Shown here: positions 1-64,000 of the stretch, piece by piece
Position numbering within the stretch: position 1 is the first letter of the stretch
How the letters are laid out: each line of letters starts with the position of its first letter
From: Octopus sinensis
Taxonomy: Eukaryota
DNA length: 64,000 nt
NCBI RefSeq assembly: GCF_006345805.1
Contig: NC_043010.1
Location: forward strand, 42,222,001 to 42,286,000
Reading direction: 5' to 3'
Translations under genes and position numbers: made by a program
Notes under the pieces: model-generated
Database searches by the model: none
The model's input: only the letters and a program-made list of their open reading frames with translations
What the model was told of the DNA's origin: nothing

Positions 1-408
1 TTGTTTGTTAGAAATATGGCTTCGTAGATTACGTTCTGAAAAAGTAAAAGAATTATGAAATGTGCTCAACGAGAAGGATATACTTTATCTTAAAAAACGA
101 TTCTAACTTGGCATTTTATATTATTCGAATAAAGATATATTTCCAGCAATAGATTCGGATAGCTTTCTTGAAATAATAATGATTTATATAGCTACCTTTA
201 TTAACGAAACTGAAACATTGTTAAAATAGTAAACACAATAAGAAAGCAAAAACAGATCTTAATTGTTGAATTATGTGAAACAGTTGGATAATCACTGATG
301 AACATAAGAAGCTGCAAAGATATTACTATTTAACAGTGTCGATTCTTGAGGGCAAATGCGTAAATTGCAAGGTCGGTAATAGAATTATAGTAGTAGAAGG
401 TATAACAT

Positions 409-424
409 TTCTCTCTCTCTCATT

Positions 425-479
<55 letters not shown>

Positions 480-568
480 TACACACACATACTCACACAC
501 ACATGCTCGCGCGCTCTCTCTCTCCCACACCCACCCACCCACATGCACTCTCTCTCTCCCTCTCTCTG
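409..568. repeat. Compound (CT)n/(CA)n microsatellite
   Basis: Direct dinucleotide runs; source of the spurious ORFs at 326-569. Confidence 0.95.
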
Positions 569-1204
569 ACGTTAAAACGCGGAGAATTTAAAATTTGTCT
601 ATTAATCTTTCGTTACACACTGCAGAATGTTTAAATTTGCAATCATGTTAAATGAATGATGAAATATCAGAAGAAATTGCTGAGGTAGAGACAGAGACAG
701 AGCAAAGGAAAGAAGAGAGAAGCAGGATTAATAAAGCAGTCTTCGCATTCTGACAGCTTTCATCTTTAAAAAGATGGGAGATGGAAAGAAAGAAAGAAAG
801 AAAGGGCGGAGGAAAAGAGATAAAGAAAGTAAAGGGAACGAGAAAGAATAAACACGAAAAAGAGAATAAAAATAGTAGAGTCTCAGGTCAAAGTACCAAG
901 CAGCATAGTGTAAGGTTGAGAAAAAGAACCCGAGGTGAAACTGTCGGAAAATCGAATGCTGTGTGATTTAGAGGAAGTAACAAAATTTCTGAAATTAGAT
1001 ATTATTAAAAAAATTTTTAAACATATTTTTTAAAATATATTTTCTCAAAATTTATTTACTAGCCATCTTCCTTCCTTAGCCTTTTTCGCCTCTCCACCCC
1101 TCTTTCTCTCTCGCTCTCGCTCTCTCCCTTTTCTCCCTTTCCTTCACTATTATTCATTCGTTGTCCAACCTCTACTTGCATTCACAAATTTCAATATAGA
1201 TTCT

Positions 1205-1800
1205 ATTTCGTTTTGGGATTTGGTTTGCAAGGTTCTTTATGTGAGTTCATGTGTTGAAGCATATTCTGTTGTGTCTGGGGAGATTCATTCTCTTTTAGTG
1301 CCTTGTGAAGGCGCATGGCTCAGTGGTTAGAGCGTCGAGCTTACAATCGTGAGATTGTGAGCTCGAATCCCGGACCGGACTGCGTGTTGTGTTCTTGAGC
1401 AAGACACTTTATTTCACGTTGCTTCAGTTCACTCAGCTGTAGAAATGAGTTGCGACGTCACGAGTGCCAAGCTGTATTGGCCCCTTTGCCTTTCCCTTGG
1501 ATAACACTGGTGGCGAGGAGAGGGGAGGCCGGTATGCATGGGCGACTGCTGGTCTTCCATAAACAACCATGCCCGGATTTATGCATGGGAGGGTAACTTC
1601 CTAGGTGCAATCCCATGGTCAGTGTCGTGACCGAAGGGGGTCCCGGATCCCGGAATTTAATACACACACCGGTAAAATTTCCACTCATCTGCTTATTTAT
1701 TTTTCTAAAATATTTTCATAGCGTCTTGCAACCCTTTCAATAGTTGTTGACGCTGTCCGTTAGCCAAGCTGCGTTCTTTTTGTTCGTGCGCATGTGTGTG
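1205..1800 (+). repeat. Unclassified interspersed repeat, interrupted by a SINE at 1310-1642
   Basis: 1205-1302 and about 1654-1800 align colinearly with the uninterrupted copy at 35508-35756 (shared motifs gtgttgaagc-tattctgtt-tgtctgggga, accggtaaaatttccact, gcgtcttgcaacc). Confidence 0.8.
1310..1642 (+). mobile_element. tRNA-derived SINE
   Basis: Pol III A box tggctcagtgg and B-box-like gctcgaatccc in a tRNA-like head without an acceptor stem, followed by the body motif cttgagcaagacact. Confidence 0.85.
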
Positions 1801-2051
1801 TATGTATGTACGTATGTATGCATGCAGGCATGTATGTATGTATGTATGTATGTATGTATGCATGCATGTAACTGTGTGTATGCATGCATGTATGTATGTG
1901 TGCGTATGTACATCGGTTAGATAACATTATATATAAGGAAACCAGTAGTGCCTGTTCTAGATATAGAAGCAAAAGTTGGAATAGGATACAAAGACCTTGT
2001 GTCAAAGTAAACAGGGTGAACACGTGGTATACAACAGAAAAATATCAATGA

Positions 2052-2504
2052 GTGATGTTTGTAGAGGCCACAGGCCACGGAGAACTAGCTCGTAGATTTA
2101 GGAAAGCTCTGAAGGAGACCAAACTCAACATTAACATTGTTGAAAAGCCAGGGAACTGCATCAGATCACAACTATGTAGGAAGTACCCCTTCGAGAATAC
2201 CATATGCACCAATGCTAACAGCATGGTATGGAGGATTAGCCCTGGCATTAACTGTAGAACTAGAAATGTAGTCTTCATAGTCTACATCATAGGATCCATA
2301 GAAAGTACTTGTAAAGATATGAACATGACATACATAGGTGAGACATCTAGAAGCATTGCGGTAAGACAATATGACAACACTCCATCCTCTAGCAAAATAC
2401 CAAGGACCAACATGGTGACAACCTGGGTCAACTTGACACCTGCATTTTATCCAAGCATCCAAAGGATCCAACACTCAGACAAATACAAGAGTACGTCCTC
2501 ATAA
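2052..2504 (+). mobile_element. Penelope-like element relic, GIY-YIG endonuclease region
   Basis: ORF contains FVEAT..GELARRFRKALK, IVEKPG, NCRTRNVVFIV and YIGETSRSIAVR, matching the PLE C-terminal GIY-YIG pattern; degenerate 3' end. Confidence 0.8.
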
Positions 2505-2812
2505 ATGAAACATCCCCAGTACGAAATAGGTACTAAATATAGGTAGTAGATGTTCATAACCCCATACCCACAGTTTAAATTTATATACAAGTAGAATAGT
2601 TAGATGGCTGTTATCTAGATGTATGTACGTGTGTGTTTGTGTACACATCTTTATGTATATGCACATGTATATAGGCAAATGGATATGAAAGTAAACAGAT
2701 AGACACACAAACGGATAGGTACATAGATAATATGAACAGACAAGCACACATACACACATACACACATACACAAATGAAGACTGAAACACATGACCATATA
2801 CACACACACATT

Positions 2813-2890
<78 letters not shown>

Positions 2891-2893
2891 TAT

Positions 2894-3020
2894 CTGTGTC
2901 GAAGAGCGTAGGCTCGAAACATAAAATACTTTTTCTATTTCTATTCCTGAGCGCTATACTAATACATTTGTTTGTTTCTACTCCACCTGCTTTCGTCTTT
3001 CGTTTATTTTTGTAAACTTT
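2894..3020 (+). mobile_element. Short PLE-terminus-like element with decayed minimal hammerhead
   Basis: Homologous to the reverse complement of 4262-4393; retains gagc-gtag-gctc-GAAAC but the core reads ctgtgtcga; preceded by (TA)n. Confidence 0.7.
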
Positions 3021-3399
3021 CTCTTTTGTAAACATGCCCCAGCATGGCCACAGCTCATTAGCTGAAACTGGAAAAATCAAAATCAAATCAAAATCATATA
3101 TATATATATATAGTCCACTGTATTATCTTCTATACGGTTTTGGTGGCAACATCTCGGAATTTTCTTACTTTTTGTTCATATATATGCATACATGTGTGTG
3201 TGTGTGTGAAAAACATAGTGAGAAAATTCTGAGATATTGCCACCTATACTGTATAGAAGAATACAGTGAACTTTCTCCCTCTCCTCCCACGCCCCTCATT
3301 CTTTACTAAACTAACACGCCAAATATATCATAACACCCACATAAATGTCTTAATATGTGTACATGCGAGTGAGTGTATATGTATGAACGTGTACTTGAC

Positions 3400-3473
<74 letters not shown>

Positions 3474-3477
<4 letters not shown>

Positions 3478-3627
3478 AGTATATTTGCCACCTAAATGTG
3501 GTGGAGCCATGGGAGACGATGCTATTGTTGTTTAGAGGAAGACACCTCCTCCATTTTCTGGGGCTATAAACAGCAGTAGCATTGTCCCCTTTGGGTCCGC
3601 CACATTTAGGTTACAAATATACTTCAC
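3474..3627. mobile_element. Palindromic MITE (154 bp)
   Basis: Termini gtgaagtatatttg / caaatatacttcac plus inner cctaaatgtgg / ccacatttagg; related to the units at 54002-54640. Confidence 0.8.
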
Positions 3628-3671
3628 GATTCCGTGCTGCTGCTACTGTCGCTCAGAAATTTACTATTGCT

Positions 3672-3774
<103 letters not shown>

Positions 3775-4261
3775 AAGAGATATTTATAATAGTATCAAAT
3801 ACGATTATAATTAAAGGCACAGTCAGTATCATGTCTGTACACTGAAAATAGACGCTAATTCGTCGAACCGCTCTAAATCGTCACTTTTATAATACACACA
3901 TGTTGAAAGTGAGGGAGTAGACTGACAGAGATTCATAAAATACGATAGAGAGATTCGGATTGATTAAATTCTGGATTAGTTAGATAATTCTTCCTCTATC
4001 AGCAAAGCATACTGAGCGAAATAAATGAGACATTTATACAGACCCACAAAAAAAAAAGAAAACGCAACGCTGCGATCACATACAAATACCACAGATATAT
4101 ACGCATCCAATTTCGTGGTCTACTTCAACACGTGTGTATTTGCTTAGAGTAGCACGGAAGTGCCTATACTGTCCGGAAGTGGATAGAAAGTATTCAAATA
4201 TAATAATAAAGGATAAAATCAGTGGCCAGCATATGAATATATATATATATATATATATATA

Positions 4262-4393
4262 TAGGGAGAGTTTACGAAAGAAACAAAAGACGAAGACAGG
4301 TGGTGTACAAAACAAACAGATGTATTAGTATAACGCTCAGGAATAGAAAACGTCTTTTACGTTTCGAGCCTACGCTCTTCTACAGAAAGGGAC
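4262..4393 (-). mobile_element. Short element carrying a minimal type I hammerhead variant (4352-4393)
   Basis: Minus strand reads gtcccttt-CTGTAGA-a-gagc-gtag-gctc-GAAAC-GTA-aaagac: 4-bp stem II, bulged 6-bp stem I, A6 replaced by U, extra A after A9. Flanked by (TA)n. Confidence 0.7.
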
Positions 4394-4594
4394 ATATACA
4401 TATATACTTGGGGTGCGTTCGCAAACGCACACACGTGTATATCTGCATATATATATATATATATATTCACATATATATATATATATGTATATACATACAG
4501 ACTTGCATACATACATGCATACATATATATATATATATATATATATGTAGGCAGTCATCAAACAGTTTTTGTTCGTCTTGAGGCTGAAAGAGGC

Positions 4595-4691
4595 TCCTTA
4601 TCTTTCCTGATGAGAAGATGGCATAATGCACCCTTTATTCCTTCGGAATTAAGAGTATGCCGTCTTCGAAACATGTGTCGAGAGTAAAGGA
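4595..4691 (+). ncRNA. Type I hammerhead ribozyme with canonical core
   Basis: CTGATGA 4607-4613; 12-bp stem II 4614-4625/4656-4667 (one G-U); GAAAC 4668-4672; loop atgt (palindrome acatgt); GTC 4677-4679; stem I 4595-4606/4680-4691 = 5 bp + 2x2 internal loop + 5 bp. Confidence 0.9.
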
Positions 4692-4726
4692 ATTTTGTTA
4701 AAATCTTCGTTCGACTCCATTCTTTC

Positions 4727-4761
<35 letters not shown>

Positions 4762-5358
4762 AATATGTGTTAGATTTAATATTATATATAGTTTCCAGAG
4801 AATGTTTAATGGATACTATCAGTTTAGCGTCTGTAGATGTATGTTATACTTATATGATTTATCAATATTACATTATTTTCTCCGAAGCGATACGTCCATG
4901 ATAAATAATTATACTGACAATCGTAAAAGTTTGTTGTGTTATATCCAATAAAATATCTTTCTTATTTGTTTCTTTCCTGATATGAATAGAATGGTGTTAA
5001 GTTGAAAATATCAACAGAATAAAGACGCGTCCACAAGAATTATGTTTGATGCCAAAAATATATATATATAAATAAAAAATAAAGGAACAAATGGAATAAA
5101 AAATTACCAGTTTGCATCTGTATGGTAACTATGTACTCCTATCCAGATTATGGAAAGAAAATTGGGGAGACGTGGTTATATTAAAATTTATATTTCTATC
5201 AATTATTGGCAAGTCCAAAAGAAATCGAAATGGCGTAATCTAGTAGTCCTGGCGATTGTTCTGGTGTGCTTTTATGTACCAAAAATCTAGATGAGGTTTT
5301 TTAACTCGTGGTAAATATCGCAATACTTGTGTTTTACCTTTTGGTATTAAGATTGCTT

Positions 5359-5592
5359 AAGGCGGCGAGCTGGCAGAAACGTTAGCACGTCGGGCGAAAT
5401 GCTTAGCGGTATTTCGGCTGCCGTTACGTCGGGAGTTCAAATTCTGCCGAGGTCGACTTTGCCTTTCATCCTTTTGGGGTCGATAAATTAAGTACCAGTT
5501 ACGCACTGGGATCGATATAATCGACTTAATCCGTTTGTCTGTCCTTGTTTGTCCTCTCTGTGTTTTAGCCCCTTGTGGGTAGTAAAGAAATA
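5359..5592 (+). mobile_element. SINE family A (ggcggcgagctggcag head), full monomer with TSD
   Basis: B-box gttcaaatt; 16-bp direct repeat ggtattaagattgctt at 5343-5358 and 5593-5608; many homologous copies in the window. Confidence 0.9.
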
Positions 5593-5687
5593 GGTATTAA
5601 GATTGCTTGGGTCGTTCTCTCTATATTTACTTATGTTTAAAGTGTTAGGCCAGTGTTGAACAGTAAATGCCTAAAACACATGAATGC

Positions 5688-6118
5688 GATCTTTTCGGTT
5701 TGAACGGCAGTTTTTTCTAGCGGTGTCATATGAAATTGTCACCCATAATTATGACCCTAGTATCGATCTATTACATTTCAATCTGTATTAGGTTTAGGGT
5801 TAGTTAGCGTTAGGGTTAGAGTGGGGGGAAGGGTATCCTTTTTTCTTCACAAATGTAAATAAAACCAATCTGTTTCTTAAACGAGGGACATATTCATACG
5901 GCACAGAATGTTTTTTACCTCAATAGACGCCAGTGATTGGTTGAAATTGCAGAAATTGAAGAAAAAAAACAACAAATATCTTACAAACTATAGAATCTTC
6001 TCAATAAAGCCAAAAGAAAATTATGTTTCATAAACACATTCTACCAGTATACGAAGTTTAAAATTTTTTAATTACCTAGAAATTATGTTAGAAACTGCCG
6101 TTCAAACCGAAAAGATCC
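5688..6118. mobile_element. MITE with 26-bp TIRs and 8-9 bp TSD (hAT- or Mutator-type), containing TTAGGG-like repeats
   Basis: gatcttttcggtttgaacggcagttt (5688-5713) is the exact reverse complement of 6092-6117; catgaatgc flanks both ends (5679-5687, 6119-6127). Confidence 0.9.
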
Positions 6119-7389
6119 CATGAATGCTAGTAACGAATGTTAATCATTATCAACTTATGCGACCAGATATTTGCTTGCTCGAGGAACAAACTTGCCACGT
6201 ATTACCAAGTACAATAAACATCAAAATTTAATTTAACAAAATTAGAGAATGGACTTTCAAGTCAGCTTTGAAAAACCAAGGTTCGTAAGGGGGAAAGAAG
6301 TAATTAATTCTTAATATCAACTGAGGTAGCTCAATGTTGTAAACCTTGTGATATGTTGCGGACAAAATTAGGTACTAAAGTGATTTCAACCCTTATTTAT
6401 CTTTTTCCCCTTTTCAACGACCCATTGAAAGATAGAGATTGTGTACCAATTTATTAAAAAAAGATTATAATACATATCGACTCGCCAAAATAAATTTCCC
6501 TTTTATGTTTTTTGAAGTGAGTAAATAGATGTCATCTCAATCGGTTATATCGTCTCCTTGTAATTAGTCACAGAAAATCAATATTTAATGATGATGTCTG
6601 TATTACCCTCCCTCATCGACAGTTACACATTTAGTTGAAATACACAGCAAATATAGAGAGTTGTAATTTCCATTTCAAACTGAATTTTATGTACAATTTA
6701 TTCTTGTATACATCATTGGGGCTCCTCTGGCATTACAGCATGTCAACCAAGCTTGTTAAGTTCATAAAAACCCATACGATAAAATTACGTGCAGTGTGTA
6801 ATATAAATTGATTTTGAAAGAGATTTGGTTTGAAATCTTAGTTTGAAACAAGTACTGTTACATTTAGGGAGAGTCACATTTGCCAATAATTACGCACAAA
6901 TATTGACTAACATCACTTTAGTTAATTGGTTATAATTATCAAAATCATTCATCATATTTCATCAATACATCACTTTTATGTGATGATATGTAATAGTTAC
7001 AAAATTTATCAATTATTCCATGACGGATTATGTAATAATTATAAGAAAGTCTCAGTTTGTTCTATGCAACAAAAGAATTATTAGTCGCAAACAAACGCAT
7101 TTACTGTCTGCGAAATATACGTAAATTATTTGCTTATATATTCATATGTAGTACTTATATTTCTAAGTATAATCAAATTAGCGTCAGCAGGAATGTGTTA
7201 AGAACTTAGCTTCACACCCATCATTTCCGAGTTCGATCCCATTGCTCATTAGTTTAGATATTGACTTATACAGACTTCTACCATTTTAATTCACAAGCTG
7301 TTACCTATATCTTGCGAATGAAATTTGGTAAGCGAAAACTCTGTAGAATCTCGTCATATATATTATATTAACGTCTGTATATTCATTTA

Positions 7390-7601
7390 TTCTTTTATTC
7401 TTTTACTTGTTTCGGTCATTTGATAGCGGCCATGCTGGAGCACCACCTTTAGTCGAACAAATCGACCCCAGGTCTTATTGTTTGTAAGCCCAGTACTTAT
7501 TCTTTGGGTCCCTTTTTCCGAAGCGCTAGATTACGGGGATGTAAACACACCAACATCGGTTGTCAAACGATGCTGGGGGAACAAACACAGGCACATAAAA
7601 T

Positions 7602-7657
<56 letters not shown>

Positions 7658-7820
7658 GATGAACTTCTTTCAGTTTCCGTCTGCCAAATCCACTCACAAG
7701 GCTTTGGTCAGCCCGTGACTACAGTATAAAACACTTGTCCAATGTGCCACAGAGTGGGACTGAACCCGGAACCCTGAGGTTGGAAAACAAGCCTCTTACC
7801 ACACATCCACTCCTGCGGCT
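7390..7820 (-). mobile_element. SINE family B (ggcgcaggagtggctgtgtggtaag head)
   Basis: Reverse complement aligns with the full copy at 38593-39066; internal (CA)/(TA) tract. Confidence 0.9.
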
Positions 7821-7910
7821 ATATATATAATACACCTACTTGTTGTTCTACACCTGCCTCCGTCTTTTGTTTTTTTGGGGGAAATTTAAACTATATAAAG
7901 ATATATATAG

Positions 7911-7949
<39 letters not shown>

Positions 7950-8152
7950 GGCGCCTTAGAAACCGGTAAAAAATTGCTGTTCGCAAATTTCGACATGCCA
8001 AGATACCACATCATTAGTAATGTTAAAATCCACCTCACCTGTGACATCTCTAATATCAGAACCGATTTAATTTTTACTGAAAGGGAAAGAGGGAAAGATT
8101 CATTTATATATCCACCAGGAAAGGAAAATCAAAATCAATATTTCTATTTTGG

Positions 8153-8262
8153 AAGGCGATCAGCTGGCAGAATAGTTTGCACGCTGGTAAAATGCTTAGC
8201 AGCCTTTCATCTGTCTTTACGTTACGAGTTCAAATTTCGCCAAGGTCGGCTTCACTTCTCAG
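8153..8262 (+). mobile_element. SINE family A, 5' part only
   Basis: Homology to 5359-5460. Confidence 0.75.
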
Positions 8263-8280
8263 GAGGCTAAAATAAAATAT

Positions 8281-8363
8281 GTACCACTTAAACAACCAAT
8301 ATTTTTATTTCGACTTATATATAATACAAGTCGAAATAAAAATATTGGTTTTTCAAGTGGTAC
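8281..8363. repeat. Near-perfect inverted repeat (36-bp arms, 11-nt loop)
   Basis: gtaccacttaaacaaccaatatttttatttcgactt pairs with aagtcgaaataaaaatattggtttttcaagtggtac. Confidence 0.9.
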
Positions 8364-8558
8364 AAATGACTTAACTTTCTCACAATACTTCGAATCTGAA
8401 ATCAAAATGACATCAACGTAAGTGAAACATCAATATTCTTACACTTAACTAGAATTTCTAATACCTTGTTTAAAACGAGAATGTAAATTCTAGTTAAGGG
8501 ATCGAATGTAGTTAGGCTGGAAATAATGAAATGAGTATCTAATGAGAAATTAATTTAA

Positions 8559-10030
8559 CCCTAATAACAGGCAGTATTCGAAGTAAACTTAGTGTAAAAG
8601 AATTATATTTAATAGGCATCAATTCAAGTATGCTACATCAATTTTAATGAATATGGAATACAAATTAATAACATTGGTTGTTTAGGAGCTTTCTGCTACA
8701 AGAGATGTAGAGTCTTATAAATGAAACCAATTAACGTTAACCGAATCAATACATGCAATGAAATTAGTAAATTAATTATTCTTAATTATCTAACCGATTT
8801 ACTAAACAGATAGTCGTAGTTCTATTAAGCTCACTTTTGTTAACCACTAACGGAATAACAGTAGAATTACTTGTGATTGGCTCCTGTTTTATTGAGTTAT
8901 ACCATTGTATCAAATTAATATGTGATGTTGTCAAGTCATATATTTTTTTCTTGTTTCTTGAAAACAAATGAGTGAATAGTTTGATATCATGCTAGACTAA
9001 TTAATATGATAATATCGTAATGATTAGACTAATCAATATGTTTATAAATTTCGTGAATTCGATGATGATTGGTGAGCAGATACACTACTCATTGGTAAGG
9101 TTAATTTTTTTATAAACCGAGCAAATCTATATCTAACCGAATTAATATTTCTCAATGTTGCTTGGCCTGAGAGAACAGTAACCCAAATATCACTTTGTCT
9201 GCAGGAAACTGCAATTAAAAATAGTGTCGGTATTTGGAAATGCAATGTAGAAGCTTTTGTGCGAGGAACAAAATTTAGAACGGACATTCTATCGAAAGAC
9301 TGCTTGTTTACACCATAAGCGTTTATATCTGTTGCTTATTCAGCAAATTACTTCGAGTTTTTTTCTTGCTTCGATTTTCAAGTATCATGGTAAGTGATTC
9401 CTCAAGTGATGGTTTAAAATTCACACACTTTATTAATGGTAATAAGGGAAATAGATATTGGACTTGGATAAGATACAGATACTTCAGCGTCATCTGTATC
9501 CACAAATAATCTAAATGATTCTAACTGGAATTTATGTCGGATTCGTCGAGTAAGCGTAAAGTGTTTACGTAGTTGATAATTGCATCAATGCTTTTGCCAG
9601 TTATATCGGCCTTACAAAATCTTTGAACCTAGGAGCAAAGCCCGCTGAGTATTTTCTTCAACTTTTTCCTGAAGAAATGTTTGTCATGATTGGCGATATG
9701 CGAACAAGGACAACGGGGCGAAGCCAACTTCAATATATAAACAGAAAAGATAAAGCTATACATTGGAATGATTTTCTGATGGAAGTTGTGCAGCTTCCAG
9801 TTTACAGAGATACTGTAATCAGTTCTGTGACAGAAAATCAATGTTCAAGAATCGATATCTTGTAAATAAGTGTGAAAACACCTTTTTGCAATCAACTCAC
9901 TTGAGCAGGTATAAATCACCAACAATTATTACATCCTATCATCAAATTTTATCTAGATCCATGCAATAAATACAGTTATGATTTTTATACTGGACTCACA
10001 GCATTTTCACCAGAATATTGCAGTGATTAT
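8559..10030 (+). mobile_element. Degenerate piggyBac-like element
   Basis: TTAA|CCC at 8555-8561, acidic/serine MVSDSSSDG start at about 9386, and PAEYFLQLFPEEMFVMI, which resembles the conserved N-terminal block of piggyBac transposases; many stops and frameshifts; no right end found. Confidence 0.45.
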
Positions 10031-10032
10031 TA

Positions 10033-10203
10033 AGACGGCGAGCTGACAGAATCGTTAGCTCACCGGGCTAAATGCTTAGCGGCATTTCGTCCGTCTTTAC
10101 GTTCTGGGTTCAAATTTCGCTGAGGTCAATAAAGTAAGTACCAGTCGAGCGTTGGAGTCGATTTAATCGACTTAACTCCTCCTCCAAAATTGCTGGCCTT
10201 GTG
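10033..10203 (+). mobile_element. SINE family A variant
   Basis: Head ggcgagctgacagaatcgttagc, B box gttcaaattt, tail ccaaaattgctggccttgtg. Confidence 0.8.
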
Positions 10204-10699
10204 GTTATAAATATTTCGGGCTGCCAAGCTTTTGTCGACCCTTCAACACAGAGAACTAAATTCTAGGCAGTACTTCTGTCAGTATTATTTCACTTTCACA
10301 CAAAGGTTTCTGAATCTTCGTAAAAACTTTAGCTTTTTTTTTTTTGTTTCGCTGTTCATTGTCTCTCATGCAAGCTTCACATTTTATCCTCTCACCTTGC
10401 CACACATTTCCAAAGCTAAATATTACTGCTTTCCTAGTTTGCTTCGTACTTTCTCACTAGGACAGGCCATATCAAATAATCTTTTTGAGGTCATTCACAA
10501 AAGTTATATTTAGTGTGTTAGTAGTAGTAGTTTTACACAGTTTATTTTCGTCAGTCACATATGCAATTGCTATCTTTCACAAATTCAGACCTATAACTAT
10601 TTTTTAATCAATCCTCCTTACTTTCCTAAAACTACTTCAATGCGTTTTTATGCCTTCTAACGTATTTTACATTCACATGGCAAATTACGAAATTCTTTC

Positions 10700-11400
10700 C
10701 TGATTTTCTTTCAAAGCTTACACATATTTGATAGAATTTCATTCAGGTCACTTTCTCCCCTACTCATGCATCTACTGTCTGTGCCTTTGTGTGTTTAGGA
10801 TGAAACAACTTTTCCAAATACCCTTGTTACAAAACATTTATGATATTCCTTTATCTTTACTCTCAATGTCTTAATTCTGTAAAGTGCTATCGTTATTATA
10901 CTTAAGTTTCAGTTCCTCATAGCTTTCTAAAGATTCCAATCAATTTCCATCTATGTGCCATCCATTTATTTTGATCACTTAATCATTAAAAGTCATCTCT
11001 CCTTTGTCACTGAGCATTGCATCTTACCTGATATGCAGTATTATCTCCAATGTACACAGCCATATATATCATATCATTCTAACTTTTATTTTCTGGTAAG
11101 CAGATTTCATAATCGTGAGAACTTTCCATTCAAATTTTCTTCTAATGAATACTATTACATAATTGATTCTTAAGTTGAACCAGATATTTTCTCTTGAAAT
11201 TCCCATAATGATTCCATCTACAAGGATTCCTGAATGGAACCAAATTCACCACCTACCGATCTGTTGGGTTTAATTTGTAGTTTAGGGTTTTCACTAAAAT
11301 ATAGACAAATATATTTCACCAGAGTTTTCATTTAGGACTTAATTTCATCTAGATTTCCTTAGATAGGTTTTTCACCCTGCGCTAGATAAAACGGCCTTAG
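10700..11400 (-). mobile_element. Possible highly decayed retroviral-type integrase relic (Gypsy or Ginger)
   Basis: Minus-strand fragments VVNLVPF..GNHY, MLSDKGE and HKGTDSRC occur in DDE-integrase order, but the spacing is longer than expected and the frames are broken. Confidence 0.25.
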
Positions 11401-11442
11401 AATTCATTGAAAATACTTTCAGATGCACCATTTGTCTTACTA

Positions 11443-11482
11443 CAACTACTGCTACTACAACTACTACTACTACTACTACTAC

Positions 11483-11537
<55 letters not shown>
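11443..11537. repeat. (ACT)n to (AAT)n trinucleotide microsatellite
   Basis: Direct observation. Confidence 0.95.
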
Positions 11538-11539
<2 letters not shown>

Positions 11540-12422
11540 CGTAATGGGATGGCAGAATGTTATGTGCCTTATGGAATTTAGTAACATCCTTTTTCTAACT
11601 TCAAATCCCGTTAGATCGACTTACGTTTTCTTCACTCCAGGCTCGATATAAATACCAGTCATTTATTGGGTTTGTTAGTGGACAGGTACTCCACCAATAT
11701 TCACAGTTCCTTAAAATAATTCTGCCACGAAGAAAATCCTTTTTCTAAATAGCGCTTATGGAAAACTTTGGCCCCCATTTTTGAAAAATACTCTGTTTGT
11801 GTCGTACATGCACTACAACAGTGACCACCAACGTAGGCACCAAAGAAGGAATTCTCTTACATATATGTGAAATGTTTTGGCCATGATTTAAATATAATAA
11901 ACAATTGACAACAGGATATAAATACTAGGAACCATAGTCAATAATTGTTGTTCTCAGATTTTAAGATTCTCAACGCTGCATTTGGGTCATGTTGCCCACC
12001 ATCTATTTATTAATACTAAACATTTAAAACAAAATTATTAAATTTAGTATCAGCCAGCGTTAGCATAGTTCTTTAATGTGTCAGACTTGACAATGCAGAT
12101 AGATTTAGTAAGTTTTTCCATTGTTAATGTTAATATAGTCTTTATTATTATTTTGTTAGTAAATGTCTATTTACAATTTTCATTTCAAGTACATTATTTT
12201 GTAGTCTCAACTTCTCTTGTACAACGTTTAACCTTTATCAGAATGCAGCCTGGTAGCATTGCTTCAAGCATAATTCAGTATTATTATTACTGAAGTTGAC
12301 TTCGTAGTAAATATATGGTTCTAGCAGGAAATTGACTGCACTGATCAAACAGTGGCCACCTTCTAAACGATAACTGATCGATAAAGGGATAATTGAAATC
12401 TGGCTAACTTTATTGCTTTCAG

Positions 12423-12520
12423 AATATATTGAATAGGAATCTTAGTAAACGCCACACCAGAAAATAGAGAATTTTTGTATATTGAACCTGTTACTAATGA
12501 TGATATTTCGAATGAGATAG
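12423..12520 (+). other. Candidate 98-nt exon (non-coding or poison) of a + strand host gene
   Basis: ggctaac branch motif + tttattgctttcAG acceptor (AG 12421-12422); donor TAG|GTATGG at 12520; all three frames contain stops. Confidence 0.35.
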
Positions 12521-12758
12521 GTATGGAGAAAGTTGTCTTAATTAGTAAATTATTGCGTTATATGATAACTAATTATAAATATATAAGGCACATCGAAACA
12601 ACATTGATATAAGCTCAGCGATTCTATACAATTCTTCACATATCGCAGCACTTTATTTTAGTCTCTACTTCAATGTTTTTCAGTCAAAATCGCAGTCAAC
12701 GGATTCGTTAACAATTCCCCAGAAGTCAATATTATTAGTATTTCACTGCTACATAATT

Positions 12759-12981
12759 GGCTTCAAATTTTAGCAAAAGGCCAACAATTTCGAGGGTGGA
12801 GATAAGTCGACTACATCTATCCCAGTACTCAACTAATACTTATTTCACCGACCCGGAAAGGAATGAAAGGTAAATTAGACCGTGTGGACATTTGAACTCA
12901 GAGCGTAAATTCTAAAGAAATGCCGCTAAACATTTTGTCATTTTGTACGACGTAGTAATGATTATGCCTGCTCCCCGCCTT
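12759..12981 (-). mobile_element. SINE family A variant, diverged
   Basis: Reverse complement carries the family A head, B box and ggccttttgctaaaatttgaagcc tail. Confidence 0.75.
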
Positions 12982-13247
12982 CACTACTACATTACTAATA
13001 TAGAGACTTTTCGCTGCATGTCTGAAATGAAAACATTAACATCATGATTTCTGGAATCATTAGAACTATTTAGTTGTAATACTGATGGTCGAAAAAATCT
13101 AGCTTATGGATTTAAAATCTGTTACAAAGCTGTTAACTTCCAAGGAGAATATTTTATATTTTCGTTTCTTCTGCTCGTAGCGATCAGATGCCATATTCTT
13201 CTGAAATGTTTCCTGCAACACACACACACACTCAGATGCGTTAATAC

Positions 13248-13309
<62 letters not shown>

Positions 13310-16300
13310 GTATGTATGCGTATGTACGTCCAATTGAGATACTGCAGAATTCAAATTTACGTGACTTATGTATAAACATATTCTACAGTTGATATAAAAC
13401 GGTAAATGTTACCCTTCCCTTTAAAAGTATCAACTGAACCCACCAGGCGAGATTCCCTCAAAATTCAAAAGAGCCTAGAGCAAGAGTTCCTCAGTTATCC
13501 AGGGATCACATCTTAGCGCTCTGGGCTCCAAGCTGATCCGATGCATAGGCTCCAGCTATTGGTAATTTTTCAAAATTCTTTTACTTATCAATTTCTTACA
13601 ATTCATTCGTTTTTCACAGTACACTAATCATGTTTTTGCATTATTCTTCAATCGCTCAAAGAGCTGAAAACATTAAGATCTTAATTTCATAAGTTCCAAC
13701 GCTTTTCATGTAATTTTTGAAGTGTACATAAAGAAACCTGGTCAGTTGCAGTAATCTAGTTGTCCTTTACATATGAACACGTTCATGTTATGTATATATC
13801 AAAAATATACTAGGAAAGTATGTACAAATATTTATGAATTTGCAAGAATAAATTAGAATGTGATTTAGGAGATATTTGCCTCTCGACTTGTAACAGATCG
13901 AGCGATCGCACAGCGGATCCTTCGTTGGCGTTATGACAACTGATTTTGTTTAACGTGTTTTACTAACACTTGTTTGCATATTTTAATGACATATCTTTAT
14001 TCCATATTTTCAACTGTTTGTAATTTTAAAACTCTGAAACTAAACCACCTGAAAAAATTTTTGAGTGCTAATTTAAATGCTGCATGTTGTATAACTGAAA
14101 AGACGTATTGCTATTCTTTAAGACTAGAGTGGTACGAATGAATGTCGACTGCGGAATTAAATGCTGAAAATAATAATTACCAGTAATGTTCAAGCTCAAT
14201 TTAATCAATTAACTACAGTGCGAATGATAGAAATCATTATTATCGCCATGTTTGTCAATTCATTAGTTGCATCACTAATGGAATAACAAACTGGGAAAGG
14301 ATTCCATTCATACCAGATGAAAGTAGTTATATGATTCAATAAAGCATGTGGAAGAATCTACACATGCAAGTGCGCTTTAATCAAACTTCTTTAATTACAA
14401 CGCAAACAAGAAATCACACTTTAAATTTTAACAGAAAGAAATCATATTAAAATATTTATTCAATCAATGAATCCCTAATTTAATTAACAAAGCAATTACA
14501 AGTTTTCTTCTGACAAAATTATTTTACTGATTCTTAATTCAATATTGCACAGAAATATTTGCCTCACCTATTCAGCTTTGGCATCTGAAAATCATCACAC
14601 ACTGTACAAAACCTGTTTGATCTAAGAAAGTTTAATTCTCACATAATCATTGCCAACAACTTTTTCCAGGAAAGAATTAAAATTCAAATTCAAATCAATT
14701 TGGTTGGCTCCTACAATAAACAAAATTACTTACCATGGATGAAATAATATCAACATTGGTGATATTGATTTCGCCAAACAGATTTTGGTATCATTTCCTC
14801 AACATAGAAACAAAGTGTGACACATAATAAATGATATTGCATAGGTATGAAAAGTGACTTTTGACTGCTGTTTAGGCCAGGTTGGCTATAATCAAACAAA
14901 TCGATGATCAAATTTATAATCTCAACCATGGCCATCCCACCTTATAAGAAAAATTAGGACATTATCTGGAATGTTGTTTCCTTATTTAAAACAGAGAGTG
15001 TGATTTAGGGGAAATTTGGTTGCTATTTATTATGGACTGAGCGAACACGTTTTATGCATGACAATATATTAAATTTATGTCAATGTGTTTTGATTTTCTT
15101 TTGGTTTTTATTTTTTTCTATTTATTTATCATATTAGGAGTTCAGTAACAAAATTGTATATCAGGTTATGAAATGTCTTTAGCTGTTTTATGGCTACATG
15201 TCGATGAATCCACCAGCATTAGCTTCTGCCCCACGAGGGTATATAAATTTACTATATTGCCCGTGTTTTGGTTATTAAGATTAACAATAACAAACGTTTT
15301 GGGGTATTGATTAGGTTTGAATTTTTATTCCTCATTCTAAAAGGATAACATTTTACTACAAGGATTATTCTTTTTTCTTTTCTTTTTTTTCAAATATCTA
15401 GAGCAAAGGTGTAACTAGAAATAAGATAATATCCGCTTGCCTGTTGCGGAAATGATATACGATATAACGCCAACAATGTAATGATAAGCCTAAGGAAAGA
15501 CAAAGTAGTTGTTAAATAGTTCAATTTACATTTCTTAGAAATATATTATCACAAATAAGACAGTAAAATAAAATCAATTATTTAGCCTAATGCACTTTGA
15601 AAATTTGTAATCGTTCTCAAATTCTATTATCGATTTCGCGTGCTGAATGATTTAATATGATCCTTGGGCTGCAGGTAGCGGAAAGATTCATGTTGATGAA
15701 TTGAGCTTCACTGTGTGATATCGTTTGGTAGGTTAGCTCAGGAAATGAACGTGTGTTGTCATAATGCTACTGTATATCTGGATCATTATGAACTAGCAAT
15801 TGTTCCCGATGCATCTTTAAATTCCGTGCGAACATATACACAAATGAACACAGTGACACCTACATAAGTGCGAATGCACGTTGTTCATTTAAGTATGGAT
15901 ATTTGGAGAATTGTATAAAATTACATATAAAGACAGAAAATCACTTTCTCACATTCCACCCTCTCTTTCCCTAATTCTCTTTCATCTTCTTTCTCGCTTT
16001 CTCTCTCATGTTCTCTCGCACATACACGTTATTTAAGATACATGTCAATTTTTATTGATAGAATATAATCATTTTTAAGTTTATATGCCGTTGGCAGAAG
16101 AATTTCCTGGCGTTTTTGGACCTCATTTTTCAAATAGAAAGAGACAAATATTATTGTTTCCTTATTTCATGGAACTATTGAAATAATGAAGAATAAGTTT
16201 TTGGGAATGTGTGGGAAGCAAGTACGAAAAAGAGGGGAAAAGAAATTCTTATTGTTTCTCGACCTTCAAACATATTCTCCTCTAACATTTCTTCCTTTCT

Positions 16301-16500
16301 CTCAACCATTCCATTCTACACATTTACATCATCTGATTCTTTACTATTCTCATATTTTGGTGAAATATAGACATATGATAGTTCCTCTTTCTCTTCCTGT
16401 AAGTGAATTTGTATTCTTCTCAAAGTGGCACAAGTTGCCTTACATTCTGATTTTTACGAATCATTCCTACCAATCAGTTTTATCATTATTATTATTGTTA

Positions 16501-17057
16501 TTGAGTGAGAGAGCTGTTCATGCCATCAAAGTGACACTGGGGTAAAATATACGAAGCCCAATATACCCATCATGACTACCCGTCTGATAAGGGTACACCA
16601 GGCACATGCATCACAACCATATGTGCGCGACATGGTGATCTCATATCAAGATAAACAGCACATGACCTTGCAGATGGGGCCCAGTTAGAATTTTCTTCAG
16701 GTTGAGTAGCCCATCCCGCTCAAAAGGTCCCTGAATAAGGGTTGTTTAAGGATGTTGAAAGAACCACCCATGTTTCCAGAGGTGAATTATTCAAACCCCA
16801 AAGAATCCCTCTCAACACATGGCTATGATGCTCCCCCACTACTTCTGCTCGTGAGCAGAGATGCACATATCGTCAGCCACTAAGGGACATGCTCAACTGG
16901 TTAAGATCAAACAACTGACAAGCAAATCTGTGGTATTGAGCAGAATATTTGCAGTAGCCCATCTTTTATACCAAGACAAAATAATGTACATGATAACACT
17001 TCCAATCAGTTAAGATCAGAAGCCATGAAAGCTACTGCCTGGTACTGCATCAGGGCA
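16501..17057 (-). mobile_element. About 560-bp non-autonomous retroelement inserted in (TAA)n
   Basis: Higher-GC block bounded by (ATT)n on both sides; I recognise it as a high-copy octopus repeat from memory. No ORF. Confidence 0.6.
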
Positions 17058-17073
17058 TTTATTATTATTATTA

Positions 17074-17123
<50 letters not shown>

Positions 17124-17160
17124 CATCATCATCATCATCATCATCATTATTGTTATTATT

Positions 17161-17363
17161 AAGACAGCGGGTTGACTGGATCGTTAGAACGCCGAACAAA
17201 ATGTTTAAAGGCGTTTCTTTCGGATTTACGTTCTAAGTTCAAATGCTGCTGCGACCGAGTTTGCTTTTCACCCTTTAGTGATCGATAAAATGAATATTGG
17301 AGTCGATGTGATCGATTAACCCCCTCCCCCAAATCTCTGGCCTTGTGCCTATGGTAGAAAGGA
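17161..17363 (+). mobile_element. SINE family A variant, diverged
   Basis: gatcgttagaacgccg head, gttcaaat B box, ggccttgtgcctatggtagaaagga tail. Confidence 0.75.
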
Positions 17364-17498
17364 GCATCATCATCATCACCACCACCATCATCATCATCAT
17401 AATCATCATCATCGGCCTCACCATTATTATCATTGTCATTATTAGGCGAGCTGGCAGAATCGTTAGCGCGCCGGACGAAATGCTTCGATCTTATTCCG

Positions 17499-18049
17499 TC
17501 AGTTTAATTTCGACTTAAAGATCAGTCTCAGTCCGCGCAAGTACTCCACCTTAATTTTTTCTGTAATTTCTTTCTCCATCAATTTATCCATTTTCAAAAT
17601 CCCTAAGTACTTATAGCCCGTCTCTTCTATCTCCTTCGTAACCTCTCCCGACATTTGATTTTGCAGCTCTTCAAGACTAACACACCACACTTTTTCAGTC
17701 CGAGCTCCATTCTGATATCAGTACTGAATATATAAACCGTATCAACGAGGGAACTGACTTAGGATTTATTTTTACCATAAAGTTTGGGGTCATCCATGAA
17801 TAACAAGTGGTTGACTTTTTGTTGGCCGTTTTTGAATACATACCCAGCCTTTGCTCTCCTCAGAATCAGTGTTAGTTGTATCATGGACAGTACAAAGATC
17901 AGTGGGGACAGGCAGTCTCCTCGGAAGCTGCCTTTCCTGATTTCTACTGTCCCTAAACTTCTTCCATATGCTGTCAGTTCCATCCTCCGCTTCGGCATAC
18001 TTTTTCCAAGCAATCGCTTAACATTCGATACAATACCAAATAGGTTCAT
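17499..18049 (-). mobile_element. R4/Dong-type non-LTR retrotransposon reverse transcriptase relic
   Basis: KGSFRGDCLSPLIFVLSMIQLTLILRR, KVNHLLFMDDPKLYGK and YKYLGIL..EKIKVEYLRGLRLIFKSKLN match RT motifs 4-5 and the downstream region of this clade. Confidence 0.85.
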
Positions 18050-18083
18050 CCATTCTATAATCTAAGACTGTGTCATCATATCG

Positions 18084-18094
18084 TATTATTATCA

Positions 18095-18152
<58 letters not shown>

Positions 18153-18217
18153 CATCATCATCATCATCATCATCATCATCGTCATCGTCACCATCATCAT
18201 CATCATCATCATTATTA
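18084..18217. repeat. (ATT)n/(ATC)n microsatellite
   Basis: Direct observation. Confidence 0.95.
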
Positions 18218-20519
18218 TGTTAATAATTCCTGCAAATAACTAGTGTTCTCTAGAAGCTAGAAAGTTGCCTGCTGTTTGTCCTCACACGCACACACACACT
18301 CACTCATACACACATATACACACACGCACACACAAACGTTACTTTTATAAAAAAGAAATAATAACTCGGAGTGAGTAAGTAATACTAAAGTACCTTGATA
18401 TTGTCTTCCTCCAAAAGTTTTTCTCTAAATACAATTTTGAGGGAAATATTAGAAAACAAAAACTCATAATTTACGCCATGACAATTCTCTCTATAAAAGA
18501 TTTAACAGCTGATACTTGGGCTCTCATTATTTTAACGCTTATTACATTCGAATTTAAATTCGAAAATATTGTGAATAGATGTTTGCTGTAAATTTCTGTC
18601 TTGAGGAAACGACTGATTCCATTGGTTAAGAAAAAAATAAAAACTGCCTTTCATCTGTAAAAGAGATCATTTTAGTCAATAGAATTTTCTATAAAAATAC
18701 TAGAAACTAGCTGATATTTATGAGTGGGCAGAAGCATAAAGTCAATGGTAATACCTCTTTAAAATATCCGACAAAACAACTTTAAATATTCTGTGAGCCT
18801 AAAGGATAGTAAAGCAAAAAGAAAACATACTAGGAAGCAAATTAACAATAGTAGTGGATTTATGTTGTTGATTAATAAAATACAAGTTGCCTTCAGCAGA
18901 CATATTGAATAAAGGATACAATAGTAGGAATTCTGAAAGCAGTATAGGAAAGAAAAATAGAAATATGTTAAAGAGAGATATATGATATGATGGTTAATTT
19001 ATGAATCTGAAGTGTTAGAAAGAAAAATATTAACAAAATAATGTCATGAAAGATTCATTTGTCGCTTGACTGCGATCGATAAAAAATAATAAGCATTTTA
19101 ATAAGCATTCTAATAGCTCGAACTATTAGAAACATTACGTATAAGATATCTGAGTCTTGTGATAGAAAATATGAGTTATCAGTTATTCCATTTTATCTCC
19201 ATAACTTCAACGATCAAAAATGTTTCCAAGCATATGAAATATCTGATAACCCCAAGTCGGTTGCTTGAAAAGTCAATATAAATCACATTTATGAACTTAA
19301 TAATGAGAATTGTACCACCGTAAACAAATACAACAAATTGGTTACCTGTGTACTAACGCACGTGCTGCAAGAAATCGCAGCAACATATCCTTTAAATCAA
19401 ACCCAGGCATATCAAAAGAAGGAAGGTTGCATTGGACATGGGCGTTATCACACTAAATCTAAATAAAAGACTAGATGGCTATAATTGGATCGCTTTTAAT
19501 ATTAGTTGATGGTCATAATTGGATTGCTTTTAATAATAGTTGAACAGAAGCAGCATTAGGTGAATGTTAGAATTAAAAAATGCATTTTTTAATAAGATAA
19601 GTCAATATCTCCATGTTCAAGCTTACAGTAACGTTATCTAGAGTTTGAAATGGTCGGTGAAGGAAAACGTTCAGCCCTGCCAGAGAGATATCTCTGCGCC
19701 CTCTGCATCAAGGAGGGACAGGACAATTCATTAGCTAGCAGTAACTGCTTACTTAATGAATGGAATGAGGTAGGATGATTGCTTTGTACTACCGGGTGGG
19801 TTCTAGCAGTAAAATACGACAGGCTTGTCTTCGCCTTTCCCCCACCCCCAGCGTTCCATCGTAATAGCTCTCCCACTAAGCTCTGGTACTGTTGTTCGTG
19901 CAGAATGTTGTTAGCTATCATGTGTTCTACATCGGGTCATCTTCGTCTTCCCCGGTTTTGTAGTTTTGTCGTCCTATCCACCAGTATGGTCTATTCACTT
20001 TGCCTACACCAGACATCTCTCAACAGAACTTTGATTCATCGTGCCACCATTATCATACACTTTGCACAAATGGATTTTATAATACAGTAAACAGTCATAA
20101 TATATCTGAACTCCTCGTTTTTTTTTCTACTGGCAAGGTGTACACTCTGCGAACGATTTGTTTCAGCAGATGGAATTTATATAATCTTTGTTATACTATG
20201 CTAAAGGGTGCGTTTCAACCTGGAGAACTTTCGAATTTAAAATTCTGCTATTGCTAATATTATTGTGATTGTCAAGAAAAGTTCAACAATGAACGTTTGG
20301 TACCTGGAATGTTGTCATGCACTCACTCATTGCCCTCTACAAAATAAGTATATACATTGTACAATTTTCGCATTTACTTAGATTAACTTCTCCATAAACA
20401 AACGTTCCCTAGTCAGTGCTCTATTTTCCTTATAATCATGCCTTTCTGGTCTAGTTAATTGAAGATGGTTTGACTGCAAGTTGCATAAATACATAAAAAC
20501 CCTTACATTTATGAATAAG

Positions 20520-20798
20520 CCTTATGAGTGGATTTGGTAGGCGGAAACTGAAAGAAGCCCGTCGTATATATGTATATCTGCGTGTGTTTGTGTGTTTTTT
20601 TTTGCCCACCCCTCTACCGCTTGACAACCGATGCTTGGTGTGCCTACGTCACCGTAACATAGCGATTCTGCAACAGGGAGTGATAGAATAAGCACCAGGC
20701 TTTAAAAATATAGTTTGTGGGGGTCGATAAAATTCATTAAGACTGTGCCCAGAATGGCTACAGTCTGGTGACTGAAACAAGTAAAAGATAAAAAGATA
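20520..20798 (+). mobile_element. SINE family B, 5'-truncated
   Basis: gagtggatttggtag..ggaaactgaaagaagcccgtcg body and gactgaaacaagtaaaaga tail. Confidence 0.85.
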
Positions 20799-22199
20799 TA
20801 ACTTGAGGTTGATGGTGATATACTGAATAATGTACACAGAAATTCTTAATGAAATGAAATGTATTATTAGTTGCAGGAAGAAAATAAAGCCTAACTGTAA
20901 AAGACGAGATTTTGTTTTCTGAATCAAGAAATAGCTCCACGGAAAACAATTATCATTGCTTTGGGTATTATCCAGTCACTGTTAGCTGGAACGGTGGCAG
21001 GTATGGAATTAATTGTTAATAAATCAAAATGTGTGCTAAAACACAAAAACGTAGCGGCAGTTGTTAATGAAGGCCAAAGATTAGCGGAGATTCATTCTAG
21101 AAATTTTAATTTTCAGAAAATATTTCTTCATCTTGAAGGGAAAAACCTGATTTTTGTTTGACAGGACAAGTGTCAAATATTGAGAGACTTGAGTTCCTTA
21201 GATTTCATCCAAGACAAATCCCCTCTTAACAATTACAAATCTTTAGATATGAAATCTGAATATAAGAATACAACATGTAGCACTAAAAATATAATCTAGA
21301 AAAAACAAACCTGTATACATGTTCAGAAAACTGTCCTCGTAAAAGTAACGTCCAAACTAAGTAAAATATTTATGTTGTAAAACTACATTGAAGCTACAAA
21401 AGATAAATATATCAAATATTAAACGTTAGAGGAACTGAATCAATATTGTTGGTCAACTTCGATCGCCTGAGTTAATAAAGCAAGAAATAAAGCAAAAGGA
21501 TGAACGGTTGGCTTACGTGAAAATTAAACAATTGTCAGGCTAAATTATTAAGATGTGTAATTACCTTTAACATGATTGTGTAATGAGCAAGAGATATTAA
21601 TTGCCATAAAGCTACTACGGTTTTATTGAACTGCTTTGGACAATGACCTCTTAGCAAGATGATGATTATGACGACGACTATGGTGGTGGTGGTGGTGATG
21701 GCGGTAGATTTACTTGTTCAATGAACTGAATTACCTTCTCCTGAATGAAGGTGGAATTGGCTGAAAATTTCACGGACACCCGTACGCTTAACGTAATTCG
21801 GAGTGAGACACTGGATTAGATTACTAGCTTGTGTCTCTATAACTTCACAGTCCAACTGAAGGGTTTCTATACAGCTTCCGTCTACCCAATTTTAACCGAA
21901 ACCATAGGATGGGTTATTTGTTCATGGTGCTAGGTATATAGGACCGACCCTGGGACCTCGAGATTACAAAGTAAATTTCTTAACCATTCGATCACACTGC
22001 GCCTACTCATCCCAATAGAACATATATTTCGGAAATTTACACTGTTCATACTGTTAATGTAATAATATATGTATGAGAGGCTGTGTACTAAATGTTTTGT
22101 CGATTCTTTCTTAAGCCTTTTCTCTCGCTTCTCCTTAACTGTTATATGTGTATGTGTGTGTATGTGTATTTAGAAATACGTACGTGTGTGTGTATACAT

Positions 22200-22946
22200 C
22201 CACGTGTTTCACTGTTCGAAGCAGTGCTGGAACTCTTGCAAAGTGATGCCTTTTAACGCCTCCGTCGTTTTTTTTTTTTTCACCTCTTCCACGTCTGCAA
22301 ATTCCATAGCACCAGTTTTCGTAACCTGTGATGACCTTCGAAAAAATGTCCGGACCAATTTCCAACTGTTTTTTCAGTTCATAACAGGCATTCAGTCATA
22401 ACCGCTTTTGGTCTTCCGTGAGCAAGTGAGGTACAAATTTTGTTGCAACACTTTTCATTCGCAATTCCTCGCTCAAAACTCTCTGGCAGGAGCCAATCAT
22501 ATCAACAAGTTCATCGTGAATTTTCATGATACTGTCATTCTTCCGGGAGGTTGATGGTCGTCCTGAATGTAGTTGGTCTTCGAGCGACAAGTGACCATTT
22601 CAAAAGCGTAGAAACCACTCGTTAGCTTGTGTTTTGCTCAAGGCAGCGATCTTCTAAGCTGTCTGAAATATGACAACTGTTTCGACCGCCGTTTTCCCCA
22701 ATAGAAAATAAAATTTCCCCGAAGCACGCTATTCCTTCGTTTCAACCATCACAAACATCGATGAACAGCGGAGAAGAACTGCAAAACAAAGACGCATCAC
22801 ATGGCAGTAGGACTTTACTCGACGACACCTGTCGACAGACTGATGCCTGATGGTCGCATCAAGTAACTTCTCGCAGCGGAAGCCTGAACTACAACGGGTT
22901 TGTCCCACAGAGAACGTTTCCGGTTACATTTTGGTACCCTGTCGTA
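22200..22946 (-). mobile_element. Mariner element, internally deleted
   Basis: Translated blocks SGRPSTS, LRMKSVATKFVPHLLTEDQK, SKVITGYENWCYG and FADVEEVKKK..ALKGIT; TIR-like ttccggttacattttgg..tcgta at 22918-22946. Confidence 0.85.
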
Positions 22947-23120
22947 TATGTGTGTGTGTCTGTGTGTGTGTGTGTGTGTGTATGTTTGTATCTGACTATC
23001 TATCTAATTATCAATCTATGTGTGTTCGTATGTATGTGTCTGTATAAACGCGTGTGTTTCTGTGTAAATAGGTGTGTTTCAGTCTTTTAAATAAAAATGC
23101 ACATTGATACAACATTGAAC

Positions 23121-23224
23121 ACTAATTTTACTATTTCTGTTTTATTATAGGTAAGTACCTTCAAGCATTTTTATCCCATTCATAATAAAAATCATGACTA
23201 TGATAGCGACCTTTTCAGGTAAGA
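23121..23224 (+). other. Candidate recursive splice site (AG|GT) with 68-nt RS-exon 23151-23218
   Basis: actaat branch motif 23121-23126, pyrimidine-rich tract, TAG 23148-23150 directly followed by GTAAGT; second donor CAG|GTAAGA at 23218. Confidence 0.55.
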
Positions 23225-23386
23225 TGTTACAAATTGTATTCATCGTTGTATTTCGATTTGTATTTTGTATGCGTATTTGTCGCGTTAGATAGAATAATTA
23301 TTTCCGTTTAAAGCAAGCATACTATCATACTTTTCATTTGATTGCCATACGCACACACACACTCACACTGACACACACACACATAC

Positions 23387-23451
<65 letters not shown>

Positions 23452-23510
23452 CATACATATACATATATACATGCGTTATAATTTAGAACAAGCAATAAAA
23501 GGTTGTCATT

Positions 23511-23569
23511 ATAGTACTCGAAGTTTCGAATGTCGGAGCGAAGAGCTACGATGCATTCTCGGTGGCTAT
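23511..23569 (-). ncRNA. Decayed hammerhead skeleton
   Basis: Minus strand atag-CCACCGA-gaatg...cattc-GAAAC-ttcga-GTA-ctat: stems I and II intact, core has three substitutions; predicted inactive. Confidence 0.45.
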
Positions 23570-23846
23570 TAATAGCAACAGACACTATGAAAAACCGTTG
23601 AATAAAAGGGAAGTTGCCCTAATAAGTAGAAAAAGAAAAATGAAAAAAGAAAAAGAAAAATGAAAATAGAAAAAATACATGCAACCATATTCTCACAATA
23701 CATAGACATAAACCTCCTGCGTCCACAACGTCTACATACGTACACACACAAACATGTATACGTACATGCACATATACACACACACAAACATATAAGTGCA
23801 TGTACGTACTCATACACACTCACATATCCACACACACTTGCACACG

Positions 23847-23901
<55 letters not shown>

Positions 23902-23974
23902 TGTGTGTGTGTACGCAACATCATTCTCATATACACATGGGTGTTTACATGCATACACATAATACATATATAAA

Positions 23975-24060
23975 TAATGGCCTCTGTCATACAGGCTCCA
24001 TTTAGCGGGCACAAGTCTTTATACCTGCGGGAACAGCTGGCATCGTGCTGTTGGGTTGCA
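23975..24060 (-). mobile_element. Penelope-like ORF fragment (Cys-rich linker)
   Basis: SCSRRYKDLCPLNGACMTEAIIY matches the PLE C..C..CPL.G.C....IIY motif preceding GIY-YIG. Confidence 0.7.
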
Positions 24061-24593
24061 TTGTGTGTATGCATATCCCTGACATACTGTACACTACATC
24101 TGCCAACATTGCAACTATTACGTAATTCTGAGCCCCCAGGAATTATTATAGTTATACATATTGTCGATAATGAAAGAAAGAAAATGGAGAATTATGGATG
24201 TATAAATAATTCATTTGTTTGATATTATGGGGTTTTTCATAAAAGCAATACAAATAAAAAGACTCTCAGGATACATATCTTAACGGTCAGATTTTTCAAA
24301 CTTTTGTCTATATTTGATTTTAAATATGACACAATATGATGTGAATGCTTTGTATCTATAGATTTCCTGAACTGAATCTATTACCAAACAAATGAAAATA
24401 ATTAATCTATAACGGTCAACTAATTATTCTTTTATTTTATAATTTATTTCTATTGTATTTATTAAACAAAACTTTGAACCTTATAATATCATAAAATAAA
24501 TTATTTATACATCAATAATTCTCCATTTTCTTTTTCATTATATAGATATATATACACACACACATATATATATGTGTGTGTGTGCGTGTGTGT

Positions 24594-24660
<67 letters not shown>

Positions 24661-24663
<3 letters not shown>

Positions 24664-24750
24664 GGAGAATTCACAAAAAACAAAAGACGAAGACTGGTGG
24701 TGTAGACAACAGATGTATTAGTATAACGCACAAGAAGTGAAAAAGTCATA
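24661..24750 (-). mobile_element. 3' portion of the 4262-4393 element family (no hammerhead retained)
   Basis: tagggaga..caaaagacgaagac.ggtggtgta..acagatgtattagtataacgc shared with 4262-4340; abuts (TG)n. Confidence 0.8.
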
Positions 24751-26031
24751 TATACACTTACGCACACGCACACACACACATACATCTATATATATATATA
24801 TACATACATACATACACACACACACACATACAGAGTAAGTCTCGTCATATATAATCTTGTAAAGTAAAGCGTACAGTATTTATTCCACTGAGCATATGAG
24901 CATCGTAGTCAAGGAACTTTTGTATAACATGAGTTGTACGTGCGTGTGCGTGCGTGTGTGTGCATGTGCGTGTATGTTTGTGCGTGCGTGTGTGTGTGTT
25001 CATACGTGTGTGTGATTATGTCTGTGTACTTGATGCAGCATGGTTGGATAAACTTTATTCGTTTAATACCATAGTTATCACGAAGTTCATAACTTTATTT
25101 TGTGTATGTATGTATATGTAAGTAGAAATTTATACACAAATCGGATATTTTCTTTTGATGGTTTTGGAGAGAGTAAAAATAATATACTGTACGAAAATAA
25201 AAAGAGAAAGCTAACTTAGATGACACATTGTAGACGAGATACGCCATGCTTTATTTTTAGTCAAGTCAGTGAGGATAGTAAGGTATGTAATAGAATAATA
25301 ATTTATGTGTATAAACGAAAATAGTATCAGGCAACAAAAGTTTTCTGAATATACAGATCAAGTAAACCAGTTTAAATGTATTTTACATGCTGTTTTTATT
25401 TATCACAGTAAAAAAGTTATACGTACATTAAACACACTTTATATTTGTATATAGTTTGTATCATTTCCTGCAATATATGTGGGAACGACAACACGAATGG
25501 GTGTGAACAAATTGTTAAATGTTTAATTATAGAAATAAAATCTATCAACAAGTGTACACCTGTTTATATGTTAAATTGATGAAGATTCATAACAATAGAA
25601 AAATTTGTAATGACATTTGTTCATTAATATACAAACAAAACGAAACGCGCCCCCTTGCACGCTGATATCGAGGACGACAAAATAGCTTTTATTAAATTCC
25701 TCTAAGGCGGGTCATCAATTTGAAACTTTTCAAAGACGGGTTATAAGCTAAGTGAGGTTGGTATTGTAAAATAACTTCAATATATTTTGAAACACGTCCA
25801 AGCTACTTACCCCAACAAAGACTTCTTTCGGAAATGTTATTATATAATCTTCAACTACAAGTAGGAAATATTGTACCTGCTCTAAAGTTTCTGTCCTGAC
25901 ATTTTTCAATGAATGATTGAATAAGTGCAATTCATCAGCATGGTCATTGTTTAGATTAGGAGGTATGTTTCTAAACGCAAAGTGGATATTTCTAACATAT
26001 CAAAGAAAGTCCAATGTGTTTGAAAAACAAA

Positions 26032-26943
26032 TACGAGTCGATATCAAAAGGTTCATAGTGTAGTTATGTTTAATAAAAAAAATAGCTTATTTACCAAAAT
26101 TTTAACTTCATCTTCTTCGAAATAGTCACATTGCGCAGCAATATACCGGTCCCAGCGTTCCATCCGCTTTTGGAATCAGGCCTGGACGTCGTTTTCCGTA
26201 AGCGAGTCGAGGAATTCTGCGATTCGTTCTGGATCTCGACAACGGTGACATTTAAGCAACATTTTCGTCTTGAAGAAAAAGAAATCCGCAGATGCTAAAT
26301 CTGACGAATAGGGTGGGTGCAGAAGCGATACCATGTTGTTTTTGACGAGAATCTCACGAGTGAGGAGAGCTCGGTGACAGGGTGCATTGCCGTCGTGAAG
26401 AATCCAATTTTTCGCGCTCCGTGGATCCGGTCGTTTTCGCTGAATGTCCTCCCTCAGACGCTTCAAAACGTCACAGTAGAACTCTCGATTGACGGTCTGG
26501 CCCTAGGAGAAGAATTCTCGATGCACAATACCACATTTCCGGGGCTGACACTCGTGGCAGTTCTTCTTGATTGCCCGTCGTCTTCCAAGGACGTTCTTTC
26601 GCTTTTGAAGCACCCGCACCACTCGAAACATTGCGTACAACCCATTGCCTCGTCGCCGTAAGCTTGCCAAAGCATGCTCGATATCTCCGTAGCAGACTTC
26701 CCAAGTTTCACGCAAAATTTCACGTTGACACTTTGTATCTGTCCATGGCAAACTCATTGACTACAGAATGCACGTGATAACAGAAACACAAATTTCAAAA
26801 CTTGCGAAAGTAAACACAACAATGTCACTCGGTACATTACCTCATGAAGGTCACTGCTAGCCCTCACTGCACAAGCATTCGTGTGCGGTCATCTGTCGGC
26901 GCACTACAGAAATAGTCCGGGAACTTTTGGGTGCAACCTGATA
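26032..26943 (-). mobile_element. Mariner element with both TIRs, internally deleted
   Basis: HTH block MKFCVKLGKSATE..EW..FKS.RTSLEDD, catalytic blocks WILHDGNAPCHRA and HPPYSSDLASADF; degenerate TIRs at 26032 and 26917-26943. Confidence 0.9.
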
Positions 26944-27629
26944 TCAGATTAAGATCTTTTGAATAGCTCATCGATACAGCATCTTATTATATTCAAATGA
27001 ACGTTAAACTTTTATTACGAATTGCTTTACCGTTTATATTTTTCCATGTATTGACACTGATTTCTGATAGAGAGCGATTGTTGTATTTACTTCGGAAAGA
27101 TGCCAAAGATATCACCCGAAAAATACTATCCTGTGCAATAAACATCTGGCAGTTTGCTATTTCTTGTTAGAATTCGAAAAGGCTTTGGATATTGTTTAGG
27201 GGCAGCATAGAAATAGCTTTTGAATTTATTGTTTTGGCTTTCTTTTCAAAGTACTTTCAAGTAATATGATACTTGAAAACAAAAATACAAGGATATTTTA
27301 ATCCTTCTCAGTCTAGTTCTTGAGAAAACACACAGATATAGGTGAAATAAGAGAAAATAGCTTTGGGATTATTTTTAAAAATCCATATATTGTTTTAAAA
27401 ATAGATCCATCTCCCTCGACAATAAATTTCATGTACTTGGCTGTCTTGCAAAATAATCCATGCAAAGTGATAAGTTCAAATAGTTCTCTGTAATTATTCC
27501 TTCAATGTTTATCTTTTAGAAGACTTGAATTGTCTGTTATAACAACGGACTGACGTTGTTGCCTCAAAGTCTATGAGAGAAAGTGTAAGTGATGACTGTT
27601 GAAATCACGCAAGCCATATGAATGTTATC

Positions 27630-27985
27630 ATGTCACTGTGCTCACTTAGGAAGCTTACTTCTCAACTACAATGTTCTGAGTTCTGTCCCACTGCGTGGCA
27701 CCTTGGGCAAGTGTCTTCTACTATAGTCACGGGCCGACCAAAGACTGATGAATGAATTTGGCAGACGGTAACTTGAAGAAGACAGCCGTATATACATATA
27801 TTTTTGTATGTGTATGTGTTTGTGGGTGTGTGTGTGTCTGTCTGTGTATCCGTGTTTGTCCTCCATCACCTCTTGACAATCGGTGTTGGTGTGTTTATGT
27901 CCTCGTAACATAGCGACTCTACAAAAGACACTGGAAGACTAAAATTCTTCAGAGCGATGTTCCAGCATAGCCGCAGTCAACTTAG
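27630..27985 (+). mobile_element. SINE family B, diverged
   Basis: gtcccactgcgtggcaccttgggcaagtgtcttctactatag body. Confidence 0.85.
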
Positions 27986-28109
27986 TAAAGTAAATTTAAA
28001 TTAATCGAAAATTATCAAAAGCAGTTTATCGTTATGTCTAATAGAATAATGAGTTCTACATGTTTGAGTTTTAAGAATGGTGTTTTAAAAAGCGCCATGA
28101 TGTGTGTTT

Positions 28110-28156
<47 letters not shown>

Positions 28157-30769
28157 ACGCGCGTGTGTGTGTGTGTGTGTAGGGGGTGAATACAACATAC
28201 GTATACACATGGATCATCGGTTACGAATTTCATCATTCATTTGTTCGATCGATTTACTGAATTAGCACGTGGGTGGTTGAGTATTCCAAAGTCATACATA
28301 ACTTAACATAATTCTCAGGCAGGAATCACCGTAATATTATGTTACAAGGCAGGATATTTTGAAATACACTCCAGCCACTGAATTTCTATACAGTTTCCAT
28401 CTACGCAGTTTCAATTATAACTCTTGAGTCATTCAATACTTTGACAAAGGAAGGTTTCCTCAAGATATCACGCAGCGGGATCGAACGTAGGACCTCATGT
28501 TTATCAAGCAAACTTCTTAAACATTCTCTCAATAAGTATAGAGAACTCAATACAATGTAAAGTAATTATATTAGTAAATTTTACAATATGGATGTAGTCT
28601 TTACGTAAAGCTCCACTAGATGAATGACATCCAGAAATTATTATGAATCAAGAAGATTTTTTCGACAAAAGAAATATATATATATCAATGTGTATATAAT
28701 TTCAAATGACGATTACATGAAATTTAAAGTGATGGGATTATGACAGAATGATCTTTCTAATGCATGAAATTCCTGGATATTAATAGTATCACTCATCTGG
28801 TGAAACTCTAAGTGCCAAGTTACATTCGTCATATACACTGTATTATTATATTCCAATATAAATATTGGTATGTATCTATGTTTCAGTGTATCTATGCATT
28901 TATCAATGCATTCCGAATTGTTTGAGAAATTAAAGAAGACGTGAAGAAAATTTTTAAGATGATGTCATTTTGCTGGAATTATTTCAGTTTCAGTGAGTGG
29001 GCGGGAAAATAGAGACATTATTGGAATTGAAATGAAATACTAGAGAAAGTAGACGAAGTCTAAAAAATTGAACAACATATTAAAGCAAGAGAATTGCTGG
29101 CTAATTTTCATCGGAGTTTCTATGCACTGAAATGTCATCTGAACTAAATTCAAACATTACTCACATAATGTAGAACGTTTCCAAAATATTCTATATTATC
29201 CTGTTGTTTCTGTTGCTTTTGTTATCAACAATTGAAATTTGCAAGTTCAACCAATCTACTGTATTGATTTTATGTCATTCAACATTAATATGCACTATAT
29301 GGCCTGAACACCTGTGCTGTGTTTTGAGAGGGGAGATTTTTTCTTTCATTAAGAATTTAGTGATGATGGATAATCTTTTTCTGATAGTTTATATAATAGT
29401 TAAAATATTTATACTTTAAAATAGACAAAGAAAATATCTTTTCGTTGTCTATATTCTAATATATTCTTAACTGTTGCAGATTGCTTTGGCTCTACACCGT
29501 GTCTAGCTATTGAAAGGAATGTGTCCGATAGCTGACTGAATCATGTGACTACACTTTTTTTTAATGATTTAGTTGTTTAGATTTTCTTCATAAAATTAAA
29601 GAGAAAAATGTGCAGTGACGCACAATAGTCAAGAAAATAATTTTATTTAATTATTTGATAGTTACTTCATCTATCTCTCTGAAAATGGAAAGTTTTTTAT
29701 GACCCTAACGTTCAACTTCAATACCTGATTAAAAATTGTGATGCATGTCTAAATGTGTTTCGCTTTTATTACGACCATTTTCAATGAAGCATAGAGCGGT
29801 GGTTGTCGAAACAGTTACGGAAGAAGCATCATGTAAATATGGAATCCTAGTTTAAACCCTACTAATCCAAATTTGTTTAATTGTAATTTATTTGTTTCGC
29901 TTATCGAAATGTTTTTTTTTTTTTGTAAATTAATATATTTTATGTAGGTCAAAAGATAATAGAAAAGTGATAACATTGCAAGTCATAGATCAAAGGGATT
30001 TCTATTTTTGATATGGTGTTGATAGTAGGTTTTCTTCGGGAATTTCGATCATGAGGATGTTGATTACTTTTTCGTTAACGATGGACTCCAAACACGTGTT
30101 ACAAGTAGAAATGGCTCCGAATTACTAACGGGAAAATATCAAATAAGTTTGACTCCAAATAGTCCCAAAATAAAACCATTGGTCTATCAGTCATTTTAAT
30201 CGAAGAGCACTTGGATGTGGAAACCCTTAGTAAAATTGACACAAAATTGAAGGAAAATAAGAACTAAACTAAAAATTCCTCTTTAGTGTAGATAAAACAT
30301 TTCACATTTTTCTTTGATAAAATTTGTTTGAAGGTATCAAATAATTTGCATGTTAAATTATATTATTCGAGTCATTAACCTCATTTATAAAATGTAAAAC
30401 TGCGTGTATTTATTAGTAATAAAAAAAACTGTTTTTCAAACACTTTCTTTTTTCGATGGAAGTAACATCAAAGCCATACATTAAAACGCTAGGTAACTGT
30501 ATTTTACAGTTTCCAATGTTGGACTTGTTTACTGATTAGTGCTGCGATACCTCTAGATACTGTTAGTTCTTGGATTGAAAAACATCCATTCATGTTATTC
30601 CTGTTCCATTGTTGTCACAGAGAGATAAGTTCAATAAATTTAGAACAAAAAGAAATTTCTACTGAAAGTGCTTTACACTATCATTTCTTAACAAATGCCC
30701 AGTTTCTAAATATCTAGATACATTTAAAATTCTTTAGAAAATTATTATATATTTTTATTGTATTTTGTC

Positions 30770-31165
30770 ACTCTTACTCTTTACACTTTTACTTGTTTCA
30801 GTCATATGACTGTGGCCATGCTGGAGCACCGCCTTTAGTCGAGCAAATCGACCCCAGGACTTATTCTTTGTAAGCCTAGTACTTATTCTATCGGTCTCTT
30901 TTTTGCCGAACCGCTAAGTTACGGGGACGTAAACACACCAGCATCGGTTGTCAAGCGATGTTGGGGAACAAACACAGACACACAAACACATACATATATA
31001 CGACGGGCTTCTTTCAGTTTCCGTCTACCAAATCCACTCACAAGGCTTTGGACGGCCCGAGGCTATAGTAGAAGACACTTGCCCAAGGTGTCACGCAGTG
31101 GGACTGAACCCAGAACCATGTGGTTGGTAAGCAAGCTACTTACCTCACAGCCACTACTATGCCTA
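30770..31165 (-). mobile_element. SINE family B, near full length
   Basis: High similarity to the reverse complement of 38593-39066; abuts three CCTAAC units. Confidence 0.9.
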
Positions 31166-31840
31166 ACCCTAACCCTAACCTAACTCTTATTTTTATTTTC
31201 ATTTTGTTTGGTTTGATTAATTACTAACCAAAATAAATTATCCACGGCCTCAAATGTAATTAATTCTAACTTTAGCAAAGAGAAGGAAATGAAAATGCTC
31301 CCTGGAAACAATATATTTTGGAAGGATAGTATAAAAGACAGGAATGGAATGAAATGGGACAAAACTGACTTCAAGTGAAATGGCAAAACACATTGAATAT
31401 ATATAGGAATTTCAAGATTTCTCATTAATAAACCTTTCTTGTGGAAGCTGTTCCAGTCTCAGTCTTGTCTTTGATTATGTCTTTTACATCTCTCAGAAGC
31501 TATCTCATATCTCGAATGCACTTTCCCTCAATGCTTTAGATTTTCTCATTTTCCCCTCGATATTTCTCAGCTCATCTTTTTCATTCGTTGCCTTTTTTAG
31601 ACGCTTTCTCTCTTTCTTCCTCTTTCACACACACACACACACACACACACTCTCACTCTCTCACTTGCGCGCACACGCACGCACACACACTCACGCACAT
31701 ACATTTACACAAACACCCACGTGCGCACGTACCAGCCAACTGTCATTTTTTTCTTTATTTCACTCACTTTCATACATACGCTCTTTTTCACACACGCTCT
31801 CTCTTCCTTTCTATCTTTGCACACACACAAACACACACAA

Positions 31841-31871
<31 letters not shown>

Positions 31872-33743
31872 CATTCTCTTTATGATTGTGAATTATTTAC
31901 AACCAACTTTAAATACGTTAATACTTAAAGTGTACTAAACATCAAGCTAAATTTTTAATATGACTTTGGAAAAAGTAGATTTCATTTATTGTTAAAAACC
32001 TTCGACTCTTTATAGTAATTGTATTGTTAACAGGAAAGTTGAATACTATAAAACATAAAAATTCGATTATTTTAATGTTGCTTCGCTAATTTCGTGCAAA
32101 GTTAGGTCGTTGCTCTGTAAGTGACCTGTTAACATACAATATGTAAGTGTTCTAAAGCAAAATAGCAGCTTTGGGAAACAAACAGAAATATACATTAGAG
32201 GTATTGTCTTTAAAATATGCAGAAAAAAAAAAGAAAAGGCATTGACTCATAAAGCAATTATTTAGTTATTGGCCAGTGGTTGTTGTTCTTAGCCCTAGGT
32301 AGGTGTGATTGAGTTGAACTTACGACCAAAGACATTAAAAACACGATCGTCTCGTCCATTTTTTCTTGAATAGTACATTACATTTTCTAATGTACTTTTA
32401 TAAAGAAACGAAATTAGAAGCCATATCACAGGTTCACTTGTCAGAAGATTATTTTATATTCTTCGACTTCTTTTAAATATTAACTATGTTTATACATTCT
32501 ACAAAACAAAACAAAAATCAAACTATCTGTTTTTACATATCCTGTTCAATCTTCTGTCCAAGTATCAAATGTGGCTAATATCAACAACTATTTTAATGTT
32601 TTCATTCAGAACCAGCAAATAGTAAAATCAAAATCGGAATGGTTACCTCCATATCTGAATGTCTTGAATCGCTTCAAAGGGTTACTTGAAATAATCTAAG
32701 TTTCGCAATCCAGCTATCTAATTCATGAGAACAAATGAGATCTATCGAGCATAAATATTGGTACCTACCGTATTACTACTGTATTACTCATGTAAAACTT
32801 GAGTTTACACGCTAAGATGTATGATTATGATTGTTTCTGATATTATTGTTGTTTTCATTAAACGTTATGCTAGAAGGTGAATATAAATACACTTCTGTTT
32901 ATCTTTAGTTTTCGAATAATAACAATACAATTATTTCTTCTAATTATTTCTTGTAATTCAAATGTCAAACATCCGACAACGTCTCTTAAGTGTCTTATTT
33001 AATGTTCGACATTTAGCAGATACAGTTTGACTAAGTTGATAAACAAACAATGTACACGTACATACACACAAGTACACGAGTACAAACACACATGTATACA
33101 CGCACACACACACATACAATATATATGTACATCTAAGTCATTGCCCGAGATCATTCTGCCAGGAAGTGTGTGTGGGGTGGGGGGAAGAGAGCAAGACGCC
33201 GTCAAAGACGTTTGTGGACTGACAACAAAAAATGAAGTGGAAAGAAGAGTCTGGCTGTTTGCACATAAACAGCAAGACGCAAATGGAACTGTAGAGTTTT
33301 GGTAAGCCGATTCCAGTAAACAGAGAGATTTCTTTATTATGATCATAAGATCTAATATAGGACAGTACAGGAGAATACAAAACATTAATAAAGAAATACT
33401 CAGCGAGTTTTTTTTTCAGTTCGTTTTTTTTACACAAAAATATATTAAGTTAAAAATAGATGATTTATATGATGAAAAATTTTGATTTCCTTACATTTTT
33501 TCTTGATGGTCTACTGTCCAACGGCTACATCCTTTTTTTTTTCCCTCATGGTAGATTAAGTAAGAACACTCACTCCCAACTTCCTTACCACATCCTTCCA
33601 TCTTTTCTCATATATACTTCTAGACAGGTGTCTCCTTTCCAGCCATCTCTGGCTTTTCAGGTGATACCTAAAGTAGTAAAGCATTCCAGGGCCGGAGATG
33701 AAGACCCCTGACTTCTTGAGGGCACCTGATTGATGATATAGAT

Positions 33744-34024
33744 CAGTGGCTCTGAACTGTGGTTCATATGACCTTTAAGGTCATAAAGGGAATTTTATTG
33801 TTAAAATTGATTTGTAATAACTTGGTTATACTTCTACAATACACAAAATAATTTAACGGTATCTTTTTTATGCAATTCCTAATAATAGTAGTAAAAGTCT
33901 AAGAGTAATAATTTACTACAAAAATATTAAAGGACCTTTTAAGGATCGAATGGCTATCAGAGCCAGTCCAAGTAAAATAAAAATAAAAATGGTCCATACG
34001 CAAAACAATGGTTGAGAAGCACTG
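33744..34024. mobile_element. hAT-type MITE
   Basis: Termini cagtggctctgaact / ggttgagaagcactg (CAGTGGTTCTCAACC-like); 8-bp flanks atatagat / atatatat. Confidence 0.8.
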
Positions 34025-34140
34025 ATATATATCAATGTTGAATTATTTTTAATGTCTCAGAAAAATAATGATAAAAGAACTGAAGACATGTGGTAGAATT
34101 AAAATTTTTTTTGTCTAGAAAAGATAGTAGGGACTTCAAA

Positions 34141-34190
34141 GTTCCTACTGAAAGATAATTTCTAGAACTTTATCGAAACGTATATGAAAC
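34141..34190 (+). ncRNA. Decayed minimal hammerhead
   Basis: gttccta-CTGAAA-gataa...ttatc-GAAAC-GTA-tatgaaac: one base (G8) missing from CUGAAGA; stems I and II recognisable. Confidence 0.5.
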
Positions 34191-35064
34191 TGCATTTATG
34201 AAATTAATTAAAGGAGAAGAGATTTATAACTGATGAATAAGAAAATTGTAATATACATAAGAAAAATATTTTGGGGGGTAACTGGCCGAATGAGACCGAT
34301 ACCAAAAAAAAAACAAAACGAGGCTGGTATTTAATGTTTGTGATCTCAGACGATAAAGGTTGGGGGTGCTGTTTGATGGTATGAGATCTTAAGGATTAAA
34401 ATCGATCAGCGATCCGAGCAATTAAATCACTGCTAGTTTATAATTAGTAAAATAACTTAAAATGCTTGTATAACTTACTGAAACTTTAAGGAAATCTACG
34501 GATTTTTACAATTACACTATTATGAATTCGTAAAATGTATGTTACATTGTAGTGAACTAGAATGTATGTAAGGGCTCCGGGTGATTCGATCAACAGAACA
34601 GCCTGATCATGAAATTGCAAATGGCTTAGTACTCCACAGACACGCATGCTCTAAGCGAAGTTCTCAGAGAGATTCAGCATGACACAGAATGTACTTCCGA
34701 GGAAGTACCAGACAAAGTACTGGGTTGAGGTAATCGAGTAAGAATCGTTGAGGGTATGTATGGCAGCAATCCAATGAAGAACACCAGTAAAAGAATAAAT
34801 AACTATGTATGCGCTAATGCAAGGGTACAGCCAAACAATACTAAATATATTCATATAGCTATGAATCAATAATTATTACAGAACATGAGCGGAAATGAAA
34901 ATGTGTAATTTTGATGATGGAACAAATTACAGATTGACTGAACAGAAGATACAACCTTGCTGACATATTACAAACACACAAACACACGTTATCTGAAAAG
35001 AATACTCCACCAAATAAATCATGAAGAAATATATACGCCATTGCATAAATACGACTCCTATCAT

Positions 35065-35235
35065 TCACTTTTGCCGAACGGGGATGTAAACACACCAACA
35101 TCGGTTGTCAAGCGAGGGTGAGGCGACAAACACACACACACGCACATACACACATATGTACGACGGGCTTCTTTCAGTTTCTGTCTACCAAATCCACTCA
35201 GGAGTCTTTGGTCAGTTTGTGTCTATAGTAGACGT
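35065..35235 (-). mobile_element. SINE family B, central fragment
   Basis: gtaaacacaccaacatcggttgtcaagcg..cgacgggcttctttcagttt. Confidence 0.85.
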
Positions 35236-35244
35236 TCGACCAAG

Positions 35245-35323
35245 CTAAGTCTACTTGCCTATATGTATATATATAGATAGATATGTATCTATATGTGTGT
35301 GTGTGTGAATGTAGCTGAATGCA

Positions 35324-35330
<7 letters not shown>
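35245..35330 (+). repeat. Unclassified repeat (gctaagtctactt..gaatgtagctgaatgcagtgta), also at 36143-36303 and about 39130-39155
   Basis: Same motifs separated by variable TA/TG tracts at three loci. Confidence 0.7.
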
Positions 35331-35368
<38 letters not shown>

Positions 35369-35371
35369 TAT

Positions 35372-35405
<34 letters not shown>

Positions 35406-35478
35406 GCATATATACACACATATATATATATACATACATACATAAATACATACATACATACATACATACATACATACA

Positions 35479-35507
<29 letters not shown>

Positions 35508-35509
<2 letters not shown>

Positions 35510-35756
35510 TTCGCATTGGGATTTGGATTACAAGATTATGTATGTGAGTTCGTGTGTTGAAGCTTATTCTGTTATGTCTGGGGAGAGTCATTTTCTTTTA
35601 GTGCATTACAATTTAACACACGCACCGGTAAAATTTCCACTTATTTCTTTTTTATTCTTCTAAAATTTTCGTTGCGTCTTGCAACCTTTTTAATAGTTTT
35701 GACTCTGTCCGTTATTCACACTGCGCTCCTTTTTGTTTGTTTGTGCGCATGTGTGT
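35508..35756 (+). repeat. Uninterrupted copy of the repeat split at 1205-1800
   Basis: Colinear alignment with 1205-1302 plus 1654-1800. Confidence 0.8.
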
Positions 35757-36177
35757 GGGTTAGAGTGTGTGTGTAAATAAAACAGTACTGATAAAGCTCC
35801 ATGTGCTAGATCAGACGTGCTATGACGATGACGAATATTATTCTCATTATTGTCTTTGTCGGCAGTGACTAACATTGGCAGCAGAAACGGCTGTAAGCAA
35901 TGTTCAAGCTTTCTATTTAAAAATATTTAACTGATGGTAGTCAATTTCTTTCTTAATCAACAGTTTTCTCCATTTTCTGCTCTTTTTAAATTGGATTCCT
36001 GATACAATCTCGTTTATTCTGTTATCCTCAATGCATAGTATGCTTGCATAGTATGCTTGCATACACATGGCCAGGGTTAACATAGGTAATTTATATCGGT
36101 AATTATAACGGATATTCTTATCCCTTAAACGGTTATTCTAACCGCTAAGTCTACTTCCCTATATGTATATATATATA

Positions 36178-36238
<61 letters not shown>

Positions 36239-36444
36239 ATATATGTATGTATCTATATGTGTATGTGTGTTGTGTGTGTGTGAATGTAGCTGAATGCAGT
36301 GTAAAAATATGAGTGATGTAGGTGCTCATGTAGTGCCCTTGTGTATATATGTACATATATAATATTCTATGCATATATTTTATTAATTTGCCTGTACGGC
36401 TGATAATTCGCTTGCCACTCGTGAATGCATTTTAATAATACCAT

Positions 36445-36622
36445 CCCTATATTTATCTCTCTCTCTCTCACTCTCTCTCACTCTCTCTCTCACTCTCTCT
36501 CTCTCTCTCACTCTCTCTCTCTCACTCTCTCTCTCACTCTCTCTCTCACTCTCACTCTCTCTCTCACTCTCTCTCTCTCACTCTGTCTCTCTCACTCTCT
36601 CTCTCTCACTCTCTCTCTCTCA

Positions 36623-36674
<52 letters not shown>

Positions 36675-36753
36675 GATGTATATATATATATATGTGTGTA
36701 TGTATGTATGTATGTATTACATATATATATACATCCAAATATATATGCACATC

Positions 36754-36787
<34 letters not shown>

Positions 36788-36790
36788 TTT
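36445..36790. repeat. (CTCTCTCTCA)n-like tract followed by (TA)n/(TATG)n
   Basis: Direct observation. Confidence 0.9.
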
Positions 36791-37204
36791 GTATATACAT
36801 CTATATATCAGTTGAAGAAAGTTACGACACGGTCTGGTTTTCACGATTTTCTTATTGCAATTTTTTTTTTTTTATTGCATTAAAAAATATTTTGTAATGT
36901 TCATAAATTCAGTTTAGCATATGAATACAAATCACTTACAGAAGACTCCCACGGATTGTAATTAAAACGATATCGAAGCCAAGTTTGCTCATTCATAAAA
37001 CTATTGCATGTAAACCGCATGCTAATTAGTTAAAATAAAGGCGAGTAATATCGGTGCGCCCGGCAAACCGTGACGTTGAAGCCGCATGCAAATTGGTCAA
37101 AACCGTATTCGAAAGATTCAGCTTGTCGGAACCTTCTAAAAGGTATAAAAAGTAAGAAGTCAGATATTTTACTACAGCTGTCCAGAACTCAACTGTCAGT
37201 TAAA

Positions 37205-37255
37205 TTCATTTTGAAATCTGATGATTACTTCGGACGTATGAAAGCGCTAATTGAA
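37205..37255 (+). ncRNA. Near-intact type I hammerhead
   Basis: CTGATGA 37218-37224; stem II t-tac/gta-t (U-U at 10.1-11.1); GAAAG-cg-CTA with palindrome agcgct; weak stem I aat/att. Lies downstream of a TATA-like tataaaa. Confidence 0.45.
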
Positions 37256-37389
37256 CTTTATGAACATTACAAAATATTTTTCTAAGCTGTAAAAATTTTC
37301 TTTTAATTTCAATACTAGGAATTTTAAAAGTAGACCTTTATTCAACTGACATATTATTCTATACGCTTTTTCACAAATTAGGAAAAACT

Positions 37390-37491
37390 ATACATACATA
37401 CATACATACATATACATATATGTGTGTGTGTGTGTATGCATGCATGCATACATACATGCATACATACATACATACATACATACATACATAC

Positions 37492-37554
<63 letters not shown>

Positions 37555-37563
37555 CATACATAC

Positions 37564-37594
<31 letters not shown>

Positions 37595-37601
37595 CATACA
37601 T
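37390..37601. repeat. (TACA)n microsatellite
   Basis: Direct observation. Confidence 0.95.
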
Positions 37602-37975
37602 AAGGTGTAACGGTTCAGGGTCGAAACATCCGATGTACTTGCGCGTACAAATGTACGTTCCCACGGCTTTATCGATCGCATTCTCATCTGGAATCGATTT
37701 TTGTAATTTCTTTCAAGACTTACATATACCTTGATACCGTCGGTATCTACATATCAAATTTGGGCGCAATCGGATACTGGATGCCCGAGATCCTAGAAGA
37801 CACACACACAGACAACCGACAGAACGGATTTTATATAATAAGTATATATGAAGAGGAGAGAACGACTGAGAAAAGACAGTCAGGTAGATAGAGATATATA
37901 CATACAAACACAAGCACTTACATATACACAGATGCACACATTGAAATAGATACATACATATTATACCTGTATATG

Positions 37976-38361
37976 AGTTGAGGCGCAATGGCCCAGTAGT
38001 TAGGGCAGCGGACTCGCGGTCATAGGATCGCGCTTTCGATTCCCAGACCGGGCGTTGTGAGTGTTTATTGAGCGAAAACACCTAAAAGCTCCACGAGGCT
38101 CCGGCAGGGGATGGTGGTGATCCCTGTTGTACTCTTTTACCACAACTTTCTCTCACGCTTACTTCCTGTTTCCGTTGTACCTGTATTTCAAAGGGCCGGC
38201 CTTGTCACTCTCTGTGTCACGCTGAATATCCCCGAGAACTACGTTAAGGGTACACGTGTCTGTGGAGTGCTCAGCCACTTACACGTTAATTTCACGAGCA
38301 GGCTGTTCCGTTGATTCGGATCAACCGGTACCCTCATCGTTGTAACCGACGGAGTGCTTCC
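37976..38361 (+). mobile_element. tRNA-derived SINE with RTE-like 3' tail (resembles octopus OR/Ceph-type SINEs)
   Basis: A box tggcccagtagtt, B-box-like tttcgattccc, gagcgaaaacacctaaaagctccacg body; 11-bp TSD acctgtatatg at 37965-37975 and 38362-38372. Tail fragments recur at about 34570-34690 (-). Confidence 0.85.
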
Positions 38362-38592
38362 ACCTGTATATGTATACGTATTATAAATAAATATGAGTGT
38401 GGGATTATTTATATTTTGACATAGCTCTTAACTTCTACATAGCAACTATTTTATTCGGTATTTTATGAAATTAAGTTGTTCATTATTTTCCCAACTTATC
38501 ATTCATTAGATCTCTAGTTAGCATTATCTCATAATACAATATCGCAGCACACTCGCACAAGATCATACATAAATAAATTAATATACGATATA

Positions 38593-38794
38593 GGCGCAGG
38601 AGTGGCTGTGTGGTAAGTAGCTTGCTAACCAACCACATGGTTCCGGGTTCAGTCCCTCTGCGTGGCATCTTGGGCAAGTGTCTTCTGCTATAGCCCCGGG
38701 CCGACCAATGCCTTGTGAGTGGATTTGGTAGACGGAAACTGAAAGAAGCCTGTCGTATATATGTATATATATATATAGATATATATATATATAT

Positions 38795-38842
<48 letters not shown>

Positions 38843-39066
38843 ATATGTTTGTGTGTGTGTGTTTGTCCCCCTAGCATTGCTTGACAACCGATGCTGGTGT
38901 GTTTATGTCCCCGTCACTTAGCGGTTCAGCAAAACAGACCGATAGAATAAGTACTGGGCTTATGAAAGAATAAGTCCTGGGGTCGAGTTGCTCGACTAAA
39001 GGCGGTGCTCCAGCATGGCCGCAGTCAAATGACTGAAACAAGTAAAAGAGTAAAAGAGAAAAAGAG
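38593..39066 (+). mobile_element. SINE family B, full length
   Basis: tRNA-like head, cttgggcaagtgtc body, internal (TA)/(TG) tract, (gtaaaaga)n tail; imperfect 11-bp flanks tatacgatata / tatagaatata. Confidence 0.92.
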
Positions 39067-39716
39067 TATAGAATATAGTGTATACATTGTGTACATGTGT
39101 GTGTGTGTGGTGTGTGTGTGTGTGTGTGTGTGTGAATGTAGCTGAATACAGTGTAATTGCACTGCCCGACTAATTGTGAAGGGGTATTGATTTTCTCATA
39201 ATAACGACCTTTCCGATAATGTTGCATCACCCAACCATGATGCCAAATAGACCACAAAGGTTCCATAACTTCCGTTGATTATAGTTACTGATAATTATGT
39301 ACTGATAATATGTATATGTCGAAGTTTTTTTCTTTTATTTTCTGTATTATCTCCACAGGGGTTTCAAAATAATTCTGGTTACAATGCAGTTACTATTATA
39401 ATTAAGGACAGCAATGACTGTACTTTGTTTTGTTTTGTTTAGTTTTCTTTTGCTGTTATTATTACGACCAGGGATAATGTACATATCAAATATTTACAAG
39501 GAACACATTTTATATTAAAAATAAGATTTACTGCAGCATTAATCAAGAGGCAAAAAGGACAAAATAACTGATGTAGTAGAACAAAATACTCTGACAAAAA
39601 TTATTTTATCTCAATGTAGGTAAAGCTTTTCATGAAAATACTCTCCAAATGTCTCAGAAATACCACAGAAATACAAGCCATGGTAGCAGCAGCCAGATTT
39701 ATTCAAACACACGTAT

Positions 39717-39757
<41 letters not shown>

Positions 39758-40103
39758 GAGAGGAAAAATTATAAGGCAGAATGCTAAATTGAAAGAAAAT
39801 TTTAATAAAAATGGGTGTATGGAAAAAAAAAGAAAAAAATAATATATCAAATCGGTTTTCATAGCAAGGCAAATTTTCAAGATTTGGAAGTGGAAAAGAA
39901 TTTTTTTTTAAATTGAGGAAGGAGAAAAAAGAAATTTACAATGTTTTTTTCAAAAAAATATTAATACATATATACAAAAATTAATAAATAAGTATACCAA
40001 TACATTGTAGAGTCTTTATGCTTTTAGAGTTCAATAATAGTCCTTGGAAAAACTTCTTTGGCGGATTAGGATGCATATATATATATATGTATATATATAT
40101 ATT

Positions 40104-40370
40104 AGAAAATGGATGTAATAGCAAGGGGAAACTCGTGGTTTTCGCTGGTATGCCCTTAATTTAATTAGATAACAAAGAAGAAGGAAGCAGAGAATATAGA
40201 TAGATGCATCTATTTATATTCGCATTCTGAAGAGATTTACTTAAACCAGTAAATCGAAACGATCGTAAATGCTATGTTCATCTCTGCTTTCTCCTTCTTT
40301 ATTATCTAATTAAATTAAAGGCATACCAGCGAAAGCCATGAGTTTCCACTTGTTATTACATCCATTTTCT
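40104..40370 (+). mobile_element. 267-nt foldback element with a hammerhead ribozyme in its loop
   Basis: 40104-40193 is the reverse complement of 40281-40370 with 8 substitutions and no gaps; both ends run into TA-rich sequence. Confidence 0.9.
40222..40272 (+). ncRNA. Type I hammerhead ribozyme, fully canonical
   Basis: gcatt-CTGAAGA-gatttact-taaacc-agtaaatc-GAAAC-gatc-GTA-aatgc: 5-bp stem I, 8-bp stem II, palindromic acgatcgt over stem III; predicted cleavage after 40267. Confidence 0.93.
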
Positions 40371-40544
40371 TCTATATAACCTAAACTAAGGTTTATCAAC
40401 CGAGCCACCTGCTACCGTACCACCTAACAAAAGATTTTACCTACCCAGGTAATAACCAGGAGCGACTTTGGATTTAATTATCCCTTAGCGGTATTAAACC
40501 CCTCTAAATGATACCTACACTATATATATATATATATATATATA

Positions 40545-40937
40545 TATTTCTTTATTGCCCACAGGGGGATAAACACAAAGGGGACAAAAAAAGGGATTAA
40601 ATCGATTACATCGACCCCCACCAGTGTGTAACTGGTACTTATTTAATCGACCCCGAAAGGATGAAAAGCAAAGTCGACCACTGCGGAATTTGAACCCAAG
40701 ACGTAACGGCAGACGAAATACCTATTTCTTTACTACCCACAAGGGGCTAAACACAGAGGGAACAAACAAGGACAGATAAACGGATTAAGTCGATTATATC
40801 GACTCCAGTGCGTAACTGGTACTTATTTAATCGACCCCGAAAGGATGAAAGGCAAAGTCGACCTCGGCGGAATTTGAACTCAGAACGTAACGGCAGCCGA
40901 AATACCTGCTAAGCATTTCGCCCGGCGTGCTAACGAT
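40545..40937 (-). mobile_element. SINE family A tandem dimer, 5' end clipped
   Basis: Two head-to-tail body units joined at 40722/40723 (minus strand aaagaaata|ggtatttcg). Confidence 0.88.
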
Positions 40938-42118
40938 AGAGAGAGAGAGAGGGAGAGGGAGAGAGAGAGAGAGGGAGAGAGAGAGGGAGAGAGAGAGAGA
41001 GGGGGGAGAGAGAGAGGGGCAGCTAGCAACAGTAATAATGCGCAATTTTTTAAGACAGCTTATTTTTGTGAGGAAGTCTAATATAGAATTAGTTGTAATA
41101 ATTCCTGATGAAAACACCAAAATGTATCATATTCTCATAGAACATACAAGTACACTGTAAGAAGGGATTCAAAGGACTCTTAAAAATAACAATCAAACAA
41201 ACAAAAACGTATGTGTATAATATTGAATAGCCAGGCTCATTTGAGTAGAGTTGGCGCTTCCCTAACTTGAAATGTTCATTGAATTACATGCAATATTAAA
41301 CTGCAGATTGGCTGTGAAATTTCGCAAGCTGAAAGTGTAACCAATAAATAACAAGTAGTGGAGCTTACAGAGATGCATAATATAAAAGAAAACAAGAAAT
41401 GTTTGTCCATTTCTATCAGTAATTAGCTGTGATATATCTCATTTAAACATCCCTAGGAAGCTAGTAGCAAGCTTACCATAAGAGTGAATTGATCTTTTTG
41501 GTTAGACCATGTTACGAGAGGAAAAAATGAGATTAATGCTGGGTAGTGCTGTAATTGACGAAAATTGCCTTCGCTAAAAAAACTGCGAAGTAGAAATATT
41601 GAATATTTCAAAGAAAATACCAATAATATAGGAGATTGTGGTAAAGAAAATGGAGTAAAAGAGGGGAATATGGAATGAAATTTGGTAAATGGCATTCTCA
41701 ATGAAGGCATAAGGAGAAGAAAATAAAAATAATAGGATACATTATCGTTATATCTACATATAAAAAATATATTTATAAAAAATTATGGAAAATTTAGAGA
41801 TGAAATATAAAAAGTGATGAGAACCAGTATTGCATGTGGGTGATAGTACAAGAAAATAACAATTTCAAGAGATAAATAAACCGATTCTTTAACTTAAACG
41901 AAAGAAATGACTGACCCATAGAAATATACGTCACAGTTTCTCTCAAACGCATATACCTAAGTATTATAATTCGTTAAAAATGTGCGAGAAAACACACATA
42001 TTCATGCACGCATTATCTTTGAATAAAAAATGTTAAACTACAAATAAAAAAGAATGTTGACGAGATTTATTAATGTTTGAAGTAATGTTTAAAAGAATTA
42101 AAGGGGGAGCTAAAATGA

Positions 42119-42285
42119 ATGATTCTGAGAAACCCCAACCCACCCTTGATAGAAAGAGATAAAAAAAACAGCAGCAGCGAACTGAAAAAAATAATGCCAA
42201 GAATCCGAACTGGCATTATACGACTGGAGAATGATAAAATAACCTCAGTGAATTTCCATCAAGAGAGCATAAGCCAAGTTCTGAG
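42119..42285 (+). CDS. Candidate first coding exon of an unidentified gene (MILRNPNPPLIERDKKNSSSELKKIMPRIRTGIIRLENDKITSVNFHQESISQVL, phase 2)
   Basis: ATG at 42119 (second in-frame ATG at 42194) open for 55 codons up to a consensus donor GAG|GTAAGT at 42285; unique, non-repetitive sequence. No homology recognised. Confidence 0.35.
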
Positions 42286-43189
42286 GTAAGTTTGTGTTAA
42301 ATGTTTTAATATTTATACATATCCAAAAATCCCCCATCACGAGGAAGAAAAGAATGTTTGCATAATATAAATTAATCAATATTTGTATCAAATTATCAAT
42401 ATGTGAGAAAAGGGGAGTTAGAGGAAGCGTGTGTACATGTATGTATGTGTGTGTGTTTAAGCGTTTATCTTACCCAATCGCTATTGATCAAAGAAAAGTG
42501 TAACAGCTAGTATAGTGCACCAATAAAATTAAGTGGCTTGCTCAAGGATCAAATACAAAATACGGGCTGCTGTAGTAAATTATTCATTTTCATAGATCTA
42601 TACAGCTAAATTTAATGCACGCGCGCGCACGCAAATACACTAAAGTAAGCTCAAAGTCATCGATACACGCATTCACATACTAAAAAACAGAAACGCGTAG
42701 TCGCACACGCAGATACATACACAAAAGGCAGCGTTTTACTTTCTATCACATTTGGTCAAAAATAGAGTCGTTGGTTGCCTGTTTCCACTGCTCCGATTAG
42801 TCACCATTTTTTTTTTTCTTTTTTGAGATCTTCGTGTTAGATCCATTATCGTAAGACTGGTCACGAATATTTTCAAGTGACAGCTTATGTTCATTTGGGA
42901 TTTGTATTTTGTTGAACAAGATCACGGATCAACAGTAGTTATCTGTCGATAAAATGTTTAAAATATTTCGTACTGTTTTTCACTACAACACGGACAGAAC
43001 CAGAATTACCGGCTGGTCCACATCATGTGCCAGTCAGGCGTCCAGTCAACAATAATAGAATAGTGTTTTGTGTCATGAATATTAATTTAATTCACAATTT
43101 AAACTTTGCATATGTTTTCGTATGATTTCGTTTAATTCTTCATACGAAGCTTTTGGATAGATAACTGTTTACTTTTTAAGTCTTGCATT

Positions 43190-43700
43190 TCTCGAAATGT
43201 TCACATAAAAATGGACAAAAATCTACAATAAGTTCAATGACTCCGATGAAGAGAACATTATTTAGTGAGCTCCACTTCTCCTCATTATATCTAAATGTCA
43301 AACTTATCACATGTAAAATCTTTATAACAGCTTAATCTTCTGACAGTACTTCAAAAGAGTAATAATAGTTTTTGTTCTGCTTTTTATATTCTTGATTCAC
43401 AGTATTTTTATTTGTCAACATATTACCTTATGTTCCATATTGTCTTCATGATCTTTCCACAGTTCTGAGTACATTCATCCAGTCAAGAAATCCAACTATT
43501 GTGTATGATGTTCAGGATTTAGAAATGAGTTTGCAAACAAAAGTGCATAGACAGCCTTTGTTCTTCGAGTAGATTAACCAGTATCTCATCAGAGTTTAGC
43601 CATTTTCAATATTTTTCTTTTTTCCAAAATACTTTATTTGAGAAACATCTGTTTTACCCCTAAAACAATCCTACTAGATTTGTTATTTTCTCCATCTGTG
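43190..43700 (-). mobile_element. hAT transposase relic (TTF-type zinc finger and adjacent region)
   Basis: Minus strand RYWLIYSKNKGCLCTFVCKL, GFLDWMN, (frameshift) DHEDNMEH, then LFIGVIELIVDFCP, matching RxWLxYS..CF.C.LF..GF..W..HE.S..H and the NFLGL.ELL..FDP block. Confidence 0.7.
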
Positions 43701-44560
43701 TCTCTTTTGCCCCATTTTATTCCACCCCGAGTCTGAAGTTGATATCTTACATTAAGCAATTCTATATGAAATAATTATCAAATGTTATTGACAAATTTGT
43801 GAGCTCACTATGGTCTCTGAAATCACTGAATTTGTCTGTTTTTTGGGGGGGCGGGGGCGATGATATTCCTTTTCTCTCTCTCTCTTTATTCCGCAATTCT
43901 TCGTGTCAAGCGCTATAATTCTCATTTGTATCAAAAGTGGCAACAGCGAGTTGAAAGCTGCTAGAAAGAGCCCCCACGGTTTGTACAGTATCACTGAGTT
44001 CACTGGTGCTTGGTTGGCTTGATCTAGCTGTAAATGTTGACAAATTTGACATTGTAAAACAGTCTGTCAGCTTTTGATATTTAGAAATCTCATCAGATCG
44101 CTTTTTTCTTGAGCTTACGTTTTTTGTATTCAGTTAAGTATTTTTGTGAACTCGTTGTTCCATTGGGGCGTTAACGTTTTTTTAAAAGCGATGGAAAAGT
44201 CCCTAGTCACAACAGGACAGAGTTTGATTTTGGTAGGCGAATAACACTGAAACATGTGCAGAATATTTTTCATTTAAGTCTCCAAGTCATGAATCATATT
44301 CAGACCTACGGAACAAAAATATTCAGTGACGGAATAAAAATATAAATTAAACACTTCTTAAATTATTCCAACAAAGCTAATTGTGTTACAATTATTGATT
44401 TGTAAATGTTGTTTTGTGCAAGCTGCATAAATCAAAAGTTAAATGAAATATTTCAGTATATCTTTCATTTCTTTATAAGGGTTATTAGTACGTCACAAAA
44501 ACTCGTGCATGCAATTGAACTGAAGACAACTGATACTCACTATAAACTATATAAATATGG

Positions 44561-44861
44561 TGGAGGCACATGGCTTAGTGGTTAGAGCAGCGGATTCGTG
44601 GCCGAGGGATTGCGGGTTCGAATCTCGGACCGAGCGGTGCGTGTGTTTATGAGCGAAACACCTAAGCTCCACGCGGCTCCGGCAGAAGGTAATGGCGTTC
44701 TTCTGCTGACTCTTTCGCCATAACTTTCTCTCACTCTTTCCTCCTGCATCTTGCAGCTCACCTGCGACGGACCGGCGTCCCGTCCAGGTGGGTAATCTAT
44801 ACGCCAATGAAACCGAGAAACCGGCCCTTATGAGCCAGGCATGGCTCGAGAAGGAACAAAC
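44561..44861 (+). mobile_element. tRNA-derived SINE with TSD
   Basis: A box tggcttagtgg, B box ggttcgaatct; body shared with 37976-38361 but different 3' tail; 12-bp TSD atataaatatgg at 44549-44560 and 44862-44873. Confidence 0.9.
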
Positions 44862-45312
44862 ATATAAATATGGCATAGTAGTTTATTGCTCTAAAAACGT
44901 AATGTGTTCACTATAAAACTGATTCTGATTTAGGGTGCAAAGCCAGACATTTTTAAAGTTGGGTGTAATGACCTGTTATCTAATTAATACTCTTTCTTAT
45001 CAACCCAGGAGGAATGACATAAAGCTAGATTTGAACTAGAATGTAAAAAGGATTTGGACGCAGAATGTAAAAAGACGAGCAGAAATGCTACACAGCTTAT
45101 CTGATGCTGTAACAATTCTGTCAGTTCATCGCCCTCTATATTAATATTCTAAGTTATTAACTAAGATAAACATTAACTCCATTGCTTGTGGTCGCTATGT
45201 CACTCGTTCTAAATGATAAATGAGAAAACTAAGAACTCGTGTTAATCATATTTCTCTGAAATGCCGAAATTCATTTAATTATTCACACATTTTTATAATA
45301 TTTGATGCCACA

Positions 45313-45521
45313 AAGGTGGAAAGCGGACAGAATCGTTAGGACGCTGGGCAAAATGATTAGCGACACTTTGTCGTTCTGAGTTCAAATTCTGCCGAGGTCG
45401 ACCATGCTTTTTATATATCCTTTCGGAGTCGATAAAATAAGTACCAGTCGAGTACTAGGGTCGATGCAATCGCTTTACCTCCGCCCCCGAAATTGGTGGC
45501 CTTGTGCCAAACTTTGAAACC
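45313..45521 (+). mobile_element. SINE family A variant
   Basis: cagaatcgttagg head, ctgagttcaaattctgccgaggtcgac, ggccttgtgccaaactttgaaacc tail. Confidence 0.85.
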
Positions 45522-46133
45522 AATATGTAATGTCATTTATAGATGTCAATGAGCAGGCCAGATGCCAGGTTTTGGTGCTCGTTTCAAATCTTTCTCTCTT
45601 TGCACTAATTCATAACAATTCTGAGATGGAGATGGAGAAACAGTACTCCAAGATTTTTTTTTCTGTATAAAAGCATTAAAAGTATTAGTATTCCAAATAG
45701 GATTTTTTAATTATTATCAATTGATAGACCTTATTAAGAGGGAAAAGAAAAAATTAAAGAAACATTTTAAAATTTCAAATGGAAAAATATTTTAATTTGA
45801 ATTGGAACTAATAAATATTAATATCAAACAAAATTAAATAAAAATGCTTTAAAGTACAGCAAAGAATTACAATTATTACACATTTTGAAAACAGACTTAA
45901 AATAAACAAAGACTATTGTATTGAATTCTCTGATATCTTAATCTCAGCTGAAAAAAAGATGCCGGGCAGTTCAGAAATATAAAGAACTGTTTATATTTCA
46001 ACCTAAAATCCGTTTGAAGAATACTTCGATGTCAAAGTGAATAAGCGATTCAGGTATTGAGCAAGGCGAAATATTTGTACGTATATGAATGTACCTGTAT
46101 GTATTTATTTGTCATCGAAAGTAAGGGTGTTAT

Positions 46134-46316
46134 GGCTGTGGAGCAAGAAGTCTGCTTCCCAACCACACAATTCTGAATTCAGTCCCAATGTGTGGGACTT
46201 GAGGAAAATGTGACCCACTATAGCCTCGGGCCGACCAAAGCCTTCTGAATGGAATCGGTAGACAGAAATTGAAAGAAGCTCGTCGTATATGTGAGTGTAT
46301 GTGTGCGTGTATGTAA
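46134..46316 (+). mobile_element. SINE family B, 5' half
   Basis: ggctgtgg head, ctatagcctcgggccgaccaaagcc body; ends at its internal TG tract. Confidence 0.8.
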
Positions 46317-46326
46317 CAGCCCTTAA

Positions 46327-46520
46327 GGATCTTTACCTTTTGATCGACAGATTTAGAAAATAATTTTTTGTAACTGAACACTTTCAAACTTCGGACACTG
46401 GTAGAATGTGTCATATAAAACATCTTTAATTCTTAGCGTTTTTGAGAAAAGTTTTTGTTACGAAGTTATTTCGTGTTAAAGTTCTCATATTTCGGTAATT
46501 TCAACAAATCAATGACGTGT
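46327..46520. mobile_element. One-ended relative of the 5688-6118 MITE
   Basis: ggatctttacc..gatcgacaga terminus and aaacttcg.acactggtagaatgtgt match the reverse complement of 5930-6118. Confidence 0.7.
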
Positions 46521-46549
46521 ATTCAGCTGAATAAAATTACTGCCGTTGG

Positions 46550-47100
46550 TTGTCAACAACAACTATCGGCAGTGTGTATTTCGTTTGTCAACACAACAAA
46601 AACTGGCAGATACGAACAAATGCATTTGAGCAACAATACTCAAACACCACCCCCAACCACAGATACACTAACATTGTCAACATCATTCCCCATCACTATC
46701 ATATTCACCACCACTGTCATCAAACACCACTACTACAAGCTCAACCTAATTCGCAACAGTCTGGTCACAAATCCCAGCACGAACAAAATTTAAACATCAT
46801 CAACTACACTACCAACAAAGCACTAATGGAATATATGCACAACCATACAGACATCACTCAGAGCAATTTCATCATATCGATAGCCACCATATCTACACAT
46901 AAAAATCATACAAATACATCAAAACATATAACATTAAAAAACATATACCCTGATAGCGTAAGAAATTTGACTAAAAAACGTTAAAAAAAGACTTTACAAA
47001 GAACTGCTTGTGGGAATGCCTACATCTAACTAGAGTCAGACCACCTATCCCCGTTTCTCACAAAACACGGTATATAAGTAGCTATCTCTCCTCCGTTTAA
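46550..47100 (+). mobile_element. Possible decayed Penelope-like 3' region (A/C-rich)
   Basis: ALMEYMHNH..ITLKNIYPDS resembles the end of PLE GIY-YIG domains, followed by tatataag; similarity is weak. Confidence 0.3.
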
Positions 47101-47139
47101 TTCATTGTCCAACATGGCCTTGCTCAGAATGGGCAATAT

Positions 47140-47450
47140 AGATGTAGTGTCCTCTTGGCGTCTTGGAAAGAGAGCCACCCACTCAATGACCTAAGGTCAT
47201 TAAGTTTAGATGTCATGGCTGTCTGTAAGGCCAGCTTTCGTGCCCATTTTCAGTGGATACGAGATTTACATATCTCCATGTTAACCGGGAATGTGGGGTG
47301 GACCTGCGGTGCTGTTTTGGAGAGCTCTGTATCTCAAGATAAAGGCCAACTTCCTGGACCCAGACGGCAAATTAGTCGTCCTGGATGAGAACAGTATCGA
47401 TGAGGGAGCTTTCTGACTGGTGGCTGTTTAGGTGCAGCAAGTTCATGGCA
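47140..47450 (+). mobile_element. Possible L1/Tx1 LINE 3' relic
   Basis: SLDVMAVCKASFRAHFQW..SSVSQDKGQL loosely resembles Tx1/L1 ORF2 C-termini; GC-richer block. Confidence 0.3.
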
Positions 47451-47532
47451 GTAAAATAACCACAAGGGAATGTGAACGGGATTTTGATGGAAAACAGGAA
47501 CAAAAGTTAATACATCATACATACGTAGCTAG

Positions 47533-47554
47533 CCAAATAGATAGATATATATAT

Positions 47555-47634
<80 letters not shown>

Positions 47635-47721
47635 GTAAGTAGGTAGGTAGGTAGGTAGGTAGGTAGGTAGGTAGGTAGGTAGTAGGTAGGTAGGTAGGTA
47701 TTTAGATAGATAGATAGAGAG

Positions 47722-47801
<80 letters not shown>
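47533..47801. repeat. (GATA)n-(GGTA)n-(GATA)n compound microsatellite
   Basis: Direct observation. Confidence 0.95.
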
Positions 47802-48049
47802 GTATTTCCTGTATGTTTTCAGCACTTTTCTCTTTTTTTAATTTTGTTACTTTTGTGGTTGTCGCTTTCGTACGTGTTGTTTCTTTTTGTTGTTTTTATC
47901 CAGTTTCAGTGTTTCCGTTTTCATTAACGTCCAAAGGGAATTTTCCCTTTGTAGCATACTCTCTAGTGAAATTCCTCTCCTTTCTATTATTTATACATAC
48001 ATACGAACGTAGTAGATAATAGCTAACCTTTGGCCGCAATTTTGGACCC

Positions 48050-48262
48050 CGTTGTGTCCACTACTCTGATTGGTTAGTATTGGCGCAATTTGTTTCTTAC
48101 TCTATCGCGCCAATACGCAGCGTATAACCAATCGAAGACCTTAAATAGGGTCACGTGTGACAGCCTGTTCTCAACTCAGTTTTAAGCCTACAACTCCATC
48201 GTCCTCACGTCAGCAACTCTCTACGTACACAATTCAATAAGCAACTCGCCCTGGTTACAACA
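48050..48262 (+). mobile_element. Possible solo LTR or promoter-like module
   Basis: cgttgt..acaaca inverted ends, four CCAAT boxes in inverted pairs, ttaaata TATA-like motif, cacgtg E-box, aataag; no TSD found. Confidence 0.4.
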
Positions 48263-49649
48263 CTGCATTGTTCGTGAATTACTTCACCAGCAAATATACA
48301 ACCTGCGAGAACTCCTGTACCAAGTGACCCAGGCAGCAGCATCAAAGCCACAACTTCACGTACGACATTGCCGCAATTTCTTGACACAGTATTTCAATTA
48401 TCGTGTAAATTGACTACGAACAGATATTTATCATTCTTGTGTCTCTGGACTTACTCCTCAATTCGATGGCTATAGACTCTTTCCCTGTCTCTTCTTCATC
48501 GCAATCCTTATAGGTTCTTGACACGTATACGTCTATACCTACATACACACGCATACATCTTATTCTTATGGCGGCCTATCTATTATTCTGTATACATGAT
48601 GCACACACAGTCGCACATGTTAACATATCAATAAATCTTCTCTAAAACATTCTACCCAGTTGTGTCTCTTTTTTTCCCTCTGGCACATATATGCATTGCT
48701 CTATTTATATTTATTGTATCGACCGTGTTATATACTAAGGAATCATTCTCGTCTCCTCACTTCGCACGGATGTTACAAATTGGTGACCCGTTCCAGCTCC
48801 TGGAAACTACAAAAATAATTATAATGGGGGAAGGAGATACTCCACAGATATCATAAACCTTTCATTCATTCCATTATACTTTCTTTGGCCTCTGTACACT
48901 TTTGTTTATTTGTTTTCGTATTGAGAAAATTTGTTAGAAGTATCAAAACTTCAGATACTATTTGATGAAGATTTTTATAAATATTACTAAAGCCGAAGGT
49001 GCAAAAACATTCATTTATTAAAATACAATTGTTTCTGAACTCTTACAAGATTAGAGTTGCTGAAAATTAACCATCATTAGTTTTATAGTAAATCCACCAT
49101 TGCATTTGAGTGCGCACGTGTACGTGTGAAGCGGGGAGGAGAGGATAAAAAGAGCAGTAATAATAGAAACCGGCTTATAGAACAAGAACAACATATGGGA
49201 GATAACAGAGATGACGACACCACACATGCGTGCGTGTGTGTGTATGTGTGTGTGTTGTGTGGGGGGGGGGTGAGCGCGTTCGCACGAATGTTCGTGTATC
49301 CACGTGCGTGCGATTGAATGTTATAATGAACGTAAATATACACGTGAGCAAAAATACATCTAGAATTACAAAGCCAGTTCTGACAGCTATCATGGCCTGC
49401 GCAGGTAATTATCCTTTTCATAATATATACTTATATTTCTTCTACTACAGCCCCAGTGAACTGGTTGAGGGAAACTGCATGACAAGCTGTCATATATAAA
49501 TATATATATATATGTTAAAATGTGTGTTGACTTGATGACGTCACTGTGATAACGGTTCGGCAAAAAGATTGCTGGAATAAGTCCCAGACTTTAAAATAAC
49601 TACTAGGGTTGATTTGCAAGACTACAGACTTTCAGGCGGTACCCCAGCT

Positions 49650-49727
<78 letters not shown>

Positions 49728-50683
49728 TAAAGATTCAAATATAATTAACAAGCCTCGCCAGTTGATATCAACAGAAATATTATAAATTTTTAAACAGGTT
49801 CTAATCACTTATGTTCACCATCCCAGTAAATAGACCACGACATTATCGCTCAGCCAGTTAGAAATAGCAATCGAATTTTAGGTATAGGCATAGATTCATA
49901 CAGATTCATACATTGTGTACAAGTGATTGTAATACATTGAAAAGGGGAAGGGGGAATGAATTACATCTTTCAGTATACGAATTCATAAGTTCAGTGATTG
50001 AAAAATGTTCATAAAAGTGCACTGATCTGACTAATCGGATCCAGCCCTCGGCCTTTTATTTGGCATCCCATCTCCATGTGGTCGTTCAGATTGGTATAAA
50101 CAGTAACCAAATCTCACTCAAAACCAACCGTTTTAAAAATGGATACATTAAATAGAGTAAACCTAAAAGGTTTGATGGTCATGACAGGAATGACGTTGAT
50201 CATAATTATACTATATGAAGGTTGACTTGGGGCTTGATAACAACAACAAAATCGGTTAGCTACTCGAACCATTGAGGCTGCCTTGCGTGTTCATTCCACC
50301 TCCTAGAAATAGCAGCCAACTTTTCAAATTTTCTCTACAATCATAAAGCAATGAAATATTCTATAATGTAATCTTAAAGTGTGCCTGGAATAAAGAACCT
50401 TTGACTGACCTTATCATACCACTGGACAAGAATAATTATAGGAAATTCTTTTGTTAAGACCATCGGTTTTGAGGTACGGAGAATGGAGAAAAGTCGATTG
50501 TAATCTATTTAAATTCTATATATGGTGCTTATTTTATGAGAGTTGGTTATAGCATCGATGTTCGGCTTACTTTTATTTTAGTGCGTTTTATCTAGATGAA
50601 ACATAAATTGAATCCTTGCCAGATTTGAACTCAGAATGTAAAAGAATATAGCTAAATACCAAATTGCATTTAGTTCAGCACGC

Positions 50684-50736
<53 letters not shown>

Positions 50737-51462
50737 CTATCTCTCTCTTTCTCTCTCTGTTCTATATTTCATATAAGCACTATACATCAATTAGTCTTAC
50801 GTAAATTAGCAAGCAAGTATCAATTGCATAAAGTTTTATTCTAATCCCATGCGGTAACATCAAAGGTACATATCAATAGTAACCATACATAAAGTGATTT
50901 CCAGAGTTATTTTACACATAGGTAAAATTTCCATTATGTTGATTGTTGATATACATCGTATATTCACGACAGAGAACCAACCAAATCAAAAATTGTTTAT
51001 TCAATGCAGAATATAATCTTAAAGATCTGGAATTAGAGAAGAGTTAATTCGACACGACAAGAGTTTTATAAAATTAGACTACAGCTGTTTCGTTTTCTGT
51101 TCCTGTTTAAAACGTCATTCTTTCAAACATCAATATCACTAATCTTATTAAGCAATTTGGATTCTTTTTTTCTTTTGTAATTTATATTAATTATTCAAGG
51201 TAAAATCTAAATCAACAGGACACAATTTTATAAACATGTAACTATTACATTGGTTGGTAGCCAAATGGTAGTCGTTTGAGTGCTAGATTGATTACTTTGT
51301 AGTAATCGTTCTGTCTTTCTATGCTCTTTGTTCAAATTCTACCGAGGTCAACATTACTTTTCATTCTTTCTGGATCGATATATAAAGTACTAGTCCTATA
51401 CTAGAATCAATTTCTCTCTTTCTCTCACTCTTTCTTTCTGTCTGATATTTCTCTCAAAAATA

Positions 51463-53710
51463 GTTTTGTTTCATTGGTCCTTTCAACTAACGGTCTTAAG
51501 CATGCAATGAACAAAATTCAGTATAAAATCATCTTGTTATAAAATCGAAGAAAACCTTAAATCAAAGGATAGAGGGTTAATAATTATATGCAAAATATAC
51601 ATATATACACTAAAACGTACAGGCGCGTGTACATAGTTATATACATATGAAGACATATATAGGCGAGACGTAAATATATATATACAAATACATATGTGTG
51701 TGTGTGTGTGGTGTGTGTGTGTGTGTGTGTGTGTGTGTAGGAACACATGCACACGCACAAAACCTCCCGGTGTATGCATTACAGATCAGTTGCTACAGAC
51801 AAAAGAAAGGGAATGTATACATTTCAAAATGCTGCACCCTATTACAATAACGCATTAAGGAAAAGTGGATGCTCGGAGAATATCTAGTATAATCTAGTTA
51901 ATGCTCGCAATAATATGACACGTAGAGCTAGAACTAGGAGAGTTTTGTGATTTAACCCAGCGTTTAATATGGCCGTAAGAACTAATATAGGTAAGGAATT
52001 ATTAAAATTAGTCTCTAAGCATTTTCAATCCAGCCATAAGTTCTGTAGAATATTTAATAGGAGAACGCAGAAGATTAGTTATTCTTGTTGCAAAAACTTC
52101 GCCTCTTTTATTAGCCAACACAATACTAAAATTATTACAGACAACTACGTGCCGAATCTAATCCGAGGAATTGTAACTTCAAAGATGAGACCTGCTGTCC
52201 GTTGGAAGGAAAATGTCTCGAAAAAGGTATTGTCTAGAGAGCTAAAATGCAAATAAAAGGCTCACAAGAATATAAAGCATATCCAGGAGCTTCAGAAAAT
52301 TATTTCAAGACTCGATTCCATCCCTACCGAAATTCCTTCAGGCACCCCGTAAACAGGACAGCGACTAGTCTTGCAAAGCATGTCTGGGAATTGAAAGAGA
52401 ATGAAATCCGTCCTTTCAATGTAATCTGGAAAATCCAAGATAAAGCATCAGCTTACAGACATGGAGCTTATAAAAAATTTATGAAATGTGATCTTTACTT
52501 TACGGAGAAGTTCTTTATCCTGTTCCAGGATAAAAACGCTCTGAACCAGGGACGCAAGTGCATAACAAAATCTAAAATGGCACATAATAAAATTTTAAAT
52601 GTCAGCCGACAAAATACCATATGGGTAATATATTTTGACTTTCGAAATATTTTCGACTGCCGCTTTTAAATTTGTCTTTACAGTGTATGATTATTTCGCA
52701 TCGCAACGATATAGAATATATTTCGACTTATTCTTTAAGAAAACCTTTACTGTTTTACAAATTTAATTTCAAGCTTAAGCTTTGCCGAAGTTCATTTTTA
52801 TTATTTTATTTTATTTTATTTTACACAGGTATTAAATTATTATATCAAATTTACATATAATTTCACATATGGTGCAGCATTTTGAAATGCTGTCTCATCT
52901 GAATTTTAATATTATACACGTCGAGCAGCTTCTTAAAATTTGTCTGTATATGTGCGATATGATGTAGACATGTCACTATATATTTATATTTATGTGTATG
53001 TTTGTATGTATGTATTGTAGATATGCACATGCATGCGTACGTATACATTTGCGTATGTGTATGTGTGTAAGTATATGTGTATGTATATATATATATATAT
53101 GTAATTTTACGCGTGCGTTGGTTGCGCAAAATTTATTAAGTACCTTTCCCTGCTCGCTACTTTGGTAGCGTCTTTACGTAACGCCTTATTCCTTACCTTT
53201 TTCTCCCGCTTCTCTCGTTATAGCGCTATACTTTTTCTGTTTCACTTTCATTTTCTGTTTTTCTTTTTCTCTTCCACCTCCCTTTGCTTAATGCATACTT
53301 TCCCTATCTTTCGTCTGTAATAACTGACCTGCATATGCATACACCGGGAGATTTTGTATTTGTTTATACATTTATGTCTCGGCCATATATGTCTATATAT
53401 GTATATAACTAATTACATGCGTCTGTACGTTTTAGTGTATATATGTATATTATAGATGATTTAGTATGTGAATAGGCTGCTAAATTCATATGTAATCCAG
53501 CGTGAAAATTTTTAATTGTTAATTTTTAATCTGATATAACTTTATTGTATTAATTGATTTATATTTTGCATATAATTATTTACCCTATGTGTTTAGACTC
53601 TGTCCTTTGATTGAAGGTTTTTATTCGGTTTTATAACAAGATGATTTTATTCTGAATTTTGTTCATTGCATGCTTAAGACCGTTAGTTGAAGACACCGAT
53701 GAAACAAAAC
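51463..53710 (+). mobile_element. 5'-truncated Penelope-like element with an inverted copy of its 3' region at the 5' junction
   Basis: 51463-51823 is the reverse complement of 53290-53710 (with one internal deletion and a TG insertion); the ORF relic starts immediately at 51824. Confidence 0.8.
51824..52620 (+). pseudogene. PLE C-terminal RT/linker/GIY-YIG coding relic
   Basis: NAAPYYNNALRKSG, VL*FNPAF..VRTNIGKELLKLVSKHF, IFNRRTQKISYSC, CNF..CCPLEGKCLEKGIV, YFKTRF, SLAKHVWELKE, KCDLYFTEK; stops and frameshifts. Confidence 0.9.
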
Positions 53711-53778
53711 CATTTTCAAATGTGTATCCGTTAAACTAATTTATGTTTGCTCACAACCTTCTGTTCCGTTCTAAACAA

Positions 53779-53820
53779 AACTCTCTGACGAACGGGAACG
53801 TGAAACTCTACGTAACAGTC
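53779..53820 (+). ncRNA. Near-intact type I hammerhead
   Basis: aactct-CTGACGA-acg-ggaa-cgt-GAAAC-tctac-GTA-acagtc; core intact, stem I pairs 4 of 6. Host element 53760-53915 is homologous to 60869-61045. Confidence 0.6.
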
Positions 53821-53935
53821 TTTGTGGTATCTCTGCTTCTTTTCAATAAAGCATATTACTCTACCTCTGGTATTCGAGTACTATTTTTCTACCTTGTTTC
53901 GCATTTATGTGCTTACTCCGATATGTGTATATATA

Positions 53936-53995
<60 letters not shown>

Positions 53996-54001
53996 CCTAA
54001 A

Positions 54002-54162
54002 AATATATTTGCCAACTAAATGTGGCGGTCCTATAGAGGACGGTGTTACTGTTGTTTTTAACCCCAGTAAGACATCTCCTTCAGCTGGCCAATGACACAG
54101 TCTCTGTCCAATTAGTATTTGCAAGGGAGATCATCGCTCCCATCTCTAGCCTTACGTGATAC
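54002..54162 (+). mobile_element. Half copy of the palindromic MITE at 54358-54640
   Basis: Direct repeat of 54358-54516, ending at the same gtgatac. Confidence 0.85.
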
Positions 54163-54357
54163 ACACAGACCCGAATTTCTGGGCAGTTACCCGACTTCAG
54201 TGTGTGTTGATCAGAAGCTAGTGATGAAGAACTCATTCCACTCGCAAAATACTATATCCTTTTTCTAGCGACACACTTTCGTTAATCTCGTAAAATGTGG
54301 CGTAAGTTATATTAAATCTCTGAGCGAGAGATAAACAGTAATAGTACGGAATCGTAG

Positions 54358-54640
54358 AATATATTTGCCAACGAAATGTGGCGTTCCAATAGAGGACGGT
54401 GTTACTTTCTTTTAGCCCCAGGAAGACATCTCCTCTAGCTGGCCAACGACACAGTATGTATCCGAAAACTATTTGCGAGGGAAGTCATCGCTCTCCTCTC
54501 TACCCTTATGTGATACCTTCCTCGCAAATAGTAACCGGACACAGACTGTGTGTCGTTGGCCAGCTGGAGATGTCTTCCTGAGGCTAAAAATAACATTAAC
54601 ACCGTCCTCTATAGGACCGCTGCATTTAGTTGGCAAAAAC
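54358..54640. mobile_element. Palindromic MITE (about 125-bp arms), family of 3474-3627
   Basis: 54358-54484 pairs with 54517-54640. Confidence 0.85.
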
Positions 54641-55390
54641 AGTGCTCTTTGAATGGAGTCCTTTACACAGAATTATAGGCACCCCTGTTTCACAGTCACC
54701 AATTAAAATATATGTTGGACCGGTAACTAGGCCACAAGGAACCTTTTACGCTGATGTTCAATGGATGCGAGATCAAATCAAAACTAAAATCAAATACTCT
54801 TCCCTACAAAAATGTTGTTCACTTGCCAGTTAGTGTTTCTCATTTTCTTTTGTATTTAAAGCTGTGATATGACACCCGTGTTTATTTACTCACTGATACT
54901 TGTACACCTACAGGCAGTCGTAAACAGAGGTAGTTTGCCTGTTCCAAGAAACACAAGCTACTTAATATTAGGAAAAATGCATCTCTACTTAATGGATTAT
55001 ATCCAAAGCTAGATTATCTTGCAATAACTTTGATAAAACCACAGAAAACATTTATCTGCCAACATAAATATATCAGTGAAAAATAAATCGATGTTGTTGT
55101 TGTTGCGGTGTCAAACAGTTATCATCCAGCCATTGTTAGAGCTTTAATATATTCAAATATACATACATCCAGTCATGTCCCTTATAAGGCAGCAGATTGG
55201 GATTTGAGGAACATTAGTTACTATTTCTAACAGACCATACAAAATACGTACACTTCATGACCTTGCGACCAGAAGTGTATATTCTGTATTAATTATACTG
55301 ATTAATGATGAACTCACTTAAACTCGACATTATCAAAACAGAGGACCAACCCTTTCCTCAAGATTTTGCAGGTATTTAAGCTCGCAGAAT

Positions 55391-55529
55391 TCTGAGTTCA
55401 AATTCTGCCGATATCGACTGTCTTTCCTCCTTTCGGGGTCGGTGAAATAACAGCTGAGCACTGGGGTCGATGCAACCAATTTACTCCCTCTGAAAATTCT
55501 TGACTCTGTGCCAAAATTTGAAACCAATA
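55391..55529 (+). mobile_element. SINE family A, 5'-truncated
   Basis: ttctgagttcaaattctgccga..cctttcggggtcg..gtgccaaaatttgaaaccaa. Confidence 0.8.
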
Positions 55530-55567
55530 TTTTATAAGCAATACACACACACACGCATACACACATT

Positions 55568-55697
55568 TTTATCGTTTATCTTTTACCTGTTTCAGTCATT
55601 AGAGCGCGGCCATGCTGTGGAACCGCCTTGAATCTTTTTTTTTAGCCGAATGAATCGGCCTCAGTACTTATTTTTTAAGCCTGGTACATATTCTAAT
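55568..55697 (-). mobile_element. SINE family B 3' tail
   Basis: ttttacctgtttcagtcatt..gcggccatgctg. Confidence 0.75.
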
Positions 55698-56645
55698 AAG
55701 ATAACCTGATATTCCTTTCTCCAGAGTTTCAATGACGTACGTAAATTGAACTTAAGTGACAAGTGAAGTTAGCGAGCTGGATACTTTTCTCCTGCTACGT
55801 ACATCTTACATGATGCCAAATATATATCAAAATGAACAAGGCTAAAGCATTGTAAGGGAGAATATGATCCAATAGATCGACGTTACTGGAATTTAGTTTA
55901 GGAATATAATTTTGAACTTGGATCGAGAGGCAAGCACCTAATATATAGCGATCTTAGTATCTAGTTTCTAAATCATATATATATAATTTAGAAACTTCGA
56001 GAGACTCGAAATTAATCGTTTCTAACAACTGATAGAGAAATTTAACAACGAATAGAAGAAATTCAAAGGATCGTTTTAGTTCAATTGTTGAACGTTTCAC
56101 ATGATTACAGGAGATGTGGGTTCGAGTTTCATACTCAGCCGTCTACTTCTTCCTTCCAAAGGTTCTTTTTTTTTACCCAGTATTTAGACGCAATTATCTA
56201 TAACTTTATCTCCTTCGAATTACACTATTAAACATTAGTCATTTCATATCTCTCTATGTTTCTAAATTCTTAAACAACATATGAATGTTGGTGGGAAGGA
56301 TAAAGCTTCTAAATTAGTTGGATATATTCTAAGGGTTGGTTTGGTATAGTGTTACAAAGACTATCAGGCTTATAGAAGATGGGGATTCATGTCCCGTTGG
56401 CACCCTTTGACTTCCATTTAAGGGAAGGGGTGGTTATCCAAATCAACTTTATCAATTCTTGCTTTATCTTGGACTTATACCGTTTAAAACGATTATTTTC
56501 TAAATTTTTATACCGTAAACAATACGTGTGTTTGCTTCTATGAATACATGTGTTTGTATTCCTTCTTTCCTGAGCGTCCAATAATACTATATTTGTTCCA
56601 CGTCCTCGCGTTGTTGTGTTTTTTTGTGCTTTCTTTTTTGGATTA

Positions 56646-56705
<60 letters not shown>

Positions 56706-56757
56706 GGGGGGGATGAGTGTGTATGCGTTTGTGCGTTTATGCAAGTATGTAGTTACA

Positions 56758-57411
56758 TGCAAGGTCTGATCAATAAGTATGCGGACTGTTGCCATAGTAA
56801 CGAAGCAAAAGTGCGTAGAGAAAAGCCGCTTGGCACAGATCGACCTTGAACCCTGCTGAGCATGTGCATTGTTCTAGCTCTCTTCTGCTGTTTACAGCAA
56901 TGCCTGGAAGGAAGGTGTGTAGCGTGTGATCGTCGCATTGATCATGACGGGGAAAGTTGTCATGGCGATATCCGCTCAGAATCCAACGCAAAGTTACAGA
57001 AAGTGTATGGGAAGGAGTGTTTGAGCCGCACACAAGTGTAGGAGTGGTTTAGACATTTCCAAGATGGCCGAAGAATTTCGATATTGTCGAACGTTCTAGG
57101 AGAACTGAAAAAAATATCGCAGATGTGCGTGCAGCTGTGAGGGAAAATCGTCGAATCCCCATCCGTGAGTTATCAGAGGCTGTGCAGATTAGTTACCGTT
57201 CAGTTCAGTCCAATATCACTGAAGATTTGGGTATGAGATGAATGTCTGCCAAGTTTACGCCAAAACTGCTTTCAGCTGAGCAAAGAGACACTCAAATTTC
57301 AGTTGCGCAAGATCTTCTTGATTGTGTCGATCTTTGCCAAGCGGCTTTACTCTGCGTGCTCCAGCTTCATTATTATAGCAACAGTTCGGATACTTATTGA
57401 TCAGACACATA
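56758..57411 (+). mobile_element. Mariner derivative with two left ends (81-bp inverted arms)
   Basis: N-terminal transposase blocks (VYGKECLSRTQV.EWF, SAKF.PKLLS); 56764-56844 vs reverse complement of 57326-57406: 68/81 identical, ungapped. Confidence 0.85.
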
Positions 57412-57892
57412 TTTCACGCTACGAATTTTACACAAGTTATATAACTTCCCTCATCCGCCGAGTTTTTCATCAGTGCTCTATTGTATTAACTTTAAATTAC
57501 TTTTTACTGAAGTTTAAAAAAATTGGTTATATTAGTACCGTACTGTAATTAATTTTTTTCTCAAAATTTTCTATTATATTCACTCACTTCTCTCCTCTCC
57601 TTAAATTCGCACCTTTCCTCCTCTCTTTCTCGCTTCTCCAGTTTATTTTAGATTTTTTCTTTCTGTTTTCTTCCTTGAGTTTTTACGCTTTACGTCCCTC
57701 CACGCATTCTTTTTTCCCTCGACAATGAAGGCGTCTTTGTGCCAATGTTGTATTGTAATTATTCTTTTTCCAGTTCGCTTTCATTCTTCTATTAATTCTT
57801 CCTGAACTCACGTTTTTTTATTTTTCATTTTCCCTCGTTCATGTCTTGTTTCTATGTAACACCGTCTCATACCCTTGCAAACACTTCAATCA

Positions 57893-58546
57893 CATCTTCC
57901 ACTGCCATCTTGCCTTTCCATCTTCCATCTTGCCTTTCCATCTTCCATCTTGCTTTTCCATCTTCCATCTTGCCTTTCTATCTTGCCTTTCCATCTTCTA
58001 TTTTGCCTTTCCATCTTCCATCTTGACTTGCCTTTCCATCTTCCATTTTGTCTTTCCATCTTCCATTTTGCCTTTCCATCTTCCATCTTGCCTTTCCATC
58101 TTCCATCTTGCCTTTCTATCTTGCCTTTCCATCTTCTATCTTGCCTTTCCATCTTCCATCTTGACTTGCCTTTCCATCTTCTATTTTGTCTTTCCATCTT
58201 CCATTTTGCCTTTCCATCTTCCATCTTGCCTTTCCATCTTCCATCTTGCCTTTCTATATTGCCTTTCCATCTTCTATCTTGCCTTTCCATCTTCCATCTT
58301 GCTTTGCCTTTCCATCTTCCATTTTGTCTTCCCATCTTCCATCTTGCATCTTGCCTTTCCATCTTCCATCTTGCTTTTCCATCTTCCATCTTGCCTTTCC
58401 ATCTTCAATTTTGCCTTTCCATCTTCCATCTTGCCTTTCTATCTTCCATCTTGCCTTTCTATCTTACCTTTCCATCTTCCATCTTCCATTTTGTCTTTCC
58501 ATCTTCCATCTTGCCTTTCCATCTTCCATCTTGCCTTTCCATCTTG
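57893..58546. repeat. Minisatellite of CCATCTT/GCCTTT units (20-bp core) with 138-bp higher-order period
   Basis: Variant marker gacttgcc/gctttgcc recurs at 58025, 58163 and 58301. Confidence 0.92.
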
Positions 58547-59138
58547 CACCAGCTCTCACCGTCTTACTTCCACGCTTTCCTCACGCACACACACACACAC
58601 ACATACACACACGCACAAAAACAAACACACACACGCGCGCATGCAAAACGATTACACAAACACCAACGCCTCACACTGCTACTAAACCATGCCACTATAA
58701 TTCTGCACTTCCACACCTGTACACATGTACATAAACCACTCGCCCCTTAAAACTATCTGAAAATACAGATACACACTCTTATATGTTTACTCACCTGCCC
58801 AATCCTCACGTTTTAATTCCCCCACAGAACCACATTTCGACCTTGCGCATAGTTTTTCGGTCATCTTTTTTATTTCCTTCAACATTTTCCCTATTTCACT
58901 CTCCTCCTAATGCTTTTCTGATGAATGGCTAACACCCGAAACGCTGCGACTCTTTCCCTTCTTTGTGTTAACCCCCAATATTGTCTTTTTCTTTTTTGTA
59001 CATTACATTTCAAATACGTCTGTGTTATTGTGAGTACATCTATTGTAATTTCATCCTTTGTTATTAAGTTTGAGTTTGAGTTTTACAATGACTATATGCA
59101 GAAAAAAACATTACACACACACACATGTAGTATGTAGG

Positions 59139-59188
<50 letters not shown>

Positions 59189-59869
59189 TGTGTGTACATA
59201 TACATTTATGCACGTACGTATTTGTGTGCATATGTGTGTGTGTGTGTATTTATGTATGTATATACGTGTGTGAATGAATACATGCATCTATGTTTGTATT
59301 CATGTATGCATGCAGACGAATTACTGAGACAGGTTCATGATTCTTCGGTGAATACCGTTCTGACATTCGTGTTAACGGGGGATTAAAACAAAACCCAGCG
59401 ATGAAAGCGTTTACATTTCAATAATCTTCTCATCTACTCTGGCAGATTAGTAACAGAAACTTAACATGTATTAATGATAGCTGTGTTGTTAAGATTAAAT
59501 CGTTACATTTCTTAATCAACTGCTGAAATATGACACGTTGTCAAAATTACGATTCTCGGATGTAAGGGAAGTAACTGATAGAGAATCACCTTAACAAGAA
59601 CTACTCAATAAAATTTTATTAAATTAGTTTTTGCCTGGAGATGAAGGGGGAAACAGAAACGCTACTTTCTAAAAGTTCGGGTTTAGAATAGCATATAGTT
59701 TCATAGGGAGACAAAAATGGCAATAACAATACGTATGAATGTATATATATATATAATATATATATATATATAGTATATATATATATATATACATACATAC
59801 ATACACACACATACATACATACATACATACATACATACATACATACATACATACATACACACATACACA

Positions 59870-60106
59870 CAGCGGGGTGCAAAAGTAGGTATACAAATAC
59901 TTAATTCATTAAAATTATTAACACATTAAATTAGTTAGCCTCATTTTTGATATTTTCAGTGTCATTAGTTTTAATAATACATTTATCACAACTATAATAA
60001 TAATTTTATCGTAACTTTTAATTTTTTTTTTTTGATAAAAAAATAAATGAGTATTATATGTGTTTTCTTTTTTTCATAACTGTATAATTACTTTTGCATC
60101 AACCTG
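59870..60106. mobile_element. Tc1/mariner-type MITE
   Basis: cagcggggtgcaaaagtaggtataca / tgtataattacttttgcatcaacctg termini; TA at the right flank. Confidence 0.75.
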
Positions 60107-60171
60107 TATATATAAAGGCATATAGAAATTGCTCGCTGCAGACACCTAGCTATAATAACGCGCCAAATCCG

Positions 60172-60400
60172 TTACAGGCGTGGCTGTATCACAAGACGTT
60201 AGCTTCCCAATTACGCCGTTCAGTGTTCGGTCCCACTGCGAGCGACTTGGGACAAATGTCTTTTGTTATAGCCACAGTCTGACGACCACAGCTTTGTGAG
60301 CAGATTTGGTTGACGGAGACTGAAAAAAGCCTGTCGTGTATATATATATATATATGTATGTATATATATATATTATATATATATATATATATATAATATG

Positions 60401-60431
<31 letters not shown>

Positions 60432-60604
60432 TATATATATATATTATATATATATATATATATTATATATATATATATGTATATATATGTATATATATAT
60501 GTATATATATATATATGTATATATATATACATACATATATATATATATAGAGATAGATACATACATACATACATACATACATACATACATAATATATACA
60601 TAAT

Positions 60605-60645
<41 letters not shown>

Positions 60646-60792
60646 TGTGTGTGTGTACGTTTGTCCCCCACCACCTCTTCACAACCGTTACTGGTGTGTT
60701 TACGTTCCCGTTTCTTGAGGATCGGCAAAAAAGACTGATAGAATAGATACCAGGCTTAAACATGACTGAAACAAGTAAAAGATAGAAGATAT
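60172..60792 (+). mobile_element. SINE family B with about 320-bp internal microsatellite expansion
   Basis: Head and body at 60172-60335 and 3' part at 60655-60792, separated by (TA)n/(TACA)n. Confidence 0.85.
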
Positions 60793-60813
60793 ATACACAC
60801 ATTCCTACACACA

Positions 60814-60852
<39 letters not shown>

Positions 60853-60868
60853 CTTTATTATTAAAGTT

Positions 60869-61045
60869 GTGATCCATTCCGGATCACAACAGCCCGATGA
60901 ACGGGACCGTAAAACTCTGAGGAGCAGTCTTTTGTGACATTTTTGTGATGCTTTGCAGCTTTAATAATAAAGCATATTACTCTATCTCCGGTATTCGAGT
61001 ACTATTTTTTCCCATCTCGTTTCACACCTATGTGCTTACTTTGGT
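60869..61045 (+). mobile_element. Second copy of the 53760-53915 element with decayed hammerhead
   Basis: CCGATGA-acgg-ga-ccgt-AAAAC-tctga-GGA-gcagtc and shared aataaagcatattactcta..ggtattcgagtactatttt; TA-flanked. Confidence 0.75.
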
Positions 61046-61046
61046 A

Positions 61047-61100
<54 letters not shown>

Positions 61101-62070
61101 TGGACATGTAGTTACACATTATCAGTTCATTCATACTTACATTAGTTCGACCGATTCACTCACTATAGCCCTCTTCATCCAATTTTACGTACTTGGTTCA
61201 GTCCGAGCATTCATTTGTGTCTATTATACACCATTTTCTGACGTCGGGCCTAATATATATATAGATATATAGATATATGGGAAAAAAAAGAGTCAAGCTA
61301 GAAAATGCTAAAATAATTTTATAAAAAACATTTCAGTACCGGTTTTCAGTCATTGAGACTTTTTCAACTTTAAGTATGGAAAACAATTAAATTTAGAAAA
61401 ATCAAAGTTTTTTAAAAATAATATTTGTATAGTGTTCAAATACAAGTGGCATTTTCCTTGTTTCTGCCTGTCTCTGTCTCTCTTGTTTACTCTTGTGGGT
61501 TCGAGGTCGTTGTGTATGTGTGTGTGTGTCTGTGTGTGTGTGTGTGTGTACACATAAATAAGCATACTCACATGTCGATAAATATATATATAGATATGTG
61601 GACATTTACTAAGTTTTTAATGCTTCTAATCATTGGACTATGGCTATAGCGCACTATCATTGTCAAGGTTTTTTTCGCAGTTATATTTGCCCCAGTCATC
61701 ATCGCAGTCTGTTATCTATGCTAATGATATCAATTTATTTGTTTATCTACTTATTAGGAGATTAAACTATTACCTATGGGGGTACAAGATTGAAAATAAA
61801 ACCACTCTGTTTTACGCTTTAACAGATATGCGCGCACACATACTCTCTCTTAATGTCTCCCACACATTGAGACGTACACGCACACATCACACTCACACAC
61901 ATGATTTTGGGGTGTCTTGATATTTTACATATATTGAGTGATTAAACGTAATCTAATGCAGATAGTTCATATAAGTCAGTGGAGTCGCACAACAAAATGT
62001 GTGCATGTGTGTACGTGCGTGTCTGCATATGTAATGCCTCGGTACTTGCCCTAATATCGCCAGCCATATT

Positions 62071-62121
<51 letters not shown>

Positions 62122-62615
62122 TTCAAATTTAATGTGATGACATCATTAATGTGACTAAGTGTCTTGCTATTACAAATGTCTCAAATCCATAATCCTGCAT
62201 TCAGATTTTCACTGACTGATATTTCAATACGACATCTCTTCGCTTTTTCACCAACCACAACTTAAATTAACTTGCGGAAGCCTGGATCCTCTTTCTTCGA
62301 TTGAACATCTATAAATAGCTGAAGATTTCTTCCTCTGCCTAACTGAATCTATGTATGACGTCCCATCATCCTCTCACTATTTGTTTTCTATAATTATGTC
62401 ACACGCAAACACTATTAATGAAAATAAATGTTTTCTTCCTCGTTTTACACAGATTTTCAACATGTTTCTCACGCACTTCTCTTTGAATGAACAATTTTTG
62501 CCCGCCATGCCAATAATTATTTACCTCTCTCGAATTCTACCTGCATGGATATTTTTATCGTTATGCGGTTCCTTAACTTTCCCATTTAAGAGTTAATATT
62601 TCGTCCATTAAATGT

Positions 62616-62871
62616 GGTGAGCTTGCAGAATCGTTAGCATGCCGAGAAAGATGCTTGGCGCCCTTTTGTCCGTCTTTACGTTTTTAATTCAAATTCAACC
62701 GAGGTCGACTTTGTCTTTCATCAATGAAAATCGATTACATTGACCCAGTGCTCAACAGATATTTATTTTATTGACACTGAATAGATGAAAGGCAAAGTCA
62801 ACCTCGGCGAAATTTGAACTCAGAACGTAAAGACCCGATGTAAATGCTCGTCCGATTCTGTCAGCTCGCCG
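62616..62871. mobile_element. Tail-to-tail inverted pair of family A SINE fragments
   Basis: 62673-62722 pairs with 62784-62833; heads at 62616 (+) and 62871 (-). Confidence 0.8.
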
Positions 62872-62998
62872 TATACGTGTTGATAGGACCTATGCACACG
62901 ATGTTCTCTTTGCCACACCTGTCACATGTATAGAGAAAGCGTTTCAGTTCATGATAGAAAGAACAGTATCAAAATTAGGTTATATTTTTTCGAAGTGT

Positions 62999-63400
62999 GG
63001 CGGCGAGCTGGGCACGCCGGGCAAAATGCTTAGCAGTATTTCATCTGCCTTTACGTTCTGAGTTCAAATTCCACCGAGGTCGACTTTGCCTTTCATCCCT
63101 TCTGGGTCGATTAAATAAGTAACAGTTACGCACTGGGGTCGATATAATCGACTTAATCCGTTTGTCTGTCCTTGTTTGTCCTCTCTGTGTTTAGCCCCAT
63201 GTGGATAGTAAAGAAATAGGTATTTCGTTGTCGTTACGTTCTGAGTTCAAATTCCGCCGAGGTCGACTTTGCCTTTCGTCATCTCGGGGTCGATAAATAA
63301 AGTACCAGTTGCGCACTGGGTCGATGTAATCGACTTAATCTCTTTGTCTGTCCTTGTTTGTCCTCTCTATGTTTAGCCCCTTGTGAGTAGTAAAGAAATA
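62999..63400 (+). mobile_element. SINE family A tandem dimer with 18-bp TSD
   Basis: tatattttttcgaagtgt at 62981-62998 and 63401-63418 flanks both units; junction aaagaaata|ggtatttcg at 63218/63219. Confidence 0.92.
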
Positions 63401-64000
63401 TATATTTTTTCGAAGTGTAAATATAATTAAAAATTACACCACAATAGCTGAGCCCACACATTTTCCTATTCTTTGATAATGAAGCGAATTGGTTTGAGCA
63501 GAAAAGGTCAAGAAAAAAGTGTATTTCAACAAATGATGTAGCATTCTTAGAATAAAATATTTAAGCCGCTTATATCTAGAAAAAATGTTTTTAACATTGT
63601 ATTATTAAATAAGGTTGAGAATTTATTTATGTCGGTAGGGGAAAATGATACTAGTATTGGTGATGCTATTATCGAGAAACGCAACTTCGATGTGATGAAG
63701 GGAGTGAGCTAATATACGGCACATGATATTTGTTCGCTATAAATAAATCAATTGTGCAGGTCGTTCGGCGAAGGCTGAACACTCATATGTCGTCTTCGTC
63801 GGAGAGTCCGTCATTGTCGAGAAATGCAATCAGAAACTTAATTCGCCGATATTTTAAGTCTTGGTTGTGGTACGTTGCCGCGCGTATAAACAGCTGAGGT
63901 AGAAAAACATCGGATTGTAACTTTTTAATGTGCCTCTATGGTCGAATTTTTTACGGAGTCAGTCATGCTATTTTCTTTTCTGGGAAGTTCATACAGTTAG

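What the first reader, a model, noticed from the sequence alone, without database searches (positions are those of the whole stretch)
40104..40370. Foldback mini-element with a canonical hammerhead ribozyme in the loop of a 90-bp hairpin
Seen: two 90-nt arms are ungapped inverted repeats (82 Watson-Crick pairs, 4 G-U, 3 A-C, 1 G-A on the + transcript). They enclose an 87-nt loop with an unmutated type I HHR (CUGAAGA, 8-bp stem II, GAAAC-gauc-GUA, 5-bp stem I, palindromic acgatcgt). The inversion extends, with a small indel, to about 40272, within 5 nt of the predicted cleavage site at 40267, and a 14-bp palindrome atagatgcatctat (40200-40213) sits at the other junction. Established: Penelope-like elements carry type I HHRs with palindromic stem III loops in their termini and often have an inverted terminal copy at the 5' end. 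Inference: the left arm is a cDNA copy of the ribozyme-generated 3' fragment, making this a protein-free, self-cleaving, long-dsRNA mini-retroelement. After cleavage the products would stay paired, giving a nicked duplex with A-C mismatches that could be an ADAR or Dicer substrate. I know of no description of such an element in cephalopods.
Basis: partly seen in the sequence, partly recalled or inferred. Interest (0 to 1): 0.88.

Follow-up and report, generated by a model that had tools for sequence, protein, structure and literature searches.

The report
Inverted Penelope-type retroelement fragment with hammerhead
A 267-bp hairpin-forming repeat with an intact hammerhead ribozyme motif is most likely two short Penelope-like retrotransposon tail ends inserted head-to-head into a (TA)n microsatellite, which is a known insertion pattern and not a new kind of self-cleaving mini-element.

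Summary
The sequence features are real. The full motif is expected 0.013 times per shuffled window.

The inverted copy does not stop at the cleavage site. Reverse-complemented, 40104-40206 equals 40207-40370 apart from one clean 61-nt gap that removes the whole ribozyme. The symmetry centre is 40206|40207, inside a 30-bp palindrome.

The HHR has the minimal architecture published for Penelope-like elements (PLEs): a long helix II, a 2-bp helix III with a palindromic loop, and an open helix I. The published PLE examples cleaved poorly as monomers in vitro.

The window holds a second, unrelated HHR in a ~180-bp insert (4551-4728). Both inserts interrupt (TA)n tracts. Strong 5' truncation, an abutting inverted copy, an HHR near the 3' end and a (TA)n target bias are all published PLE traits, and a PLE protein has been shown to prime on both target strands.

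No relatives could be retrieved, because the source genome is absent from every collection searched. Family recurrence therefore remains untested.

Verdict: an ordinary new member of a known kind, of low interest.

The parts
40075..40103 (.). (TA)n microsatellite abutting the left end of the insert; presumed target tract
   Evidence: A (TA)>=5 tract lies within 6 nt of the boundary, against a chance of 0.0265 per boundary.
40104..40206 (-). Left, inverted copy of the unit (103 nt). Its 3' terminus (…CCATTTTCT) faces outward at 40104. It lacks the hammerhead.
   Evidence: Global alignment of rc(40096-40206) to 40207-40378 has a single 61-nt gap. It differs from the right copy at 9 of 103 positions, 8 of them transitions.
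40192..40221 (.). 30-bp palindrome (14 of 15 pairs) centred at 40206|40207; the head-to-head junction of the two copies
   Evidence: I18. Reached by 0 of 5000 shuffles and 1 of 5000.
40207..40370 (+). Right, direct copy of the unit (164 nt): 15 nt upstream segment, a 59-nt segment unique to this copy (HHR plus 8 nt), and the 90-nt arm ending …CCATTTTCT
   Evidence: The terminal 19-mer occurs only at the two outer ends of the element.
40222..40272 (+). Type I hammerhead ribozyme motif of the minimal PLE type; predicted cleavage after A17 = 40267
   Evidence: Read by hand. Descriptor hit with helices II/III/I of 8/3/5 pairs (the third helix III pair is sterically unrealistic, so 2 bp plus a GAUC loop), 0.013 expected per window. 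RF00163 covers the full model at 13.8 bits, below gathering.
40222..40282 (+). 61-nt segment present in the right copy and absent from the left copy (equivalently 40220-40280; 2-nt 'tc' microhomology)
   Evidence: alignment. No GT..AG on either strand, so it is not an intron (read).
40373..40378 (.). 'tatata' immediately right of the insert; a remnant of the target tract or a possible target-site duplication
   Evidence: Cannot be distinguished within a microsatellite.
4551..4728 (+). Second, unrelated HHR-bearing short insert flanked on both sides by (TA)n; no inverted partner
   Evidence: It shares no sequence with element 1 beyond the HHR core.
4602..4684 (+). Second type I hammerhead: helix I CUUUC/GAGAG, CUGAUGA 4607-13, 12-bp helix II with a 30-nt loop, GAAA 4668-71, helix III ACAUGUGU, GUC with the cut after 4679
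   Evidence: RF00163 gives 18 bits, E = 0.035, full model, below gathering.

Best explanation
The locus is a head-to-head doublet of the 3'-terminal, hammerhead-bearing unit of a Penelope-like retroelement (PLE), or of a short non-autonomous element that uses PLE machinery. It was inserted by target-primed reverse transcription into a (TA)n microsatellite. The two outer ends (40104 and 40370) are the same element nucleotide, which is the 3' end where reverse transcription starts. The two copies meet at 40206|40207. Inferred steps: the PLE endonuclease cut both strands of the (TA)n target; each 3'-OH primed a cDNA from element RNA, or one cDNA snapped back on itself; and the two inward-growing copies joined at a short palindrome. 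This gave a roughly 2 x 164-nt palindrome. The left copy then lacks 61 nt that include the ribozyme, either because of a later deletion in an unstable palindrome or because the polymerase skipped the folded ribozyme. The copies have since drifted apart by 8.7%. The hammerhead is the standard minimal ribozyme carried in PLE terminal repeats. With a 2-bp helix III and a palindromic loop it is expected to need a second copy (a dimer) for appreciable cleavage, and this locus has none. The element is therefore most likely an inert relic whose transcript, if any, would form a long hairpin.
For: Shown here. Arms and counts. The left copy equals the right copy minus one 61-nt gap, with the symmetry centre in a significant 30-bp palindrome. 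Both outer termini are the same 19-mer, found nowhere else in the window. The complete HHR is expected 0.013 times per window yet occurs twice, both on the + strand, each 49-103 nt from the downstream end of a short insert. Three of the four insert boundaries abut (TA)>=5 tracts, at P = 0.0265 each. There is no ORF of 50 aa or more inside the element. From the literature. PLE insertions are strongly 5'-truncated, often with an inverted 5'-truncated copy directly adjacent; HHRs lie in the pLTR near the 3' end; a microsatellite bias towards (TA)n is reported for Naiads and a related linker-mediated bias was proposed for Neptune (PMC8557442). PLE min-HHRs have a long helix II, G10.1-C11.1 and a palindromic helix III or loop. 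Most occur singly and were attributed to truncated PLEs, and some occur as pairs on opposite strands 100-700 bp apart (PMC4209133). A purified PLE protein cleaves and extends both target strands (PMC11167929). Penelope families are abundant in octopus genomes (PMC13282606 and PMC8967140).
Against: No parent PLE or other family member could be retrieved, so homology of the arms to a PLE terminus is not shown. No recognisable PLE RT/EN gene lies in the window; an endonuclease-like ORF at 2052-2501 had no Pfam or database match. The target-site duplication cannot be read in a microsatellite. (TA)n tracts are common here, at 68 per 64 kb. The cause of the 61-nt difference is unknown. Both copies starting at the same nucleotide would also fit a defined 164-nt non-autonomous unit.
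Confidence: 0.68

Rival explanations
1. A dedicated short non-autonomous element (SINE-like or retrozyme-like, unit about 164 nt = 40207-40370) that parasitises PLE machinery. Under this reading both copies are full length, not truncated, which would explain why they begin at the same nucleotide.
For: Both copies start at the equivalent of 40207. The unit size is near the lower bound of metazoan retrozymes, 170-400 nt (PMC7229834). Retrozymes are reported to derive from PLE pLTRs (bioRxiv 10.64898/2026.07.22.740005).
Against: There is no tandem array and only one HHR at the locus. The HHR is of the minimal PLE type, not the canonical retrozyme type with loop 1-loop 2 contacts. There is no second copy in 64 kb. 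A junction at a palindrome explains the shared start point equally well.
Confidence: 0.17
2. The hammerhead cleaves the transcript after 40267, the 3' fragment is reverse-transcribed to its new 5' end, and that cDNA forms the left arm, giving a self-cleaving, protein-free mini-retroelement.
For: The ungapped arm ends 13 nt from the predicted cleavage site, and the HHR core is intact.
Against: The proposed extension to about 40272 is no better than chance, matched by 2621 of 5000 shuffles. The left copy lacks 40268-40280 and instead continues with a 14-of-15 copy of 40207-40221, upstream of the ribozyme. Published PLE min-HHRs showed no or low cleavage as monomers (PMC4209133). In the one PLE tested, HHR cleavage was dispensable for insertion and no transcripts ended at the HHR site (PMC11167929).
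Confidence: 0.03
3. A foldback MITE, meaning a non-autonomous DNA transposon with long terminal inverted repeats and a TA target duplication, that happens to carry a hammerhead in its loop.
For: The size of 267 bp, the AT richness and the long inverted arms fit. The boundaries can be drawn as TA|TTAGAAAATGG…CCATTTTCTTC|TA. Mariner remnants occur in the window.
Against: The termini mismatch at the outermost 2-3 nt under that reading. Nothing else in the window, including the mariner remnants, resembles the element. The model explains neither the PLE-type HHR nor the second HHR insert in (TA)n, which has no inverted arms.
Confidence: 0.06
4. A solo truncated PLE tail that was later duplicated in inverted orientation by a replication fold-back or template switch, unrelated to integration.
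For: There is a perfect symmetry centre in a palindrome.
Against: The inverted repeat stops at the element's own 3' terminus on both sides, apart from palindromic TA, and does not carry unique flanking DNA with it. That is expected for two priming events and not for a segmental fold-back.
Confidence: 0.06

Closest known systems
5'-truncated Penelope-like element insertions with an adjacent inverted 5'-truncated copy (Penelope/Poseidon and Neptune clades; Craig et al. 2021, PMC8557442)
   Same: Head-to-head inverted copies with the 3' ends facing outward, extreme 5' truncation, a hammerhead on the sense strand near the 3' end, and insertion into a (TA)n microsatellite.
   Different: It is very short, 164 + 103 nt. 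One copy lacks the ribozyme. No parent element was identified. The (TA)n bias was documented mainly for Naiads, which lack canonical HHRs, and was only proposed for Neptune.
Minimal PLE-type hammerhead ribozymes (Cervera & de la Peña 2014, PMC4209133)
   Same: An invariant core, G10.1-C11.1, a long helix II (8 and 12 bp), a very short helix III with a palindromic or quasi-palindromic sequence (ACGAUCGU, ACAUGUGU), an open helix I with no loop-loop contacts, and occurrence as single dispersed motifs.
   Different: There is no bulged nucleotide between A9 and G10.1. Helix III is present, as in the fly, rotifer and shrimp variants, and not absent as in the strict min-HHR. None of the papers I read describes HHRs in cephalopod PLEs.
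Metazoan non-LTR retrozymes (Cervera & de la Peña 2020, PMC7229834; Li et al. 2026 bioRxiv)
   Same: A short, AT-rich, non-coding, HHR-bearing unit of PLE ancestry with a highly structured RNA.
   Different: It is not tandem and has a single HHR, so no monomer can be excised. The HHR is not the canonical retrozyme type. There is no evidence of circular RNA.
L1 twin-priming inversions (established knowledge, not re-read here)
   Same: Two cDNAs primed from the two strands of one target give an inverted, 5'-truncated structure.
   Different: L1 inversions join two different parts of one RNA and are not symmetric palindromes. Here both copies cover the same 3' unit.

Membership tests
Hammerhead ribozyme, type I | Invariant core C3 U4 G5 A6 N7 G8 A9 … G12 A13 A14, the A15.1-U16.1 pair, and H17 not G | tested here: met
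   All are present at 40227-40267 and at 4607-4679.
Hammerhead ribozyme, type I | Three helices around the core, with helix I open | tested here: met
   Helices I/II/III have 5/8/2 bp in the first HHR and 5/12/3 bp in the second. The helices differ completely between the two while the core is kept. 0.013 hits are expected per shuffled window.
Hammerhead ribozyme, type I | Reaches the Rfam RF00163 gathering score (34 bits) | tested here: not met
   The scores are 13.8 and 18 bits, with the full model aligned, and nothing reaches gathering. The model penalises the long helix II.
Hammerhead ribozyme, type I | Self-cleavage at the predicted site | not testable with these tools
   This needs an in vitro transcription assay. 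Published PLE min-HHRs gave no or low cleavage as monomers (PMC4209133).
Penelope-like element insertion | HHR of the minimal PLE type in the terminal region, on the sense strand, near the 3' end | tested here: met
   The cleavage site lies 103 nt (first element) and 49 nt (second element) from the downstream end.
Penelope-like element insertion | 5' truncation, optionally with an inverted 5'-truncated copy abutting the 5' end | tested here: met
   The head-to-head copies meet at 40206|40207.
Penelope-like element insertion | Insertion bias for microsatellites such as (TA)n | tested here: met
   Three of four boundaries abut (TA)>=5 tracts, with P = 0.0265 per boundary.
Penelope-like element insertion | Sequence homology to the pLTR or 3' end of an RT + GIY-YIG element in the same genome | not testable with these tools
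   The source genome is absent from all collections, and no PLE ORF was recognised in the window.
Penelope-like element insertion | A 30-40-bp 'tail' extension at one end | tested here: inconclusive
   Both ends run straight into TA-rich DNA, and a tail cannot be defined from a single copy.
Metazoan non-LTR retrozyme | Tandem repeats of 150-450 bp, each with a type I HHR | tested here: not met
   There are no direct repeats of the unit and only a single HHR.
Metazoan non-LTR retrozyme | Canonical HHR with loop 1-loop 2 tertiary contacts (helix I about 6 bp, helix II about 4 bp) | tested here: not met
   Helix II has 8 bp, and helix I is open with no loop 1 (criteria from PMC7229834).
MITE / foldback DNA transposon | Terminal inverted repeats that match an autonomous transposon, plus a fixed target-site duplication | tested here: inconclusive
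   The arms are inverted by construction, and a TA duplication is possible but uninformative within (TA)n. Nothing else in the window, including the mariner remnants, matches the element.

The most novel reading that the evidence does not exclude
The foldback is one member of a cephalopod family of PLE-dependent elements in which an HHR-bearing unit is regularly laid down as a hairpin. On this reading the palindromes in the unit, namely the central AUAGAUGCAUCUAU and the ribozyme's ACGAUCGU, guide the head-to-head joining, and the transcripts feed the ADAR or small-RNA pathways. A related possibility is that the precise absence of the ribozyme from one arm reflects the reverse transcriptase skipping the folded HHR.
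Probability: 0.07. Interest if true: 0.55.

Novelty: new member of a known kind. Interest (0 to 1): 0.18.

Why it matters
As it stands, this is a clean textbook example, not a discovery. It shows the published PLE insertion signature at single-locus resolution: an inverted truncated copy, a terminal hammerhead and a microsatellite target. If the window is from a cephalopod, which I could not verify, it indicates that cephalopod PLE-type elements carry the usual minimal hammerheads; none of the papers I read mentions this. Two small points may interest specialists. First, the junction sits exactly on a palindrome, which hints at how two cDNAs of the same sense could anneal. Second, one copy lacks precisely the ribozyme. 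Neither point can be generalised from one locus.

Tried and rejected
1. Rfam at gathering threshold on the whole window gave no hits. A permissive scan of 700 nt returned only generic long-hairpin matches to miRNA models (MIR8562 and others), which I discarded as artefacts of the long stem.
2. I looked for other copies in the window. blastn found only (TA)n hits, and the terminal 19-mer occurs only at the element's own two ends.
3. Exact look-ups of the two small ORFs that run into the arms found nothing on record.
4. Public DNA scans with a family-specific arm pattern gave 0 hits in metagenome, viral and prokaryotic genome collections. The element's own HHR pattern gave 0 hits in viral contigs.
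5. A general pattern for PLE-type HHRs gave 13 metagenome hits. All lacked helices I and II, so they are chance matches.
6. I considered the ORF at 2052-2501 (…YIGETSRS…) as a possible PLE endonuclease remnant. It had no Pfam hit even at E <= 10 and no homologue, so I dropped it.
7. I tried to sample the source genome through transposon proteins. The LINE RT pseudo-protein had best hits of 69% identity on ENA contigs (L014, L015) from a different organism, with no (TA)n tracts and no copies of the window's SINE. A profile of SINE-derived ORFs found a single 543-nt contig.
8. I considered the 61-nt segment as a retained intron and rejected it, because there is no GT..AG on either strand.
9. The 3' tails of the two HHR elements share no significant similarity.
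10. Element 2 as a rod-like RNA: the fold z-score is only -1.76.

Full report
OBSERVATION. The inverted repeat is real and far beyond chance. The repeat finder reports arms at 40096-40193 and 40281-40378, 98 nt long, 90% complementary, with an 87-nt spacer. The 283-nt transcript folds at -153 kcal/mol, against -52 ± 4.6 for shuffles, z = -22.

The hammerhead (HHR) also reads correctly. Helix I is GCAUU (40222-26) paired with AAUGC (40268-72). The core is CUGAAGA (40227-33). Helix II is GAUUUACU/AGUAAAUC, 8 bp, closed by G10.1-C11.1, with loop UAAACC. GAAA lies at 40256-59. Helix III is A-C[GAUC]G-U, and A17 is 40267. A structural descriptor requiring the core and all three helices finds it, and is expected 0.013 times per dinucleotide-shuffled window. 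Rfam's Hammerhead_1 model aligns over its full length but scores only 13.8 bits against a gathering score of 34. Nothing in the window reaches any Rfam gathering score. The motif is therefore supported by the descriptor statistics and not by Rfam.

The 14-bp palindrome is the core of a 30-bp palindrome at 40192-40221 with 14 of 15 pairs (I18). None of 5000 shuffles reaches that, and 1 of 5000 does. Its left half overlaps the inner end of the left arm.

A global alignment of the reverse complement of 40096-40206 against 40207-40378 is collinear, with one clean 61-nt gap. The left copy carries the 15 nt that precede the ribozyme (CATCTATcTATATTC against CATCTATtTATATTC) and then jumps straight to TCTCTGC…, the start of the arm. 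The gap (40222-40282, or 40220-40280 given a 2-nt 'tc' ambiguity) removes the whole hammerhead plus 8-10 nt. It has no GT..AG on either strand, so it is not an intron.

The structure is therefore two copies of one unit joined head-to-head at 40206|40207. The right copy (164 nt) has the ribozyme and the left copy (103 nt) does not. The inverted copy does not end at the cleavage site. It lacks 40268-40280 and resumes upstream of the ribozyme, which removes the basis for reading the left arm as a cDNA of the ribozyme-generated 3' fragment.

A SECOND HAMMERHEAD. The same descriptor finds one more hit in the window, on the same strand. It has CUGAUGA at 4607-13, a 12-bp helix II with a 30-nt loop, GAAA, helix III ACAUGUGU (self-complementary as RNA through two G-U pairs), GUC with the cut after 4679, and helix I CUUUC/GAGAG. 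Rfam RF00163 gives 18 bits, E = 0.035, with the full model aligned. A relaxed descriptor that allows one core mismatch finds no further sites.

This ribozyme lies in a ~180-bp block (4551-4728) bounded on both sides by (TA)n. It shares nothing with element 1 beyond the core, so the two belong to different families. All three helices differ while the core is kept, which is what two authentic members of one ribozyme class should look like.

TARGET. A random boundary in this window has a (TA)>=5 tract within 6 nt with probability 0.0265. Three of the four boundaries of the two elements do, and the fourth abuts 'tatata'. Both outer ends of element 1 are the same element nucleotide (…GYTATTACATCCATTTTCT), and that 19-mer occurs nowhere else in the window. 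The inverted repeat does not carry unique flanking DNA. This fits two priming events at one target better than a later segmental fold-back.

COMPARISON WITH WHAT IS KNOWN. Craig et al. 2021 (PMC8557442) describe PLE insertions as strongly 5'-truncated. [quoted passage not shown] They place HHRs in the pseudo-LTRs near the 3' end, and they report an insertion bias for microsatellites, including (TA)n.

Cervera & de la Peña 2014 (PMC4209133) define the PLE hammerheads. These have a large helix II, a conserved G10.1-C11.1 pair, and a very short helix III that is palindromic, so the motif is thought to work as a dimer. A single S. mansoni min-HHR showed no detectable self-cleavage in vitro, and dimeric or helix III-extended constructs cleaved only weakly. 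Most motifs are single and 'probably related to truncated PLEs', and some occur as pairs 100-700 bp apart on opposite strands.

Frangieh et al. 2024 (PMC11167929) show that a purified PLE protein cleaves and extends both strands of its target, which gives a direct route to head-to-head copies. They also show that HHR cleavage is not needed for insertion in vitro, and they found no RNA-seq reads ending at the HHR site.

Non-LTR retrozymes (PMC7229834; bioRxiv 10.64898/2026.07.22.740005) are tandem, carry the canonical HHR type, and are proposed to derive from PLE pLTRs. This locus is neither tandem nor canonical in that sense. Penelope families are abundant in octopus genomes (PMC13282606 and PMC8967140), but those papers do not mention ribozymes.

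MECHANISM. What is shown: the anatomy, the microsatellite association, and the HHR class. What is inferred: a PLE RT/endonuclease, supplied in trans, cut a (TA)n tract. cDNA synthesis from element RNA was primed on both strands, or one cDNA snapped back. The inward ends were then joined at a palindrome. Two cDNAs of the same sense can anneal only at a self-complementary sequence, which would explain why the junction is centred on ATAGATGCATCTAT.

The 61-nt difference arose either by later deletion in an unstable ~330-bp palindrome or by the polymerase skipping the compact ribozyme fold. One locus cannot decide between these. The copies differ at 9 of 103 positions (8.7%, JC 0.093), and 8 of the 9 differences are transitions. 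That is ordinary neutral drift. If the copies were born identical, the event is old, very roughly 10-15 My under the rate used in PMC13282606. The A-C and G-U 'mismatches' of the hairpin are simply these transitions.

With a single HHR, a 2-bp helix III and no loop-loop contacts, efficient self-cleavage of this locus's transcript is unlikely.

LIMITS. I could not obtain any relative. Two exact ORF look-ups found nothing. Scans of metagenome, viral and prokaryotic collections gave zero family-specific hits. A general HHR pattern returned 13 hits, all without helices I and II and therefore chance matches.

Three protein searches did not reach the source genome. The endonuclease-like ORF at 2052-2501 had no hits. 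The LINE RT remnant had best hits of 69% identity on contigs of another organism, with no (TA)n tracts and no copies of the window's SINE. A profile of SINE-derived ORFs found one 543-nt contig.

Homology to a specific PLE, copy number and recurrence of the layout are therefore untested, and the cephalopod origin of the window is unverified.

VERDICT. The PLE association is supported. The idea of a self-cleaving mini-retroelement made from the cleaved 3' fragment is not. This is a new member of a known kind and an ordinary relic of PLE-type integration.

Noticed in passing
window 4551-4728 (+); HHR 4602-4684: A second complete type I hammerhead of a different family lies in a ~180-bp insert flanked on both sides by (TA)n. 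It has a 12-bp helix II with a 30-nt loop and a GUC cleavage triplet, with the cut after 4679. It has no inverted partner.
   Followed up: yes
window 4264-4400; also 2897-3021 (-), 24663-24747 (+), 7824-7876 (-): A short dispersed repeat of about 130 nt, 79-83% identical between copies, of unknown class. The copy at 4264-4400 lies between (TA)n tracts, just upstream of hammerhead element 2.
   Followed up: partly
window 40549-40907; further copies at 5408-5588, 63036-63396, 62664-62830, 45377-45477, 55393-55489, 17226-17291 and 10081-10127: An abundant SINE-like repeat with copies 73-82% alike. It occurs as a tandem pair right after the (TA)n tract at 40521-40548, about 180 bp downstream of the foldback. 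A profile of its conceptual ORFs found only one 543-nt ENA contig in the protein collection.
   Followed up: partly
window 26179-26753 (-), and possibly 22399-22599 (-): An internally deleted mariner-type transposase remnant with Pfam HTH_48 at E = 9e-6 and weak DDE_3/Transposase_1 matches. A separate mariner-looking ORF at 22399-22599 had no Pfam hit. No similarity to the foldback was found.
   Followed up: partly
window 17502-18061 (-): A frameshifted LINE reverse-transcriptase remnant (weak RVT_1 match; motif FMDD) next to long (AAT/ATT)-type microsatellites. Its closest database relatives are 67-69% identical and lie on ENA contigs of another organism.
   Followed up: partly
window 2052-2501 (+): A 150-aa ORF with a stretch resembling a GIY-YIG endonuclease motif (…NVVF…C…MTYIGETSRS…R). 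It has no Pfam hit at E <= 10 and no homologue in 5.8 billion proteins, so it may be chance or a badly decayed remnant.
   Followed up: yes
window 51951-52666 (+): Two adjacent ORFs (101 and 143 aa), the second containing …ENYFKTRFHPYRNSFRH…LAKHVWELKENEI…. They look like a transposon-derived protein, but Pfam gives only a weak zf-RING_10 hit on the first ORF at E = 0.045.
   Followed up: no
window 57846-58750: A low-complexity tandem repeat that is open in three + frames and one - frame, with peptides such as LSIFHLAFPSSILPFHLPSC repeated. It has no Pfam match and is very likely a minisatellite, not a gene.
   Followed up: no
whole window: (TA)n microsatellites are very dense: 68 tracts of at least 5 units, 2.3% of the bases, at 34.8% G+C. 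Any argument that a feature lies 'next to (TA)n' needs the background rate given.
   Followed up: yes
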